The translations under genes and the position numbers were made by a program. DNA of 64,000 nucleotides from an uncultured virus (IMG/VR IMGVR_UViG_3300022900_000008) (lineage: Duplodnaviria > Heunggongvirae > Uroviricota > Caudoviricetes): the IMG/VR virus record IMGVR_UViG_3300022900_000008; one strand, written 5' to 3'. Every line of letters starts with the position of its first letter. Position 1 is the stretch's first letter. Positions 1-64,000 of the stretch are shown in pieces. The notes beneath the pieces are model-generated. The model saw nothing but the letters and a program-made list of their open reading frames with translations, had not been told where the DNA came from and made no database searches.

Positions 1-2
1 CG

Positions 3-2060
3 CTTACGAAACCATCCGCGCCGAATCAAGACATCCCTATTGCGTTCGTTATCTCAAACAATGGATCAAACGGTGTTATTGCGGTACGCGCTTCTCGCCT
101 CGGTTATCACATGGACGAAGTTCACGACGTTGAGATTACCTCCATCGCGGACAAGGATCTACTCGTATACAACAACGCAAACTCTCGTTGGGAGAACGGT
201 AAGACGATTGGTGATCTTACGCTGACCGGTGAACTTAACGGTCCAGCAACTTTCTATATCGATCCAGCACCTCACGACCCAGACACCGACGGAGACACCA
301 ACGGCCTCGTCGTGATTCGTGGCGACCTACAGGTTGATGGAACAACGACAACTATTAACTCAACGACTGTTAATATTGATGACAAAAACATTATTCTTGC
401 GGATGGGGCATCAACTAATACTGAGGCTTCCGGTGGTGGTATCACTATTGCTGGATCGAGTGCTCAGTTAACTTATGACGGTGTCCAAGATCGTTGGAAC
501 ATGAACAAGGGTCTTGAGCTGCTTAGCGTTCCATTGGTGGTTGGCACTGGTTCCACCGACGTAGGAAGAATAGAAAACGACGCTGGCGTGTTCAGCATGA
601 CTGCATACACTGGTAGACAAATTGCGTTTGGCAATGATACTAACGGCGAGCATGTTCGTATTGATGCAGACGGCCAAGTTGGTATTGGCACAGACGATCC
701 ATCGTTGAGACTTGATGTCGCAACTTCTTCTGGTGCAGCAGGTAGTTTTAATAGACACCTAATGTTGTCTAGAGGAACGTCAGTTGGTGCTGCAATCGGT
801 ACTTACCGTGCGGCGACCAGTAACGACGTTGACAGGATGAGCCTAGGTATAGGATCTGCAGCAACCTTAATTGTGTCCGACCTTGGTCGTGTTGGTATTA
901 ACCAAGCATCTCCCAACCAACAGCTTGAAGTTAATGGCCAAATCACTTCTGTTGGATTTGGTCTACCAAACAGCGGCTCAGCTGGTTGGTATAAACTAGG
1001 AACCTTAACCGATTTTGTACAAGGCGGACGAAGTGTAAAATTTAGATTCGTTATGCACTCTGGATATAATGCGTCAGACACCCAGGATTATGACGTAGAG
1101 TTGTATATGAAAACGTCTAATGGCGGTTCAACGAATGCTGCTGGCGGCCTTTATAACAGTTGGACGATTTCCAGAGGATACTCTGGTGCGCAAGCTGAGT
1201 TCAAATGGAAGGACATTGGTGGGGACGATTATGAACTCTACATGATGGTCCCGGCTTTTGCCTTAGGATCATACTATACGATTGAAAAGAGTCATGGGCG
1301 TTGGGTGGTTGCTGCAACAACTGCTACGGATCCTGGTGCGGATAGCGCAACAGTGCTAGAGCCAACGGCAAGAGGTCAGAATCTATTAAGAGCTTATCGT
1401 GGCCACGGATTTGGCCAAACACAGCCTTACGTTGATCAAGATGGTATTCAGATTAATGGCGATAGCTCAGACTATAGCACATGGACCGCTCGTATCGTAG
1501 GTAGAAACAACTCTAAGAACGGCGTTCATATTGAGGTTGGGGCTAACTCTAATCAGAGACCACTTCGTATTAGGAATCATGATTCAACACAGGAGCTGTT
1601 TACCGTTAGGGCTGATGGTACTGTTGGCGTTGGTACCGACACTCCTAGCAATCCGCTTCAAGTTCTTAACTCGGGTACAACAGCAACTGTAAAAATCGAA
1701 AACTCTAGTGGGCAATCAACAGAAGGTGCATGTCTAATCCTAGATGCGAGTGGCCGTGGCACTGGTGTAGTCGATATCGATATCTTTAAGATTGAAAACT
1801 TCAACGGTGATTTATTTGGTATTAATAACGCTGGTGACTTAATTCCATATACATCCACTCAAGATCTAGGATCTACAGCAAATCCTTGGCAGAACATCTA
1901 TACGCAAGACTTGAACTTAAGCAACGAAAAGAGAGACGAGGGTAACTCTGTGGACGGCACGAAGGGCAACTGGACCATTCAGGAGGGTGACGAACACTTG
2001 TACATCATAAATAATAAGAGCGGTAAAAAGTATCGCTTTGCCCTGGAGGAGATTGAGTAA
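3..2060 (+). CDS. Tail fibre-like protein, 5'-truncated by the window edge
   Basis: Frame is open from position 3, upstream of the 111 ATG. Gly/Thr-rich, repeated GxVGIG(T/I)xxP fibre motifs; C-terminal DLGS..PWQNIYTQDLNLSN...GNWTIQEG motif typical of marine phage fibres. Confidence 0.75.
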   Translation, partial: LTKPSAPNQDIPIAFVISNNGSNGVIAVRASRLGYHMDEVHDVEITSIADKDLLVYNNANSRWENGKTIGDLTLTGELNGPATFYIDPAPHDPDTDGDTNGLVVIRGDLQVDGTTTTINSTTVNIDDKNIILADGASTNTEASGGGITIAGSSAQLTYDGVQDRWNMNKGLELLSVPLVVGTGSTDVGRIENDAGVFSMTAYTGRQIAFGNDTNGEHVRIDADGQVGIGTDDPSLRLDVATSSGAAGSFNRHLMLSRGTSVGAAIGTYRAATSNDVDRMSLGIGSAATLIVSDLGRVGINQASPNQQLEVNGQITSVGFGLPNSGSAGWYKLGTLTDFVQGGRSVKFRFVMHSGYNASDTQDYDVELYMKTSNGGSTNAAGGLYNSWTISRGYSGAQAEFKWKDIGGDDYELYMMVPAFALGSYYTIEKSHGRWVVAATTATDPGADSATVLEPTARGQNLLRAYRGHGFGQTQPYVDQDGIQINGDSSDYSTWTARIVGRNNSKNGVHIEVGANSNQRPLRIRNHDSTQELFTVRADGTVGVGTDTPSNPLQVLNSGTTATVKIENSSGQSTEGACLILDASGRGTGVVDIDIFKIENFNGDLFGINNAGDLIPYTSTQDLGSTANPWQNIYTQDLNLSNEKRDEGNSVDGTKGNWTIQEGDEHLYIINNKSGKKYRFALEEIE

Positions 2061-3520
2061 TGACTATTCACAAAGCTGGTATTGAAAGAATTGGGCGTCC
2101 AGCGTTTCAAATGGACTTTGTTAACTCAAAACAATTCCCTGGTTGGCATAATCCTTTCATTAGATCTTCTGTTGGAACATATCTAAATGCTGCTGGTTAT
2201 ATCGATACAGCAAGAAACAATGAGCCTAGATTTGATCATCATCCAGAAACTGGAACTCCTAGAGGCCTTTTGCTTGAAAACTCTCAAACTAACTACATGA
2301 CTGATTACAGGTTTCATTATGCAACAAGTAACCCATCATTTAGTTCTAGTAATCTACAACAATTAACAGCAGTAGGCGGTCATGGTGGCACATTAAGTCC
2401 TTCTGGTGATTATACTGCTACGCTTTATACTGTTGACGGAAGCAATTCTGCACACAGAGTCATTAGCGGATCAAATCCTATTAGTGGCAATGCACAATGT
2501 TTTTCGTTTTTTGTCAAACCAAATGGAACTAATCGCATTTCTCTAGACTGTGATAATATAGGAATTAATATTGGATATTTTTTAAGCGGTGATGGATCTA
2601 TTCATGGTACTCCTACAAATAGTAATAGTCTTTTAACACATTACGGAATTGAAAAATATCCAAACGGATGGTATAGATGCTTTGCTTCAGTTTCAAGTGC
2701 ATTAAGTAATGGTGGAAACGACTGGAGAATTTATTTAGCAAATAACGTTCATCATACGTCTTTTACAGGAAGTGGTGAATCGGTTTGGTTGTGGGGAGCA
2801 CAACTTGAAAACTCTCGCATACCCAGTTCTCTTATCAAATCTACTGGTGGGTCAGTAACTAGATCACAGGACTATTTAGGTAAGGAAAGCGATGGTAATC
2901 AAACTCTGAACAGAATATATGCTACTTCAAATGGAGGTGCGGGATCATATCCGTCAATTGGTCAGCCAAGTGAGGTTGGTCAAATGGTTTATCTTCACGG
3001 AGAAATCCACTGGGATTGGAACAGCGGAACAAACTACTATTACTTTCAATGGGACGCAACGGGTGGTAATGAATATTACGGATTTCGTATTGGTGGTTCA
3101 TCTGGGGTTATGACACTTCAAGTCTATAATAACGGAAGTTATAACTCTGTTACTCTAGGAGGAAGTCCTGTACAAAGGTTGAGTGGCATGCCATCAAATG
3201 CGTTTGGACATGCAATAAAAAGAGAATTTGTGTTTGCTGCAAGCTTACATCCAGATACTGGTATGAGGGCAAAGGGTCGATATATCAATCCGACAGATAA
3301 CCATTATTATGAAGATGCCGCACAGTTAGAAATACTATCTGGCGCGACAAATCCTTCTTTGCCGGGTAATCAAGGATATGGCCAACTTGATTTGTTTGGA
3401 CTGAGTTCTGGTCAAATACTAAGAAACGGCCATATAAAGTGCTTAAAGTTTTGGAACCATCCGTTTGGATTAAACAATGACGACGTTGATAATATACTTA
3501 CGCAATTGGTGGAGGAATAG
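2060..3520 (+). CDS. Putative virion fibre/spike protein with beta-sandwich domains
   Basis: RSSVGTY...PRFDH...RGLLLEN..TN and WGAQLE...SxIxSTGGSVTR motifs seen in phage fibre/spike proteins; translationally coupled to the upstream gene. Confidence 0.55.
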   Translation: MTIHKAGIERIGRPAFQMDFVNSKQFPGWHNPFIRSSVGTYLNAAGYIDTARNNEPRFDHHPETGTPRGLLLENSQTNYMTDYRFHYATSNPSFSSSNLQQLTAVGGHGGTLSPSGDYTATLYTVDGSNSAHRVISGSNPISGNAQCFSFFVKPNGTNRISLDCDNIGINIGYFLSGDGSIHGTPTNSNSLLTHYGIEKYPNGWYRCFASVSSALSNGGNDWRIYLANNVHHTSFTGSGESVWLWGAQLENSRIPSSLIKSTGGSVTRSQDYLGKESDGNQTLNRIYATSNGGAGSYPSIGQPSEVGQMVYLHGEIHWDWNSGTNYYYFQWDATGGNEYYGFRIGGSSGVMTLQVYNNGSYNSVTLGGSPVQRLSGMPSNAFGHAIKREFVFAASLHPDTGMRAKGRYINPTDNHYYEDAAQLEILSGATNPSLPGNQGYGQLDLFGLSSGQILRNGHIKCLKFWNHPFGLNNDDVDNILTQLVEE

Positions 3521-4387
3521 ATGACTAAATTAATTGGTAAAGGTCCATCACAAGTACCTACAAACTCAGACTTAGGTACAATGGCATATGTTGATCATCT
3601 TGGTATTGGTGATATTAGAGTTCGTAGCTTAAATTATGAACCTTCTGACGCGAATAGATTTAGTTATTCACAAGCAGATACGGCTGTTATTAACATTAAG
3701 TCACACGATAATACACGTGCAGGTGGTATATACCTAGAACGCTATAACGAGCGTAAAGGTTATAGCATTTACATGACTTCTGGTGGACTAGGCGGCAATG
3801 ATACGTTAAATTTTGATCGAAATAATAATGGCACTAAATCTACAACAATGGCATTAGACCGTGAGGGTGACGCTCATTTTGGTAATGATGTCACAGCCGC
3901 TGGCACATTTGTATCCACTGACGAAGCAACTGCTACCTTTTCAATTACGGATACTTTTACTGCAACAGCTAACTCCGTGACTAAATTTGCAATTGATCTT
4001 ACGAGTAGATTAGGTCTTAGCACTGGCGGCACTGTGAACTACATAGTTTCTATAGGAGGATACGCATCAGCTGGAGCAAATAGTGTAACCGCAGCCTATA
4101 AAGTTGCTGGATACGCCGGACATTCTTGGGCAAATACTTTTAGTGGAAATGGGTATAACAGTTTCGGAGCAGGTGTTATAGACAACGGCTACAATACTTC
4201 TGGGTCAACGATTCACACTGGAAGGGGGCACAACTATCATCCTGCCGTAAACTTAGGAGCTTATATTTTCAATGGCCAAGTATATGCATTCAGTCCAAAT
4301 CCTCAACAATTTGGATTTGCAGTATCAAACGCAAGTGCAACTTACGGTATGGGATGTATTATAACGATAACAGGAACTTACAGCTAA
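3521..4387 (+). CDS. Putative tail fibre-associated structural protein
   Basis: N-terminal LIGKGPSQVPTNSDLGTMAY motif, Gly/Ser/Thr-rich, lies in the fibre cluster. Confidence 0.5.
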   Translation: MTKLIGKGPSQVPTNSDLGTMAYVDHLGIGDIRVRSLNYEPSDANRFSYSQADTAVINIKSHDNTRAGGIYLERYNERKGYSIYMTSGGLGGNDTLNFDRNNNGTKSTTMALDREGDAHFGNDVTAAGTFVSTDEATATFSITDTFTATANSVTKFAIDLTSRLGLSTGGTVNYIVSIGGYASAGANSVTAAYKVAGYAGHSWANTFSGNGYNSFGAGVIDNGYNTSGSTIHTGRGHNYHPAVNLGAYIFNGQVYAFSPNPQQFGFAVSNASATYGMGCIITITGTYS

Positions 4388-4638
4388 TGAAAATAGATAG
4401 ATACGGATCAGTAATGATACTAGAGCACAACGTGACTCGAGTGGTAGAAGGAGTTGAAGTGACTTTACCTAAAGCTTGGAGAGAGTTAGTACCGTGCGTG
4501 AAAATTGATGGCGTATGGCAAGATACAGACATATCTTCTGAAACTCAGGAAGTTCAAGACTTTTGCACTGCACAATGGAGTGATGCAATAAAACAAGAAT
4601 ATAAAGATCACACAGACGCATGCCTTGTGGTGGAATAA
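4387..4638 (+). CDS. Small hypothetical protein, possibly a fibre assembly chaperone
   Basis: ATG at 4387 overlaps the upstream TAA; D-I-S-x-E-x-x-E-V-Q-x-x-C-x-x-x-W motif. Confidence 0.45.
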   Translation: MKIDRYGSVMILEHNVTRVVEGVEVTLPKAWRELVPCVKIDGVWQDTDISSETQEVQDFCTAQWSDAIKQEYKDHTDACLVVE

Positions 4639-4665
4639 ATAAAGGTATAACGACAGGAAAATAAA

Positions 4666-5412
4666 ATGGCCGTACCTAACTCAAGACAGACTCTAATCGA
4701 TTATTGCCTTCGCACGCTGGGCGAGCCTGTGCTTGAGGTAAACGTCGATGAGGATCAACTAAGCGATCGTATCGACGAGGCACTTCAGTTCTATCAGGAG
4801 TACCATTCCGATGCGATTTATAAGGTGTACCATAAACATCAGATCACTGCGGCGGATATCTCAAACGAGTATATCTCTATCCCTGATGCGATTACAACCG
4901 TTCAAAGAATCTTTCCACTGAACGACGAGAACAGTTCAATCAATATGTTTGATGCTCGTTATCAGATTCACTTAAACGATATCTTTGATTTGCGAAACGC
5001 TGGTGCACTATCGAATTATTATCAGACTCAGCAGTACATGAGTACCATTGATCTGTTGCTTAACGGAACCGAGCAGGTTCGGTTTAACCGTCATATGAAC
5101 AGATTGTACATTGATGCTGACTGGGGAGAGGATCTTAAGGAGAACGATTACGTCATCGTTGATGCCTATCGTATCGTAGATCCTGATACACATACCGATG
5201 TATATAACGATATGTTCCTTAAGAGATATGCGGTTGCTCTGATTAAAAAGCAATGGGGCGCAAACCTAATTAAGTTTGAGGGCATGCAACTTCCAGGAGG
5301 TGTTACCCTGAACGGCAGACAACTGTATGATGATGCTGTAACCGAGATCGCAGCGGTCGAGGAACAGATGCAGCTTAAGTATGAAATGCCACCAGATTTC
5401 TTCATGGGATAA
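4666..5412 (+). CDS. gp13: Neck protein gp13
   Basis: LIDYCLRTLGEPVLEVNVDEDQ and KKQWGANLIKFEGMQLPGGVTLNG motifs; T4 synteny. Confidence 0.95.
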   Translation: MAVPNSRQTLIDYCLRTLGEPVLEVNVDEDQLSDRIDEALQFYQEYHSDAIYKVYHKHQITAADISNEYISIPDAITTVQRIFPLNDENSSINMFDARYQIHLNDIFDLRNAGALSNYYQTQQYMSTIDLLLNGTEQVRFNRHMNRLYIDADWGEDLKENDYVIVDAYRIVDPDTHTDVYNDMFLKRYAVALIKKQWGANLIKFEGMQLPGGVTLNGRQLYDDAVTEIAAVEEQMQLKYEMPPDFFMG

Positions 5413-5415
5413 CAC

Positions 5416-6621
5416 ATGGCAACGAATGTATTCTTTTCACCCAAGGTTAGAACAGAGCAGCACCTCTACGAGGATATCGTAATTGAGGCACTGCAGATGT
5501 ATGGCCAGGATGTATATTATATTCCTAGGTCACAGATAACTCAGGACGTGATTCTTAATGATGATTACTCAGAGTTCAAGGATAGTTACGCCATTGAGAT
5601 GTATATCGCTAACACCGAAGGATTTGAGGGTGAAGGAAACCTTATGTCTAAGTTTGGCCTTGAGATCAGGGACCAAGCAACCTTCGTTGTGGCTAAGAGA
5701 AGATTTGGTCAGCTCGTAGACATTCCCGATAACTCACTTAGGGAGGACAGACCAAGAGAAGGCGATTTGGTATATCTTCCTTTGTCTAAATCACTCTTTG
5801 AGATTAAGTTCGTTGAACACGAGAAGCCGTTCTATCAAGTAAGTCAGTTACCTACATACGAATTGCAGTGTGAGCTGTTTGAGTACGGTTCAGAAAAATT
5901 CGACACTTCAATCGAAGAACTCGATCGTTTCGAGCAGATATACGCAACACGAGAAACACTTCTTATCGACGGTGGCGTGTATGGATTCGCACCAGGAGAT
6001 CGTATCGAGCAACAAATCGTTCCCTTCAAGGAATCAACGGCATCAGCTCAGTCAACACTGGTTTCTAGCTCAGTTGATACCGTAACGGTTACCGATGGAG
6101 GATTTGGCTATACGTCAGTTCCTTCTGTTGTCTTTGAGGCACCTCCAAGCGGATCTACCGCAATAGGTACCGCAGTGCTTACTGATGGTGTCGTGACAAG
6201 TATTACGATTGATGACCCCGGCAATGGCTATCTAGTTGAACCAGGTGTTACGATTTCTCCTTCACCGGCCGCCGATATTGCCGCTGTTAAGATCACCGGT
6301 GAGATCGCTACGTTTGACGAAACGCGGGAAGCCGCTGGATTGGTTACTCGTCAGGCAAGGATCCAAGTCGTTGATGTTCAGTCAAGCCTAGGAGACACTA
6401 AGACTTTCCTACCGACGGACCTATCAAATAATATTGGTAAGATCACGCACCTGACTGATGCAAACAACGATTGGTCTATCGTTACCGTGTACAAGGTTGG
6501 CAGTGACGGGTTTGATATTCCAAACGAGCCACTCTCCCAGAACGAAGACTTTGAGACCGAAGCAGATTCAATCATTGATTTCTCTGAATCTAATCCATTC
6601 GGCGATCCAAGTACGGAGTAA
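5416..6621 (+). CDS. gp14: Neck protein gp14 with an inserted beta-repeat region
   Basis: YGQDVYYIPR, SKFGLEIRD, RPREGDLVY, FEIKFVEHEKPFYQ, C-terminal DFSESNPFG. Confidence 0.93.
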   Translation: MATNVFFSPKVRTEQHLYEDIVIEALQMYGQDVYYIPRSQITQDVILNDDYSEFKDSYAIEMYIANTEGFEGEGNLMSKFGLEIRDQATFVVAKRRFGQLVDIPDNSLREDRPREGDLVYLPLSKSLFEIKFVEHEKPFYQVSQLPTYELQCELFEYGSEKFDTSIEELDRFEQIYATRETLLIDGGVYGFAPGDRIEQQIVPFKESTASAQSTLVSSSVDTVTVTDGGFGYTSVPSVVFEAPPSGSTAIGTAVLTDGVVTSITIDDPGNGYLVEPGVTISPSPAADIAAVKITGEIATFDETREAAGLVTRQARIQVVDVQSSLGDTKTFLPTDLSNNIGKITHLTDANNDWSIVTVYKVGSDGFDIPNEPLSQNEDFETEADSIIDFSESNPFGDPSTE

Positions 6622-6627
6622 TAGATT

Positions 6628-7620
6628 ATGTTTTCAGGCCATTACTATCACGAACACATCAAAAGAGCGGTAGCTGTTTTTGGTACTCTGTTCAATAACA
6701 TGTCCGTCGTTAAAAAGAACGGAAGTGGTAATGTTATATCGACCATCAAGGTACCTCTTGCGTATGGTCCTAGGCAAAAGTTTCTTGCAAGGATTCAGGA
6801 CGAAAAACATCTAAACGATCCTAAGCTTGCGATTCGTTTACCTCGTATGTCGTTTGAGATCATATCAATGACGTATGACACAAACACAAAACTGCAAAAA
6901 GGTGTCACTAGAACACTTGCTTCTTCTGACCCGACCAAAAAGCAAACCATTCTTAACCCAGTTGGTTATCGTATGGGGCTGCAGTTAAACATTATGACAA
7001 AGAATCAGGACGAGGCATTACAACTACTCGAGCAGATTCTTCCATACTTCCAACCGGAATACACAGTAACCGTAAAGGAAGTTCAAAATAATTTTAAGTC
7101 TGATATGCCATTCGTACTTCAGTCAGTAACAATGTCTGATGACTATGAGGGTGATTTTCTTTCACGTCGTGCCATTATTTACACACTTGAGTTTGAGACT
7201 CGTGTAAGGTTCTATGGGCCGTTAAGTGATAAGGGAATCATTCGTAGAGTCGATGCAACGTTCGCTGATACTGAAATGACTGTTAATGATGAACCATACC
7301 AAACACAAAAGATTTATATCTCACCTAGTACCGCTCAAGAAACGGATGACTATGATATTGAGGTTGAACTGATTAATCCAATTCCTGACGAAGCTGTGAT
7401 ATCATTCACGACAAGCTCAGGAACATTTACCGTTGGCGAAAGCGTCACTGGTAGTACATCAGGAACAGTTGGCCGTATAAGTGCAGTGACAGGATCGACC
7501 ATTACGGTTGATTCTCCAGATGGAAGATTTACCGATACCGAAACAGTTACAGGGGTAACCTCTGCGGCCACACTAACGGTTGATTCTTCCTCGGATTCTT
7601 GGGTGTTGTATGACGGATAA
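6628..7620 (+). CDS. gp15: Tail sheath stabiliser/terminator gp15
   Basis: FGTLFNN, KVPLAYGPRQKFLAR, LPRMSFE, EQILPYFQP motifs. Confidence 0.95.
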   Translation: MFSGHYYHEHIKRAVAVFGTLFNNMSVVKKNGSGNVISTIKVPLAYGPRQKFLARIQDEKHLNDPKLAIRLPRMSFEIISMTYDTNTKLQKGVTRTLASSDPTKKQTILNPVGYRMGLQLNIMTKNQDEALQLLEQILPYFQPEYTVTVKEVQNNFKSDMPFVLQSVTMSDDYEGDFLSRRAIIYTLEFETRVRFYGPLSDKGIIRRVDATFADTEMTVNDEPYQTQKIYISPSTAQETDDYDIEVELINPIPDEAVISFTTSSGTFTVGESVTGSTSGTVGRISAVTGSTITVDSPDGRFTDTETVTGVTSAATLTVDSSSDSWVLYDG

Positions 7621-7975
7621 TCCTACCAAAGAAATTGATGACGATTACGAATACGCTCGTGCTAAGTATTACAACCTAGCAGAAAAGGGTGATGAGGCAA
7701 TCGATCTAATGATGGAACTTGCTCGTGAGAGTGAGCACCCTCGTGCATTCGAGGTTTTATCAAACATGATGAAACAGAACGCAGAGATCACCGACAGATT
7801 GATGGATCTTCAAAAGAAGAAAAAGGAAATCAAACTAGATCCTAATAAAAGGTTGCCAAACTTAACTCAGAATAATGTTTATGTGGGATCCACTACGGAT
7901 CTACAGCGTATGTTACATAATAAGAAAAAAGAAAAAGCAGTTATAGATCATGAGCCAAAGTCGAATAACGAATAA
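7610..7975 (+). CDS. gp16: Terminase small subunit gp16
   Basis: DYEYARAKY, ESEHPRAFEV, NNVYVGSTTDLQ; ATG at 7610 preferred over 7580. Confidence 0.92.
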   Translation: MTDNPTKEIDDDYEYARAKYYNLAEKGDEAIDLMMELARESEHPRAFEVLSNMMKQNAEITDRLMDLQKKKKEIKLDPNKRLPNLTQNNVYVGSTTDLQRMLHNKKKEKAVIDHEPKSNNE

Positions 7976-9554
7976 CGAGTTCGGCTACCTCGGCAACCCA
8001 AACATTAAAAGGGATGGTGTCGAGCAAGAGTGGACTCAGGAAGAAATCAAAGAATACGCAAAGTGTATGAACGATCCCGTATACTTTGCGACTAAGTACT
8101 GTAAAATTATTTCTCTCGATGAGGGTTTGGTTCCTTTTAACCTATATCCGTATCAAGAAGAAATGTTTAAGCATTTTAACAAACACAGGTTTTCGATTGT
8201 TTTAGCGTGTCGTCAGTCGGGTAAATCGATATCATCGGTTACCTATCTGTTGTGGTATGCAGTTTTTAATCCAGAAAAAACTATTGCTGTATTAGCGAAC
8301 AAAGGTTCAACCGCTCGTGAAATGCTAGCGCGTATTACGATTATGTTAGAGAACCTTCCGTTCTTTCTTCAACCCGGTTGTAAAATTGTAAACAAATCCA
8401 ACATTGACTTTTCTAATAACTCTCGTATTATCGCTGCCGCTACATCAGGATCCTCAATTCGAGGTATGTCTGTCAACCTACTCTTCCTTGACGAATTTGC
8501 ATTTGTCGAGAACGACGCAGAGTTTTACACCTCAACATATCCAGTTGTGTCAGCGGGTGCAGACACCAAGGTCATTATCACGTCAACGGCAAACGGAGTC
8601 GGAAACGTATTTCATAGAATCTGGGAAGGCGCAGTTCAAACAACCAATGACTATAGATCATTCAAGGTGGATTGGTGGGACGTCCCAGGAAGGGATGAGG
8701 AATGGAAAAGACAGACCATTGCCAATACATCTGAACTTCAGTTTAACCAAGAATTTGGAAACACATTCCACGGAACAGGAAACACCCTGATCGCTGCCGA
8801 TGCGCTATTAAAACTTCAAGCGCAGAATCCAGTATACGTTCAAGACAACGTCAAGGTATACGAAAAGCCACAACGAGATCATCAGTATATGATGTTCGTT
8901 GATGTAGCGAAGGGAAGAGGGCAGGATTACTCCACCTTTACGGTGATTGATATATCGGTGCGACCTTTCAAACAGGTGGCGGTATATCGTGACAATGTTA
9001 TCTCTCCATTGCTCTTTCCTGACATTATTTATAAATATGCTATGACTTTTAACGAAGCGTATGTGGTTATTGAGTCAAATGATGCAGGACAGGTCGTATG
9101 TAACGGGTTGTATTATGATCTTGAGTACGAAAACTGTTATGTAGAATCAATGGTGAAAGCAAACGCTATTGGTGTGACTATGACTCGTAAGATCAAACGA
9201 ATTGGCTGTTCAAACATAAAAGACTTAGTCGAACAGTTTAAGATTGAGATCGTTGACGCGGATACCATCATTGAGATGTCTACTTTCGTTGCTAAGGGAT
9301 CCTCCTACGAGGCTTCCGATAACAACCACGACGACTTAATGATGAACCTAGTGTTATTTGGTTGGTTCTCCACCAACCCGTTCTTTAACGAAATGACGGA
9401 TATTAACGTTAAGGATATGATATACGCGGAACAGATTAAAATGATTGAAGAGGATATGGTACCATTCGGAGTCGTTGATGATGGCCGTGAACCTGAGTAT
9501 ATCTACGAAGGCGGGGATATGTGGAAGGTTGACGAAGAAGGTAGTCTATACTAG
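7950..9554 (+). CDS. gp17: Terminase large subunit gp17
   Basis: RQSGKS Walker A, LFLDEFAF Walker B, DVAKGRGQDYS and HDDLMM nuclease motifs. Confidence 0.97.
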   Translation: MSQSRITNNEFGYLGNPNIKRDGVEQEWTQEEIKEYAKCMNDPVYFATKYCKIISLDEGLVPFNLYPYQEEMFKHFNKHRFSIVLACRQSGKSISSVTYLLWYAVFNPEKTIAVLANKGSTAREMLARITIMLENLPFFLQPGCKIVNKSNIDFSNNSRIIAAATSGSSIRGMSVNLLFLDEFAFVENDAEFYTSTYPVVSAGADTKVIITSTANGVGNVFHRIWEGAVQTTNDYRSFKVDWWDVPGRDEEWKRQTIANTSELQFNQEFGNTFHGTGNTLIAADALLKLQAQNPVYVQDNVKVYEKPQRDHQYMMFVDVAKGRGQDYSTFTVIDISVRPFKQVAVYRDNVISPLLFPDIIYKYAMTFNEAYVVIESNDAGQVVCNGLYYDLEYENCYVESMVKANAIGVTMTRKIKRIGCSNIKDLVEQFKIEIVDADTIIEMSTFVAKGSSYEASDNNHDDLMMNLVLFGWFSTNPFFNEMTDINVKDMIYAEQIKMIEEDMVPFGVVDDGREPEYIYEGGDMWKVDEEGSLY

Positions 9555-9567
9555 AGATATGATTATT

Positions 9568-9575
9568 TATAAATA
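9568..9575 (+). promoter_or_regulatory. gp55-dependent late promoter (representative of a set)
   Basis: Intergenic TATAAATA before gp18; also at 13346, 17216, 17835, 31161, 52161, with NATAAATA variants at 4634, 11772, 28751, 59305. Confidence 0.85.
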
Positions 9576-9639
9576 AATACATGAGAAACCGTCGTATTAT
9601 GAAAATCTTATCTATTAAACTCAATGAGGGGAAAAGCAC

Positions 9640-11229
9640 ATGGCATTTCTAGTAAGCCCAGGTGTTGAGGTCAAAGAAATTGATCTGACCAGCGTAGTCC
9701 CAGCTGTATCTACATCAATAGGAGCCGTTGCCGGACATTTCCGCTGGGGCCCTGTTGAAGAAGTAGTTACTGTTGGTTCTGAAAAGGAATTGGTCAACAA
9801 ATTCGGAGAACCCAGCGCCACAATCTATAATGATTTCCTTAATGCTGCATCATTTTTGCAGTATGGAAACAACCTAAAAGTCTACCGTGGTGTAGGCGCA
9901 GCAGTTAACGCGGACAGCGGTACTGATTCTGGGGACGCAAACGTTCTCGTTAAGAATGAGGACCACTATGATTCGCTAACACTAACAGGTACAGGCGAGT
10001 TCATCGCTAAGTATCCTGGAGCTCTTGGAAACTCGCTAAAGGTAGTCGTAATTAAGAATACCTCTTGGGGCGTTGATTCAGATGCAGCTTCTGTCTCTTG
10101 GCAGGGCCAATTCGATATCGCACCCGATGCTGGCGAAGTACACGTTCTCGTACTTGATGAGGATGGCGACATTTCTGGTTCAGCGAATACTGTTCTTGAA
10201 AAGTTTGCTAATCTATCAGTTACGGCTGGAGCTAAAAACGATGATGGATCATCCAAGTATATCAACGACGTAATTAACCGTACCTCGAAATGGGTATGGG
10301 TTGGTTCCGATGCAGTAAGCGCAACGGGTACTGACGATGATGAGTTTACGTTGTCTGGTGGTACTGATGTTGCACCATCCAGTGTAGCTGCACTTTACTC
10401 AAGCGCATTCGGTGATTCAGAAACTTTGGATGTTAACCTTATCATTGGTGGAGCGGTAAGCTCAACTGATGCTAATACTATCATCGCAGTCGCGGCCGCA
10501 AGAAAGGATTGCGTCGCGTTCGTATCACCACCAATCGCTACTGCAGATGCAGCAGCAACAAAAACATGGGCAGACTCTATCAATTCATCGTCCTACGGTG
10601 TACTTGATTCAGGAGTCATTTATGTCTACGACAAGTACAACGATGCATATCGTTGGATCGGTAACGCAGGTAACACTGCAGGTCTTTGTGCCTATACTGA
10701 TGGTGTCGCAGATGCATGGTTCTCCCCTGCTGGTTTCACACGTGGAGTAATTCGCGGTGTAACTAAGTTGAAGTTTAACCCAACACAAGCCGAAAGAGAT
10801 ACTTTGTACAAGGCTCGAGTGAATCCTATCGCTTCGTTCCCAGGACAAGGAATCGTTCTTTACGGTGACAAAACTGCACAAAGTAAACCTTCTGCATTCG
10901 ATCGTATTAACGTTCGCAGACTGTTTATTACTATGGAGAAGGCAATCTCAACCGCTGCTAAGTTTCAGTTGTTTGAGTTTAACGATGAGTTCACAAGAGC
11001 TCAATTCAGGAATTTGGTCGAGCCGTTCCTGAGGGATATTCAAGGTCGTCGTGGTATCACGGACTTCGCTGTTGTTTGTGACGAAACAAATAACACTGGT
11101 GAGGTAATTGATTCCAACCGCTTCGTTGCAGATATCTTCGTCAAGCCTGCTCGTTCTATCAACTTTATCACGCTAAACTTTATCGCCACTCGTACTGGTG
11201 TAGAGTTCAGCGAGGTCGTTGGACAATAA
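9640..11229 (+). CDS. gp18: Tail sheath protein gp18
   Basis: SPGVEVKEIDLT, WFSPAGFTRG, FDRINVRRLF, KPARSINFITLNF. Confidence 0.97.
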   Translation: MAFLVSPGVEVKEIDLTSVVPAVSTSIGAVAGHFRWGPVEEVVTVGSEKELVNKFGEPSATIYNDFLNAASFLQYGNNLKVYRGVGAAVNADSGTDSGDANVLVKNEDHYDSLTLTGTGEFIAKYPGALGNSLKVVVIKNTSWGVDSDAASVSWQGQFDIAPDAGEVHVLVLDEDGDISGSANTVLEKFANLSVTAGAKNDDGSSKYINDVINRTSKWVWVGSDAVSATGTDDDEFTLSGGTDVAPSSVAALYSSAFGDSETLDVNLIIGGAVSSTDANTIIAVAAARKDCVAFVSPPIATADAAATKTWADSINSSSYGVLDSGVIYVYDKYNDAYRWIGNAGNTAGLCAYTDGVADAWFSPAGFTRGVIRGVTKLKFNPTQAERDTLYKARVNPIASFPGQGIVLYGDKTAQSKPSAFDRINVRRLFITMEKAISTAAKFQLFEFNDEFTRAQFRNLVEPFLRDIQGRRGITDFAVVCDETNNTGEVIDSNRFVADIFVKPARSINFITLNFIATRTGVEFSEVVGQ

Positions 11230-11241
11230 GGAGAGTAAGAG

Positions 11242-11769
11242 ATGGCAATTTTAGGAGTAGATGACTTTAAGTCAAAGCTCGTAGGTGGCGGTGCACGTTC
11301 CAACCTTTTCAAGGCCACTGTTAACTTTCCTAGTTACGCGGCTGGCAACGTCGAGCTGACATCCTTCATGTGTAAGGCTGCTCAGTTACCTGCATCAATC
11401 ATTGCACCTATCACGGTACCATTCCGTGGTCGTCAGGTACAATTTGCAGGTGATCGTACGTTTGAACCTTGGAATATCACTATCATCAACGACGTAAACA
11501 TGGAAGTGCGCAATGCATTTGAGCGTTGGATGAATGGTATTAACCAACATCAGAACAACACTGGTCTAACTAACCCAGCGGATTATCAAGCAGATATGAT
11601 CGTTGAGCAGTTGGACAAATCAGGTGTTGTGACTAAACGTTATGATTTCCGTGGAACATTCCCGACAAACGTTTCGGCTATCGATCTATCATACGATAAC
11701 GAAAACGCAATCGAGGAATTCACGGTTGAGCTTCAAGTTCAGTACTGGGAATCCGGCACTACAACTTAA
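11242..11769 (+). CDS. gp19: Tail tube protein gp19
   Basis: GGGARSNLF, VPFRGR...AGDRTFEPW, IEEFTVELQVQYW. Confidence 0.97.
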   Translation: MAILGVDDFKSKLVGGGARSNLFKATVNFPSYAAGNVELTSFMCKAAQLPASIIAPITVPFRGRQVQFAGDRTFEPWNITIINDVNMEVRNAFERWMNGINQHQNNTGLTNPADYQADMIVEQLDKSGVVTKRYDFRGTFPTNVSAIDLSYDNENAIEEFTVELQVQYWESGTTT

Positions 11770-11829
11770 GCGATAAATAGTATAGCGGGGAGGGTCTATC
11801 CTCCCCGTGTTACTACACAGAGGTGAAAG

Positions 11830-13332
11830 ATGGCTGAACTATTTGGATTTGAAATAAAACGTAAAGGACAGGAAGAAACCGACGAAAAGAAAAAAGTTTC
11901 GTTTGTTCCACCTGAGACTGATGACGGCCTTGGTCAGGTAATCAATGCTGGAGGATACTTCGGTTCCTACCTAGACATGGATGCATCTTCAGCCAAAACC
12001 GAAAAAGAACTAATCATGAAGTATCGTGATGCATCGTTCCAACCAGAATGCGATGCTGCGATCGAAGACATCATTAACGAAGCAGTGGTATCGGACACTG
12101 ACGGTGTTCCGGTTAAACTTATCCTTGATGATTTGGATCAACCAGCAAAAATCAAAAAGCTAATGCTTGAAGAGTTTGAGACTGTGGTCAATCTCTTAAA
12201 CTTTAGTTGGTACGGTCATGAGATTTTTAGAAGATGGTACGTTGATTCCAAACTATACTATCACAAGATTATCGATAACGCGGATCCAAAGCGTGGGCTA
12301 ATAGAAGTAAGACCTATTGACGCTACTAAGATTCGTAAGGTAAAAGAGGTCGAACACGATACCGATAAGAAGACTGGTATTAAGATCGTAAAGGATGTTA
12401 AAGAATACTACATCTATCAAAACGAACCTCTTGATAAGTCCAACCAAGGGCTAAAGATTTCTAAGGATGCGGTTACATACATTCCTTCTGGTCTGTTGGA
12501 TCCATCCCGTAAGAAGGTATTAGGTTATCTTCATAAAGCACTAAAGCCAGTGAATCAGCTTCGTATGATGGAAGATTCGTTGGTTATCTACCGCCTCTCG
12601 CGCGCACCCGAGCGCAGGATCTTTTATATCGACGTAGGTAACTTACCTAAGGGTAAGGCGGAGGAATACCTTCGCAACATTATGTCAAAATACAGAAACA
12701 AGATGGTGTATGATGCTAATACCGGCGAACTCAAGGACGATCGTAAACACATGTCGATGCTCGAGGACTTCTGGCTACCGCGTAGAGAAGGTGGTCGAGG
12801 TACAGAGATCACGACCCTACCAGGAGGGGAAAACCTCGGACAGATCGAAGACATCATCTATTTTCAAAAGAAATTGTACAGAGCGCTCAACGTTCCAACT
12901 GACCGTCTAGAACAAGAATCACAGTTTGCTCTTGGAAGAGCCACAGAGATTACTCGTGATGAACTAAAATTCCAGAAGTTTATCGCCAGACTTCGTAAAA
13001 AATTCTCAGGTCTTTTCATGGACTTGTTGAAAACTCAGTTGATCCTAAAAGGAATCATTACTGAGGGTGAGTGGAAAGAAATCAGTCAAGACATAAACAT
13101 TGACTTTTTGAAGGACACGCACTTTGTTGAACTGAAAGAGTCGGAACTTTTAAGGGAACGTATGTCTACCCTTAGAGAACTCGATGAATATGTTGGTAAA
13201 TACTATTCTATTGAGTGGGTTCGTAAGAACATCTTAATGCAAACCGACGATGAGATCGAAATGATTGATAAGCAAATCAATGCCGAAAAGGAAGACGGTG
13301 AAGAAGGCGATATCAGTATTGATGATCTCTAG
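11830..13332 (+). CDS. gp20: Portal protein gp20
   Basis: YRLSRAPERRIFYIDVGNLPK, EDFWLPRREGGRGTEITTLPGG. Confidence 0.98.
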   Translation: MAELFGFEIKRKGQEETDEKKKVSFVPPETDDGLGQVINAGGYFGSYLDMDASSAKTEKELIMKYRDASFQPECDAAIEDIINEAVVSDTDGVPVKLILDDLDQPAKIKKLMLEEFETVVNLLNFSWYGHEIFRRWYVDSKLYYHKIIDNADPKRGLIEVRPIDATKIRKVKEVEHDTDKKTGIKIVKDVKEYYIYQNEPLDKSNQGLKISKDAVTYIPSGLLDPSRKKVLGYLHKALKPVNQLRMMEDSLVIYRLSRAPERRIFYIDVGNLPKGKAEEYLRNIMSKYRNKMVYDANTGELKDDRKHMSMLEDFWLPRREGGRGTEITTLPGGENLGQIEDIIYFQKKLYRALNVPTDRLEQESQFALGRATEITRDELKFQKFIARLRKKFSGLFMDLLKTQLILKGIITEGEWKEISQDINIDFLKDTHFVELKESELLRERMSTLRELDEYVGKYYSIEWVRKNILMQTDDEIEMIDKQINAEKEDGEEGDISIDDL

Positions 13333-13374
13333 AAATTTAATTTTTTATAAATAAAATAGAATGAGGATAATAGA

Positions 13375-13611
13375 ATGGCTGACGTAATGGATTTCGTAAC
13401 ACAAGTAGGCTCAGGTAATATGGCTGATGCTGAAAAATCGTTTGCGAATGTTATGCAGGATAAAATTAATTCTGCAATGAATGACCGAAAAATTGAATTG
13501 GCCAACACCATGGCTGGAGTTGAAACCGCCGTTGAGGTGGATGAGATTGAAACAGAACAAGAGGTAGAAACAGATGATGAAATTCACGGAGTTTCGGACG
13601 AGTCTGAGTGA
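13375..13611 (+). CDS. Prohead core protein (gp67-like)
   Basis: Small, acidic C-terminus, directly after gp20 as in T4. Confidence 0.6.
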   Translation: MADVMDFVTQVGSGNMADAEKSFANVMQDKINSAMNDRKIELANTMAGVETAVEVDEIETEQEVETDDEIHGVSDESE

Positions 13612-13807
13612 AGCCTCTTTTAAGTTGAAGCCAGGTGAAAAGCAGGTAAAAAAGTTTAAGGTTGGCAAAGGCAAATACGACGCAGTCGTTTCTAAAAAAG
13701 GTTCAGATTTTATCGCTTATGTAGATGGCGATATGTTAGACAAATTTAAGTCCGCAAAGGAAGCAGAAAAAGCTGCTAAAGATTTTACGGATTTGATGGG
13801 GAAGTAA
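13577..13807 (+). CDS. Prohead core/internal protein (gp68 position)
   Basis: Lys-rich; N-terminus MKFTEFRTSLSE resembles a capsid-targeting sequence. Confidence 0.5.
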   Translation: MKFTEFRTSLSEASFKLKPGEKQVKKFKVGKGKYDAVVSKKGSDFIAYVDGDMLDKFKSAKEAEKAAKDFTDLMGK

Positions 13808-13810
13808 CAA

Positions 13811-14029
13811 ATGGCATGGGTCGCTATTACAAATAATCCCAACTGGGAATATGATAATGCACCAGCCGATCCTGGCGTTGGTAGTCCATATCGTCCGCTC
13901 TGGTTAAAACAAACTAGCGGAGTTAGGACTTTCAAAGGTCATGAGGTTTATACAAAAGTTCGGAGAGTCGGAGATTCACCAACAGCGAATCGCGGCGAAC
14001 TGAGCAAAACATATTGGGATAATCAATGA
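13811..14029 (+). CDS. Hypothetical protein in the head module
   Basis: 72-aa ORF coupled to gp21. Confidence 0.55.
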   Translation: MAWVAITNNPNWEYDNAPADPGVGSPYRPLWLKQTSGVRTFKGHEVYTKVRRVGDSPTANRGELSKTYWDNQ

Positions 14030-14673
14030 AGCTGATTACAGAATACACTGAGGACCTTCAGTACAGTATCATTACCGAAGAGAAGAACGGTAAGAAACAA
14101 CGTATTATTGAAGGAGTCTTTATGCAGGCCGAGCAGAAGAATCGCAACGGCCGTGTGTATCCTCGAGCAACATTAGAATCCGCAGTTGACAAATATGTCA
14201 GCGAACAAGTTTCCAAGAGTCGGGCAGTCGGTGAGTTAAATCATCCAGAAGGTCCGTCTATTAACTTGGATAAAGTATCTCATCGCATCACCGAACTAAA
14301 ATGGGATGGTGATAATGTGATGGGTAAAGCACTCGTGTTGGATACTCCTATGGGTAGGATCGTTGAAGGTCTTATGGATGGTGGGGTTCAGCTCGGTGTT
14401 TCAAGTCGTGGTATGGGTAGTCTTGTGCAAAAGAACGGCGCTAACGTAGTCAGTAATGATTTTATGTTATCAGCCGTCGATATAGTTCAGGATCCTTCCG
14501 CTCCAGAGGCGTTTGTCAATGGAATCATGGAAGGTGTTGAATGGATTTGGGATAATGGAATCCTAAAGGCGCAAGAAATTGAACGGTTCGAGACTGAGAT
14601 CAAACGGGCACCATCTAACCGCTTAGCGGAAACACAGATGAAAGCCTTCAAAGATTTCCTCTCAAAACTTTAA
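14026..14673 (+). CDS. gp21: Prohead protease gp21
   Basis: KNRNGRVYP, GELNHP, GVSSRGMGSL, DIVQDPSAPEAFV. Confidence 0.97.
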   Translation: MKLITEYTEDLQYSIITEEKNGKKQRIIEGVFMQAEQKNRNGRVYPRATLESAVDKYVSEQVSKSRAVGELNHPEGPSINLDKVSHRITELKWDGDNVMGKALVLDTPMGRIVEGLMDGGVQLGVSSRGMGSLVQKNGANVVSNDFMLSAVDIVQDPSAPEAFVNGIMEGVEWIWDNGILKAQEIERFETEIKRAPSNRLAETQMKAFKDFLSKL

Positions 14674-14693
14674 CTCGATTAGGAGTAAAAAAA

Positions 14694-15758
14694 ATGTCTG
14701 ATCAAAAATTAGATCCGATCGAGGACATCAAAGAACTCCAAGATGATGTCGTTGAAGACGTTGAAGTTTCTGACGAAGAAACCTTGGAAGAGGCTCAAGC
14801 CCCGGTTGCTAAGGGTAAGGCTGACATGGAAGTTGATGGAGAAAAGGCTGCTGCCGACGTTGCTGCTACAGTAAAAAAATCAGCACCCGCTAAAACATCG
14901 CTACCAAAAACAAAGGCAGGCATGATTAATGCTATGTCTATGCAGATGTCCAAAATGAAAAAAGATGAACTGAAGGCTGCATACGAAGCAATGTGTGCAA
15001 CTGAAGGTCTCGAAACTGACGAAGACGCTATCGTCGAAGGCAACTTTGATGAGGATCTGAATGCTCTGGTTGATTCCGAAGCAACTCTTTCCGAAGGGTT
15101 CAAGGAAAAGGCTGAAGTAATTTTTGAAGCAGCGCTGAAGGTAAAACTTGCTGAGCACATTGAAAGTGTTGATGCACAGTATGCCGAAGAGCTTGCTGAG
15201 GAAACTACACGCATCCAGAACGACCTTGTTGAAAAAGTCGATGGCTACCTAAACTACGTTGTAGAGAATTGGATGGAAGAAAACAAAATTGCGATTGAGA
15301 ACGGTCTCCGTACTGAAATCGCTGAGTCATTCATTCAAGCATTGCATGGCGTATTTACTGAGCACTACATTGAGGTACCTGAAGGTAAGGCTGACCTAGT
15401 TGACGATCTCGCCAACAAAGTCGACGAACTGGAAGAGCAGCTTAATGGCACAGTAGAGAAAAACATTGATCTGAAGGAGGAGGTTGCAAAACTTACTCGT
15501 GAGGCAATCATTGTTGAGTCTAGTGCAGGTCTCTCTGAAGCACAAGCTGAGAAGCTTAAGGGTCTTGTTGAAGACGTAAACTTTGAGAGCGCAGAAGCCT
15601 TTGCTAAAAAGGTTGATACGATCAAGGAGTCTTACTTTAAGCAACAAGTAACTGAAACTCAACCCATGCAGGAAGAAACTACTGAAGCGTCGGACGAAGT
15701 TGAACACTCGCCGATGATGGAAGCATATCTTGCTGCGATTAAAAAATCATCTCAATAA
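14694..15758 (+). CDS. gp22: Prohead scaffold gp22
   Basis: Acidic coiled coil; KVDGYLNYVVENWMEEN..AIENGLRTEIAESF. Confidence 0.95.
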   Translation: MSDQKLDPIEDIKELQDDVVEDVEVSDEETLEEAQAPVAKGKADMEVDGEKAAADVAATVKKSAPAKTSLPKTKAGMINAMSMQMSKMKKDELKAAYEAMCATEGLETDEDAIVEGNFDEDLNALVDSEATLSEGFKEKAEVIFEAALKVKLAEHIESVDAQYAEELAEETTRIQNDLVEKVDGYLNYVVENWMEENKIAIENGLRTEIAESFIQALHGVFTEHYIEVPEGKADLVDDLANKVDELEEQLNGTVEKNIDLKEEVAKLTREAIIVESSAGLSEAQAEKLKGLVEDVNFESAEAFAKKVDTIKESYFKQQVTETQPMQEETTEASDEVEHSPMMEAYLAAIKKSSQ

Positions 15759-15770
15759 GGAGAAAGTCCA

Positions 15771-17156
15771 ATGTTTGGTTCCGATCAATTAATGGAAAAA
15801 TGGAACCCAGTACTTGACGCCGAAGGCGCACCTGCACTGGGTGACAAATATAAGAAAGCGGTAACTGCTGCTGTTCTTGAAAACACAGAGAAGGCTCTGA
15901 AAGAAGAGCGTGCGCAAGCATCGTTCAACTTGACTGAGGCGGCTCCTGTTAACTCTACTTCAGCCGGCACAGGCGCAATTAACAACTGGGATCCAGTATT
16001 GATCTCACTCGTTCGTCGTGCAATGCCTAACCTGATTGCATATGACATTGCTGGTGTTCAGCCAATGTCTGGTCCTACTGGCCTGATCTTCGCTATGAAG
16101 TCTCGCTACAACGACAACGCATCTCGTACTTCTGCTACTGAAGCACTGTTCAACGAAGCTGACACTGATTACAGCTCAAGCTCGTTCAACGGTAACACTG
16201 GTACAGCTAAGAACGGTACACACGGTGGCGATTCTTCGTCTCTGCCTAACTTCTCCGTCGATGCAGACTCAGCTGATTCTGGTTCTGACAACGTAGGAGA
16301 TACTTTTGGTTTCGGTGGTGGTATGACTACTGCAGAAGCTGAAGCACTTGGTGATAGCTCAACCAACGCGTTTGGTGAAATGAGCTTCACTATTGACAAA
16401 GCTACTGTGACTGCTCGTAGCCGTGCTCTGAAAGCTGAGTACACTATGGAGCTTGCACAGGATCTTAAAGCTATCCACGGTTTGGATGCTGAATCTGAGT
16501 TGGCAAATATCTTGTCTGCTGAGATCCTTGCAGAAATCAACCGCGAGATGGTTCGTACAATCAACTCACGCGCTAAGCTCGGTGCCCAGCAAGCTGACCT
16601 GACAACTGCAGGTATCTTCGACTTGGATACTGACGCTGATGGCCGTTGGTCTGTTGAGAAGTACAAAGGTCTGTTGGTACAGATCCAGCGTGAAGCAAAT
16701 GTTATCGCACGTGAAACACGTCGCGGTAAAGGTAACTTCATCCTGTGTTCTTCTGATGTAGCTGCTGCACTTTCTGCTTCTGGCATGTTGGATTATACTC
16801 CAGCTCTTGCTGGCAATGCAGGTCTTGCTGTTGACGATTCAGGTAACACCTTCGCAGGTACACTTACAGGTGGCATTAAGGTCTACATCGACCCATATGC
16901 AACTGTGAACTACTTGACTGTTGGTTACCGTGGTGCTAACCCATACGACGCAGGTATGTTCTATTGCCCATACGTTCCATTGACTATGGTTCGTGCAGTT
17001 GGTGAGAACAACTTCCAGCCGAAGATTGGTTTCAAAACTCGCTACGGCATGATCGCCAACCCATTTGTTGAAGCTTCACCAGACGGAATCGGTACTGCTC
17101 GTCAGAACCAATACTTCCGTATTATGCGTGTCGACAACATTCTTGGCGAAGGCTAA
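15771..17156 (+). CDS. gp23: Major capsid protein gp23
   Basis: LVRRAMPNLIAYDIAGVQPMSGPTGLIFAM, ELAQDLKAIHGLDAE, FQPKIGFKTRYG. Confidence 0.99.
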   Translation: MFGSDQLMEKWNPVLDAEGAPALGDKYKKAVTAAVLENTEKALKEERAQASFNLTEAAPVNSTSAGTGAINNWDPVLISLVRRAMPNLIAYDIAGVQPMSGPTGLIFAMKSRYNDNASRTSATEALFNEADTDYSSSSFNGNTGTAKNGTHGGDSSSLPNFSVDADSADSGSDNVGDTFGFGGGMTTAEAEALGDSSTNAFGEMSFTIDKATVTARSRALKAEYTMELAQDLKAIHGLDAESELANILSAEILAEINREMVRTINSRAKLGAQQADLTTAGIFDLDTDADGRWSVEKYKGLLVQIQREANVIARETRRGKGNFILCSSDVAAALSASGMLDYTPALAGNAGLAVDDSGNTFAGTLTGGIKVYIDPYATVNYLTVGYRGANPYDAGMFYCPYVPLTMVRAVGENNFQPKIGFKTRYGMIANPFVEASPDGIGTARQNQYFRIMRVDNILGEG

Positions 17157-17185
17157 TAATAAGAAGGTACATTAATGTACTCGTT

Positions 17186-17212
17186 GAAGGGGGCTTAGGC
17201 CCCCTTCTTTTT
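17186..17212 (+). terminator. Rho-independent terminator after gp23
   Basis: GAAGGGGGC-TTAG-GCCCCCTTC followed by TTTTT. Confidence 0.9.
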
Positions 17213-17228
17213 GTGTATAAATAGTTAT

Positions 17229-17312
17229 ATGATTAGAAAATATATGAAGAAACTACACAAACTAATGAAGGCAGGTAGACTACACAAAGTAGTCAATATG
17301 GCTTTAGACTAG
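17229..17312 (+). CDS. Possible 27-aa basic peptide
   Basis: MIRKYMKKLHKLMKAGRLHKVVNMALD, starting 5 nt after late promoter 17216-17223. Confidence 0.35.
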   Translation: MIRKYMKKLHKLMKAGRLHKVVNMALD

Positions 17313-17323
17313 AGGTTTAGCAA

Positions 17324-17839
17324 ATGGCATATCAGCTTAACGTCGATTTTAGCGAGGGCGCAGAGACGAGCCAAGTAATCGCTAACCCAACATTCGTAAG
17401 TCCTTCCGGATTTAGGTTGTTGATCGATAACCAAAAGTATAAGAACGCTCAGTTTACGGTACAAACCGTTGCGCTTCCTGACTTGTCGGTTACTGGTGCA
17501 CCGTTAAATACACCACAAAGAAACATTACCTCAATGCCAGATAAGGTCGAGTATGGTCAATTTGAAATGACCTTTTTGATCGACGAGGATCTGGTTAACT
17601 ATAAAGAAATTCACGATTGGATGATGGGTCTTGTGGTCGAGGACGATACTGGTGTTCGTAAACAACGAGACATGTCTTTAATGATTTTGAACTCTCACAA
17701 CAACGTATCACGTGAGATTAAGTTCACTGACGCGTATCCAACGAACCTATCGTCTCTACCATTTGATGCTAGCTCAACCGATGTTGAGTACCTAGTAGGC
17801 AACGTAACGTTTAACTACTCCTACTTTAAGCTCGTATAA
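17324..17839 (+). CDS. gp3: Tail completion/tube terminator gp3-like
   Basis: SPSGFRL, FLIDEDLVNYKEIHDWM, FTDAYPTNLSSLPF. Confidence 0.85.
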   Translation: MAYQLNVDFSEGAETSQVIANPTFVSPSGFRLLIDNQKYKNAQFTVQTVALPDLSVTGAPLNTPQRNITSMPDKVEYGQFEMTFLIDEDLVNYKEIHDWMMGLVVEDDTGVRKQRDMSLMILNSHNNVSREIKFTDAYPTNLSSLPFDASSTDVEYLVGNVTFNYSYFKLV

Positions 17840-17882
17840 ATAATTTTGTATCCTAATGTTGGGATACGCTTTGAGGTATATT

Positions 17883-18329
17883 ATGATCACGATTGACAAA
17901 GTCCTTGAGATGTGGAAGAACGACTCTCCTATCGATGAGTTAAACCTAGACACTGCTAGTCAGCAGTCTGCAAAACTACACTCCAAATATTTAGAACTAC
18001 TATCAGTAACAAAGCTTCAGCTTCGTAAGAAGGAGATGGAGTTCAAAGTGCTGCTTAAGAACAAATGGCTGTGGTACAATGGCAAAATGTCAAAAGCAGA
18101 GATGGATAAACTAGGTTGGGGGTACGATCCATTGAATGGTCTTAAGGTATTAAAAGGCGACATGGATCATTTTTATGATTCAGACCAACACATTCAAGAA
18201 GCTAACGCTCACATTGAGTATCTCCAAACACTGGTTGATACCCTTTCTGAGATCATGGAAAACATCAAGTGGCGGCATCAAAATATTGGTAATATGATTA
18301 AGTGGCGCCAGTTTACATCGGGCATGTAA
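17883..18329 (+). CDS. uvsY: Recombination mediator UvsY
   Basis: LHSKYL, KWLWYNGK, IGNMIKWRQFTSG; ATG at 17883 after GAGG. Confidence 0.9.
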   Translation: MITIDKVLEMWKNDSPIDELNLDTASQQSAKLHSKYLELLSVTKLQLRKKEMEFKVLLKNKWLWYNGKMSKAEMDKLGWGYDPLNGLKVLKGDMDHFYDSDQHIQEANAHIEYLQTLVDTLSEIMENIKWRHQNIGNMIKWRQFTSGM

Positions 18330-19828
18330 TGTCAGTACTGACTGTTAAGAAAAAGAATCACGCGTATATAACCGTTGATGGAGAACCGTCGGCTTTGAAC
18401 GAGCTGACTGATTTCTTCACCTTCTTTGTTCCTGGGTATAAGTTTATGCCTGCGTACAAAAACAAAATGTGGGACGGTCGTATTAGGTTATACAACTCTC
18501 AGACCAAAGAGCTGTATGCTGGATTGTTTGCGTATCTTAACGAGTTTGCTAGTTTAGAACGTGGCCATACTATTGAGCTGCAAGAAGATCTTGTGTATGG
18601 TTACCCTGGAGCAGAGACTGACGTTGATATGTCGTTCATGAATGACCTAACTATATCATCGAAAGGACAAGCAATTGAGCCTAGGGATTATCAGCTTGAA
18701 GCGATTAGGCACGGTCTCAGTCGGAAGTCTGCCTTACTTGTTTCACCTACGGCATCGGGAAAGTCACTCATCATATACAGTCTACTTCGATGGTACCTTG
18801 CAAATCACGATAAGAGGGTCCTTATTATTGTACCGACAACCTCGTTGGTTCAACAAATGTATTCTGACTTCGCTGACTACTCTGCATACGATGATGGTTT
18901 CGACACTGAGTCTAGTTGTCACAGGATATACGCTGGCAGACCTAAGTTCGCCGAAAACGAAAGGGTGGTTATCTCAACTTGGCAATCAATATATAAACTT
19001 CCTGGGACTTGGTTCGAACAGTTTGGCGCGGTGTTCGGCGACGAGGCGCATAATTTTAAGGCGAAGTCTCTTACCTCTATACTTACTAAGCTGCGTGATG
19101 CTGAGTATCGTTTTGGTACCACTGGTACTCTTGATGGGACGCAGACCCATAAACTTGTCTTGGAGGGATTGTTTGGACCAGCATATTATGTCACTACCAC
19201 TAAGGATCTGATGGATAAGGGTTCGCTGGCTGACCTAACTATCAACGTACTTTTACTTAAGTATTCTGACGAATTATGTAAACGTATAAATAAAATTAAA
19301 TATCAAGAAGAACTCGACTTTATCGTTACACACCAACCTCGCAATTTGTTTATTAGTAACTTAGCACTGGACCAAGAAGGAAATACCCTAGTACTTTTTC
19401 AGTATGTAGAAAAGCACGGTAAACCATTATATGATATGATCAATGACCGAGCTCACCGTAGAAGAAAAATATTTTTCGTGTCTGGTTCAACTGATGTCGA
19501 TACTCGAGAGCAAATAAGATCGATTACGGAGAACGAAAAAAATGCTATCATTGTCGCTAGTCTTGGTACTTTCTCTACTGGTATTAATATACGGAACCTG
19601 CATAATATCATATTTGCTTCTCCGTCTAAATCGCAGATCAGAGTCTTACAGTCAATCGGACGAGGATTACGGAAATCAGAAGATGGACGAGATACAATCC
19701 TGTTTGACATCGCCGATGATCTCCACTGGAAAAAGAACAAAAATTACACGCTCAATCATGCGGCTGAGAGAATAAAGATATATACTAAAGAAAAATTTAA
19801 CTACAAGATTTATGAGGTTAACATATGA
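18329..19828 (+). CDS. uvsW: DNA helicase UvsW
   Basis: PRDYQ, SPTASGKS, GDEAH, QSIGRGLR superfamily 2 motifs. Confidence 0.96.
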   Translation: MSVLTVKKKNHAYITVDGEPSALNELTDFFTFFVPGYKFMPAYKNKMWDGRIRLYNSQTKELYAGLFAYLNEFASLERGHTIELQEDLVYGYPGAETDVDMSFMNDLTISSKGQAIEPRDYQLEAIRHGLSRKSALLVSPTASGKSLIIYSLLRWYLANHDKRVLIIVPTTSLVQQMYSDFADYSAYDDGFDTESSCHRIYAGRPKFAENERVVISTWQSIYKLPGTWFEQFGAVFGDEAHNFKAKSLTSILTKLRDAEYRFGTTGTLDGTQTHKLVLEGLFGPAYYVTTTKDLMDKGSLADLTINVLLLKYSDELCKRINKIKYQEELDFIVTHQPRNLFISNLALDQEGNTLVLFQYVEKHGKPLYDMINDRAHRRRKIFFVSGSTDVDTREQIRSITENEKNAIIVASLGTFSTGINIRNLHNIIFASPSKSQIRVLQSIGRGLRKSEDGRDTILFDIADDLHWKKNKNYTLNHAAERIKIYTKEKFNYKIYEVNI

Positions 19829-20214
19829 ATGAGCTAGACGACGTCAACATTCGCCATTTCAAGTTGTCCTCGGGGGAGGAGCTGATTTCTTTGGTTAAGG
19901 GTAATGAGAATACTATGATTATTCTTGAGTCCCCTATGGAACTACACACGATGATGAAAGAGCGGACTCAAGGATTTGTTTTCACTAAGTGGCAACCACT
20001 ATCTAAAACTGACATCGTTGCGCTAAACCCCATGCATATCGTATCACACGTCGAGTGTGACAATGATGTTAAGGAAAGATACGTAAGGATGTGTTTGGAA
20101 CAGAAGGATTATCCTGAAGAACTAGAAGATCCTTCGTATAATGATTCGCCTGAGGAACTAGACATGCTTGAGGCTATGATGGAACTAAACTCTAGTAAAA
20201 CTAAGCTCCATTAA
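19825..20214 (+). CDS. Conserved T4-like hypothetical protein (Sm-like fold)
   Basis: FKLSSGEELIS motif; usual position between uvsW and gp55. Confidence 0.6.
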   Translation: MNELDDVNIRHFKLSSGEELISLVKGNENTMIILESPMELHTMMKERTQGFVFTKWQPLSKTDIVALNPMHIVSHVECDNDVKERYVRMCLEQKDYPEELEDPSYNDSPEELDMLEAMMELNSSKTKLH

Positions 20215-20248
20215 TATAGTATATCCCCTGCTCCCGGCGGTACAATTA

Positions 20249-20291
20249 ATTATAACACAGTTTCCTAGATATGTAAATAGCTAATATGCAT
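20249..20291 (-). promoter_or_regulatory. Minus-strand early-type promoter
   Basis: Reverse complement reads TATGCATATTAGCTA-TTTACA-N17-TATAAT; upstream element identical to the + strand promoter at 23969. Confidence 0.75.
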
Positions 20292-20321
20292 ATTTATGAA
20301 ATTATTTTTATTAATTAACTA

Positions 20322-20350
20322 TTTACATTCAACCTAAACTATAGTATAAT
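20322..20350 (+). promoter_or_regulatory. Early sigma70-type promoter for gp55
   Basis: TTTACA-N17-TATAAT. Confidence 0.8.
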
Positions 20351-20385
20351 AGTACAATATGATATCGTAGTGATTGAGGAGTATT

Positions 20386-20970
20386 ATGAAACCTAAGCAA
20401 AAACCACACTACGTCAACAACAAGCAGTTCTCTCTGGCTGTCGTTGATTACGTTAAACTCGTGAGAGAGGCCGAGGAAAAGAACGAAAAGCTACCTATCG
20501 TTCCTGACTATATCGCAGAGTGTTTTCTTAAGATCGCTGAGGGTTTATCCCACAAGTCCAACTTTATTCGCTATACCTACCGCGAAGAGATGGTGATGGA
20601 CGCAGTTGAGAACTGTCTCAAAGCAGTGACCAACTACAACATTGAAACAGCGACTCGAACTGGTAACCCTAACGCCTTTGCTTACTTTACACAGATTTGC
20701 TACTATGCATTTCTTCGTAGGTTGGCCAAGGAAAAACGTCAGCAGGACATCAAGTTCAGATTCATTGAGAAAGCAGGTATTGACGACTTTATTCAATACG
20801 ATGAAGGCGGTATGGTTGACCAATCGGTTAGTCGTGCATTCGTTGATCAACTCAAGGACCGTATTGATAAGGTACGCGACCATGATACACAGATCAAAGA
20901 ATTCGCAACAAAAGAAAAGAAAAAGCAAAAAACTAAAAAACGTTCAGGCGTTGAATTGTTTATGGGATAA
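20386..20970 (+). CDS. gp55: Late-transcription sigma factor gp55
   Basis: HYVNNKQF, IAEGLSHKSNFIRYTYREEM, NPNAFAYFTQICYYAFLRR. Confidence 0.97.
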   Translation: MKPKQKPHYVNNKQFSLAVVDYVKLVREAEEKNEKLPIVPDYIAECFLKIAEGLSHKSNFIRYTYREEMVMDAVENCLKAVTNYNIETATRTGNPNAFAYFTQICYYAFLRRLAKEKRQQDIKFRFIEKAGIDDFIQYDEGGMVDQSVSRAFVDQLKDRIDKVRDHDTQIKEFATKEKKKQKTKKRSGVELFMG

Positions 20971-20973
20971 CAT

Positions 20974-22035
20974 ATGAAAATCGCAGTCTTGAATGATACC
21001 CACTGTGGTGTCAGAAATAGCTCAGACATCTTCCTTAATTACCAAGACAGATTCTACAACGAAGTATTCTTTCCTTATCTAAAGGAACACGGCATTACGC
21101 AGATACTTCATCTTGGTGACTATTACGACCATCGTAAGTACGTCAACTTTAAGGCATTAAATCAAAATCGTAAATCGTTTCTTGAACGTATGCGTGACGA
21201 TGGTATTAGCATGGATATCATTCCGGGCAACCACGACGTATACTATAAGAACACTAACTATCTGTGTTCCCTTAAGGAACTACTTGGATACTTTACATCA
21301 AACGTAAACATCGTTATGAAGCCAAAGGTCTTAGACTATGATGGTCTAAAGATAGCACTGGTACCATGGATCAATAACGAGAACTACGAAGAAACGATGA
21401 AGTTCTTAGGTAAGTGTAATGCCTCATGGGTTGGCGCCCACCTCGAACTGACTGGTTTCGAAATGATGCGCGGAGTACAAAACACGCACGGCATGTCGGC
21501 CGAAGTCTTTAAGAGATTCGAGTGTGTTATGACAGGCCACTTCCATACAAAATCGCAACAGGGCAATGTTCATTACCTAGGGTCTCAGATGGAGTTTACC
21601 TGGGCTGACGCCGGCGATCCAAAATACTTTCACGTGATCGATACAGAAACGAGGGAACTAACTCCAGTTCGCAATCCTATCTCTATCTTTGAGAAGGTCG
21701 TTTATGACGATAAGGTTAACGACTATACCAACTTTGATGTTGATAAACTTAAGAATAAGTTCGTAAAGGTAGTCGTTGCTAATAAGTCGGATCCGTTCTT
21801 GTTTGATCGTTTCATTGATCGTATACATCAGGTGGATACCTATGAGTTAAAGATCGCAGAAACGTTTGATGAGTTCCTTGGCTCAAATGTTAACGACGAT
21901 GAGATATCCGTTGAGGATACCACAGAGTTGCTTGACACATACGTCGAGTCGGTTGATACCGAACTTGATAAAGAAAAGATGAAGGGTCTGATGCGAGGGT
22001 TATACGTCGAAGCACAGAATATGGAGATCCTATGA
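20974..22035 (+). CDS. gp47: Recombination endonuclease gp47 (Mre11-like)
   Basis: DTHCG, HLGDYYD, GNHD, GHFH phosphoesterase motifs. Confidence 0.96.
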   Translation: MKIAVLNDTHCGVRNSSDIFLNYQDRFYNEVFFPYLKEHGITQILHLGDYYDHRKYVNFKALNQNRKSFLERMRDDGISMDIIPGNHDVYYKNTNYLCSLKELLGYFTSNVNIVMKPKVLDYDGLKIALVPWINNENYEETMKFLGKCNASWVGAHLELTGFEMMRGVQNTHGMSAEVFKRFECVMTGHFHTKSQQGNVHYLGSQMEFTWADAGDPKYFHVIDTETRELTPVRNPISIFEKVVYDDKVNDYTNFDVDKLKNKFVKVVVANKSDPFLFDRFIDRIHQVDTYELKIAETFDEFLGSNVNDDEISVEDTTELLDTYVESVDTELDKEKMKGLMRGLYVEAQNMEIL

Positions 22036-23750
22036 TTAAGTTTCGTAATGTAAGATGGAAGAACTTCCTATCAACCGGTGACACGTTCCTTGAGGTACAA
22101 CTCGATAGATCGCCATCAACACTAATCGTCGGTCAAAACGGCTCAGGTAAATCAACACTGCTTGACGCATTGTCGTTTGGTTTATTCGGTAAGGCTCACC
22201 GCGATATTAATAAACTGCAGATGGTCAATACTATTAATGGTAAGGGTACCGTCGTTGAGGTTGAGTTTGACATTGGACCGCATTCGTTTAAGGTTGTTCG
22301 TGGTATCAAGCCAAATAAGTTTGAGATATGGCAAAACGACAATATGATCAATCAGGCCTCCATGGCTCGTGACTACCAAAAGTTCCTTGAGCAAAACATT
22401 CTTAAGCTAAACCACAAATCGTTTCACCAGATCGTTGTTCTAGGATCATCCTCATTCATTCCCTTTATGCAACTACCTGCTTACATCCGACGTGAAGTAA
22501 TCGAGGACTTGTTGGATATACAGGTGTTTAGTAAAATGAATCAAATCCTTAAGGAAAGAAACGGTAAACTCAAGGAAGAGATCAACGATACGAACTATCG
22601 CCTTGAGCTTATGAAGGAAAAGGTAACCCTACAGCGTAAGTACATTAGAGATATTACGGAGATTAATGATGGTCAGATTAAAGAAAAACGTAAAGAGATC
22701 GACAACCTCAACAAAGAAATCGATACGTTACAGTCGCAATGTAAAGAGGCCACTGATTACATCGAAAAGGTCCAGGACGAGCTTCAGTCAAACCTTAAAA
22801 AGCAACACGACAAAAAGCAAGCGTTACTCCAATACCAAGCTCAGTTCCAACAGCAAATTAGGACAGTCGTTAAAGACGCGAAGTTTTATGAGGATAATGA
22901 CTCATGCCCCACATGTTCCCAAGATATTAGTGAGAGTGTTAGATCAGGGAAACTCAAAACAGCCCAAGACAAAGCGGCGGAGCTTCACAAAGCAATGGAC
23001 GATGTCTCTACAGAGTCAACTTCTGTGGAACAGGATATTCAACGGCTCAATGAAATTTCCGAGGAAGTACGGAAGAGAACATCACTTGTTTCTTCTAACA
23101 ATACATCAATCTCCAGGATGCAAGGACAGATACGAAATATCGAAAACGACATCAGCAGCCTTAATGGCAAGGGCGGAGATCTAGGCAAGGCCAACTCTGA
23201 ACTGTCCACTCTGGTCGAGGAACGTGACGGCGTATCAGAACAAAAACTCCATTTGATCGATGAAAGAACCTATAACGACGCAGCGGCTGAAATGTTAAAG
23301 GACACTGGCATCAAGACTAAGATCATTAAGGAGTATCTACCAGTGATGAACAAACTGGTGAACAACTACTTACAAGTACTTGACTTCTTTGTATCGTTCC
23401 ACCTTGACGAAAACTTTAACGAGGTCATTAAGTCACGCCATAGGGATTCGTTCAATTATGCATCGTTCTCTGAGGGTGAAAAGCAGCGTATTGATTTGGC
23501 CTTGTTGTTTACATGGCGACAGATCGCACGTATGAAAAACTCAACATCAACAAACCTCCTCGTTTTGGACGAAACCTTCGATAGCTCACTCGACCATGAC
23601 GGCGTAGATAACCTTATGAAGATCCTTGGTACACTGGAGGACGACTCAAACGTATTCGTCATCAGTCACAAGGGTGATCTATTGGATGGTAAATTCCGTA
23701 GTAAGATTGAGTTCGCCAAGGAGCACAACTTTAGTAAGATGGTGGCATGA
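22032..23750 (+). CDS. gp46: Recombination ATPase gp46 (Rad50-like)
   Basis: GQNGSGKST, CPTC zinc hook, FSEGEKQRIDL, LDETFD. Confidence 0.97.
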   Translation: MIKFRNVRWKNFLSTGDTFLEVQLDRSPSTLIVGQNGSGKSTLLDALSFGLFGKAHRDINKLQMVNTINGKGTVVEVEFDIGPHSFKVVRGIKPNKFEIWQNDNMINQASMARDYQKFLEQNILKLNHKSFHQIVVLGSSSFIPFMQLPAYIRREVIEDLLDIQVFSKMNQILKERNGKLKEEINDTNYRLELMKEKVTLQRKYIRDITEINDGQIKEKRKEIDNLNKEIDTLQSQCKEATDYIEKVQDELQSNLKKQHDKKQALLQYQAQFQQQIRTVVKDAKFYEDNDSCPTCSQDISESVRSGKLKTAQDKAAELHKAMDDVSTESTSVEQDIQRLNEISEEVRKRTSLVSSNNTSISRMQGQIRNIENDISSLNGKGGDLGKANSELSTLVEERDGVSEQKLHLIDERTYNDAAAEMLKDTGIKTKIIKEYLPVMNKLVNNYLQVLDFFVSFHLDENFNEVIKSRHRDSFNYASFSEGEKQRIDLALLFTWRQIARMKNSTSTNLLVLDETFDSSLDHDGVDNLMKILGTLEDDSNVFVISHKGDLLDGKFRSKIEFAKEHNFSKMVA

Positions 23751-23929
23751 AACCAAACACGGAGTTCAGATTAGACGTAAAAGACATAGCTTTGATAGAA
23801 AAAGCTCTGCAGGAACTACAGTCTAACTTAAGCAATAATGACGATAAACGACGCGTTGTTGATCTGTTGGCTAAGATATATCATCAGAAAGTTTGGTACA
23901 GACCTAAGGAAAATTACGTCTCTGGCTAA
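23747..23929 (+). CDS. Small conserved hypothetical protein
   Basis: LLAKIYHQKVWYRPK..YVSG; coupled to the gp46 stop. Confidence 0.6.
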   Translation: MKPNTEFRLDVKDIALIEKALQELQSNLSNNDDKRRVVDLLAKIYHQKVWYRPKENYVSG

Positions 23930-23953
23930 AAAAAATGAACTTTTTTTCATAAA

Positions 23954-24018
23954 TATGCATATTAGCTATTTACATCCATACGAAACTATGGTAGAATAGT
24001 ACTATCAAATGGAAGGAG
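23954..24018 (+). promoter_or_regulatory. Class A early promoter plus conserved leader
   Basis: TATGCATATTAGCTA-TTTACA(23969)-N17-TAGAAT(23992), then TATCAAATGGAAGGAG at 24003-24018. Confidence 0.85.
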
Positions 24019-24023
24019 TAGCC

Positions 24024-26195
24024 ATGAACGAGTCAAAGTCAATCCTAGCAAAACTGCTGGCGAAGGAGAACATCACCGTCCGCTATGGGAACTACCATAC
24101 GGCATCGTTTGACGTCCAAAATCGTATTCTTTGCTTACCTATGTGGAAGTATGATAACAAAGGTTTGCTTGATATGTTGGTCGGTCACGAAGTAGGTCAT
24201 GCCCTTTATACACCTGCCGAAGGTTGGCACGATTGTGAGATCGAAGTTCCTGGGATCCCTCGCGCGTTTATCAATATAGTCGAAGATATCCGTATTGAGA
24301 AAAAAATCCAGAGACAGTATCCTGGGTTGGTCCGTTCCTTTAAGCAAGGCTACGCACATCTGTTTGAGAACGACTTCTTTGAGATCGCAGGCAAAGACAT
24401 TTCGGATATGTCGTTTATGAATCGCCTTAATATTAAGTCCAAACTACGCGAACTTGTTGAGGTACCTTTTAACGCAATTGAACAGCAGTTCGTAGACATG
24501 GCTATGAACGTTGAGACTTGGGATGACGTTCTTAACGTATGCAGAGCCTTACTTGAGTTTGCTGAGCAGGAGGATAACAATGAAACTGAGGAGTTACAAT
24601 CCGCAGAGGCGCAAGCGCCGTCTTCAGGTCAAGATCAAGATGCTGAATCTCAAACTGAGGATTTTGGATCTGCTGACGAAGATGGTGGAGATGATACCGA
24701 CACTCAACAGCAGATGGATACAGATCAAAACAACGGATCTGATGCTGATGTTGATCAACATCCGAGTGGACACCGTCAAGACAGTGATGGCGACAAAACT
24801 GAGGATAACCAGAAGCAGTTAGGTGGTGAGGAAGGCAATCGTGAACTTGCTGATTCTCCACTAACCAACAAAAAGTCTCACCGTGTTGAGACTGATGAAG
24901 CTCTTCGTCGTAACGAAAGCAAGCTACTTGATACCGATGAAGTAGGATCACAGCCAAAGATCGTAAATGGTTTTCGTAAGGAACAGATCAACGATATGCT
25001 TGTATCCTACAAGGAAGTAATGGCTTCTCGTCAAAAGGTTATGGAGGCAAACCCTGGTGGTTACAAATACGACGTCTCTGAACACGCATCGGACTTCGCT
25101 GAGTTTATGGCTGAAACTAAAAAGGTAACATCAGTCATGGCTAAAGAGTTTGAGATGCGTAAAGCCGCATATCAATACAGCCGCGCTCAGACTGCACGCT
25201 CTGGTTCGTTGGACGTAAACAAGCTACACAGCTACAAGTACAACGACGATATCTTTAGCCGCGTTACAAAACTTGCTGATGCAAAGTCACACGGTATGAT
25301 TATGCTAGTTGACTACTCAGGCTCAATGCATGGGATCATGGGATCAGTCATCAAGCAAATACTTAACTTATCAACGTTCTGTAAGAAAGTCAATATACCG
25401 TTTGAGGTTTATGGCTTTACTAACGGCAGATGGGAAAACGCTAAAGCAACCCTACTTCCTGGTGATATTGACCACCGTGATGTTCGTATCTTTAACCTTT
25501 TATCTTCGTCTATGACTAAGACTGATTACGACACTGCGTTCTTTCAAATGTTTATGCAGACTTGTGGTTACGGTATGCCATACGGTAACTTCTGCGGTGA
25601 GTATGACCAACTTGGTGGTACTCCGCTAAACGAATCACTGATCGCAATGCCGCATATCGTACAACAGTTCAAGAGTCGTCATCCAGTGCAACGCGTCATT
25701 AACGTGATTATCACTGACGGTGATGCTCAGTACATGTACACAAAGGAAGATGCATCAACCGTTCATACTCGTGGTACAGCTGTTTCTATAAATAACAAAA
25801 TAGTTAAAGCGTTTAGCAACCATGACCTTACTGTGAAACTGACTGATAACCTTCGTTCATTGGGTTGTACTAATGTTGGGTTCTTCCTAGCAGAACGTCG
25901 TTATGACTCAAACCGAGCAATCAGTAGAGCAACAGGATCTTGGGATCAAGAGTCATTCCGTAACGCAAACAAAATGCTAAACAAGAATAAGTTTGCCTCA
26001 TACGATGACACACTTGGTTATGATCGTTTCTTCGTAGTGAAAGCGGATCGTCGCACACTTGATACTGATACTGAAGATTTTGCAATTCGTGAGAACGCAA
26101 CCAAAGGTGAGATCACTCGAGCCTTTAAGAAGTTCGCTAACAGTAAGAAAGGAAACCGCGTGCTCGCAGCTCAATTTGCTCAAATGGTGGCATGA
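24024..26195 (+). CDS. CobT-like protein: HExxH peptidase-like domain, acidic linker, VWA domain
   Basis: HEVGH, NIVEDIRIE, MIDAS DYSGSM and TDG; true start likely 24024 after GGAG. Confidence 0.85.
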   Translation: MNESKSILAKLLAKENITVRYGNYHTASFDVQNRILCLPMWKYDNKGLLDMLVGHEVGHALYTPAEGWHDCEIEVPGIPRAFINIVEDIRIEKKIQRQYPGLVRSFKQGYAHLFENDFFEIAGKDISDMSFMNRLNIKSKLRELVEVPFNAIEQQFVDMAMNVETWDDVLNVCRALLEFAEQEDNNETEELQSAEAQAPSSGQDQDAESQTEDFGSADEDGGDDTDTQQQMDTDQNNGSDADVDQHPSGHRQDSDGDKTEDNQKQLGGEEGNRELADSPLTNKKSHRVETDEALRRNESKLLDTDEVGSQPKIVNGFRKEQINDMLVSYKEVMASRQKVMEANPGGYKYDVSEHASDFAEFMAETKKVTSVMAKEFEMRKAAYQYSRAQTARSGSLDVNKLHSYKYNDDIFSRVTKLADAKSHGMIMLVDYSGSMHGIMGSVIKQILNLSTFCKKVNIPFEVYGFTNGRWENAKATLLPGDIDHRDVRIFNLLSSSMTKTDYDTAFFQMFMQTCGYGMPYGNFCGEYDQLGGTPLNESLIAMPHIVQQFKSRHPVQRVINVIITDGDAQYMYTKEDASTVHTRGTAVSINNKIVKAFSNHDLTVKLTDNLRSLGCTNVGFFLAERRYDSNRAISRATGSWDQESFRNANKMLNKNKFASYDDTLGYDRFFVVKADRRTLDTDTEDFAIRENATKGEITRAFKKFANSKKGNRVLAAQFAQMVA

Positions 26196-26377
26196 GAAAA
26201 GACAAAGGAATTGAGATCACTAAGGACGGACCTATAGATAAAGTCCTTAGTGGTCCACAGTTGATGTACCACAGACATACAGGATTTAGCCAATTTTTTC
26301 GTATGAAAGATTACAACGACAGAGTAGATCAATGGTGGAAAGATAAGAAAAAAAGTGAAAAAAGTGAAAAAAAATAG
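26192..26377 (+). CDS. Small hypothetical protein
   Basis: Overlapping ATGA coupling; 3' end runs into the A-tracts of the next promoter. Confidence 0.35.
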   Translation: MRKDKGIEITKDGPIDKVLSGPQLMYHRHTGFSQFFRMKDYNDRVDQWWKDKKKSEKSEKK

Positions 26378-26387
26378 CATTTGGCTA

Positions 26388-26437
26388 TTTACATTGGTAG
26401 AAGACTATGGTATAATAGTACTATCAAATGGAAGGAG
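26388..26437 (+). promoter_or_regulatory. Class A early promoter plus conserved leader
   Basis: TTTACA(26388)-N17-TATAAT(26411); TATCAAATGGAAGGAG at 26422-26437. Confidence 0.85.
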
Positions 26438-26445
26438 ACTATATT

Positions 26446-27606
26446 ATGACTACATTAACTCTTGCACAGGACACTATCGTCAGATCTTTGGCGTCATCCG
26501 ACAAGACAGAATTTACACCAGCCGAGCTTATGGCTACGGCGTCTAACCTTGGCTTTCCTAAGTCAGAAGGTTACAAACTCGCTCACGCAATGCCTAAGGT
26601 TCGTCGTGGCGTATATAATCTCGAAGCGGTTATACTACCGTTCAGGGATGAACAACATAAGGAAAATGTTTCAGTGGCATCGTCAGTACAATCAGTTTTG
26701 AACGATGAGGTATATGTACCTTCACTTGATACCACTTACGTAAAGTGGGGTCACTACAAGGACGTTGAGTCAATCGTTAAGTCTGGTATCTTTTATCCAG
26801 TATATGTCGCTGGTCTGTCAGGCAACGGTAAGACTATGATGGTTGAGCAGGCTTGTGCCAAAACCAATCGTCAATACGTTCGTGTACAAATTACTCCTGA
26901 GACCGATGAGGACGATCTTATCGGTGGTTTCCGTTTAGTTAACGGTGAGACTGTTTTCTCAGAAGGTCCAGTCATCAAGGCAATGAAGCAAGGCGCAATC
27001 CTTCTCATTGACGAGATTGACCGTGGATCAAACAAGATCATGTGTCTACAAGGTGTTCTTGAAGGCAAGCCTGTTATGATCAAAAAGACAGGTCAAGTCG
27101 TTAGTCCCTCAAAAGGATTTAACGTTATTGCAACAGCAAACACTAAAGGTAAGGGTTCTGATGATGGTCGTTTCGTAGCAGCAACGATTATCGATGAAGC
27201 TTTCCTTGAGCGTTTCACGATCACAATGGAACAACCGTATCCAACACTTGCGACTGAAAAGCGTATCATTATCAATCACATGAAAAAGTTTGATTGTATT
27301 GATGAGGATTTCGCAGTACTACTGTCGCAGTGGTCTGAAACTATTCGTAAGACATATGATGATGACGGTATCGATGAATTGATCTCGACTCGTCGTTTGT
27401 GTCACATCGTCCAAACCTTCTCGATCTTTAATGATCGTATGAAGTCAATCGGACTTTGTGTAAACCGTTTTGACCAAGATACTAAGGAAGCATTCCTTGA
27501 TCTGTATAGCAAGGTCGATGTAACGGTCACTGACGGTTCAGAAACAACAACTTCTGAAACCGATGTTCAACTTGATGATATTTTAGAGGATGCATTGAAT
27601 GGTTAA
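26446..27606 (+). CDS. cobS: CobS/MoxR-like AAA+ ATPase
   Basis: GLSGNGKT, ETDEDDLIGG, LLIDEID, ATANTKGKG, AFLERF. Confidence 0.9.
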   Translation: MTTLTLAQDTIVRSLASSDKTEFTPAELMATASNLGFPKSEGYKLAHAMPKVRRGVYNLEAVILPFRDEQHKENVSVASSVQSVLNDEVYVPSLDTTYVKWGHYKDVESIVKSGIFYPVYVAGLSGNGKTMMVEQACAKTNRQYVRVQITPETDEDDLIGGFRLVNGETVFSEGPVIKAMKQGAILLIDEIDRGSNKIMCLQGVLEGKPVMIKKTGQVVSPSKGFNVIATANTKGKGSDDGRFVAATIIDEAFLERFTITMEQPYPTLATEKRIIINHMKKFDCIDEDFAVLLSQWSETIRKTYDDDGIDELISTRRLCHIVQTFSIFNDRMKSIGLCVNRFDQDTKEAFLDLYSKVDVTVTDGSETTTSETDVQLDDILEDALNG

Positions 27607-28069
27607 ATATAAGTTCAACGAAGGAGCTCTGATCGCAGAGCTCCAGTCGTACATTGACGGTACTTATGATGGGCACTACTCCAAGAATAAGTTCCAATCT
27701 ACAGAGTTCATTATTGACTGCGGTCATGGTGAAGGATTTGCTTTAGGCAACTGCTTAAAGTACGTTCAGCGTTATGGTAAAAAGGACGGTAAGAACCGAA
27801 AGGATCTTATGAAGGTTCTGCATTACGCTCTTATTGCGCTCCATGTTCATGATGAGGAACAGGAAACTGATTCCCCTTCAGACAGCATGGACTTTGGCGC
27901 TAACCTATCTTATGGTATAGGAACTTCTTATACTGCTGAAAATTATACTGATGAGGCTATTTACAATTCGCCTAAAGTAGTGTATAATGGTAGTATCGAT
28001 AGCATTACTCCACAGCAGTGGAACACAATGAATCAAAAACATCTTAACGAAACCAAGGAAACTAAATGA
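27599..28069 (+). CDS. DUF3310-like conserved phage protein
   Basis: TYDGHYS, GFALGNCLKYVQRYGKKDG..RKDLMKVLHY. Confidence 0.7.
   Translation: MVKYKFNEGALIAELQSYIDGTYDGHYSKNKFQSTEFIIDCGHGEGFALGNCLKYVQRYGKKDGKNRKDLMKVLHYALIALHVHDEEQETDSPSDSMDFGANLSYGIGTSYTAENYTDEAIYNSPKVVYNGSIDSITPQQWNTMNQKHLNETKETK
27960..27988 (+). promoter_or_regulatory. Early-type promoter for gp45, inside the upstream ORF
   Basis: TTTACA-N17-TATAAT with an extended -10 TG. Confidence 0.75.
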
Positions 28070-28755
28070 TGAATCTTTCAAGTGAAACGACCGCAGTTCT
28101 TAAGAACTTTGCAAACATTAACTCTAACATCGTGTTCAAAACAGGTAGCACGATTAAAACTATGGCCGAGGCTAAGAACATTCTTGCCAAGGCATCGGTA
28201 TCCGAAGTATTCCCAGATCGTGAGTTTGGTATTTACGATCTGAACGAGTTCCTCGGTGTGACGAGCATGTTCGAAAATCCAGAATTGAAGTTCAATGAGG
28301 AAATGACTTCCGTATCTATTGCGGAAGGCAAGCGCTCTGTAAAATACTTCTTCTCGGATCCGTCCATTCTCACTTCTCCTTCCAAGGACATCGTCATGCC
28401 GTCCACCGAGGTCACCTTCACGTTAAGCAACGACGACCTTTCCGCATTGCGTAAAGCAGCATCAACTCTTGGTGTTAGTGATGTGGTTGTTACTGGAGCT
28501 GAAGGTGCATCTGACGCTAAGATCATGGTCACTGATGTAAATGATTCGACCGCTAACTCCTTTGAGCTAGAACTGTCGAACGTTACACGACCATCCGATC
28601 AATTTAATTTCGTATTCAATATTGGTAACTTCAAACTTATCTCTGGCGATTACGATGTTGCAATCTCAAGCAAGCTAATCTCGCATTTCAAGAGTCAGGC
28701 AGCTGACGTGGAATATTGGATTGCGCTTGAGAAATCATCTACCTTTGGTGGATAA
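28066..28755 (+). CDS. gp45: Sliding clamp gp45
   Basis: LKNFANINSNI, FGIYDLNEFL, YWIALE. Confidence 0.96.
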   Translation: MMNLSSETTAVLKNFANINSNIVFKTGSTIKTMAEAKNILAKASVSEVFPDREFGIYDLNEFLGVTSMFENPELKFNEEMTSVSIAEGKRSVKYFFSDPSILTSPSKDIVMPSTEVTFTLSNDDLSALRKAASTLGVSDVVVTGAEGASDAKIMVTDVNDSTANSFELELSNVTRPSDQFNFVFNIGNFKLISGDYDVAISSKLISHFKSQAADVEYWIALEKSSTFGG

Positions 28756-28796
28756 ATAAACTACTCTAGTCGACTAAACTTTTATAGGAGTAAATT

Positions 28797-29096
28797 ATGT
28801 CTGAAGAGCAAGCAGCAGATACTGCAGTAGAACAGGAGGCGGCTGCGGAAGCACCACCTTCACTGGGTATCCAAGACTTGGCCGCTATGGTACAAGTGAT
28901 CGACGTATGTTCCAAACGTGGGGCCTTTGAGGGTCCAGAATTGGAATCAGTGGGTGTCCTTCGTGGACGCTTGGTTAAATTCGTTGAGGCGAATAAACCA
29001 CCTGCCCCAGAAGGTGAAGCAGAAGGCGAGCAACCTGCCGCTGAAGCTGCACCAACTGAAGAAGAACAGGGACGAATGCCAAAAGATGTTGGCTAA
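28797..29096 (+). CDS. Conserved hypothetical protein
   Basis: IDVCSKRGAFEGPELESVG motif; AGGAG RBS; late-type box at 28751. Confidence 0.7.
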   Translation: MSEEQAADTAVEQEAAAEAPPSLGIQDLAAMVQVIDVCSKRGAFEGPELESVGVLRGRLVKFVEANKPPAPEGEAEGEQPAAEAAPTEEEQGRMPKDVG

Positions 29097-29102
29097 ATCC
29101 TT

Positions 29103-29127
29103 GGGGGAGACTTCGGTCTCCCTCTTC
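29103..29127 (+). terminator. Hairpin (terminator or processing signal) before the tRNA
   Basis: GGGAGAC-TTCG-GTCTCCC, a UUCG tetraloop stem. Confidence 0.6.
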
Positions 29128-29131
29128 ATCT

Positions 29132-29208
<77 letters not shown>

Positions 29209-29233
29209 CCTTATTTTATTATGGAGTATGTGA

Positions 29234-30172
29234 ATGTCTACTGACTTTCTATGGGTCGAAAAGTATCGCCCCAAAACTATATCTGATTGTATTCTTCCAA
29301 CTGATCTTAAAGAAGTATTCGGTAAGATCGTTGAGAAAAACGAATTACCTAATATGTTATTCTCTGGTTCAGCTGGCGTCGGTAAGACGACGGTCGCTAA
29401 GGCATTGTGCCACGAACTAGAACTTGACTACATTTTAATTAACGGATCCGAGGAGGGTAACATTGATACTCTTCGCGGTAAGATCAAACAGTTTGCCTCT
29501 ACGGTCTCACTTCAAGGTGGCTATAAGGTAGTCATACTTGACGAGGCTGATTATCTTAATCCGCAATCAACACAACCTGCTCTTCGTGCATTCATCGAGG
29601 AGTTCTCAAACAACTGCCGATTCATTCTGACTTGTAACTTCAAGAACCGAATTATTGAGCCGTTGCATTCTCGTTGTTCAGTATACGAGTTTGGTATTCC
29701 TAACGATCAAAAGCCACAGCTTGCGGCTAACTTCTTTGCACGAATGACTGACATTCTTGGTAAGGAAGGTGTACCGTTTGAGCAAAAGGCAGTAGCCGCT
29801 CTCGTTGAACGGTACTTCCCTGATTGGCGTCGTGTGATCAATGAGTGTCAACGATACTCAGTCGCAGGTCGTATTGATGCTGGTGTACTTGTTAATCTGT
29901 CAGAGGATAACATCAATGCACTTATGGGATCTCTTAAGGATAAGAACTTCAAGGGTATGCGCAAGTGGGTCGTTGACAATATGGATACGGAACCGCAAGC
30001 AATCTTTCGTAAGATCTATGACAACATGAGTAAGTATCTGCAGCCGCAGTCCATTCCTCAAGTTGTTCTCATTCTTGCTGACTATCAGTATAAGAATGCA
30101 TTCGTAGCGGATCATGAACTCAATGTTGTAGCTTGTATGACAGAGATCATGGCCTCAGCGGAGTGGGTATGA
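29234..30172 (+). CDS. gp44: Clamp loader large subunit gp44
   Basis: LWVEKYRP, GSAGVGKTT, ILDEAD, PLHSRC. Confidence 0.97.
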   Translation: MSTDFLWVEKYRPKTISDCILPTDLKEVFGKIVEKNELPNMLFSGSAGVGKTTVAKALCHELELDYILINGSEEGNIDTLRGKIKQFASTVSLQGGYKVVILDEADYLNPQSTQPALRAFIEEFSNNCRFILTCNFKNRIIEPLHSRCSVYEFGIPNDQKPQLAANFFARMTDILGKEGVPFEQKAVAALVERYFPDWRRVINECQRYSVAGRIDAGVLVNLSEDNINALMGSLKDKNFKGMRKWVVDNMDTEPQAIFRKIYDNMSKYLQPQSIPQVVLILADYQYKNAFVADHELNVVACMTEIMASAEWV

Positions 30173-30369
30173 TAGAATACCGAATCTGGGAAAAGGTTGT
30201 AGCTAGAGCGCTAGACTACTATATCGGCCGCAATGACGAGGACGAACCAAAGGTACCTGTGTTGACTATGGAACACGCAAGGTTAGGTTTGTATCTTCGT
30301 ATGTTGTTGCAATTCGTTAATTGGATCACCTGCTTCTTTATTATAGCGGGTGTCGTGAGGCATTGGTAA
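30169..30369 (+). CDS. Small membrane protein
   Basis: Coupled between gp44 and gp62; hydrophobic C-terminus NWITCFFIIAGVVRHW. Confidence 0.6.
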   Translation: MIEYRIWEKVVARALDYYIGRNDEDEPKVPVLTMEHARLGLYLRMLLQFVNWITCFFIIAGVVRHW

Positions 30370-30746
30370 TGAACCCTTTTGAATTCTTAAACGCAATCAA
30401 CTACAGCAAAAAGGATCTGATGGTCGATGATCTGTCTGAAAAGGCGTACAACCCTTTTATGGCTAATCGTGGTCTATCATACTTTAATGATACCGTCCTT
30501 CTTGCTAATGAAATGAACAGGTATCACCACCTAGACTCAAAGCTTCAATTTGACTTTTTGATAAATACAATTAGAAAGCGCAAAAGGTTTTCCAAATGGC
30601 TCAAGCCTGAGGAATCTGCTGCGGTTGAAGCGGTCAAAGAATATTATGGCTATAACGATGAAAAGGCACGCCAAGCCTTGACCCTTCTGAGTAATGAACA
30701 GATTAACGAATTGAGATTGAGGGTCTATAAAGGTGGAAGAACATAA
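30369..30746 (+). CDS. gp62: Clamp loader small subunit gp62
   Basis: YNPFMANRGLS, RKRKRFSKW, VKEYYGYNDEKA. Confidence 0.95.
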   Translation: MNPFEFLNAINYSKKDLMVDDLSEKAYNPFMANRGLSYFNDTVLLANEMNRYHHLDSKLQFDFLINTIRKRKRFSKWLKPEESAAVEAVKEYYGYNDEKARQALTLLSNEQINELRLRVYKGGRT

Positions 30747-31152
30747 TAATAATGTGGCCGTAGAGTGGACTCCAGCCATGATGCTGGAGATAATTCTTAA
30801 CGAGCCCGATGACTTCTTGAAGGTGAGAGAAACGCTAACTCGTATCGGGGTAGCCTCCCGCAAAGAAAACAAATTATACCAATCATGCCATATTCTACAT
30901 AAACAGGGGCGGTACTTTATCGTTCACTTTAAGGAACTGTTTCTCCTTGACGGTAAACCATCCAACCTAGTAGATAATGACATACAGCGTCGTAACACTA
31001 TTGTGACACTGCTTAGCGACTGGGGTCTTATTACTCCGGTTAACGCGCAGGAAGCAAAGGACACGGCTCCGTTACGACAGATTAAGATCATATCCTTTAA
31101 GGATAAGGATCAATGGGAGCTATGTCCAAAATATAACATCGGAAACAAATAA
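30733..31152 (+). CDS. regA: Translational repressor RegA
   Basis: DDFLKVRETLTRIGVAS, LYQSCHILHKQGRYFIVHFKELF. Confidence 0.98.
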   Translation: MEEHNNNVAVEWTPAMMLEIILNEPDDFLKVRETLTRIGVASRKENKLYQSCHILHKQGRYFIVHFKELFLLDGKPSNLVDNDIQRRNTIVTLLSDWGLITPVNAQEAKDTAPLRQIKIISFKDKDQWELCPKYNIGNK

Positions 31153-31160
31153 CGTCGATG

Positions 31161-31233
31161 TATAAATAACATTGGAGTGCGGGATAGGCCCGGCTCTATT
31201 ATTAATCTTGCTTTATTAAAGGAGATAACTATG
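31161..31233 (+). promoter_or_regulatory. Late promoter plus ROSE-like RNA thermometer 5'UTR
   Basis: TATAAATA at 31161; hairpin ATCTTGCTTT-ATT-AAAGGAGAT (31205-31226) pairs UUGCU with the AGGA Shine-Dalgarno, leaving a bulged G. Confidence 0.75.
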
Positions 31234-31701
31234 ACAGGCGTAAAGCAACTTTTCCCACGTGCATCTTTTGTTGGTTTCGACCATCTTTTCGACGAATTGG
31301 ATCGAGTAGCTCGGCATGCAAATGACCACTACCCACCGCATAATATCGTTAAGGTAGACGATCAAGAATACCTTATTGAACTAGCGGTCGCTGGATTCAA
31401 TGAAGAAGAACTTGAAATCGAAGTTAAGGATCGCACTCTCACCGTCTCAGGTGAACATATAAGTAAGGGTCGCGAGTACATTCATCGTGGTATTTCTACG
31501 AAGAAGTTCAAACGCACCTTTAGGCTGTCCGAGTACGTTCAAGTACATGGAGCGGATCTTGTGGATGGAATCCTAGCAGTTCAATTGAAGGTAGTAATTC
31601 CAGAAGAAATGCGTCCCCGTAAAGTAAAAATCAGTAACGGGGGAAACACACGTGACACAAGCAGTACTGGTAGCTCACAGCTACTTAACGAAAGCGATTG
31701 A
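31231..31701 (+). CDS. hsp20: Small heat shock protein (Hsp20/IbpA-like)
   Basis: VGFDHLF, YPPHNIVK, IELAVAGF, YIHRGIS, ADLVDGIL. Confidence 0.95.
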   Translation: MTGVKQLFPRASFVGFDHLFDELDRVARHANDHYPPHNIVKVDDQEYLIELAVAGFNEEELEIEVKDRTLTVSGEHISKGREYIHRGISTKKFKRTFRLSEYVQVHGADLVDGILAVQLKVVIPEEMRPRKVKISNGGNTRDTSSTGSSQLLNESD

Positions 31702-31882
31702 GGTAGTAATTGAATCAATCGTTGGATTCTTCAAAAGCGTTGGTAAAGCAATCATTTTAGCGAGACAAGCAGAAGCTAATCGCAGAGTAGCGCATTATCT
31801 TCGATGTGAATATCCTAAGAAAACATACGAAGAGATCGTAATGATGCTTAACCAGCAAACCATTGATAGGATCTACAAATGA
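31652..31882 (+). CDS. Small helical hypothetical protein
   Basis: GTG start overlapping the end of hsp20. Confidence 0.55.
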   Translation: MTQAVLVAHSYLTKAIEVVIESIVGFFKSVGKAIILARQAEANRRVAHYLRCEYPKKTYEEIVMMLNQQTIDRIYK

Positions 31883-32049
31883 GGTATGTATTCAAGACAT
31901 TGTCAGGCATTTGGAACTCGGTAAGACCGAAGACTGAAGTCGAAAGAATAGAAGAATACCTATCTAAATCAACTGACCTAGTCGACCTTGAGCGTCGGCA
32001 AAAGCAGTTGAAATGGTCTACCAATCCTAATCTTAGGGGTTGGGTCTAA
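31879..32049 (+). CDS. DUF3563-like small protein (absent from the ORF track)
   Basis: MRYVFK...EEYLSKSTDLVDLERRQKQL...GWV; the YLxxSxDxxDLERR motif. Confidence 0.7.
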   Translation: MRYVFKTLSGIWNSVRPKTEVERIEEYLSKSTDLVDLERRQKQLKWSTNPNLRGWV

Positions 32050-32125
32050 AGGGTCGTTACTTAATAAACGCGTGAGGGGTCATGGTTAACCCCTCTTCAT
32101 TGTCACAAAGAAAGGAACATGACAA

Positions 32126-32524
32126 ATGAAAGCAGTACTTTTCGCGGTAGCAGCACTAACAGCAACATCTACCGCCGCGGCAGATCTAGGAATGGGTCTT
32201 GCCCTTAACACTGAAGTCAAAGCATATCACAAAGTGGATGCTGAGACTAATCACTTGACGGTGGAACCAGAGTTGCGCTGGACATCAGCAGCAGGGCCGC
32301 TATCAGTATATGGCGAAATGCCAATCACTATGTACGAAACCAACCACACGAGTGGTGATGATTGGAACGTAGTAAATATTCTTGATGATGGGAACTACCC
32401 GCTTCTAGAACTCGGCGCAGAATACGACATCAATGGTAACACCATGGCGTATGCCGAAACAACTTACGACTTCAACGCAGAAGATCGCGGAGAGATCGAA
32501 GTAGGAGTAGCTTGGACTTTTTAG
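32126..32524 (+). CDS. Small secreted outer-membrane beta-barrel-like protein
   Basis: Ala-rich signal peptide, alternating beta-strand pattern, C-terminal aromatic signal (VGVAWTF). Confidence 0.7.
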   Translation: MKAVLFAVAALTATSTAAADLGMGLALNTEVKAYHKVDAETNHLTVEPELRWTSAAGPLSVYGEMPITMYETNHTSGDDWNVVNILDDGNYPLLELGAEYDINGNTMAYAETTYDFNAEDRGEIEVGVAWTF

Positions 32525-32601
32525 TCCTTGCTATATAACACATGCATACCGACATAGACATAGAATGGTATCGCTACACACACGAAAAAGGAAAGAAAAT
32601 T

Positions 32602-32838
32602 ATGTCAAACCCCTATCAAATCCGTTATGATGTTTTGCAGATGGCTAAAGAATTATTGGATCGTCAATACGAAACCAATATGCAAATGGCCTATCACGCA
32701 ATGGATCTTGCCAAAGAAAATAATGAAGCCGCTCTTGATGCATGGTCTAAGTACGTTCCAAAAATGTACACGCCCGATGAAATCAAAGAACAGGCCGACA
32801 AGCTCTATTCTTTTGTGACTGATAAGAAAGAATCTTAA
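32602..32838 (+). CDS. Conserved phage hypothetical protein
   Basis: NPYQIRYDVLQMAKE...EIKEQADKLYSFV. Confidence 0.7.
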   Translation: MSNPYQIRYDVLQMAKELLDRQYETNMQMAYHAMDLAKENNEAALDAWSKYVPKMYTPDEIKEQADKLYSFVTDKKES

Positions 32839-32846
32839 AACCAACT

Positions 32847-32877
32847 GGGCCTCGCTCTCTGCGGGGCCCTTTCCTTT
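32847..32877 (+). terminator. Rho-independent terminator
   Basis: GGGCCTCGC-TCTCT-GCGGGGCCC followed by TTTCCTTT. Confidence 0.75.
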
Positions 32878-32892
32878 ACTATGGAGACAAAT

Positions 32893-33177
32893 ATGTCAAA
32901 TATTAAAATCGTGAGAATCGCAACTGGTGAAGAGTTAATTTGTGATGTTAAAGAACAGGACGGCGGGTATAACCTTACTGATGTAGCTATCCTGATTCCT
33001 ACAGAAGCCAACCAACTCGGATTGGCACCATTCATGGCGTATTCAGACGCTAGCGGTGGATTCAATATCAACCCATCTTTCATCATGTTCATGGTGGATC
33101 CAGTCGAACAGTTAAAGAACCAATATCAGCAGATGTTCGGCAAAGTAATGACTCCGGATAAGAAAATAATTCTATAA
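32893..33177 (+). CDS. Conserved T4-like hypothetical protein (Sm-like fold)
   Basis: IKIVRIATGEELIC; precedes gp43. Confidence 0.7.
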   Translation: MSNIKIVRIATGEELICDVKEQDGGYNLTDVAILIPTEANQLGLAPFMAYSDASGGFNINPSFIMFMVDPVEQLKNQYQQMFGKVMTPDKKIIL

Positions 33178-33182
33178 AATGG

Positions 33183-33211
33183 TTTACATCCTAGCGGAAC
33201 TATGGTATAAT
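33183..33211 (+). promoter_or_regulatory. Early-type promoter for gp43
   Basis: GG-TTTACA-N17-TATAAT. Confidence 0.8.
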
Positions 33212-33236
33212 AGTATCTAAATTATGGAGGTAAACT

Positions 33237-35750
33237 GTGAATTTTTATACAAGCGTCAATCGCTATGGCAACAATCTGCTCTATGCAGGTTACGAAAACG
33301 GTGAGCGAGTCCTTCGCAAGATTCCGTTTTCGCCGACTTTATATGTAAGATCAAATAAGGACACTGGGTACTCGTCAATCGATGGTACCCGCGTTGAGCC
33401 ACGTGTGCTCGACACTATGCGTGATGCCAAGGATTTTATCGCGACGTACAAAGACGTCGATAACTTTAAGATCTATGGTACAACCAATTACATCAGCCAA
33501 TTCATTTACGACAAGTTCCCAGGTGAGATCAAGTTTGATCGTGATAAGATCAATGTAACAACGATCGACATCGAGGTTGCTTCCGACGATGGATTCCCTC
33601 TTCCTGAAGAAGCGGCTCACCCAGTCATTTCTATCACTGTTAAAAACAACATCGACAATACGTATTACGTCTGGGGTCTGTATGACTACGATGCATCCGC
33701 TTCGTATATGCAGGACCACAGAGTCATATACAAAAAGTGTGACGATGAGATCAAACTACTTCTGGCCTTTCTTGACCACTGGAGTAGTTCGTCTCATTGT
33801 CCCGATATCGTTACGGGTTGGAATACTCGTCTATTCGATATTCCTTATCTTGTCAATCGTATCGCTCGTATCATGGGTGATGACATGGTCAAAAAGCTAT
33901 CGCCTTGGGGTGTAGTTCAGTACCGTAAGATTGCGGTCAAGGGTAAGGAACTCGATACATACGAAATGTATGGTATCTCTCAACTTGACTACTATGACCT
34001 GTTTCAAAAGTTTGGTTATTCGTATGGCGCACAGGAATCATACAAGCTTGACCATATCGCTCATGTTGTACTAGGCGAGCGTAAGTTGTCCTACGAGGAA
34101 CACAGTTCGCTTCATGCCTTGTACAAACACGACTTTCAAAAGTTCATTGATTATAACATCAAGGACGTAGAGTTGGTTGACCGTCTTGAGGACAAGATGG
34201 GTCTGATTACTCTCGCACTTACTATGGCCTACAAGGCTGGTGTCAACTATCAGGATACTTTTGGAACAACTATGATTTGGGATACGATCATCTATCGTGA
34301 TCTTGCAGCTAAGAACATTGTTCCACCTCCATCAACCGACAAGTTCAAAGCTGACTATCCAGGTGGTTACGTGAAGGAACCTCAAGTAGGTCTTCACGAG
34401 TGGGTTTGTTCATTCGATCTAAACTCGCTGTATCCCAACATCATTGTTCAATGGAACATGAGTCCAGAGACAATCATCGAGGGTATGACTGAACCGGACA
34501 TTAATCCGGACACGTGCCTTGATGGCGCAAGCAATCCTAACTCCAATATGGCTCTAGCCGCAAACGGAGTTTACTTCTCTAAGGAACGTCAAGGTATCAT
34601 TCCTGCCATCATTGTTCAGTACTACGATGAGCGTAGGCTCGTCAAGAACAAAATGCTCGAGGCAAAACAATTACTTGAGCAGGCTGATAAGTCTGATAAG
34701 CAAAGGATCTATGAGATCGAACGTGACATCAGTCATTACGAAAACCAACAAATGTCAATCAAGATTCTTATGAACTCTCTGTATGGCGCACTTGGTAATC
34801 GTTACTTCCGTTACTTCGATCTCCGTGTTGCTGAAGCAATCACGCTGTCAGGTCAACTTGCAGTTCGTTGGGCAGAGAAAACGGTTAACCTCCGTATGAA
34901 CCAACTACTTAAGACTGACAACTTTGATTATGTTATCGCTATTGATACTGATTCGTTGTACATCAACTTTGGTCCGATGGTCAATAAGTTTGAGCCTAAG
35001 GATCCCGTTGCGTTTCTTGATGAGGTATGTAAGGGTGAGTTCGAAAAAGTACTTGCAGAATCGTATGATGGTCTGTTCAAACAGTTCGCGTGTTACACTA
35101 ATCGTATGGAGATGGGTCGTGAGGTAATCGCTGACCGTGGCATATGGACCGCTAAGAAACGTTACATTCTAAACGTGCACAACAACGAAGGTGTTCAATA
35201 CGCTGAACCTAAGCTCAAGATCATGGGCATCGAGGCAATCAAGTCATCAACACCATCCGCTTGTCGTGAAGCACTCAAGGAATTGTTCAAGGTTATCGTA
35301 AGTGGTTCTGAAACAAAAACTCAACACGCCATTCAGTCGTTCAAGGAATACTTCTCAACCCTTAAGCCTGAGGAGGTATCATTTCCACGCGGTGTATCCG
35401 ATATCGCAAAGTGGAAGGACAGTAAAACCATCTATAAGAAAGGCTGTCCAATCCATGTTCGTGGCGCATTGTTATATAATATGGCAGTCAAGGACAAGGG
35501 TCTTGACAAGAAGTACACCATGATTCAAAACGGAGAGAAGATTAAGTTCTGCTATATGAAGGTACCTAATCCTATCAGAGAAAACGTAATCTCTTTCCCA
35601 GACTATCTGCCTGCCGAGTTACAACTTGAAAAGTACATTGACTACGATAAGCAGTTCGAAAAAACATTCTTGGATCCAATCATTCCAATTCTTGATGCGG
35701 TTGGCTGGAATCCCGAGGATACACAAACACTAGAAGACTTTTTTGCATAG
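33237..35750 (+). CDS. gp43: Family B DNA polymerase gp43
   Basis: Exonuclease DIEV; polymerase DLNSLYP, KILMNSLYGALGN, IDTDS; no intein or intron apparent. Confidence 0.98.
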   Translation: MNFYTSVNRYGNNLLYAGYENGERVLRKIPFSPTLYVRSNKDTGYSSIDGTRVEPRVLDTMRDAKDFIATYKDVDNFKIYGTTNYISQFIYDKFPGEIKFDRDKINVTTIDIEVASDDGFPLPEEAAHPVISITVKNNIDNTYYVWGLYDYDASASYMQDHRVIYKKCDDEIKLLLAFLDHWSSSSHCPDIVTGWNTRLFDIPYLVNRIARIMGDDMVKKLSPWGVVQYRKIAVKGKELDTYEMYGISQLDYYDLFQKFGYSYGAQESYKLDHIAHVVLGERKLSYEEHSSLHALYKHDFQKFIDYNIKDVELVDRLEDKMGLITLALTMAYKAGVNYQDTFGTTMIWDTIIYRDLAAKNIVPPPSTDKFKADYPGGYVKEPQVGLHEWVCSFDLNSLYPNIIVQWNMSPETIIEGMTEPDINPDTCLDGASNPNSNMALAANGVYFSKERQGIIPAIIVQYYDERRLVKNKMLEAKQLLEQADKSDKQRIYEIERDISHYENQQMSIKILMNSLYGALGNRYFRYFDLRVAEAITLSGQLAVRWAEKTVNLRMNQLLKTDNFDYVIAIDTDSLYINFGPMVNKFEPKDPVAFLDEVCKGEFEKVLAESYDGLFKQFACYTNRMEMGREVIADRGIWTAKKRYILNVHNNEGVQYAEPKLKIMGIEAIKSSTPSACREALKELFKVIVSGSETKTQHAIQSFKEYFSTLKPEEVSFPRGVSDIAKWKDSKTIYKKGCPIHVRGALLYNMAVKDKGLDKKYTMIQNGEKIKFCYMKVPNPIRENVISFPDYLPAELQLEKYIDYDKQFEKTFLDPIIPILDAVGWNPEDTQTLEDFFA

Positions 35751-35759
35751 GAGAATATT

Positions 35760-36182
35760 ATGAGCAAAGATTGGGTAAAAGATATCAATGAAATGCACGC
35801 TAAGTATGGCGTTCATAAGTGGATGCAAGCACAGATGCAATCCGACGTGGATTGGAAGGTTCTTGATGAGTTCCTTAAGTTCCGTCTAAAGTTTCTTGAT
35901 GAAGAATTGAACGAAACGAAAAAAGCAGTCGTTGAGCGAGATCCTGAAGAGATCGTTGACGGTTTAATTGATCTATGCGTTGTTGCGATTGGTACACTGG
36001 ATGCTTTTGGCGTGGATGCGCATAAGGCATGGGATGAGGTTCACCGAGCCAACATGGCAAAAGAACCAGGTGTTAAAGAAAGCCGTCCTAATCCATTGGG
36101 TCTACCTGACTTAATCAAACCTGAAGGATGGACTGCTCCAAGTCATGAGGACAATCATGGAAATCTCGCTAACGCTGTTTAA
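35760..36182 (+). CDS. All-alpha (MazG/PRA-PH-like) dNTP pyrophosphatase
   Basis: EELNE...EEIVDGLIDL..., AWDEVHRANMAK. Confidence 0.8.
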   Translation: MSKDWVKDINEMHAKYGVHKWMQAQMQSDVDWKVLDEFLKFRLKFLDEELNETKKAVVERDPEEIVDGLIDLCVVAIGTLDAFGVDAHKAWDEVHRANMAKEPGVKESRPNPLGLPDLIKPEGWTAPSHEDNHGNLANAV

Positions 36183-37086
36183 CAGCATATTCGATAACAA
36201 GACGGATAAACGTATGGACCTCAGCTCGTGGGAAGAGTTTGAGAATCTTTTGTACGGGTTATCCGCAATTGAAAGAGAAGGCAAGAAAGATGCGCAACTT
36301 ATATCACCTGCTACTTATGTGGTTGACTCAACTAGGGCCAACGCGAATGTTGTTGATTGGGGAGGTTGGGCTGCTGTTGATGTTGATGACCACAATTTTA
36401 ATGGGCAGCTAAAGGATGAGCTATTTAGTAGGTTTGGTAGTCATTACTACATTTGCTATAGTACTGCAAGCAGTAAAGACGATTTCCCAAAGTTTCGGCT
36501 CGTCTTCCCACTTACAACTAAGGTTGAACAATCTAGAATCAAACACTTTTGGTTTGCCCTCAACGAAGAGCTCGGACGCATCGGAGATGGGCAGACTAAG
36601 GACTTATCTAGAATGTATTACATCCCTGCAAGCTATGCTGGCGCTAACAACTTTATCTTTACTAATGTTGCTGGTAGTTGGATTAATCCTATGGAACTTA
36701 TGAATAAGCATCCTATGGTTGAGAAACAAGGTAAGACGTTTCTTGATAGACTACCTGAGTCAATCCAAAAGGAAGTCATTAATCACCGCAAATCAAAGAT
36801 GGAGAACACTAGCATAACATGGCAGAGTTACAATGACTGTCCGTTCGTTAACAAAAAACTCGTTGACGATTATAAGGCAATCAATGGAACTGGTTGGTAT
36901 CATACGATGTATCGTTTAATGGTATCAATCGCCGCAAACGCAGTTCGCCGTGAGTATCCTATCACGGCTCATGAGGTAGCAGTACTCTGTCGAGAGCTTG
37001 ACGCAGAGACAGGTCATTGGTACCAAGGTCGTTCTTTCGAGGTCGAAGCGGATCGTGCTATCGAATTTGTCTATAAAAATATGTAA
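36157..37086 (+). CDS. AEP/prim-pol-like protein
   Basis: AAVDVDD, YSTASS, PKFRLVFPL, KDLSRMYYIP; helical C-terminal domain. Confidence 0.7.
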   Translation: MEISLTLFNSIFDNKTDKRMDLSSWEEFENLLYGLSAIEREGKKDAQLISPATYVVDSTRANANVVDWGGWAAVDVDDHNFNGQLKDELFSRFGSHYYICYSTASSKDDFPKFRLVFPLTTKVEQSRIKHFWFALNEELGRIGDGQTKDLSRMYYIPASYAGANNFIFTNVAGSWINPMELMNKHPMVEKQGKTFLDRLPESIQKEVINHRKSKMENTSITWQSYNDCPFVNKKLVDDYKAINGTGWYHTMYRLMVSIAANAVRREYPITAHEVAVLCRELDAETGHWYQGRSFEVEADRAIEFVYKNM

Positions 37087-37090
37087 AAAA

Positions 37091-37156
37091 TATGCATATT
37101 GGCTATTTACATTCCCTTCAAACTATAGTATAATAGTAGCTATCAGATGGAAGGAG
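37091..37156 (+). promoter_or_regulatory. Class A early promoter plus conserved leader (one mismatch)
   Basis: TATGCATATTGGCTA-TTTACA(37106)-N17-TATAAT(37129); TATCAGATGGAAGGAG at 37141-37156. Confidence 0.85.
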
Positions 37157-37165
37157 AACTAACTG

Positions 37166-37714
37166 ATGGCTTATTATGACAAGGTGAATACCGATATCAA
37201 ATTAAAACTTTATGTTGAACTTATACTCGAAAATCATCCAAACTTTGCTGAAGGGACCCCGTTCCGTGAAGCATTAATTCAAAAACCACAAGTCTTTAAT
37301 ATTGAACATCTTATTGAGGATATGATGGCCATCAGCTCAGGCGGCCAATACAATTTCATTGATGGAATACACGAAGACTTTGATGATGGTTCAGAATGCA
37401 AGACTGGTACACTTCACCTTAATGGTCTTTCGTCAGCAGAAATCACAAATGTTAAATCTCAGAACGGTGTACTTAAGAAAGGTGCTGTTCGCTGTGTTGT
37501 ACTTAATCCTCGTTTGGAAAAATTACATTTTGTCTTTATCCCTAAAAAGGCACTACTTGACTTGATGACTACTAAAAAAGGTACCATTAAGAAATCAAAA
37601 TCAGCTTGGTTAAAATACACTGATAAGAAAGATTCTTTTGATCGTTGCTTTGAGAAATACGGTATCACTGAGTTTGATACATTCAAAGAACTTGCTATGG
37701 AGAAAAACCGCTAA
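37166..37714 (+). CDS. Hypothetical protein, possible PD-(D/E)xK nuclease
   Basis: E..IE helix followed by DFDDGSECKT. Confidence 0.45.
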   Translation: MAYYDKVNTDIKLKLYVELILENHPNFAEGTPFREALIQKPQVFNIEHLIEDMMAISSGGQYNFIDGIHEDFDDGSECKTGTLHLNGLSSAEITNVKSQNGVLKKGAVRCVVLNPRLEKLHFVFIPKKALLDLMTTKKGTIKKSKSAWLKYTDKKDSFDRCFEKYGITEFDTFKELAMEKNR

Positions 37715-38031
37715 TGAAATACGACGAAGGTAAACCAAAGATCCATCTAGTACCACCCGAGGCAATCATCGAGGCTGCACGGGTTTTTGGCTTTGGTGCA
37801 GAAAAGTATGGTGAGAATAACTGGCGCAAAGACATACATAAGTTCCCTGTCTCGCGACACTATTCATCCATTCAACGCCACTTGATGGCTTATATGATGG
37901 GAGAGAATGATGATCCTGAAAGCGGTCTTCCACATCTGTCTCACGCCTTGACTCAAATGATGATTCTTATCATGACGACTCAAGAAGGTGATCCCGAAAC
38001 AACTGATGACCGTTTTAAGGAGAGTGAATAA
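37714..38031 (+). CDS. dATP/dGTP diphosphohydrolase-like domain protein (DUF5664-like)
   Basis: KYDEGKP, FGAEKYGENNW, RHL, DPESGLPHLSHA. Confidence 0.85.
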   Translation: MKYDEGKPKIHLVPPEAIIEAARVFGFGAEKYGENNWRKDIHKFPVSRHYSSIQRHLMAYMMGENDDPESGLPHLSHALTQMMILIMTTQEGDPETTDDRFKESE

Positions 38032-38693
38032 TGATCTTACCTACCGTAAAGGATATTCGTCAATTCTTTATTGATGAACTTAATGATGAAGCGTATACTA
38101 TCGACAAGACAGGTCAAAAAACCATTGAAATGCTTGGCGCAAGTTTCCTTGCTACTGAACCTGCTATCTTTGGTAAACCAGTGCAAAGTTATATTGATGC
38201 TGAGTTGGATTGGTACGAATCTCAATCCACCAACATTTTTGATATACATGGTGATGATAAGGAACCACCTGCAGCATGGAAGTATGCGGCCAACCAACAC
38301 GGAGAAATCAATTCAAACTATGGCCATTTGATTTTCTCTGAAAAGTATAATCGTCAATACGATTCAGTGCTAGGCGAGTTGTCGGACAGTCCTGATGGCC
38401 GTCGTGCTACTATGATCTACAACAGACCGTCAATCTGGGCTGAATACAATGAGAACGGAAAGTCAGACTTTATCTGCACCAACGCTGTTACTTATTATAT
38501 TCGCAATGATGAACTGCAGGCTGTTGTTCAAATGAGATCCAATGATGTTGTCTTTGGATACAAAAACGATTATGCATGGCAACAACACGTACTTGAAATG
38601 TTGGCCGATGACCTTGAGATAGCTCCAGGCTTTATTACATGGCAGGTTCAAAACCTTCATGTGTATGAACGCCACTTTGATCTGGTAAAATGA
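38031..38693 (+). CDS. gp42: dCMP hydroxymethylase (T4 gp42-like)
   Basis: Colinear with T4 gp42 as recalled: DKTGQKTIE, GEINSNYG, SDFICTN (catalytic Cys), MRSNDVVFGYKNDYAWQ (Asp at the dCMP-specificity position), LHVYERHF. Confidence 0.92.
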   Translation: MILPTVKDIRQFFIDELNDEAYTIDKTGQKTIEMLGASFLATEPAIFGKPVQSYIDAELDWYESQSTNIFDIHGDDKEPPAAWKYAANQHGEINSNYGHLIFSEKYNRQYDSVLGELSDSPDGRRATMIYNRPSIWAEYNENGKSDFICTNAVTYYIRNDELQAVVQMRSNDVVFGYKNDYAWQQHVLEMLADDLEIAPGFITWQVQNLHVYERHFDLVK

Positions 38694-38694
38694 G

Positions 38695-39156
38695 ATGAGT
38701 GCTGATTGGGATAGAAGATACCTAGCACTGGCTAAAGAGATATCTAGTTGGTCAAAGGATCCGTCAAGAAAGATTGGCGCAGTCGCGGTTGGAACTAAAG
38801 GTCAAGTTTTGGCTCAAGGCTACAATGGATTCCCTCGTGGAATCGCAGACAGTCGTGATCGTTATAACGATCGCCCTGTCAAGTATAAGTATGTTGTTCA
38901 TGCTGAGATGAACTGCATATATAATGCTACTTATAATGGTGTATCGCTTGACGGTTCAATTATGTACGTATGGGGATTACCTATGTGTTCTGATTGCGCC
39001 AAAGGTGTTATACAAGTTGGAGTGAAACACGTCCTCTGGGGTACGGATATGCTTATCCCAAAAACCTGGGTGGACTCTTTGGAAGATACTACAGATATGT
39101 TTAGAGAGGCTGGTGTGAAAATTACTTGTTTACATTCGCCAGGATCTGTGGTATAA
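38695..39156 (+). CDS. cd: dCMP deaminase
   Basis: WSKDPS, GYNGFPRG, HAEMN, PMCSDC zinc motifs. Confidence 0.93.
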   Translation: MSADWDRRYLALAKEISSWSKDPSRKIGAVAVGTKGQVLAQGYNGFPRGIADSRDRYNDRPVKYKYVVHAEMNCIYNATYNGVSLDGSIMYVWGLPMCSDCAKGVIQVGVKHVLWGTDMLIPKTWVDSLEDTTDMFREAGVKITCLHSPGSVV

Positions 39157-39157
39157 T
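39129..39157 (+). promoter_or_regulatory. Early-type promoter
   Basis: TTTACA-N17-TATAAT. Confidence 0.75.
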
Positions 39158-39166
39158 AACTATGTT

Positions 39167-39637
39167 ATGGAAAATTGTACTGACGTAATATTCATTGGCA
39201 TGCAGCCATCAAAAGCGCGGTTTCGTAAGAACTGCGCTATTGACCGTTTTAGTATATGGATGGAGAAACTAGGTATCAACTGTGTTACCTTTCAGAACGC
39301 AATCACTGATGTGGATCTTCCGCAAAAGGTAACATCAGCTGATTTCCAAATGCTATATAGATGTGTACAAGGATACAACAAAGTTGTTGCCCTTGGCGCA
39401 CTGTCATCGCAGATACTAAAAACGATGGGTATACCACACTTTCGTATGCCACATCCGTCGCCTAGAAATCGTTTGCTGAACGATAAGGCATATGAAGAAA
39501 TGATGTTAATTGAACTCAGGAGTTATATTGATGGTGAACCTAGTGATTCCGGCAGCTGGAGCAGCTACGAGGCTGCGTCCACTTTCGACAAATACCTCAA
39601 AGGTAATGGTTCGAGTCAACGGCAAGCCATGCCTTGA
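39167..39637 (+). CDS. Uracil-DNA glycosylase-like domain protein
   Basis: IFIGMQPS, VVALG, MPHPSPRN motifs. Confidence 0.7.
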   Translation: MENCTDVIFIGMQPSKARFRKNCAIDRFSIWMEKLGINCVTFQNAITDVDLPQKVTSADFQMLYRCVQGYNKVVALGALSSQILKTMGIPHFRMPHPSPRNRLLNDKAYEEMMLIELRSYIDGEPSDSGSWSSYEAASTFDKYLKGNGSSQRQAMP

Positions 39638-41009
39638 CTATATAATCGAACACGCAAACAAGATGGCTGATATCGATGAGATCGTTGTTGTTGACGGTCA
39701 GTTTAATGATATTCGTGAGTACTGCTCTCGTCGTCATCCAAAAGTTAAAGTGGTGAATCAACCCTCTTTGGATGGACCTCGTGATGCCATATCCATCGGT
39801 ATGAATGCACTTAAGGATCCTAATAAACCCGTTGTTGTTTGGTTAGGCGATGCAATCATTCTTGATGAATCCATGAATCTTGGCGAGGACTTCTTACTAT
39901 GTAAAGAGGTAAAGAACCATTCTGACTGGTGTATGTGGGACGGTAGTACGTTCTATAATAAACCTACGCAGAACGTCACTGACGGTGTGGCACTGGTTGG
40001 CCTATATTCGTTTAAGAATGGTTCACATGCTCAGATGGCCTTTTCGTCAACTGATGAATATGATATCTCTCATGCCTTGACCTTGTACGGTAAGTTTGAC
40101 AAAGTACTTACAGATAAGTGGTACGACATTGGTGATCTACCAACGTATTACCAAACGTGTGCATCTCTTCTTGATATGAAATCGCGTGAGTTCAATCGTA
40201 TGATATACGACCACGATCTAGGTACACTGACAAAGACTCCTGACTATCATAACAAAGAATCAGTACTTACGTTAACGTGTGAGCGGTTATGGTACAATGG
40301 ATTATCCTTTGAGCAAAAGTGTTTCGTACCACGAGTGTTTAACGATGGTCAGAATATCGTTATGTCATTTGAGTCAGGTACGTTGCTTTCTGATTTAATG
40401 TTGTACGAGAATCTTAGTGAATCCGCATGGGAATATATCGTTGATAAGTTGTTTCGTATTAAGCTAAACTATTTTAGCACACGCTGTTCGGATCGAAACT
40501 TCACTGATAAGTTTGCTGAGCAAGCAGACAAAATCTGGTTGGATAAGACCAATAAAAGACTTAAGAACACTGACCTGCCACCTAAACTTCAGAGCAAGAT
40601 TAGTTCAATGGCATGGCGTGTCTGCAGGAATACATATCCTATTGAGTGTATGCACGGAGATCTTCATTTCGGCAATGTACTATACAATCAGCAAACGGAT
40701 CAAATGAAACTAATTGATCCTCGTGGCCGTTATGGTAACGAAATTGGTACTGAAGGTGATAATCTATACGACTGGGCTAAACTTGCTCACGATCTATATC
40801 ATGGGTACAACGCAATGGTCGCTGATGTAAAACATAACGAGTTAGTAAAGCGAATCTTCGTTCAGAAACTCCATGAATACAATCTTCCTGTTGATGATAT
40901 CATTAATGGTGGTTTGGTACTACTAGCAACGTGCATCCCACTTCATTATGATGACAGTGAGAGACAACAAAGGTTTCTTAACTACGTAAAGGAATATAAT
41001 TATGACTGA
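39531..41009 (+). CDS. Sugar nucleotidyltransferase fused to an APH/choline-kinase-like domain
   Basis: VIPAAGAATRLRPL..SKVMVRVNGKP, WLGD, WYDIG; C-terminal HGDLHFGN and LIDPRG; AGGAG RBS before ATG 39531. Confidence 0.85.
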   Translation: MVNLVIPAAGAATRLRPLSTNTSKVMVRVNGKPCLDYIIEHANKMADIDEIVVVDGQFNDIREYCSRRHPKVKVVNQPSLDGPRDAISIGMNALKDPNKPVVVWLGDAIILDESMNLGEDFLLCKEVKNHSDWCMWDGSTFYNKPTQNVTDGVALVGLYSFKNGSHAQMAFSSTDEYDISHALTLYGKFDKVLTDKWYDIGDLPTYYQTCASLLDMKSREFNRMIYDHDLGTLTKTPDYHNKESVLTLTCERLWYNGLSFEQKCFVPRVFNDGQNIVMSFESGTLLSDLMLYENLSESAWEYIVDKLFRIKLNYFSTRCSDRNFTDKFAEQADKIWLDKTNKRLKNTDLPPKLQSKISSMAWRVCRNTYPIECMHGDLHFGNVLYNQQTDQMKLIDPRGRYGNEIGTEGDNLYDWAKLAHDLYHGYNAMVADVKHNELVKRIFVQKLHEYNLPVDDIINGGLVLLATCIPLHYDDSERQQRFLNYVKEYNYD

Positions 41010-41373
41010 TACAATTGTTTTTGATCTTGATGATACGATCTGCTATCCTAACTTAGACCAACCTGACACAAAGCAGCGGTATGGTAATGCACAGCCAAAC
41101 GGTCGTGTGATATCCATCATGCAAAGGTTAAAGGCAAAGGGATACCACATCATCATCCACAGCGCACGAAGAATGGTCACACATAATGGTGATATAGATA
41201 AAATTGAGAACGATGTTGGTCAAGTAACTAAGGATTGGCTAAAGTTCTACGGTGTACCATACGATGATCTAATCTTTGGTAAACCATACGCCTCAACGTA
41301 CTATGTTGACGATAAGGCAATGAACCTAAAGCAACTATATGAATGGGTAAGCGATGAAGATAGCAATAGGTAA
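41002..41373 (+). CDS. HAD phosphatase (EcbF/BcbF capsule-biosynthesis type)
   Basis: FDLDDTIC, HSARRM, FGKP, YYVDDKA. Confidence 0.88.
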   Translation: MTDTIVFDLDDTICYPNLDQPDTKQRYGNAQPNGRVISIMQRLKAKGYHIIIHSARRMVTHNGDIDKIENDVGQVTKDWLKFYGVPYDDLIFGKPYASTYYVDDKAMNLKQLYEWVSDEDSNR

Positions 41374-42610
41374 GGTCGGAAAGTCAATTCTATTCGACTC
41401 AAACAAATGGGGTGCAATCGGCGGAGACAATGAGGCACCTATCTTTTACGAAAATCTGTTTCACAACAACCCTGACGTAGATTTCTATCTCGTTGGGGTA
41501 TCTGACTTTACACGGTTGGATCGTAAGGAACAGGAACGTATCAATAAGCACGGTAATGTTCACGATGTTTGGGAACACTTTAATCATTGGCGTAAGACAT
41601 ACGATGGCGACGAGCGTGGCGAGCGTATCTTTTATATGCAGGATTGGATGAAGAATCTATCACCTAAGTTTGATGCAGGCCTTTTCTTTATGGGTCCAAC
41701 CGCAACATCAAACGTATGGGGTAAGGCACGTAAGGTAACCGAACCTGATAAACTCGCTTCACCACTTATGATGCAATGTAAGTATGCAGGTCCTGTGGTT
41801 GACTTTATCAATGAAACCGGAATGCCATACGCAATCATCCTAAACGATCCACGATTCTTCCCAGCTCAAATGCGGGATCTTTTCCATAGACCACAGGTTA
41901 TCTTGAGTCAGTATACCGAAGAGATCAACCACCGTGCCTGGAAGGCCTATACTGATATGGAGATGACTCATGTTAAAATACCTGCCGAATATAAAGCAAT
42001 GGAAACAATCTTCCTCATTGGTAAGGAAAGAGGTAAAGCCATCGTTGATACTCCATCTACTCTGGATTCATTCTTCACTGATGCGGTAGAACGTAAGCCG
42101 GGTGAGAAGGACATTAACTTTATGATCGTATGTAACGAGGGTAGACCATCACGGTACAATGATCTCAAGAAATACATCCTCGATAACGTAGAGGAAGTGG
42201 ACATCTATGGTAAGTGGGACGAGCGAACGATTGGCGAGGATCCGCGATTCAAAGGTCCAAAGAAGTTTAATGATCTGCAGGAAATGCTTCCACGAGTTAA
42301 GTATACGTTCTGCATTCCAATCAAGAAGGGTTGGGTAACCGCTAAGTTCTGGGAGATGGCCCACTATGGTATTATCCCTTTCTTACATCCAACATACGAC
42401 GAACAAGACAACCTTAAGTGTCCAGAGTTTTTAAGAGTAACGGATTCTGCTGACTTGTTCAAAAAAATTCAGTTCCTTGAGGACAATCCTGAAGCATACG
42501 AAACACTAAAGGGCAATATCGAAAGCATGCTTAAGGATGAATACTACGATGGGTCGTATCTCAACGATCTTGCCATGAACACGCTGAAGGAGATTACAGC
42601 ACATGAATGA
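41354..42610 (+). CDS. GT-B DNA glycosyltransferase, distant T4 beta-glucosyltransferase-like
   Basis: MKIAI start; NDPRF, ILSQ, PRFKGP and VTAKFWE correspond to recalled BGT TDIRL, VISQ, PVFTGK and ITLRVWE; context with gp42. Confidence 0.72.
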   Translation: MKIAIGKVGKSILFDSNKWGAIGGDNEAPIFYENLFHNNPDVDFYLVGVSDFTRLDRKEQERINKHGNVHDVWEHFNHWRKTYDGDERGERIFYMQDWMKNLSPKFDAGLFFMGPTATSNVWGKARKVTEPDKLASPLMMQCKYAGPVVDFINETGMPYAIILNDPRFFPAQMRDLFHRPQVILSQYTEEINHRAWKAYTDMEMTHVKIPAEYKAMETIFLIGKERGKAIVDTPSTLDSFFTDAVERKPGEKDINFMIVCNEGRPSRYNDLKKYILDNVEEVDIYGKWDERTIGEDPRFKGPKKFNDLQEMLPRVKYTFCIPIKKGWVTAKFWEMAHYGIIPFLHPTYDEQDNLKCPEFLRVTDSADLFKKIQFLEDNPEAYETLKGNIESMLKDEYYDGSYLNDLAMNTLKEITAHE

Positions 42611-43835
42611 TATTACTTATGGTTCGATCGTTCCACTTATTGGTGGCGAGAACTTTGGAATTATGAAATCACTTGAGGGTCAATTACCAGAGTGGGTACT
42701 TTCGTACACTGACTTTGCTAAGAACGATGCTCATTTTATTAACCATCTTAAAGAGAAGGATTGGAAAGGTGAATATGTTTTCCTTAATGAAGAGGGCAAC
42801 GAAGGATACAAGGCTAAAACCGTTGATGTGGTTAATACTGTTTGCCCTTGTGCTGGACTTAGTTCTCTCTCCGTTTCATCATCTGCAGATTCTGCAGTAA
42901 ACGAATGGATGTATACGACTTCGGAATATGTTCTTAGTGAGATTAAGCCTAAGGTATTCTGGGGTGAGAACGCACCTCGTCTTTATACGAAGGCTGGTGA
43001 AAAGGTTGCCAATCGCCTGTATGAAATTGGTAAGCAGCATGGTTACTCGCTTAACTTGTATTACACAGAGTCCAGACTACACGGTTTGGCCCAAAAGCGA
43101 CCACGTACGTTTTACTTCTTTACGAAGGGTACTGACAGCGCACCGTTGTTTAGGTATATCCGCCGTCCTCTTGAAAACATCGAGGATATTCTTAAAGCGG
43201 ATATTAGTCCTGACGATCCTATGAACCGTTTGATTAACTCAGACAATCCGATGGATAATCCTTGGGTTGCTTACTGCGTTCACAAGTCAGGATCAAAGAC
43301 ACTTGCTGAATATTACGAAAAGATTGAGAAGACGACCAACTGTATCGTATCATCCGATAACATTTCAGATAACCTAAACGAGGTTGCTGATTGGATGGAA
43401 CAACAGGGGTTTGACCAAAAGTTCGCTGACCGCGCTCGAGCAATGCAAGAGAAGGTCGACGGAGGTAAGGGTTATTGGGCACACGGTGTCACAATGCCAA
43501 AGGGGGAAATCCCATCATTGATTGGCGCAATGCCACACTCACTGATTAATCCATTCAAGGAGCAGTTCTTGACTCTACGTGATGCGCTTCGTATCATGAA
43601 GATGCCGGATGATTTCAATATGATTGGCGATAATCCTCAATCGCCAGGAAACGCAAATGCTATCTGTCAGAACGTCCCAGTGACTACTGCGGCTGATATG
43701 ATGGACTTTGTAGTTGAGTACTTAAAAGGTATGACTGATACGGTATCAAGTGATTATGTTAGACAGAACAATTCTAGCATGAAGCATGAGATCGTTAATG
43801 AAGATCTTGTAGAGCTTGACCAATTTTTTGTATAA
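42603..43835 (+). CDS. C5-cytosine methyltransferase-like protein with atypical motif I
   Basis: CPCAGLS (motif IV), WGENAP (VI), QKRPRTF (VIII), motif X-like QNVP; motif I reads VPLIGG. Confidence 0.75.
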   Translation: MNDITYGSIVPLIGGENFGIMKSLEGQLPEWVLSYTDFAKNDAHFINHLKEKDWKGEYVFLNEEGNEGYKAKTVDVVNTVCPCAGLSSLSVSSSADSAVNEWMYTTSEYVLSEIKPKVFWGENAPRLYTKAGEKVANRLYEIGKQHGYSLNLYYTESRLHGLAQKRPRTFYFFTKGTDSAPLFRYIRRPLENIEDILKADISPDDPMNRLINSDNPMDNPWVAYCVHKSGSKTLAEYYEKIEKTTNCIVSSDNISDNLNEVADWMEQQGFDQKFADRARAMQEKVDGGKGYWAHGVTMPKGEIPSLIGAMPHSLINPFKEQFLTLRDALRIMKMPDDFNMIGDNPQSPGNANAICQNVPVTTAADMMDFVVEYLKGMTDTVSSDYVRQNNSSMKHEIVNEDLVELDQFFV

Positions 43836-43840
43836 AATGG

Positions 43841-43869
43841 TTTACATACTTATCATTTTGTGGTATAAT
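43841..43869 (+). promoter_or_regulatory. Early-type promoter for uvsX
   Basis: GG-TTTACA-N17-TATAAT. Confidence 0.8.
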
Positions 43870-43919
43870 GGTAACTATAATATACAATGATTCGCTAATG
43901 AAACACAATAGGAGACTAT

Positions 43920-44981
43920 ATGTCTATAATGGATAAACTTAAAAAGAACTCAAAGATCAAGGAGACCTCGGTTCTCTCTGACTCAAAGTTCTTTTCTGAA
44001 AAAGATCAAACACCAACCGAGGTTCCGATGGTGAACGTTGCCCTGTCAGGTAATCCTGATGGTGGCCTTGCATCTGGTCTGACTGTCCTCGCTGGTCCAT
44101 CAAAACATTTTAAGACTTCGTTCGCATTGCTTATGGCTGCAGCGTATCTTAAAAAGTATCCTGATGCAGTAATGCTGTTTTATGATTCTGAGTTTGGCTC
44201 ACCGCAGGCATACTTTGAAACATTCGGTATTGATACGTCACGGGTACTACACACGCCAATCACTGATGTTGAGAAACTGAAGTTTGATGTGGTTGGTCAA
44301 CTTGAACAACTATCACGAGGCGATCGTGTGATCGTCGTTATTGATTCGGTTGGTAACCTTGCATCTAAGAAAGAACTAGAGGATGCAATCAACGAAAAGT
44401 CAGTCGCTGATATGTCTCGAGCAAAAGCACTAAAAGGTTTGTTCCGTATGGTTACACCATACCTTGCTATGAAGAACATTCCAATGCTTGCGGTCAACCA
44501 TACTTATCAAGAGATTGGTTTATTTCCTAAGGCTATCGTTTCAGGTGGTACGGGTATTTACTATTCAGCTGATAACATTTGGATTCTTGGCCGTCGTCAG
44601 AACAAGACAGGTACCGAGGTAACAGGATATGACTTTGTGATTAACGTGGAGAAATCACGATATGTTAAAGAAAAGTCAAAGATTCCTATTTCGGTTTCTT
44701 GGGACGGTGGCATCGAGCGGTATAGCGGTCTTATGGATGTTGCTGTTGCTGGCGGTTATGTTGTTAAGCCTTCTAATGGTTGGTATGCACATGTTGATCG
44801 ATCTAATGGAACGTTTGAAGGAAAAAAATACCGAATGGCTGAATCCATGACTGCAGACTTTTGGGATCCTATCTTTGAGAAAACTGACTTCAAAGAATTC
44901 CTAATTAAGTCTTATACGATTGGCCACAAATCAATGTTTGATAGTATTGCACTGGAGATGGACGATGCAGCATCTGATTGA
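43920..44981 (+). CDS. uvsX: RecA-like recombinase UvsX
   Basis: AGPSKHFKT, FYDSEFG, IDSVGNLASKKE, SGGTGIYYSAD. Confidence 0.97.
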   Translation: MSIMDKLKKNSKIKETSVLSDSKFFSEKDQTPTEVPMVNVALSGNPDGGLASGLTVLAGPSKHFKTSFALLMAAAYLKKYPDAVMLFYDSEFGSPQAYFETFGIDTSRVLHTPITDVEKLKFDVVGQLEQLSRGDRVIVVIDSVGNLASKKELEDAINEKSVADMSRAKALKGLFRMVTPYLAMKNIPMLAVNHTYQEIGLFPKAIVSGGTGIYYSADNIWILGRRQNKTGTEVTGYDFVINVEKSRYVKEKSKIPISVSWDGGIERYSGLMDVAVAGGYVVKPSNGWYAHVDRSNGTFEGKKYRMAESMTADFWDPIFEKTDFKEFLIKSYTIGHKSMFDSIALEMDDAASD

Positions 44982-45327
44982 TGAAATCTCAAAACTTCAT
45001 TATAAGTATATCACAAATGAAGATGATCCCGACGCAACAGTTTGCGTCGGTTTAACTCAGCCTCCATACGAGGGTGTTGTTATTCAGTACGGCAATATGG
45101 ATATAGTTGAAGATGAAGAAAGTGATGAGGCTCGACTTAGTTTTACGTATAAAGTAGTCGAGACTCCAATTGACGAAAGTCTATTTGATGATGCATTCAA
45201 CGATTACCTAGGAGCGATCCTACATCATATCGTTGAGGATGCCGTAACTAGAGCTAACGAAACCGGAGAGCAGATAATTGGAACAAAAGATTCAAACGAC
45301 GATACTACGGAATCTGATCAACAATGA
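44965..45327 (+). CDS. Hypothetical protein (gp40 position)
   Basis: Acidic protein between uvsX and gp41; YEGVVIQYG...LSFTY. Confidence 0.6.
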   Translation: MQHLIDEISKLHYKYITNEDDPDATVCVGLTQPPYEGVVIQYGNMDIVEDEESDEARLSFTYKVVETPIDESLFDDAFNDYLGAILHHIVEDAVTRANETGEQIIGTKDSNDDTTESDQQ

Positions 45328-46669
45328 CGACTTCACTCGTAAGGTAATTCCGTTCATTCGGAAGGACTACTTCGAGTCGGATCATCGTCTAATATTTGAT
45401 CAGGTTATTTCTTTCGTTGACAAGTACAACAAGTTACCAACACCGGAAGCTTTAGAGATTGAGCTTTCGTCATTGGACGTTAATGATGCATTACTTGTTG
45501 ATGCGTCAACCGTACTTAATGGTATCCGCGCAACTAAAGACAATGAAGTGGATACTGAATGGCTTGTTGACGAGACCGAAAGGTGGTGTCAGGATCGCGC
45601 AATACATCTTGCGATCATGGAATCTATAAATATAATTGAAGGCAAGCATAATTCATTAAAGAAGGACGCATTACCAAAACTCTTATCAGATGCGCTTGGT
45701 GTAACATTTGACTCAAGCGTAGGTCACGATTACATCAACGATGCAGAAAAGCGATTTGATTTCTACCACACGGTTGAGGATCGTATCCCGTTTGATCTAG
45801 AGTACTTTAACTCCATCACCAAAGGTGGATTACCCCGCAAAACATTAAACATCGCACTCGCTGGCACAGGCGTAGGTAAATCCCTATTCATGTGTCATGT
45901 TGCAGCTAACGCCTTAACACAAGGAAGAAACGTACTTTACATTACAATGGAAATGGCTGAGGAACGTATCGCAGAACGTATCGATGCTAACTTGATGAAC
46001 TTGCCTATCGACCAATTAGAAACTTTGCCTAAGGAAATGTTTGACAACAAGATCACGAAGATCGCACAGAAGAACATCGGCAAACTAATCATAAAGGAGT
46101 ATCCTACTGGTGCTGCTCACACGGGACACTTTAGAGCCCTACTGAATGAACTGAAGCTGAAGAAAAACTTCATGCCTGATATGATCTTTATTGATTATTT
46201 GAATATTTGTAGTAGTAGTCGGATGAAAGGCCTTGGCGGATCAATCAATACCTACTCACTCATTAAGTCAATCGCAGAAGAAATCAGAGGACTCGCAGTC
46301 GAGTTCAATGTACCAATTATCTCAGCGACTCAGACAACTAGAAGCGGATTTGGAAACAGCGACGTTGGGCTGGAAGACACGTCTGAATCATTTGGACTAC
46401 CTGCTACAGCTGACTTCATGTTTGCGCTCGTCTCAACCGAAGAACTCGAAAAGCTTGGACAGATAATGGTCAAGCAGTTAAAGAATCGCTACAACGATCC
46501 TACTGCAAACAAACGATTTGTTATTGGGGTCGATAGATCTCGTATGAAATTATATGATGTAGAAGAAGACGCTCAAACACTCATGGACGATGGCCCTGCC
46601 TTTGATAAGTCAACGAGTGGTGAGAGGGTCAACAGTGAGAAGAGAAACTTTAATGATTTTAAGGTATAA
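45278..46669 (+). CDS. gp41: Replicative helicase gp41
   Basis: AGTGVGKS, ITMEMAEE, FIDYLNI, SATQTTR, SESFGLPATAD, KQLKNRY. Confidence 0.97.
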   Translation: MEQKIQTTILRNLINNDDFTRKVIPFIRKDYFESDHRLIFDQVISFVDKYNKLPTPEALEIELSSLDVNDALLVDASTVLNGIRATKDNEVDTEWLVDETERWCQDRAIHLAIMESINIIEGKHNSLKKDALPKLLSDALGVTFDSSVGHDYINDAEKRFDFYHTVEDRIPFDLEYFNSITKGGLPRKTLNIALAGTGVGKSLFMCHVAANALTQGRNVLYITMEMAEERIAERIDANLMNLPIDQLETLPKEMFDNKITKIAQKNIGKLIIKEYPTGAAHTGHFRALLNELKLKKNFMPDMIFIDYLNICSSSRMKGLGGSINTYSLIKSIAEEIRGLAVEFNVPIISATQTTRSGFGNSDVGLEDTSESFGLPATADFMFALVSTEELEKLGQIMVKQLKNRYNDPTANKRFVIGVDRSRMKLYDVEEDAQTLMDDGPAFDKSTSGERVNSEKRNFNDFKV

Positions 46670-47174
46670 CGATAGCTATCCTATAATGGAAGGCGCAGGT
46701 CAGCGGGCAATCGCTGATATGATTGAAAACATTTTCGTTGAGGATATCGTAGATCAGGGTGGGGTTAAACCACAGTCAGTCAGAACCATTGAGGATGTAT
46801 CACTTGATGGTGTCCTTATAGATATTAAAACGAAGGACGTTGATCGTAGTTTCTCTATGCCTAATCTTATTTCGATTGATAGGCTACGAAAAAATTTTGA
46901 TAGAACCATACGATACGTGTTTATTGATTACAGCGTTAATGATAACGAAGTAAGCATCGTTGGTGTTACCACCAAGGACATACATGAGATTCCTTGGGAT
47001 TGTCTAGCGATCCAAAACCTTGGATTAGGACAATTGCAGTTAGCAAAAGATATTGGCTCTGCGGTATATAACGGAACGAAAGAAGAATGGTTTGATCAGC
47101 TTAAGGCTGAATCATACTCGTTTTATGAAAAGCAAATCGCTAAGTTTGAAAAAAAGAAGAAGGAATTATTATGA
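46653..47174 (+). CDS. Restriction endonuclease-like protein
   Basis: EDV...IDIKTK PD-(D/E)xK-like core plus MPNLIS segment. Confidence 0.5.
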   Translation: MILRYNDSYPIMEGAGQRAIADMIENIFVEDIVDQGGVKPQSVRTIEDVSLDGVLIDIKTKDVDRSFSMPNLISIDRLRKNFDRTIRYVFIDYSVNDNEVSIVGVTTKDIHEIPWDCLAIQNLGLGQLQLAKDIGSAVYNGTKEEWFDQLKAESYSFYEKQIAKFEKKKKELL

Positions 47175-47210
47175 GCGAACAGGCACCTGGCATATTTGGA
47201 GAGTGGGACA

Positions 47211-47549
47211 GTGGATTATAATCCAGACAGTTGGGTAGTATTAAAGATTAAAGAAGGTAAAGGTACATTCCCTTTTTACAAAGTTCTAGCAGGTTGGAGC
47301 GGTGGTTATCTTGATGGTGACTCTTGGCGTATGAACAGCGGTATCACGGGTGTAGAGAAACAGTCATATCTGTATGGATTCTACGGTAGTTCTGGTTCTG
47401 TGTATTGGTGTCATAAAGGAGGTTATCGCTTGACAATGTCGCTCGCTGGAGTGTATAATCAACTCAAAGAGAACGAAGCCTTTGAAGGTCAGATTACGCT
47501 GATGCCTGAAGATACTAATTGGATGGAGATTGAGTGGTGGGAAGAATGA
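47211..47549 (+). CDS. Conserved phage hypothetical protein
   Basis: PDSWVVLKI, YKVLAGWSGGYLDGDSWRMNSGI, GSSGSVY. Confidence 0.7.
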   Translation: MDYNPDSWVVLKIKEGKGTFPFYKVLAGWSGGYLDGDSWRMNSGITGVEKQSYLYGFYGSSGSVYWCHKGGYRLTMSLAGVYNQLKENEAFEGQITLMPEDTNWMEIEWWEE

Positions 47550-47555
47550 ATTATT

Positions 47556-47717
47556 ATGAGTGAACAGCAAAACTATTGTACGACGAAAGGCCTGCTTCCT
47601 GCATTCCTTATCATCGTATTCGTAATCGTGGGGATCCCACTATTGATGGTGGATAACGCTCGGTACTGTAAGCAATCGATTATTGTACCTTGTTATCCGT
47701 GGACGGTGCCAGAATAA
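47556..47717 (+). CDS. Small membrane protein (53 aa, not in the ORF track)
   Basis: MSEQQNYCTTKGLLPAFLIIVFVIVGIPLLM...; one transmembrane segment. Confidence 0.5.
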   Translation: MSEQQNYCTTKGLLPAFLIIVFVIVGIPLLMVDNARYCKQSIIVPCYPWTVPE

Positions 47718-47803
47718 TGGCCGAAGCAATGACAGCAGCAATGATTCTTGCTATTATCATCTTAGGCGCCGTATGGATCGTAGTATCGGAGATGAATAAA
47801 TGA
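47717..47803 (+). CDS. Small membrane peptide (28 aa)
   Basis: MAEAMTAAMILAIIILGAVWIVVSEMNK; stop/start coupled on both sides. Confidence 0.45.
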   Translation: MAEAMTAAMILAIIILGAVWIVVSEMNK

Positions 47804-47970
47804 ATGCGGAAACTAAAACGTGGCAATGCAAAATAATCACAGACTCTAGCGGTGAAGCAATGGTAGAGTTTAGCGATGAAATAATGGAACACCTTGAGCT
47901 CAAGGACGGTGATACAATTGAGTGGATTGATAATAAGGACGGAACATGGTCGATACAAAAGAAGAAGTAA
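47800..47970 (+). CDS. AbrB/MazE/SpoVT-like small DNA-binding protein
   Basis: VEFSDEIMEHLELKDGDTIEWIDNKDGTWSI. Confidence 0.6.
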   Translation: MNAETKTWQCKIITDSSGEAMVEFSDEIMEHLELKDGDTIEWIDNKDGTWSIQKKK

Positions 47971-48227
47971 GGTACACGTTTAAGAATCGCTACGGTGACA
48001 CTATGTCTATCGTAGAAATAGATAAATCAACCCTTTTATGGAGAGGATCCCATAACCACGAAAGGATCTCGTGTAACGAGGCTGGGACGATCACAATGGT
48101 CGACCCGTCAGGAGGGCCATATATTTGTGAAGGGCAAGACATCGGTTTGGACTATCCCCCTTGGAAAGGCCGAATCGTTGACCACTTTCAGCATCATGAA
48201 GAAGGATACTTAATTTTATGCAGGTAA
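47946..48227 (+). CDS. Hypothetical protein
   Basis: KNRYGD and VDPSGGPYI motifs. Confidence 0.6.
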   Translation: MVDTKEEVRYTFKNRYGDTMSIVEIDKSTLLWRGSHNHERISCNEAGTITMVDPSGGPYICEGQDIGLDYPPWKGRIVDHFQHHEEGYLILCR

Positions 48228-48916
48228 GACTAATCGGTTATACTCAACCCGTAGCGGATGCGATCATTGGAATAGATGATGTTCAGGATTTGATCGCGTA
48301 CTGCGCCAGAGTCTCTAACCCAGATAATCAGCTGAATCAGAAAACAGCGAAAAAGCTGTTGAACTATTTGGCCAAACATAAGCATTGGTCTCCCTTTGAG
48401 ATGGCGTCAGCAACGATGGAGATCGAAACGACTCGTGACATCGCACGTCAGATCTTGCGACACCGTTCCTTTTCGTTTCAAGAGTTTAGTCAGCGATACG
48501 CGGATCCTACCCAGGATCTTAGTTTTGTAAAACGAGAAGCAAGATTACAGGATCCTAAGAACCGACAGAACTCGGTAGACATCGAAAGCGATCCTTCCCT
48601 TGTGGATAACGTAAAGAATCAGGAACTGATCGCGGAGTGGGGTCGCCGACAAAGCGGTATCATTGAACTGGCAAAGAAACACTATCGTTGGGCTGTAGAG
48701 AATAACATCGCAAAGGAACAGGCTCGTGCGGTACTACCTGAAGGCCTAACAGTTTCTAGGATGTATATGAATGGAACCATACGGTCTTGGATCCACTTCA
48801 TTGAACTGCGATCAGGAAACGGAACACAAAAGGAGCACATGGAGGTCGCTAAGGCTTGCGCAAAAGCAATCGTAGAAATCTTCCCATTGGCCAATGAATA
48901 CATTTCTTCTAAATAA
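48218..48916 (+). CDS. thyX: Flavin-dependent thymidylate synthase ThyX
   Basis: HWSPFE, RQILRHRSFSFQEFSQRY, AKEQARAVLP, TQKEH. Confidence 0.97.
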   Translation: MQVRLIGYTQPVADAIIGIDDVQDLIAYCARVSNPDNQLNQKTAKKLLNYLAKHKHWSPFEMASATMEIETTRDIARQILRHRSFSFQEFSQRYADPTQDLSFVKREARLQDPKNRQNSVDIESDPSLVDNVKNQELIAEWGRRQSGIIELAKKHYRWAVENNIAKEQARAVLPEGLTVSRMYMNGTIRSWIHFIELRSGNGTQKEHMEVAKACAKAIVEIFPLANEYISSK

Positions 48917-49664
48917 TACTAAGAATTACCACAAAGGCTGTGAAGTCGTTGCCGAGTATCTTATAAATAAATACGGCGTATCTGATTGGAGATACACTCG
49001 AGATCAACTTGAGGATATCGACTTCAGTAAGTATGACCGCGTCGTCCTAAACGGCGAAGGTACGCTTCATCACAATACTCGTTCAGCTCGAAGACAACTA
49101 ACAGCCCTGAGGTTAGCCCAGTATGCAGGATGCGAAACTCATCTTGTCAATACTGTGTGGCAAGAGATGCCTAACACTTGGGATGACGTACTCGCCAACT
49201 GTAAATCCGTTCAAGTAAGAGAGGTACTATCACAATATGAAATGTCGTCTAAACATGGAAGACTACCTACAGTTGCTCCTGACTGTAGCTACCTTCATAA
49301 CGATGTGGCTGTCCGTGAGTTCGCTCACGTAGCAGTCTACGAAGGCCAATATATGAAGGCCAATCCATACGGGGTTCAAGGCGGCTATCCTCGTATCGAT
49401 ATATTTAGTCAAACGTGGGAAGAGATCGTTAACCGTTTACGTAACTGCGATTTACTTATCACTGGTAGACATCATGAGATGTATGCCGCCTGTGTAGCAG
49501 AGTGTAGATTTCTTGTGACTCCTGGTAACACCTGGAAGAACCAAGGATTGTTGAAATCAGCTGGTGTGGATATACCGTTCGACGTAGATGGAGCCCTTTC
49601 GGGCAAATACGACGATCAGTATAACCGTTTGTGGGATTATTTAAGGTCCTTTAGAACTAAATAA
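48894..49664 (+). CDS. Polysaccharide pyruvyltransferase-like protein
   Basis: HKGC N-terminus, VLNGEGTLH, VREVLS, PDCS, ITGRHH motifs. Confidence 0.65.
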   Translation: MNTFLLNNTKNYHKGCEVVAEYLINKYGVSDWRYTRDQLEDIDFSKYDRVVLNGEGTLHHNTRSARRQLTALRLAQYAGCETHLVNTVWQEMPNTWDDVLANCKSVQVREVLSQYEMSSKHGRLPTVAPDCSYLHNDVAVREFAHVAVYEGQYMKANPYGVQGGYPRIDIFSQTWEEIVNRLRNCDLLITGRHHEMYAACVAECRFLVTPGNTWKNQGLLKSAGVDIPFDVDGALSGKYDDQYNRLWDYLRSFRTK

Positions 49665-49686
49665 TCTAAAAAAAATTCATTTTTTT

Positions 49687-49744
49687 AGCCAATAAAATCA
49701 ATAGGTTACGGAGGATCACCTCTAAGCCATTGATTCTATTGGCT
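49687..49744. repeat. Imperfect inverted repeat containing two IHF-consensus sites
   Basis: AATCAATAGGTTA at 49696-49708 (+) and AATCAATGGCTTA at 49735-49723 (-), both fitting WATCAANNNNTTR, with flanking A/T tracts. Confidence 0.7.
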
Positions 49745-49770
49745 TTTTTTTATGAAAAAAAATGAAAAAA

Positions 49771-49834
49771 TATGCATTTTTCTATTTACATCCGCTAAAA
49801 CATAGTGTATAATGGTACTATCAAATGGAAGGAA
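49771..49834 (+). promoter_or_regulatory. Class A early promoter plus conserved leader
   Basis: TATGCAT...TTTACA(49785)-N17-TATAAT(49808); TATCAAATGGAAGGA from 49819. Confidence 0.85.
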
Positions 49835-49842
49835 ACTATGTT

Positions 49843-50181
49843 ATGATTAAGATTTACCAAATTCAACTGACCGAAGATCAAGTCAACCTTATCAATGAAA
49901 CTGGCGACCACAACTCGGTTCCAGCTCAAAAGGCTAAGCTTGATGCTTCTATCCTTGGCAAGTTCGCTGCCGAAAACTTCAAGTTCTACACTGAGGCATA
50001 TCATGTCTACAGCGACGATCTTGAGGAAGCCTTCGAGGCAACCAATCTTTGGAACAAGCAAGAGATCGTGGACGTAATCGGAGATCGTGGTTACAGTTCA
50101 TCAACTGGCGATATCTTTGAGAAGAACGGTGAGTTCTTCCTTTGCGCCAACTTCGGATTCAATCAAGTGGAGGTAGCATAA
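49843..50181 (+). CDS. Early hypothetical protein (YodL-like)
   Basis: DLEEAFEATN...SSSTGDI motif. Confidence 0.6.
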   Translation: MIKIYQIQLTEDQVNLINETGDHNSVPAQKAKLDASILGKFAAENFKFYTEAYHVYSDDLEEAFEATNLWNKQEIVDVIGDRGYSSSTGDIFEKNGEFFLCANFGFNQVEVA

Positions 50182-50516
50182 TGTACGTAGTATCAACTCA
50201 GCACGTCGAGAACTATGGCGCTCATTGTGAGGACGGTAAGTTCTCTTCTGGTAACTCTTATTGGAAGTTCAAGGGTGGACAGGACTACATCGTAAAGGAT
50301 GTGGATCGTCCTGCCGATGCTATGGCCTTCGTCATGGCTGCGTTCTCCATGAACTCTATTATGTTCAAGGAGTTCCCAACCGAGGTTAAGACCTTTGAGG
50401 AGTGGAACGCTGATCTTCCTGACGACCAGGAGTATCGTAAGTTCCTTCGTGAGCAGGTACTTGTTGTATCTCCTCTTACTGGCAACGATTTCAAAAAGGG
50501 GTGGCTCAATGTTTAA
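50181..50516 (+). CDS. Early hypothetical protein
   Basis: TQHVENYGAH...YWKFKGG; GGAGG RBS. Confidence 0.7.
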   Translation: MYVVSTQHVENYGAHCEDGKFSSGNSYWKFKGGQDYIVKDVDRPADAMAFVMAAFSMNSIMFKEFPTEVKTFEEWNADLPDDQEYRKFLREQVLVVSPLTGNDFKKGWLNV

Positions 50517-50712
50517 GAACCTATGTTACTCTATAGTCTTCTTTGGATTAATTGGTGTCGGAGTGTATGCCGGCAATGAGGCTCTTAAGATGCCGGATGT
50601 AAAGTTTAGTTACTCTACTGGAGCGTGTGTTGAAGTCGTCAACTACGATTCAGACCACAACTACACTTGTGAAGACTATCCGACTAAATTCAACCACGTA
50701 TGGGTAGAATAA
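50509..50712 (+). CDS. Small membrane-anchored protein
   Basis: N-terminal transmembrane segment and a Cys pair; coupled ORF. Confidence 0.55.
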   Translation: MFKNLCYSIVFFGLIGVGVYAGNEALKMPDVKFSYSTGACVEVVNYDSDHNYTCEDYPTKFNHVWVE

Positions 50713-50927
50713 TGAAGTTAGCTTATTGTGATTACATAGCTGATCGTATCAGACATTTCTTAAACTACGATCTCAAAGAGAATCGTCTTTACACTATTAT
50801 CAGCGAGGTTGGTAGGGTTGAGATGGATCTGCATCCAACTGAAGGTTACTTTCAATCCACCAAAAAAGTCATTGAGGTAACTGACATAAATAGTAAAAGG
50901 TATAGGATTACCGTAGAGGAGATTTAA
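50712..50927 (+). CDS. Hypothetical protein
   Basis: Coupled ORF ending YRITVEEI. Confidence 0.6.
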   Translation: MKLAYCDYIADRIRHFLNYDLKENRLYTIISEVGRVEMDLHPTEGYFQSTKKVIEVTDINSKRYRITVEEI

Positions 50928-51127
50928 TGTTTTTAGAGTATTGGATGATAGCAGTACTTGCAGCTATGTTTGCGGCAGGTATGTGGGACATGAATCTTAA
51001 AGGATTCAAGGAAGGCGTAGCGGCTGGAGCAGAAGGTGCTTTGGCCATGTTGGAGAAGGAAGGAATCATTGATGTTAGTATCGATGGAGAAATTTCTTCG
51101 TCAAAATGTGAAAAAAATTCATTTTAG
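50927..51127 (+). CDS. Small membrane protein
   Basis: GAGGAG RBS, N-terminal hydrophobic helix. Confidence 0.55.
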   Translation: MFLEYWMIAVLAAMFAAGMWDMNLKGFKEGVAAGAEGALAMLEKEGIIDVSIDGEISSSKCEKNSF

Positions 51128-51130
51128 CTA

Positions 51131-51180
51131 TTTACATTAGCTAAAGACTATGGTATAATGGTTATATCAAATGGAAGGAG
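51131..51180 (+). promoter_or_regulatory. Class A early promoter plus conserved leader
   Basis: TTTACA(51131)-N17-TATAAT(51154); TATCAAATGGAAGGAG at 51165-51180. Confidence 0.85.
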
Positions 51181-51188
51181 AATACATT

Positions 51189-51521
51189 ATGTTTCAACAA
51201 GTAAATACTAAAGCCCGCAGTTCCAAGGATTATCTTGGATCAATCTATGCTGCCGATGCGGCCGGCATGCTTCAACTCGAAGATCTTCGTCGTATGGTTA
51301 AGAACTTGAATACCGATCTTCGTAAATTCGGTGCCACTGATTCTAAAGGTAACGCCATTCAGTTCCGAGTACGAGTCTGTGGTCGTGAACCTATTGAGAC
51401 TGGAACCGCTACGCATTGGCTCTTTGGTACCGCAAAGGGTCGTAAGTACGACTGGGGCGGTAACTGCATCGGCGGTTTAGCTAACGCTTCTCGTTTTGAT
51501 ATCTACCTCTATAGGAGATAA
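51189..51521 (+). CDS. Early hypothetical protein
   Basis: First ORF after the class A promoter; ends FDIYLYRR. Confidence 0.65.
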   Translation: MFQQVNTKARSSKDYLGSIYAADAAGMLQLEDLRRMVKNLNTDLRKFGATDSKGNAIQFRVRVCGREPIETGTATHWLFGTAKGRKYDWGGNCIGGLANASRFDIYLYRR

Positions 51522-51523
51522 TC

Positions 51524-51733
51524 ATGGGAAGAGTTAAGGACTATTTCTGGGACGAGATCGAGGCTGCAAGGGAACAAGAATACCTTGAGCCTGATTTTGA
51601 ATCATATTACGAAAATTTGGAGTCACAAAATGCTACTGAAGATAAAGGGCGGAACCAAGAAGCAGAGAATGTTGGCGGAGGATGCGATAGTGTTCGTGGC
51701 CAACAAGTTCATGCCACGGATGACAACTCTTGA
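51524..51733 (+). CDS. Small hypothetical protein
   Basis: MGRVKDY start with AGGAG RBS; 3' part overlaps the next gene. Confidence 0.45.
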   Translation: MGRVKDYFWDEIEAAREQEYLEPDFESYYENLESQNATEDKGRNQEAENVGGGCDSVRGQQVHATDDNS

Positions 51734-52079
51734 TGTAGAGCTACGCATTCGTAAGTTCAACAAGAGTGGTGAGGAAGGCGTCGTCGGATGGTGTACATGG
51801 GAAGACAGCAATGTCCGACCCAGAACCTTCTTGATTGAGTCTGACTCTCAGCAGAATACAACGTCGTTCATTAAGACCGTCATTCATGAGATGGTCCACG
51901 TTAAGCAGTATGCTACGGGTCAAATGAAGGAACGTTTCAAGATGGGCCATAGGGTCTATTGGAAAGACAAGGATTATACTGGCACGAGTTACTCAAAGAC
52001 TCCATGGGAGCGTGAGGCATATCGTAAACAGGAAAGTTTAACAAAGGAATTCCTTAGGGAATGGTTAGATGTAGAATAA
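51630..52079 (+). CDS. Putative zinc metallopeptidase (HExxH)
   Basis: TVIHEMVHVKQY and PWEREAY. Confidence 0.75.
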   Translation: MLLKIKGGTKKQRMLAEDAIVFVANKFMPRMTTLDVELRIRKFNKSGEEGVVGWCTWEDSNVRPRTFLIESDSQQNTTSFIKTVIHEMVHVKQYATGQMKERFKMGHRVYWKDKDYTGTSYSKTPWEREAYRKQESLTKEFLREWLDVE

Positions 52080-52080
52080 G

Positions 52081-52160
52081 AAGCCCGTTTTAAGGGACAA
52101 GAAACTTCCATTTGATAAACTTGGGGCGGCGGGGTGTAAACTTTGTCGCCTTTCTTTTTT
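52081..52160 (+). ncRNA. Candidate structured RNA/3'UTR antisense to the early-gene leader, ending in a terminator
   Basis: CCC/GGG hairpin; CAAG[AAACTTCCATTTGATAAA]CTTG stem-loop; GGCGGCGGGG-TGTAAA-CTTTGTCGCC plus T-run. Confidence 0.5.
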
Positions 52161-52190
52161 TATAAATAGTAGTGTAACTTCGGAGGTAAC

Positions 52191-53252
52191 ATGGCATACG
52201 ACTTTTTTCCAAAGAGCGAACGTGAGTTAGCTAATAAGATTAAGGGATTTCCTGCTGACAATCAGTTGGAGATCATACGGCTGTTTAACTTCTTAAAGAA
52301 AAAAGCACGTGGGCTCGATGCGCCAATCAACCTAGATTTGAAAAAGCCATCCAATGTCAATGTAAGTAGACAACTCGATGGCGATGTTCGTATCGCAGAC
52401 GTATCCCGCGGAGCTAAACTTAAGAAGGTTAAACTCAAATTTGGTAATGGCTCTTCAGGAAACCGAGGAGCTAAGAACAGGGGTAACCTATTCGAGGAGC
52501 AGTTTGCTAATGCTCTTTTGGACTGGTGGGCTGGACGACCCGTTGATGGCAAAATGTTAAAGGCTATTGAGGATCTCGATAAGACCTACAAACTAGGTGA
52601 CTCCAAGAAGTTCATCGTTAAGGTTGAGGGTGGAGAAAACACCAGAAGGCCATTGCAGTTTGATTCAGGTATCTACCTTGACAATCCAAAGGGTCAAGGA
52701 AACGATGTTGGTCAATCAGTAACCGACATTACACTTGAGACGGACAAGGGGCCAATCTTTCTCAGCTTGAAACTCGGTGGTACGACTACGTTCTTTAACG
52801 TTGGTGTTCGTACTATCCTAACTCCACAAGAAATTCAAAAAGGTCAGATTACGAATCCAAAGGGTCTTTCCTTGTTGAAACTATTCGGAGTTGACCAAGA
52901 AAAGTTCTGTAAGATCTTCACCGGTGATCTACCAGGAGGAGAGATTATTAAGAATGCGCCATACGACAAAGGTATGATGAAAAAGCTGATGGAGTCTGGC
53001 ATTGGATTCAACTACCATATCATTCATAAGTTTCCTGCTCGTATCCTAAGTAAGAAGATGGATAAAAAGGCAATGCAGTCAGCGGCTAAGACTGGAGATC
53101 TTACGATCTTTTATGGCGGTAAAGGCGGTAGCGGTAAACGAATAGACATGGAGTTTTCATCTCCTACATATTCATTTAAGATTAACATCAGAGACACACA
53201 AGGTAAGGATGGATTCCCTACTCGTATGATGTGTGACTTCAAATACGTATAG
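52191..53252 (+). CDS. Late protein with a restriction-endonuclease-like core
   Basis: RGNLFEE...TDITL...LSLK pattern; TATAAATA at 52161. Confidence 0.5.
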   Translation: MAYDFFPKSERELANKIKGFPADNQLEIIRLFNFLKKKARGLDAPINLDLKKPSNVNVSRQLDGDVRIADVSRGAKLKKVKLKFGNGSSGNRGAKNRGNLFEEQFANALLDWWAGRPVDGKMLKAIEDLDKTYKLGDSKKFIVKVEGGENTRRPLQFDSGIYLDNPKGQGNDVGQSVTDITLETDKGPIFLSLKLGGTTTFFNVGVRTILTPQEIQKGQITNPKGLSLLKLFGVDQEKFCKIFTGDLPGGEIIKNAPYDKGMMKKLMESGIGFNYHIIHKFPARILSKKMDKKAMQSAAKTGDLTIFYGGKGGSGKRIDMEFSSPTYSFKINIRDTQGKDGFPTRMMCDFKYV

Positions 53253-53260
53253 GAACAAAC

Positions 53261-54502
53261 ATGCAGACGTTCAAAACATATATCGCTGAGGCGGCTAAGA
53301 ACCTCCATATGACTCACCTTGAGGATCAAGTAATCTATGGTGGAGTGAATGGCGCAAGACAAGCAATCCTTGCTCTTCGTTCTCTTCGTGATATGTTAGC
53401 CGGTGAGGCAAAACGTCCGGTTGATGTAACCGTCAAATGGGACGGAGCACCAGCCATCTTTGCTGGAGTGGATCCAAGGGATGGTAAGTTCTTTGTTGCT
53501 AAGAAAGGCGTGTTCAATAAAAACCCTAAGATCTATAAGACTGATGCCGATATCGATGCGGATACATCCGGTGATCTATCAAATAAGCTAAAGACTTGCC
53601 TTAAGTATATGCCTTCACTTGGTATCAAAGGTGTGGTTCAAGGCGACTTGATGTTTACGTCTGATGATATTGATACCGATACTATTGACGGTACTAAGTA
53701 CTATACCTTTCAGCCAAACACAATCGTATATGCAGTACCCGTTGACTCTGACGGCGCAAAGGAAATCAAAAAGGCTAAGATGGGTATCGTATTTCATACA
53801 CGATACACCGGATCTGACTTTGAGTCAATGAAAGCATCGTTTGATGTTAAGGCTTCTGAGTTTAAGGCAACACCAAATGTTTGGTTCCAAGATGCAACCC
53901 TTAGGGATCTATCAGGTACGGCTACGTTGACTAAGAAGGATACCGACGAGGTAACCAAGGCATTATCCGAAGCGGGTAAGATATTCCGTAAGATTGCTGG
54001 ATCAACTCTTCGTGAGATCGAAGGAAATGAAACCTTGGCTCAAACCATTGAGACTTACAATAATACGTTTGTTCGTAAGCAGGAAGTCATCAAGGATACT
54101 AGAAAACATGTTGACGGATTAATCAAATATATATCTGATAAGTATCAAAAAGAAATCGATACCAAAAAGTCAGAGAAGGGTAAGGCAACATGGGAAGGCA
54201 AGAAGGCGGATATCTTAAAGTTCTTTTCTTCCTCAAATAAAGCTAACCTAAAACTACTGTTTGATTTGCAAAAAGCAATCGTTTCTGCGAAACTTATTAT
54301 TATAAATAAACTAAACAGGTTGCAAAAGATGTCAACATTCGTTCGTACTCCAAACGGATTTAAGACGACAGGTGTTGAAGGATACGTTGCAATCGACAAG
54401 TTAAGTGGTGGTGCAGTTAAGTTGGTGGACCGTATGGAGTTCTCCTACAACAACTTTAGCCCTGATATTATTAAAGGCTGGGACAAACCGTCTCGATCCT
54501 AA
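53261..54502 (+). CDS. ATP-dependent ligase-fold nucleotidyltransferase-like protein
   Basis: TVKWDGAP (motif I KxDG), QGDLMF, EGYV (IV), VKLVDR (V); N-terminal MQTFKTYIAE. Confidence 0.7.
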   Translation: MQTFKTYIAEAAKNLHMTHLEDQVIYGGVNGARQAILALRSLRDMLAGEAKRPVDVTVKWDGAPAIFAGVDPRDGKFFVAKKGVFNKNPKIYKTDADIDADTSGDLSNKLKTCLKYMPSLGIKGVVQGDLMFTSDDIDTDTIDGTKYYTFQPNTIVYAVPVDSDGAKEIKKAKMGIVFHTRYTGSDFESMKASFDVKASEFKATPNVWFQDATLRDLSGTATLTKKDTDEVTKALSEAGKIFRKIAGSTLREIEGNETLAQTIETYNNTFVRKQEVIKDTRKHVDGLIKYISDKYQKEIDTKKSEKGKATWEGKKADILKFFSSSNKANLKLLFDLQKAIVSAKLIIINKLNRLQKMSTFVRTPNGFKTTGVEGYVAIDKLSGGAVKLVDRMEFSYNNFSPDIIKGWDKPSRS

Positions 54503-54517
54503 TGGGAATTTGGAAAA

Positions 54518-54919
54518 ATGAAAGACTATAAACAAGTTCAACGAGAGCTTACGGAATTAAATGCAGATGGACATCAAGACTCGACTGACGAGGCCTTGAC
54601 TGCTCAACAGCGAATGAAGCTGAAGCAATCCATCCGTCGTAACAAGGCTAAGATTCGCCTTGGACGTGAAAAGGCAAAACGTAAGACCGCGTCTCCAGAG
54701 GTACTACAAAAGAGAGCCAACAAACAGGCTCGTAACGCTATCCTTAAAAAGATACTAAAGAACAAGGATAAAAGCGACCTCAGTTATTCCCAAAGATCAT
54801 CCATTGAAAAGCAGCTCGATAAAAAGAAGTCTGCTATCAAGCGTATCGCTAAACAACTCCTTCCAAAAATTCGTAAGGCCGACCGTGCTAAGTTAAGCGG
54901 CGGTAAGAAGGAGAAGTAA
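54518..54919 (+). CDS. Highly basic prohead core/internal protein
   Basis: K/R-rich after DE|ALT; LQKRANKQAR motif. Confidence 0.6.
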   Translation: MKDYKQVQRELTELNADGHQDSTDEALTAQQRMKLKQSIRRNKAKIRLGREKAKRKTASPEVLQKRANKQARNAILKKILKNKDKSDLSYSQRSSIEKQLDKKKSAIKRIAKQLLPKIRKADRAKLSGGKKEK

Positions 54920-56358
54920 TGTCTTTTAAGAGTTTTGCTGAATACGTTACCGAAGAGACGAAAGAAGTCGTCGTTGCATGGGGTCGATATAATCCCCCTA
55001 CGATTGGTCATGAGAAGCTTATGACTGTTGTTAAAAAGGTTGCGGGTAGCGGTCAGTACAGAATCTATGCATCTCAATCGCAGGATCCCAAAGAGAATCC
55101 TATTGAGTATAAAACCAAAGTAAAATATATGCGCAAGATGTTTCCAAAACATGCGCGCAGCATTATGCTTGAACCAAAGATCCGTACAATGTTTGATCTG
55201 ATGACCAAACTATACGACGAAGGATTTACTAAGGTAACCCTCGTTGCTGGTTCTGACAGAGTTCCTGAGTATGATGTAACACTAAATAAGTATAACGGTG
55301 TAAAGGGTCGCCACGGTTTCTATAACTTTGAGGGTGGCGTTAATATCGTATCGGCAGGACAGCGAGATCCTGACGCAAAGGGCGCAGCGGGTATGTCTGC
55401 ATCTAAGCTCAGAGCTGCGGCCGAAAATAACGATTTCAAAACATTCAGTAAAGGTATGCCTGCTGGGTTCAAAGAAACCCAACAGTTGTTCAATGATGTT
55501 CGCAAAGGTATGGGTCTGAAGGAATCATATGACTTTAGATCTCACTTGCAGTTACAGTCAGTGTCGGAGGAAAGGGAAGCCTACGTTTCTGGAGATCTAT
55601 ATAAAGAAGGTGATCTTATTGTCGTAAAGGAAGACGACGAGGTTGGTGAGATCATTATGCTAGGATCTAATTACGTATTGGTCGAAATGGCTAGTGGTAA
55701 AAAGGTACGTAAATGGTTAACCGACATTGAGTTGGTTGAGAAACTAAAACCACAAGATCCTGATGCTGATGAAGTTCCAGGGTCTCAACCTAAAGGTTAC
55801 TACAAAGGTGTTGATAAGGATAAGAAAGTCGCACGGGCTAAGCACTTCCAACGAGGCGCTAAGAGTGACGATGATGATCCTGCTTCTTATAAGCCTGCTC
55901 CAGGAGATGCCGAGGCCAAGACTAAGCCATCCAAATTTACTAAAAAGTTCAAAAGAATGTATGGTGAGCAGGACGCAACTGACAAGGCCAAGGAACGTAT
56001 TGATAGAGAAAAAGAATCTGATAAGATTAAGCATGACCGTATGATGGATCGTGCAAGGCTCAGAGATACCAAAGCAAAAAATCAAGAGGAAGATGTGAAA
56101 TCATTTAGTTCATTTGCTGGTATCATGACCGAGGATACTACTGCAGCACTTAAGAAGAAAGCTGATAAATCAGGTATGCCAGTAGGGATCCTAAGAAAAG
56201 TTTATAACCGTGGCGTAGCCGCTTGGAGAACAGGACATCGTCCTGGTACTACTCCTGCACAGTGGGGTATGGCTCGCGTCAATTCATTCGTAACTAAATC
56301 GTCAGGAACTTGGGGCAAGGCTGATTCCGATCTTGCTTCTAAAGTAAGGGGAAAATAA
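54919..56358 (+). CDS. HIGH-family cytidylyltransferase-like protein with C-terminal modules
   Basis: GRYNPPTIGHEKL, VAGSDR, GMSASKLR; C-terminal VYNRGVAAWRTGHRPG..QWGMARVNSF module. Confidence 0.8.
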   Translation: MSFKSFAEYVTEETKEVVVAWGRYNPPTIGHEKLMTVVKKVAGSGQYRIYASQSQDPKENPIEYKTKVKYMRKMFPKHARSIMLEPKIRTMFDLMTKLYDEGFTKVTLVAGSDRVPEYDVTLNKYNGVKGRHGFYNFEGGVNIVSAGQRDPDAKGAAGMSASKLRAAAENNDFKTFSKGMPAGFKETQQLFNDVRKGMGLKESYDFRSHLQLQSVSEEREAYVSGDLYKEGDLIVVKEDDEVGEIIMLGSNYVLVEMASGKKVRKWLTDIELVEKLKPQDPDADEVPGSQPKGYYKGVDKDKKVARAKHFQRGAKSDDDDPASYKPAPGDAEAKTKPSKFTKKFKRMYGEQDATDKAKERIDREKESDKIKHDRMMDRARLRDTKAKNQEEDVKSFSSFAGIMTEDTTAALKKKADKSGMPVGILRKVYNRGVAAWRTGHRPGTTPAQWGMARVNSFVTKSSGTWGKADSDLASKVRGK

Positions 56359-57689
56359 TGGACTTCTTTAAGTTAAGAGAAAACGCTGGAGAGTTTGGCA
56401 CAGACAAACTCAAAAAGAAATACGAGGATGACACTCCTGGTCAAAACGAAAAGTATCGCCCACCTACTAAGGCGGAGATCGATGCTGACAAGAAGAAGGA
56501 TCAAAGAGGTAAGAAGCGTCCTTCTATGTCATATAAGAGCGCTAAGAAATCTGTATATAAAGGCATGATGGGCGGTCTTAAGAACGAATCAGTTGAGCAG
56601 CTCGACGAGTTGGATGCAAAGACTCAAAAGAAGTTCGTCGCTGGCGCAAAGGCTATGAAGGCATACGCTACGAAGAATGGTGGAGTCGATAAGGCAGACT
56701 TTATGAAGGCTGCTAAAATGATGGACGACATCGCTCGCATCAATCTACTTCAAGCAGGTCCTATCCTTTCAAGACTGAATCGTTTTGTCGATGGATTGGA
56801 TACTGATGTCCGTGAGCGTATCTACGTTGAGCTTAAGAAGGTTGGTCTTGTAGAATCCATCAACGAAGAGCTTAAGGTATCTGATGGTGTAGCAAAGTGG
56901 ATTACTGATTTCCAAGCATCTGATGCTCCACAGTTCCAAGGTAAGTCTGACGACGAAAAGAAAAAGATGGCTATAGCTGCATTCATGGCGGCTAAGCAAA
57001 AAGACGGTGGCGACGATAAGGAACCACAAAAGGATGAAAGCTCAAAGGCGGCCTTAATGAAGAAGCTTGCTAAATCGGCAGCCTCTTCCGAAAAAGGTAA
57101 AGCAAAAGTAACTTTGAAAAAGGCTCCTTGGGATAAGAAGAACGAATCGGTTCAAAAGGGAACTCATATTTCAGACGATCCAAAGGCTATGGCTAGAATA
57201 GAAAAATTCTTCAAAGGTTTGAAGCATCAGCCCAAAGGCAAAGATATGAAAGATATGTTTGGGTTCATGATGAAACAAATGGGTTATAACTCCAAGACCG
57301 GCCTTAAAGAAGATATGAACGAAAACGAAGATCTAGCAGAAGCTCCTGGCAAATATACAAAAAGAGGTGATAAAGAGCTGTATCAATGGGGTGACATCAA
57401 TCAAGCTTTGATGTCTGCCGGCGCTAATATGCGAATTATCAGCAATGTATTGACTAAGCTTTCAAAGAAAGAAGTTGGTTTACACGAAGATCTAGCAGAA
57501 GCAGCCCCTAAGATTAAAGGTCCTTCCGTAAAAGGTGGAAAGATCATGGGAGTGCCAGGAAAAAAGCTAGGGCAGAAACTTGACATCGAGCCACAAGTTA
57601 GTGGTCTGAAATTGATGTTCAGAGTAACGAGTGACGATGGTTCGTTTAAGACCGTTGATGTTGCTGGTTTAGCTAAGATGGTAAAGTAA
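56358..57689 (+). CDS. Lys/Glu-rich modular protein (putative internal polyprotein)
   Basis: Repeated LRE, LDE, INE, KNES and LAE|A segments. Confidence 0.6.
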   Translation: MDFFKLRENAGEFGTDKLKKKYEDDTPGQNEKYRPPTKAEIDADKKKDQRGKKRPSMSYKSAKKSVYKGMMGGLKNESVEQLDELDAKTQKKFVAGAKAMKAYATKNGGVDKADFMKAAKMMDDIARINLLQAGPILSRLNRFVDGLDTDVRERIYVELKKVGLVESINEELKVSDGVAKWITDFQASDAPQFQGKSDDEKKKMAIAAFMAAKQKDGGDDKEPQKDESSKAALMKKLAKSAASSEKGKAKVTLKKAPWDKKNESVQKGTHISDDPKAMARIEKFFKGLKHQPKGKDMKDMFGFMMKQMGYNSKTGLKEDMNENEDLAEAPGKYTKRGDKELYQWGDINQALMSAGANMRIISNVLTKLSKKEVGLHEDLAEAAPKIKGPSVKGGKIMGVPGKKLGQKLDIEPQVSGLKLMFRVTSDDGSFKTVDVAGLAKMVK

Positions 57690-57919
57690 TGAAGTCTTTT
57701 CTAGATTATACTAAGGAAGGTTCAGAAACCTGGGAAGCAGGTTACAAGAGAAGAGTCGTTAAGACTACGAAACCTGAACATAAAGAGAAGGGGCTTAACT
57801 GGAGGATCAAAGGTAAGGATCGTCCGGAGATATCTATAAAGCTCTATAAAGATAAGCCATCGCAGCAAGAATTTAATAAACAAATGAAGCGCGTGGCAGG
57901 TCATGAGTTTGGAGGCTAA
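57689..57919 (+). CDS. Small basic putative internal protein
   Basis: MKSFLDYTKE N-terminus. Confidence 0.6.
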   Translation: MKSFLDYTKEGSETWEAGYKRRVVKTTKPEHKEKGLNWRIKGKDRPEISIKLYKDKPSQQEFNKQMKRVAGHEFGG

Positions 57920-57920
57920 G

Positions 57921-58274
57921 GTGAAAAAATTCAATAGTTATAATCAAGACGTAGTGGATCAATACTGTGAAGAGTGTGATCTTTACGAGAATCTTGAAAT
58001 CACTGAAGCCGAATATCAGGGTAAGAAAGTTAAACTAAATGATCCGTTTAGAACGTCGGGTGGTCCTAAAAAGTTTGCAGTATACACTAAGAACGATAGT
58101 GGTAATGTTGTTATTGTACGCTTTGGTGACCCTAAAATGGAAATCAAAAGAGACGACCCAGCTCGTCGAAAGTCTTTCCGTGCCAGACATAACTGTGACA
58201 ATCCTGGACCAAAATGGAAAGCCCGATACTGGAGTTGTTACCAGTGGCGAGGCGGAGCAAAAGTAGATAACTAG
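57921..58274 (+). CDS. Conserved basic phage protein
   Basis: AEYQGKKVKLNDP, VRFGDP, RRKSFRARHNC, ARYWSC; GTG start after GGAGG. Confidence 0.75.
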   Translation: MKKFNSYNQDVVDQYCEECDLYENLEITEAEYQGKKVKLNDPFRTSGGPKKFAVYTKNDSGNVVIVRFGDPKMEIKRDDPARRKSFRARHNCDNPGPKWKARYWSCYQWRGGAKVDN

Positions 58275-58287
58275 GGGATTAACTACC

Positions 58288-58650
58288 ATGGCAACTAAAC
58301 GCGAGCAAGAACTGCTCACAAAACTATCAGACAAATTTGATGTACACATGGAACAAACCGCCCATGATCAAAAGAGAATGATAGTGATGGAAGAGAAGCT
58401 AGATAAACTAGCCGACGCTGTTGTTTCCATCGCAAGAGCTGAAGAAAAGATTTCTGTTCTCATTGAGGATACGCGTGATATAAAAACTAGCGTGGATGAG
58501 AACACTAAAAAGATCCATGAACTTGAACTAACTTCGTCAGCCAACTCTGCTGATCTGAAAACATTAGGCAAGTTCTTCTGGATGGTCGCTGCGGCGGCAA
58601 TCACAATCTGTGCCGGAGCAATATCAATGGCACTTGGAATACTAGAGTAA
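58288..58650 (+). CDS. Coiled-coil protein with C-terminal transmembrane segment (XhlA/holin-like architecture)
   Basis: Heptad coiled coil followed by FFWMVAAAAITICAGAISMALG. Confidence 0.55.
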   Translation: MATKREQELLTKLSDKFDVHMEQTAHDQKRMIVMEEKLDKLADAVVSIARAEEKISVLIEDTRDIKTSVDENTKKIHELELTSSANSADLKTLGKFFWMVAAAAITICAGAISMALGILE

Positions 58651-58666
58651 TTAAAGGAGCACTCAA

Positions 58667-59302
58667 ATGTCGCTAGACAACGAACTTAAGAGTATCGCTC
58701 AAGCGTATTTGAGCATGCTTGACGAAAAGAAAATGGCCAAAGAAAATGATGATGAGGACAAGGTTGATTGTCCTAAGTGTGAAGGCAAAGGATGCGATCA
58801 TTGCGATGACAAAGGTTATCATATGAAAAAAGATGAAGCAATGGATCCTGTCAACAAAAAGGCCGTTAAAAAAGATTTTGACGATCGTAAAGATAAAGAC
58901 ATCGATAACGACGGAGACGTCGATGATTCTGATGAGTATCTTCACAAGCGTCGTAAGGCAATATCAAAATCAGTCAAGAAGGAATCCTATGATTGGGATA
59001 CTATTCTTGAGATGAGCGATGACGAACTCGATGCATTTATCGATAGTCTTCCAGAGTCTGCAATTGATCAACTCACGAAAGAGTTTGAAGCGATCAGTGA
59101 AGCAGCTTCCGCTCAGATGAAACCAAAGCCTGAGGATCAAGAGAAGCTTGAACCACGCGCAGCTGGTGAAAAGGATTTTGCCGATAAGCATAAGGTTGAC
59201 GTAAAGGATAATCCTGAGACTAAAAAGCAGGATGGTTCTGAAAAGGTTAAACAAGCTGCTGGTCGTAAAGGCGATAAAAGACTAAAGGACGTTCGTAAGT
59301 AA
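58667..59302 (+). CDS. Charged modular protein with a Zn knuckle and a DxDxDG loop
   Basis: CPKCEGKGCDHC; DKDIDNDGDVDDSDEYL. Confidence 0.6.
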   Translation: MSLDNELKSIAQAYLSMLDEKKMAKENDDEDKVDCPKCEGKGCDHCDDKGYHMKKDEAMDPVNKKAVKKDFDDRKDKDIDNDGDVDDSDEYLHKRRKAISKSVKKESYDWDTILEMSDDELDAFIDSLPESAIDQLTKEFEAISEAASAQMKPKPEDQEKLEPRAAGEKDFADKHKVDVKDNPETKKQDGSEKVKQAAGRKGDKRLKDVRK

Positions 59303-59345
59303 CCAATAAATATCAGTATAATGATATTATTGAGGTTACGCAATT

Positions 59346-59714
59346 ATGAAGTCTTTTGATGAATTGAATGATGAAAACTTTTTGGAGTTTGCTGCAAAGT
59401 ATTATAGTAATCCGCAGTGTACTTCAGAAGAAGAGTTTTATGATGACTTAAACCGTTTTAAGTATTTGAAACGATTGATGAAAAGGTATTTTGACAAGGG
59501 GGATCTGCAGGAAAGATTGATACTAAACCACATTATTATACTATACAATGTGTTTGGTATTCCTGCAGCAAACCGCATGATGTTCTATAAGTTTGAACCT
59601 CATTGCTGGCCCCTTATTAAAACCTTTCTTATCTTTCTTCATTACCTTAAGACGAATGAGTATAACGACATTCCTCTTGACGAAAATGTTATAGAGGTAC
59701 TAAGGAATCTATAA
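59346..59714 (+). CDS. Conserved T4-like hypothetical protein
   Basis: YYSNPQC, EFYDDLNRFKYLKRL, ERLILNHIIILYNVFG. Confidence 0.75.
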   Translation: MKSFDELNDENFLEFAAKYYSNPQCTSEEEFYDDLNRFKYLKRLMKRYFDKGDLQERLILNHIIILYNVFGIPAANRMMFYKFEPHCWPLIKTFLIFLHYLKTNEYNDIPLDENVIEVLRNL

Positions 59715-60295
59715 TGGGCATTGTTTCTAGAGCAGCAGATGTATATTACACATACAGATTCATTCGCACGTTGGTCACACCGTGGGAAGAACTGGATGCC
59801 TATAAGTTAGGTCTTATTGACGGAAACGGAAAGAACCTAAAGAAACCTTCTACGTCTGAGGAAAAGGATTCATACAGCGTATTCTTTAGACTCGTATTTA
59901 ATATCAAAAGAATTTTAGAAAAGTTGCCGTTCGGTAAGAGTCGTATCTCTTCCTATGCCGCAGCTTTGTTTTTGCTCAAGGAACACACTAAGATGTCCGA
60001 TGAGCAAATGGCCCATGCTTTTGCCGAGGTAGGAATAGACATTGATAGTCTACTTGCTGAGGATAACGCGTGGCACGTACAAGAGAATAACACACTATCT
60101 CCTGGTGTGTTTAAGTTGGCGCAGGATATCGCTAGTCCACTGACTGGTGAAATGATTGCTCGTAAAGGAACTACTGTTTTAGTTGACGAAGGGACAGAAC
60201 CGTCAGGTCTTGTCTTAGGCGAAAGTATATATAAAATTAAGCATGTTCAAACTAAGCAGGACATATTTGTATCTTCCGGAGACTTGTTGCGATGA
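59714..60295 (+). CDS. Conserved T4-like hypothetical protein
   Basis: YRFIRTLVTPW, AYKLGLID, RLVFNIKR, SYAAALFLLKE. Confidence 0.75.
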   Translation: MGIVSRAADVYYTYRFIRTLVTPWEELDAYKLGLIDGNGKNLKKPSTSEEKDSYSVFFRLVFNIKRILEKLPFGKSRISSYAAALFLLKEHTKMSDEQMAHAFAEVGIDIDSLLAEDNAWHVQENNTLSPGVFKLAQDIASPLTGEMIARKGTTVLVDEGTEPSGLVLGESIYKIKHVQTKQDIFVSSGDLLR

Positions 60296-60807
60296 AAAAT
60301 TTTAGCTTTTGGGTAGCTACTATGGATGAAGAATTACAAGAAGCTGCTGCTCCTCGTTGGAAAAGAGCTGGTCCTAATGGCGAAATACAAGCTACTATCG
60401 GTGGAAAGAAATATCAAATAGAAAAAGCACTAGACCACAACGAACGCCATAAAGGCGAGTGGAAAGTTATGGTTTGGGATAAGCGTAGACGAGACTGGGA
60501 GTGGGAAACCACTGAGTACAGTAAAGCCAACGCTAAAGCTTGGATTATGGATAGACTAAAAGAAGAAACCATTGATGAAGATAGTCCTTGCTGGGATGGT
60601 TATAAGCAAGTCGGTACTAAGAAAAAGGGAAAAAGAACAGTTCCCAACTGTGTACCAGAAGATGCACCCGTAAACGCGGTCGGTACGGACGGTGGCGTTG
60701 ATCTGAACCCAACAGGTCGCCCCGTGAAAATGGATCGCAGGTCTAGGTGGGACGTGAGCAAGTTGTTCCGTCGTGCAAATGGACCTAAAAAGAAACAGGA
60801 GAAATAG
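60292..60807 (+). CDS. Modular putative internal protein
   Basis: LQE|AA, CWDGYKQVGTKKKGKRTVPNCVP module, EDAPVNAVG. Confidence 0.6.
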   Translation: MKNFSFWVATMDEELQEAAAPRWKRAGPNGEIQATIGGKKYQIEKALDHNERHKGEWKVMVWDKRRRDWEWETTEYSKANAKAWIMDRLKEETIDEDSPCWDGYKQVGTKKKGKRTVPNCVPEDAPVNAVGTDGGVDLNPTGRPVKMDRRSRWDVSKLFRRANGPKKKQEK

Positions 60808-60808
60808 A

Positions 60809-60928
60809 ATGATTGACGTACTTATCTGGGTAGCAGTTGGCGCATTTATCGGTTGGAACTTTCCTCAACCGTTTTGGGCAAAGGCCATCCAAAATAAAGT
60901 TATGAGCGTTCTTAAAAGAGACGTATAA
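60809..60928 (+). CDS. Small membrane protein (39 aa)
   Basis: MIDVLIWVAVGAFIGWNFPQPFWAK...; AGGAG RBS. Confidence 0.55.
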   Translation: MIDVLIWVAVGAFIGWNFPQPFWAKAIQNKVMSVLKRDV

Positions 60929-61308
60929 TGTTTGGTGGATTGAAGGTTTATTTGATTATGGGATCAGTGTTGGCGACGGTTGCCGTAGGTGGTTACTTTT
61001 ACTATAAAGACACTCAGGCTCAGATCAAACTATTAACTGAAAACGCAGCAAAACTAGAAACAGCAGTTGACGCCCAGGAAGTCGTAATAGACCAAATGGA
61101 ACAAACTGCGGCAAGGCAAGCTGAGCTAAACACTCAGCTTAACGAGTCTTTACAAGCAGCAGAATCCTATCAGGATGAGCTATTGAATAAACTTCAGGAA
61201 CACGACCTTACTCGCTTGGCGATTCGTAAACCTGGACTAATCGAAAGTAGAATTAATGATGCAACCAAAAAACTATTTGACGATCTCGAGTCTGCTACTA
61301 GCAACTAG
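60928..61308 (+). CDS. Inner-membrane spanin (Rz-like)
   Basis: N-terminal transmembrane segment plus coiled coil; KPGLIESRIN. Confidence 0.75.
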   Translation: MFGGLKVYLIMGSVLATVAVGGYFYYKDTQAQIKLLTENAAKLETAVDAQEVVIDQMEQTAARQAELNTQLNESLQAAESYQDELLNKLQEHDLTRLAIRKPGLIESRINDATKKLFDDLESATSN

Positions 61309-61642
61309 TGTACTCGGTGGCTGCGCACTGTTCTCTCCACAAGAGAAGATAGTAACCGTACCTCAGATCATAGAAAAAGATATCCCATTGGCTGATAGAC
61401 CAAAAGGTCTTTCTTTGGCCGACGTTGAGTTTTTTGTTGTCACCGCCGAGAACTATGATGAGTTCGAAAGTCGTTTTACGGATGAGAACGGCCAATTGGT
61501 ATTCGTTGCTATGTCAGTCCGCGGCTACGAGGCAATGTCCTTGAACATGGCCGAACTTCGTAGGTACATACTTCAGCAAAAAGAAGTCATTGTTTACTAC
61601 GAAAATTCTTTAGAAAAAAATACGAAAAAAGACACACAATAG
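61256..61642 (+). CDS. Outer-membrane spanin lipoprotein (Rz1-like)
   Basis: Lipobox LGGC; overlaps the end of the Rz-like gene. Confidence 0.75.
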   Translation: MMQPKNYLTISSLLLATSVLGGCALFSPQEKIVTVPQIIEKDIPLADRPKGLSLADVEFFVVTAENYDEFESRFTDENGQLVFVAMSVRGYEAMSLNMAELRRYILQQKEVIVYYENSLEKNTKKDTQ

Positions 61643-61644
61643 GG

Positions 61645-61673
61645 TTTACATCCTAGCCTTTTTGTGGTATAAT
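61645..61673 (+). promoter_or_regulatory. Early-type promoter for nrdA
   Basis: GG-TTTACA-N17-TATAAT. Confidence 0.8.
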
Positions 61674-61705
61674 AGTCTTATCATTTAGAAAATTGGAGTC
61701 ACTTG

Positions 61706-63997
61706 ATGGCAGATAATATTTTTGTTACTAAAAGGGACGGCCGAACTGAGCCGTTCGACCTTGATAAAGTCCATAAAGTACTCGAGTGGGCAACTGCAGA
61801 TATCACTGGCGTGTCTATATCAGAGATTGAAATCAAGGCAAATATTCAGTTATACGATAAGATCCCAGCCTATGACATTCATGAGCTTTTAATCAAATCG
61901 GCGGCAGAGCTGATATCTGATAGAACGATTAACTATCAGTATGTTGCCTCACGTCTAATTAACTACAAGTTGCGTAAAGAGGTCTATGGTCAATACGAAC
62001 CTTGGCCCTTAGCTCAACTTATCATTGAGAACGTATCCCGTGGTGTATACGATGGATCCATCATGGAGGAATATACCCGTGATGAGATAGATCAATTAGG
62101 ATCATACATCAAACACGAACGTGACGATATGTTTACATTTGTTGGTATGGAACAGTTCCGTGGCAAGTATCTCGTGCAGGACCGTAGGACCAAAGAATAC
62201 TACGAAACTCCGCAGATGCTGTATATGATGATTGCGGCCACACTGTTTATAAACTATCCAAAAGATACCCGTATGAAATGGGTAAAGGAGTTTTATGATG
62301 CAATCTCACAATTTTACATTTCTTTACCGACTCCAATTATGGCTGGCGTGCGTACACCTACTCGTCAGTTCTCGTCATGTGTCCTTATTGAAAGCGGAGA
62401 TAGCTTGGATTCAATCAACGCCACGTCGACGTCGATTGTTCGGTACATTTCTAAGAAGGCTGGAATCGGCATTGCCGCAGGCAGTATCAGAGCACTCGGA
62501 GCTAAGATTGGAGATGGTTCGATTGTACACACAGGACTTATCCCTTTTCTTAAGTACTTCCAGGCTGCGGTCAAATCGTGTAGTCAGGGAGGAGTGCGCG
62601 GCGGTGCAGCAACTGTATATCTCCCAATCTGGCATTTAGAGTTCGAGGATCTTGTAGTACTTAAAAACAACAAGGGTACCGAAGAGAACCGAGTCCGTCA
62701 TATGGACTATGCATTTCAGTTCAATAAACTGATGTATGAAAGGCTACTATCAGGTGGTAACATTACGTTCTTTTCGCCTGATGATGTCCCTGGACTATAC
62801 GAAGCATTCTATGCGGACCAAGACAAGTTTCGTGAGTTATACGAAAAGTATGAGCGCAAGACATCCATTCGTAAAAACTCTATGCCAGCGATTGATGTCT
62901 TTAGTCAGTTCATCAAGGAGAGAAAGGACACTGGTAGAATCTACCTAATGAATGTCGACCATGCAAACGATCACGGCGCGTTCAAATCAGACCTTGCTCC
63001 AATCAGGCAGTCAAATCTATGTTGTGAGATTGATCTTCCAACTAAACCATTAAACTCAGCAAACGACGACGAGGGTGAGATCTCGCTGTGTACGTTATCA
63101 GCAATTAACTGGGGACTCATTAATGAACCTAAAGACTTTGAAAAATACTGTAATCTCGCCGTTAGATCGCTGGATGCTCTTCTCGATTACCAAGCTTATC
63201 CTGTTAAAGCAGCCGAAGTTTCCACACGGAACCGTCGTCCTCTTGGGATTGGTATTATTAACCTTGCTTACTTTTTGGCGAAAAGAGGATTGGGATATAA
63301 CGAAGAAGCATTGGCCACTATTGATGAATACGCTGAGGCATGGTCATATTACCTAATCAAGGCATCTGCTGATTTAGCAGCAGAGCAAGGATCCATTCCA
63401 TTGATCAACGAATCAAAGTATGGTGACGGAGTTCTTCCTGTTGACACCTATAAGAAGGATGTTGATGAACTCGTCAAACCTAAACAGAGAATGGATTGGA
63501 AAGGTCTACGAAAGCAACTGAAAACATCAGGCATTCGTAACTCTACTCTGATGGCGTTAATGCCAGCAGAAACATCTGCTCAGATATCCAACTCCACGAA
63601 TGGTATTGAACCACCTCGTGCGTTGGTATCGTATAAGCAGTCAAAGGATGGTGTAATGGCTCAGGTAGTTCCTGGGTACCACCATCTTAAAAATAAGTAC
63701 GATCTGCTGTGGGATCAAAAATCTCCACAGGGTTACCTTAAGATTTGTGCAGTACTACAGAAGTATATCGATCAGGGAATATCCGTGAACACGAGTTATA
63801 ATCCTGAGCACTTTGATGAAGGTAAGGTACCTATGTCTGAAATGATTAAAGACATTGTTACTTTTTACAAGTATGGTGGTAAGCAACTATATTATAACAA
63901 CACTTACGATGGATCCGGTGAGTTCAAGGAAGAAGCATTAGTGGAACTTGAGTCAGCCGCAATAGATGATGAGCACTGTGATAGCTGCGTCATATAA
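61706..63997 (+). CDS. nrdA: Ribonucleotide reductase class Ia alpha subunit
   Basis: ATP cone VTKRDG, PTPIMAG, QFSSC, SNLCCEI, MPAETS, C-terminal CDSC. Confidence 0.98.
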   Translation: MADNIFVTKRDGRTEPFDLDKVHKVLEWATADITGVSISEIEIKANIQLYDKIPAYDIHELLIKSAAELISDRTINYQYVASRLINYKLRKEVYGQYEPWPLAQLIIENVSRGVYDGSIMEEYTRDEIDQLGSYIKHERDDMFTFVGMEQFRGKYLVQDRRTKEYYETPQMLYMMIAATLFINYPKDTRMKWVKEFYDAISQFYISLPTPIMAGVRTPTRQFSSCVLIESGDSLDSINATSTSIVRYISKKAGIGIAAGSIRALGAKIGDGSIVHTGLIPFLKYFQAAVKSCSQGGVRGGAATVYLPIWHLEFEDLVVLKNNKGTEENRVRHMDYAFQFNKLMYERLLSGGNITFFSPDDVPGLYEAFYADQDKFRELYEKYERKTSIRKNSMPAIDVFSQFIKERKDTGRIYLMNVDHANDHGAFKSDLAPIRQSNLCCEIDLPTKPLNSANDDEGEISLCTLSAINWGLINEPKDFEKYCNLAVRSLDALLDYQAYPVKAAEVSTRNRRPLGIGIINLAYFLAKRGLGYNEEALATIDEYAEAWSYYLIKASADLAAEQGSIPLINESKYGDGVLPVDTYKKDVDELVKPKQRMDWKGLRKQLKTSGIRNSTLMALMPAETSAQISNSTNGIEPPRALVSYKQSKDGVMAQVVPGYHHLKNKYDLLWDQKSPQGYLKICAVLQKYIDQGISVNTSYNPEHFDEGKVPMSEMIKDIVTFYKYGGKQLYYNNTYDGSGEFKEEALVELESAAIDDEHCDSCVI

Positions 63998-64000
63998 GGA

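What the first reader, a model, noticed from the sequence alone, without database searches (positions are those of the whole stretch)
52081..52160. Candidate phage sRNA whose loop is the exact antisense of a leader/RBS shared by five early transcripts
Seen: five promoters are followed by TATCA[A/G]ATGGAAGGA (24003, 26422, 37141, 49819, 51165), covering the predicted +1 region and the start of the Shine-Dalgarno. At 52105-52117 the + strand reads CTTCCATTTGATA, a perfect 13-nt reverse complement (one mismatch that becomes a G-U pair for the 37141 copy). It sits in the 18-nt loop of a CAAG/CTTG stem, between a small hairpin and a G-U-rich intrinsic terminator. Inference: a 3'UTR-derived or standalone RNA that silences a whole early regulon (VWA/AAA pair, modification operon, small early genes) by occluding the RBS, giving a feedback timer; it could also pair in cis with the 5' end of the 51165 transcript. 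I know of no described T4-like system of this type.
Basis: partly seen in the sequence, partly recalled or inferred. Interest (0 to 1): 0.8.

Follow-up and report, generated by a model that had tools for sequence, protein, structure and literature searches.

The report
Anti-leader sequence ending a phage early operon
At the end of an early operon of an uncultured T4-like marine phage sits a short RNA stretch that is the exact mirror of the start shared by five early messages, and related phages keep such a stretch matched to their own, different message starts, so it is probably an RNA-pairing control of early genes that nobody has yet tested.

Summary
Five + strand copies of TATCA[A/G]ATGGAAGGA sit inside a ~60-nt early promoter/leader cassette. 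Its 13-nt reverse complement lies at 52105-52117, between the stop codon of the last early gene and an intrinsic terminator.

Alone it is weak: a sense-strand 13-mer of equal length occurs by chance at 1199-1213. The CAAG/CTTG stem is not robust and not conserved.

Comparison with relatives supports it.
- Where flanking genes are 47-80% identical per 30 columns, the block from the antisense core through terminator and late promoter is 57/60 identical.
- In a more distant phage (G011) the same position holds a 12-bp hairpin. Its 18-nt loop is a perfect 13-nt antisense of that phage's own, different leader.
- A third lineage has a CCUU-repeat loop matching its own leaders.
- Each element pairs best with its own lineage's leaders.

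Best reading (0.55): a 3'UTR RNA element pairing with early leaders, in trans or in cis. RNA contigs could not show a discrete species.

The scan noted the same design before on other phage DNA. My searches found no published description.

The parts
52080..52123 (+). 3' untranslated stretch between the stop codon of the last early gene (ends 52079) and the terminator stem
   Evidence: The 5' half (52080-52104) is not conserved in relatives.
52105..52117 (+). Anti-leader core CTTCCATTTGATA, a perfect complement of the leader TATCAAATGGAAG. The 11 nt at 52106-52116 are invariant in the G002 and G004 relatives.
   Evidence: predicted unpaired or in a loop
52123..52162 (+). Intrinsic terminator: G-U-rich 13-pair hairpin (52123-52152) and T run. 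It ends the transcripts from the promoters at 49785 and 51131.
   Evidence: conserved in relatives
52161..52168 (+). TATAAATA box. It matches the T4-type late promoter consensus (recalled) and lies 22 nt upstream of the 353-aa gene.
   Evidence: The same box precedes the homologous gene in most of the loci shown.
52191..53252 (+). Downstream gene of unknown function (353 aa, phrog_8438), probably late. It served as the synteny anchor.
51131..51191 (+). Early promoter/leader cassette 5 (TTTACA 51131, TATAAT 51154, leader 51165-51179, ATG 51189). It is the nearest one upstream of the element, about 1 kb, so cis pairing is possible.
49785..49845 (+). Early promoter/leader cassette 4 (leader 49819-49833, ATG 49843)
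37106..37168 (+). Early promoter/leader cassette 3 (leader 37141-37155, G variant). It heads an operon with a dATP/dGTP diphosphohydrolase N-terminal domain protein, a thymidylate-synthase-like protein and a dCMP-deaminase-like protein.
26388..26448 (+). Early promoter/leader cassette 2 (leader 26422-26436), ahead of an AAA_5 ATPase (phrog_249)
23969..24026 (+). Early promoter/leader cassette 1 (leader 24003-24017, -10 box TAGAAT), ahead of a 724-aa protein (phrog_459)
51189..51521 (+). Gene A (110 aa, no family). In the distant relatives its homolog directly precedes the anti-leader hairpin, and its last codons form the 5' arm of the stem.
51630..52079 (+). Last early gene of the operon, an HEMVH-motif protein (phrog_10499, unknown function)

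Best explanation
The stretch 52105-52117 is a functional RNA element in the 3' untranslated end of an early operon of a T4-like myophage.

It is transcribed from the early promoters at 49785 and 51131 and sits unpaired just 5' of the terminator hairpin. It base-pairs with the first 12-13 nt of the shared leader carried by five early mRNAs. It could do so either as the stable terminator-bearing 3' end of the operon RNA acting in trans, or in cis with the 5' end of its own mRNA.

The most likely consequence is reduced translation or altered stability of these mRNAs as early RNA accumulates, a delayed brake on a subset of early genes.

Shown: the complementarity, its position, its conservation, and the lineage-specific matching in relatives. 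Inferred: that it is transcribed and single-stranded. Not shown: pairing in vivo, the direction of the effect, trans versus cis action, and any processing.
For: 1. Best site in the window. On the transcribed strand it is the longest complement to the leaders (13 nt; next 11, then 10s, all inside coding regions). The five leaders are 5 of the top 6 duplex targets of 52098-52123 among 31,985 windows.

2. Constraint. Against the G004 relative, columns 52112-52170 are 57/60 identical, while flanking coding DNA scores 14-24 of 30 per block. In both G002 and G004 the left edge of the conserved block is the antisense core itself. The leader is unchanged in these phages.

3. Same place, different sequence. 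In G011 (downstream gene 58% aa identity) the leaders read CTATAAAATGGAAAAGGAA. The 3' end before the terminator, TATAAATA and the homologous gene is a 12-bp hairpin with an 18-nt loop holding TTCCTTTTCCATT. This is a perfect 13-nt antisense of that leader (region z -4.3). It is the longest complement in the 27.9-kb record. Four leaders are its top four targets, by 4 kcal/mol, among 13,933 windows.

4. Third lineage (G014/L048/L396, plus L395). A different stem (CGUCGG/CCGACG) presents a CCUU-repeat loop. It holds the longest complement (13 nt) to its own leaders in the 55.6-kb record.

5. Own versus foreign leaders, longest perfect complement:
- window type: 11-13 own, 8 and 5 foreign
- G011: 13 own, 7 to the window's leaders
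- L396: 11 own, 9 and 7 foreign
- L404: 7 own, 5 or fewer foreign
By my arithmetic on the table, the identity assignment of the four lineages gives the highest sum of the 24 permutations (44; next 40).

6. Shuffled elements reaching the observed match to own leaders: 0/1000 for W, G002, G004 and G011; 2/1000 for L396; 3/1000 for L395; 30/1000 for L404.

7. The element pairs far better with the leaders (-18.4 to -20.7 kcal/mol) than with the downstream gene's RBS (-8.5).

8. The conserved 11-nt pairing begins at the A predicted as transcription start (my count from the -10 box). The complementarity therefore lies in transcribed sequence.
Against: - A non-cassette 13-mer match of the same length exists on the control side of the same window (1199-1213). 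The window alone proves nothing.
- With the whole 44-nt stretch as query, simple duplex energies do not single out the leaders: seven windows unrelated to them score at least as well as the best leader window (-22.7 at 24004).
- In G014 two purine-rich coding windows outrank the leaders, which are 3rd, 5th and 14th of 27,802. In L404 the leader is only 8th of 3,230, and its 7-nt match is little more than an anti-Shine-Dalgarno.
- In the window lineage no stable hairpin presents the motif. In G002 part of it can pair locally.
- Only three to four lineages are available and they are related, so the covariation argument rests on few independent events.
- Relatives at 65% identity of the downstream gene (L019-L025) and at 37% of gene A (L392/L393/L405) have no such element.
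- A trial on two further cassette-bearing records gave one negative (G013, 12 promoters) and one ambiguous result (G015).
- RNA-library contigs run across the terminator in 4 of 4 runs laid, and cannot show a discrete RNA.
Confidence: 0.55

Rival explanations
1. Chance match carried along by a conserved block. The terminator and late promoter are the selected parts, or the block spread recently by recombination. On this view the 13-mer beside them is a coincidence, and the CU-rich loops in relatives are unrelated.
For: A chance 13-mer occurs elsewhere in the window. Against G002 the high-identity block extends about 100 nt into the downstream gene, as a recent recombination tract would. CU-rich loops match purine-rich sequence easily. 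L404 is weak.
Against: The left edge of the block is the antisense core in two separate comparisons. G011 has a different 13-mer, perfect to its own leader, at the same position in a hairpin loop. Shuffles reach the match 0/1000 times in four of seven elements. Own leaders always match better than foreign ones.
Confidence: 0.2
2. A double-stranded DNA operator. A phage protein binds the sequence around +1 of the five early promoters, and an inverted copy of that site lies about 45 bp upstream of the late promoter. Sites and protein would change together between lineages.
For: A DNA site works in either orientation and would give the same own-versus-foreign pattern. The site overlaps the predicted start point of the early promoters, a common operator position.
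Against: The part of the leader that is matched shifts between lineages: +1 to +12 here, +5 to +17 in G011, and the purine run next to the start codon in G014. In three lineages the motif is displayed in the loop of a strong hairpin whose stems differ. That is an RNA feature. In G014 the element is a simple CCUU repeat.
Confidence: 0.1
3. Relic or recombination scar of an inverted promoter cassette. Conserved cassettes of T4-type phages recombine (PeSL model), and a fragment was left in reverse orientation.
For: The cassettes are repeated about 60-nt homologies of the kind shown to recombine in T4-type phages (PMC2839356, passages read). Homology between relatives breaks exactly at the motif. 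Gene content between gene A and the element differs between lineages.
Against: Similarity to the cassette ends sharply after 13 nt on both sides (row minus52117). A relic would decay, but the core is invariant where neighbouring genes diverged 25-30%. Distant lineages have their own matched versions.
Confidence: 0.07
4. Anti-Shine-Dalgarno for the downstream late gene. In early transcripts that read through the terminator, the CU-rich stretch would pair with the late gene's RBS and keep it silent. This is as recalled for T4 genes e, soc and 49.
For: CUUCC can pair with the GGAGG of the 52191 gene using one G-U. RNA-library contigs do cross the terminator, though they may be DNA or late RNA.
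Against: The duplex with the late RBS region is -8.5 kcal/mol, against -18.4 to -20.7 with the leaders. The same gap is seen in all six lineages tested. In L395 and L404 the element precedes different late genes.
Confidence: 0.05
5. Decayed or weak minus-strand promoter (TTTACA at 52140-52135, 17 nt, TATCAA at 52117-52112) making an antisense transcript into the last early gene.
Against: The -10 lacks the T at position 6, and the site is not listed by the promoter scan. In G002 both hexamers are worse (TATACA, GATCAA). In G004 the -10 is GATCAA. G011, G014 and L404 have nothing comparable at that place. The minus strand of the region does not fold better than shuffles (z 0.15).
Confidence: 0.03

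Closest known systems
PeSL cassettes (promoter-early stem-loop) of T4-type phages; Arbiol et al. 2010, PMC2839356 (passages read), Comeau et al. 2014, PMC4122927 (abstract read)
   Same: Repeated, highly conserved intergenic cassettes with an AT-rich stretch, a sigma-70-like early promoter, a Shine-Dalgarno and the start codon, placed before small genes of unknown function. Gene content between them differs among relatives.
   Different: The five cassettes here show no stem-loop component in the simple scans. Those passages and that abstract describe PeSLs as promoter/terminator and recombination sites and mention no antisense partner of the leader.
icaR mRNA 5'-3' UTR pairing in Staphylococcus aureus; Ruiz de los Mozos et al. 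2013, PMC3868564 (abstract read)
   Same: A short pyrimidine-rich motif in a 3'UTR is complementary to the 5' leader/Shine-Dalgarno region of the same mRNA. In icaR the pairing blocks initiation and creates an RNase III substrate.
   Different: icaR is a one-gene bacterial case with a long 3'UTR. Here the target is shared by five mRNAs of a lytic phage. The pairing covers mainly the 5' end rather than the SD, and nothing has been tested.
c4 antisense RNA of phages P1/P7 (77-nt processed RNA; Citron and Schuster 1992, seen only as a reference in PMC8546580; mechanism recalled)
   Same: A phage RNA encoded in the same operon as its targets, with exposed sequences complementary to a ribosome-binding region.
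   Different: c4 lies upstream of its targets in a temperate phage's immunity operon and controls one downstream gene pair. It is not a 3' end element and not one-to-many.
3'UTR-derived bacterial small RNAs that share the terminator of the parent mRNA (recalled class; a phage-related example, CisR, PMC13250501, search listing only)
   Same: A seed just upstream of the mRNA's own intrinsic terminator with a long U tail, and no separate promoter.
   Different: Processing, stability and chaperone dependence are unknown here. The host is unknown.
T4 RegB endoribonuclease (PMC3014915, passages read)
   Same: A phage device that inactivates many early mRNAs together, through a signal in their translation initiation regions (GGAG). 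The leaders here also carry GGAG.
   Different: RegB is a protein nuclease. Here the common signal would be read by an RNA. Whether this phage has regB could not be tested, because the whole genome is not held.

Membership tests
PeSL cassettes of T4-type phages | Conserved sigma-70-like early promoter with an AT-rich upstream stretch, repeated in intergenic regions | tested here: met
   Five copies with TTTACA-17-TA(T/G)AAT and an A/T-rich upstream stretch. More copies occur in close relatives.
PeSL cassettes of T4-type phages | Stem-loop (terminator/attenuator) component within or beside the promoter | tested here: inconclusive
   No terminator-like hairpin is listed at any of the 5 cassettes, and alignment A1 shows no conserved inverted repeat. 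The scan only finds GC-rich hairpins followed by a T run.
PeSL cassettes of T4-type phages | Shine-Dalgarno and start codon at the 3' end of the cassette | tested here: met
   GGAG or GGAA lies 7-10 nt before the ATG in 5 of 5.
3'UTR-derived small RNA | Lies between a stop codon and the mRNA's own intrinsic terminator, with no promoter of its own | tested here: met
   Stop at 52079, terminator at 52123-52162, and no promoter-like site between 51600 and 52100 on the + strand.
3'UTR-derived small RNA | A discrete stable RNA species released from the mRNA | not testable with these tools
   Only assembled contigs of RNA libraries were available. They bridge the region in 4 of 4 runs and cannot show ends.
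3'UTR-derived small RNA | Conserved, accessible seed complementary to the targets | tested here: met
   The 11-nt core is invariant in 3 sub-lineages. It is unpaired or in a loop in the predicted folds of all 7 elements. Own-lineage matching is shown.
icaR-type 5'-3' UTR pairing | 3'UTR motif complementary to the leader/SD of the same mRNA | tested here: met
   The leader at 51165 and the element at 52105 lie on one predicted transcript of about 1 kb, with a 13-nt perfect complement.
icaR-type 5'-3' UTR pairing | Pairing blocks initiation and triggers RNase III cleavage | not testable with these tools
   Needs toeprinting, RNase III assays or reporters.
T4-type occlusion of a late gene's RBS in early read-through RNA (recalled) | Upstream sequence pairs with the late gene's own RBS | tested here: not met
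   -8.5 kcal/mol with the late RBS against -18.4 to -20.7 with the leaders. The same holds in 6 of 6 lineages.
Any curated RNA family (Rfam 15) | Match at the gathering score | tested here: not met
   Nothing at the element in the window or in 5 relatives' loci; only tRNAs were found. The permissive search gave sub-threshold hits only (L20_leader 23.9 of 58.7 bits; BjrC68 21.4 of 39).

The most novel reading that the evidence does not exclude
A clade of marine T4-like phages tags a chosen subset of early mRNAs with a private 5' leader. It turns them down together with an anti-leader RNA made from the 3' end of an early operon. This would be a one-to-many RNA timer doing the job that the RegB nuclease does in T4. 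Tag and anti-tag would co-evolve between phages. The earlier notes of this scan on other uncultured phages would then be further members of a widespread, undescribed regulatory principle.
Probability: 0.3. Interest if true: 0.85.

Novelty: new variant of a known kind. Interest (0 to 1): 0.66.

Why it matters
How lytic T4-like phages outside the E. coli models shut off early protein synthesis is largely unknown. For T4 itself, a review says the shut-down of early promoters is not completely understood, and it credits the RegB nuclease with inactivating early mRNAs (PMC3014915, passages read).

An RNA that addresses a whole set of early messages through a shared leader would be a new layer of phage developmental timing. 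It would give a function to the strikingly conserved leaders of PeSL-like cassettes.

It would also offer a compact, programmable tag/anti-tag pair. The claim can be tested directly with reporters in a laboratory strain, because everything needed is under 100 nt.

Tried and rejected
- Public phage genomes: no near match; only distant matches inside the downstream gene.
- The window's own genome is not held. G001 is a 100% identical fragment and adds nothing.
Of the 80 loci fetched, 3 were this phage. The other 77 had no terminator beside the match and looked like chance matches in coding DNA.
- Scan for the end of gene A: 4 new loci, all unrelated.
- Single-protein search with gene A found only close relatives. 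The alignment search added L392/L393/L395. The metagenome scan added L397 and L403/L404.
- RNA runs: 24 rows, 20 of them RNA. Four were laid, all as contigs. Contig breaks at 51161-51194 coincide with the repeated cassette and are assembly breaks, not starts. No statement on expression, ends or abundance can be made.
- Duplex ranking with the whole 44-nt 3'UTR was not specific. I then used the part predicted single-stranded. That choice was made after seeing the first result.
- Consensus fold of the three hairpin lineages: the L041 stem was misaligned, so its pair counts are not used. The stems come from the single folds.
- Trial on other cassette-bearing records. G013 has 12 promoters and no convincing antisense site. 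G015 has an 11-nt antisense in the loop of a hairpin whose stem holds a 14-bp perfect inverted repeat. That hairpin lies inside a probable 73-aa membrane-protein ORF with no PHROG family, where pyrimidine-rich codons are expected. It is not counted.
- The minus-strand promoter and the late-RBS occlusion readings were rejected (see rivals).
The computation was redone from stored files.

Full report
WHAT IS THERE

The window comes from a T4-like myophage. It encodes a tail sheath, a gp43-type DNA polymerase, a DnaB-like helicase and a ribonucleotide reductase. In a crude ORF map, 77 of 80 ORFs lie on the + strand.

The motif TATCA[A/G]ATGGAAGGA occurs exactly five times on the + strand, at 24003, 26422, 37141, 49819 and 51165. 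Allowing 2 mismatches gives 7 matches against 0.37 expected.

Each copy is the 3' part of a cassette of about 60 nt: an A/T-rich stretch, TTTACA, 17 nt, TA(T/G)AAT, 5-6 nt, the motif, then 7-10 nt to an ATG.

At least four other promoters of the same quality (TTTACA-17-TATAAT at 20322, 27960, 33183 and 39129) lack the motif. The leader therefore marks a subset of early transcription units and is not simply part of the promoter.

The genes behind the five cassettes are:
- a 724-aa protein (phrog_459);
- an AAA_5 ATPase (phrog_249);
- a nucleotide-metabolism operon (dATP/dGTP diphosphohydrolase N-terminal domain, thymidylate-synthase-like, dCMP-deaminase-like);
- two runs of small genes without a family.

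The + strand at 52105-52117 reads CTTCCATTTGATA, the perfect reverse complement of the first 13 nt of the motif. It lies in the 44 nt between the stop codon of the last gene of the operon and an intrinsic terminator. That gene is an HEMVH-motif protein (phrog_10499) ending at 52079. The terminator has 13 pairs, is G-U rich, spans 52123-52152 and is followed by a T run.

Overlapping the end of the T run is TATAAATA (52161-52168). This is the T4-type late promoter consensus as I recall it. It is followed by a 353-aa gene of unknown function. The element thus sits at an early/late boundary. It would be transcribed as the 3' end of the RNAs started at 49785 and 51131. No other promoter-like site precedes it.

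HOW MUCH IS CHANCE

The CAAG/CTTG stem with its 18-nt loop is in the minimum-energy fold but not in the centroid. The region folds no better than shuffles (z -1.6).

A 13-mer alone is also weak evidence. On the control side, meaning sense-like copies outside the cassettes, the same window contains a 13-mer (1199-1213, inside a tail-fibre-like gene) and two 12-mers. With the window alone, I would have called the finding unproven.

RELATIVES WITH THE SAME LEADER

Relatives of the downstream gene were fetched. Phages at 91% (G002 type) and 85% (G004 type) protein identity keep the leader unchanged. They keep TTCCATTTGAT exactly, followed by the same terminator and late promoter. The sequence just 5' of the core, and the bases flanking it, differ.

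In 30-column blocks, the window against G004 scores 27/30 and 30/30 from the core to the late promoter. The coding DNA scores 14-24 of 30 on the left and 20-24 of 30 on the right. In both comparisons the conserved block begins at the antisense core.

The pairing shrinks from 13 to 11-12 nt in these relatives. There is no compensatory change here, only conservation. The small 5' hairpin and the CAAG/CTTG stem are not kept. The minus-strand promoter look-alike gets worse (TATACA, GATCAA).

RELATIVES WITH A DIFFERENT LEADER

G011 (downstream gene 58% identical) has early cassettes whose leader reads CTATAAAATGGAAAAGGAA.

At the same position, meaning after the last early gene and before a terminator, TATAAATA and the homologous gene, G011 has a 12-bp hairpin. 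The 5' arm of its stem is the last codons of the homolog of window gene A (51189-51521). Its 18-nt loop holds TTCCTTTTCCATT, a perfect 13-nt antisense of G011's own leader (z -4.3; 0 of 200 shuffles fold as well).

Only 7 nt of this are shared with the window's element. The rest matches each phage's own leader.

A third lineage (G014, with loci L048/L396/L046, plus L395) has a different stem (CGUCGG/CCGACG). Its loop consists of CCUU repeats (z -4.9 and -5.1). Its leaders carry AAGGAAGGAAA variants.

In L395 and L404 the downstream late gene is a different one. The element therefore goes with the early operon end, not with the late gene.

A fourth lineage (L404) has CTCTCCA after the stop of the HExxH gene, against a leader with TGGAGAG. 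That is only 7 nt.

NUMBERS

Longest perfect complement, element against leader sets:
- Window-type elements: 13, 11 and 12 to window-type leaders; 8 to G011 and L396 leaders; 5 to L404 leaders.
- G011 element: 13 to its own and to L396 leaders; 7 to the window's.
- L396 element: 11 to its own; 9 to the window's; 7 to G011's.
- L404 element: 7 to its own; 5 or fewer to the others.

Shuffled elements reach the observed match to own leaders 0/1000 times for W, G002, G004 and G011. The figures are 2/1000 for L396, 3/1000 for L395 and 30/1000 for L404.

Within whole records, the element is the longest complement to the leaders on the transcribed strand in three cases: the window (64 kb), G011 (27.9 kb) and G014 (55.6 kb, 13 nt once all its leaders are used). 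It is not the longest in L404.

Duplex-energy ranking gives:
- Window single-stranded part: leaders are 5 of the top 6 of 31,985 windows.
- G011 loop: leaders are the top four of 13,933 windows.
- G014 loop: leaders are 3rd, 5th and 14th of 27,802.
- L404: the leader is 8th of 3,230.
- Whole 44-nt window 3'UTR: not specific.

READING

An RNA-level function is the simplest account of four facts together:
- a sequence that is conserved where its neighbours are not;
- a position in transcribed, unpaired RNA next to a terminator;
- display in hairpin loops with different stems in relatives;
- a match to each phage's own leader, in a register that shifts between lineages.

A DNA operator would explain the own-versus-foreign pattern, but not the hairpins or the shifting register. 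A cassette relic would not stay conserved. Pairing with the late gene's RBS is much weaker than with the leaders in all six lineages tested.

I cannot tell trans from cis. All five leaders match equally, which favours trans. The nearest cassette is on the same predicted RNA, which allows cis, as in icaR (PMC3868564, abstract).

In this phage the duplex covers the 5' end of the message and touches only the first bases of AGGAG. The effect could therefore be on stability as much as on initiation. In G011 and G014 the duplex covers the purine run before the start codon.

WHAT IS MISSING

There is no expression evidence. RNA-library contigs cover and cross the region in 4 of 4 runs laid, but contigs show neither ends nor strand.

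Only three to four related lineages carry the design. Several relatives lack it. A trial on two other cassette-bearing phage fragments gave one negative and one ambiguous result.

KNOWN THINGS

The cassettes resemble PeSLs of T4-type phages (PMC2839356, passages; PMC4122927, abstract). The stem-loop part was not found here.

No Rfam family matches the element.

Full-text searches for a phage small RNA acting on T4-like early leaders gave nothing relevant. A 2025 review of phage-derived small RNAs has no occurrence of 'phage T4', 'T4-like', 'lytic phage' or 'early genes' (PMC12197685, term search only).

Earlier notes of this scan describe the same design in other uncultured T4-like phages. They concern other DNA, are unchecked, and are not counted as evidence here.

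VERDICT

A regulon-silencing small RNA remains a hypothesis. It would be a new variant of antisense control.

Noticed in passing
window 1199-1213 (+): A sense-strand near-copy of the leader (GTTCAAATGGAAGGA; 13 nt identical) lies inside the 649-aa tail-fibre-like gene. It is the second-best predicted target of the anti-leader stretch. It is probably chance.
   Followed up: partly
window 20322, 27960, 33183, 39129 (+) and 20277 (-): Further TTTACA-17-TATAAT promoter matches (11 of 12) that lack the shared leader. The one at 33183 lies just upstream of the DNA polymerase gene.
   Followed up: no
L392/L393/L405 and G013 (cassettes at G013 18375, 19262, 20320, 22082): In these more distant phages the early cassettes carry TATAAATT or TTTAAATT a few bases after the -10 box. 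This is close to the T4-type late promoter box (recalled), so the cassettes may be tandem early/late promoters.
   Followed up: no
L421 (G015) 2366-2423: A hairpin whose stem holds a 14-bp perfect inverted repeat (15-16 pairs in the predicted folds) and whose 25-27-nt loop holds an 11-nt antisense of the next cassette's leader. It lies inside a probable 73-aa two-helix membrane-protein ORF.
   Followed up: partly
window 29132-29205 (+): One tRNA gene (Rfam tRNA, 68.5 bits). Three tandem tRNAs occur in the relative's fragment L421 at 4527-4787.
   Followed up: no
window 37714-39156 (+): The operon behind cassette 3 encodes three nucleotide-metabolism proteins: a dATP/dGTP diphosphohydrolase N-terminal domain protein, a thymidylate-synthase-family protein and a dCMP-deaminase-family protein. 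The set could serve base modification.
   Followed up: no
window 51524-52079 compared with L041 2588-2937: Between gene A and the anti-leader element the window lineage has two extra genes, a 69-aa ORF and the HExxH protein. G011 and G014 lack them there. This is a gene insertion between conserved regulatory pieces.
   Followed up: partly
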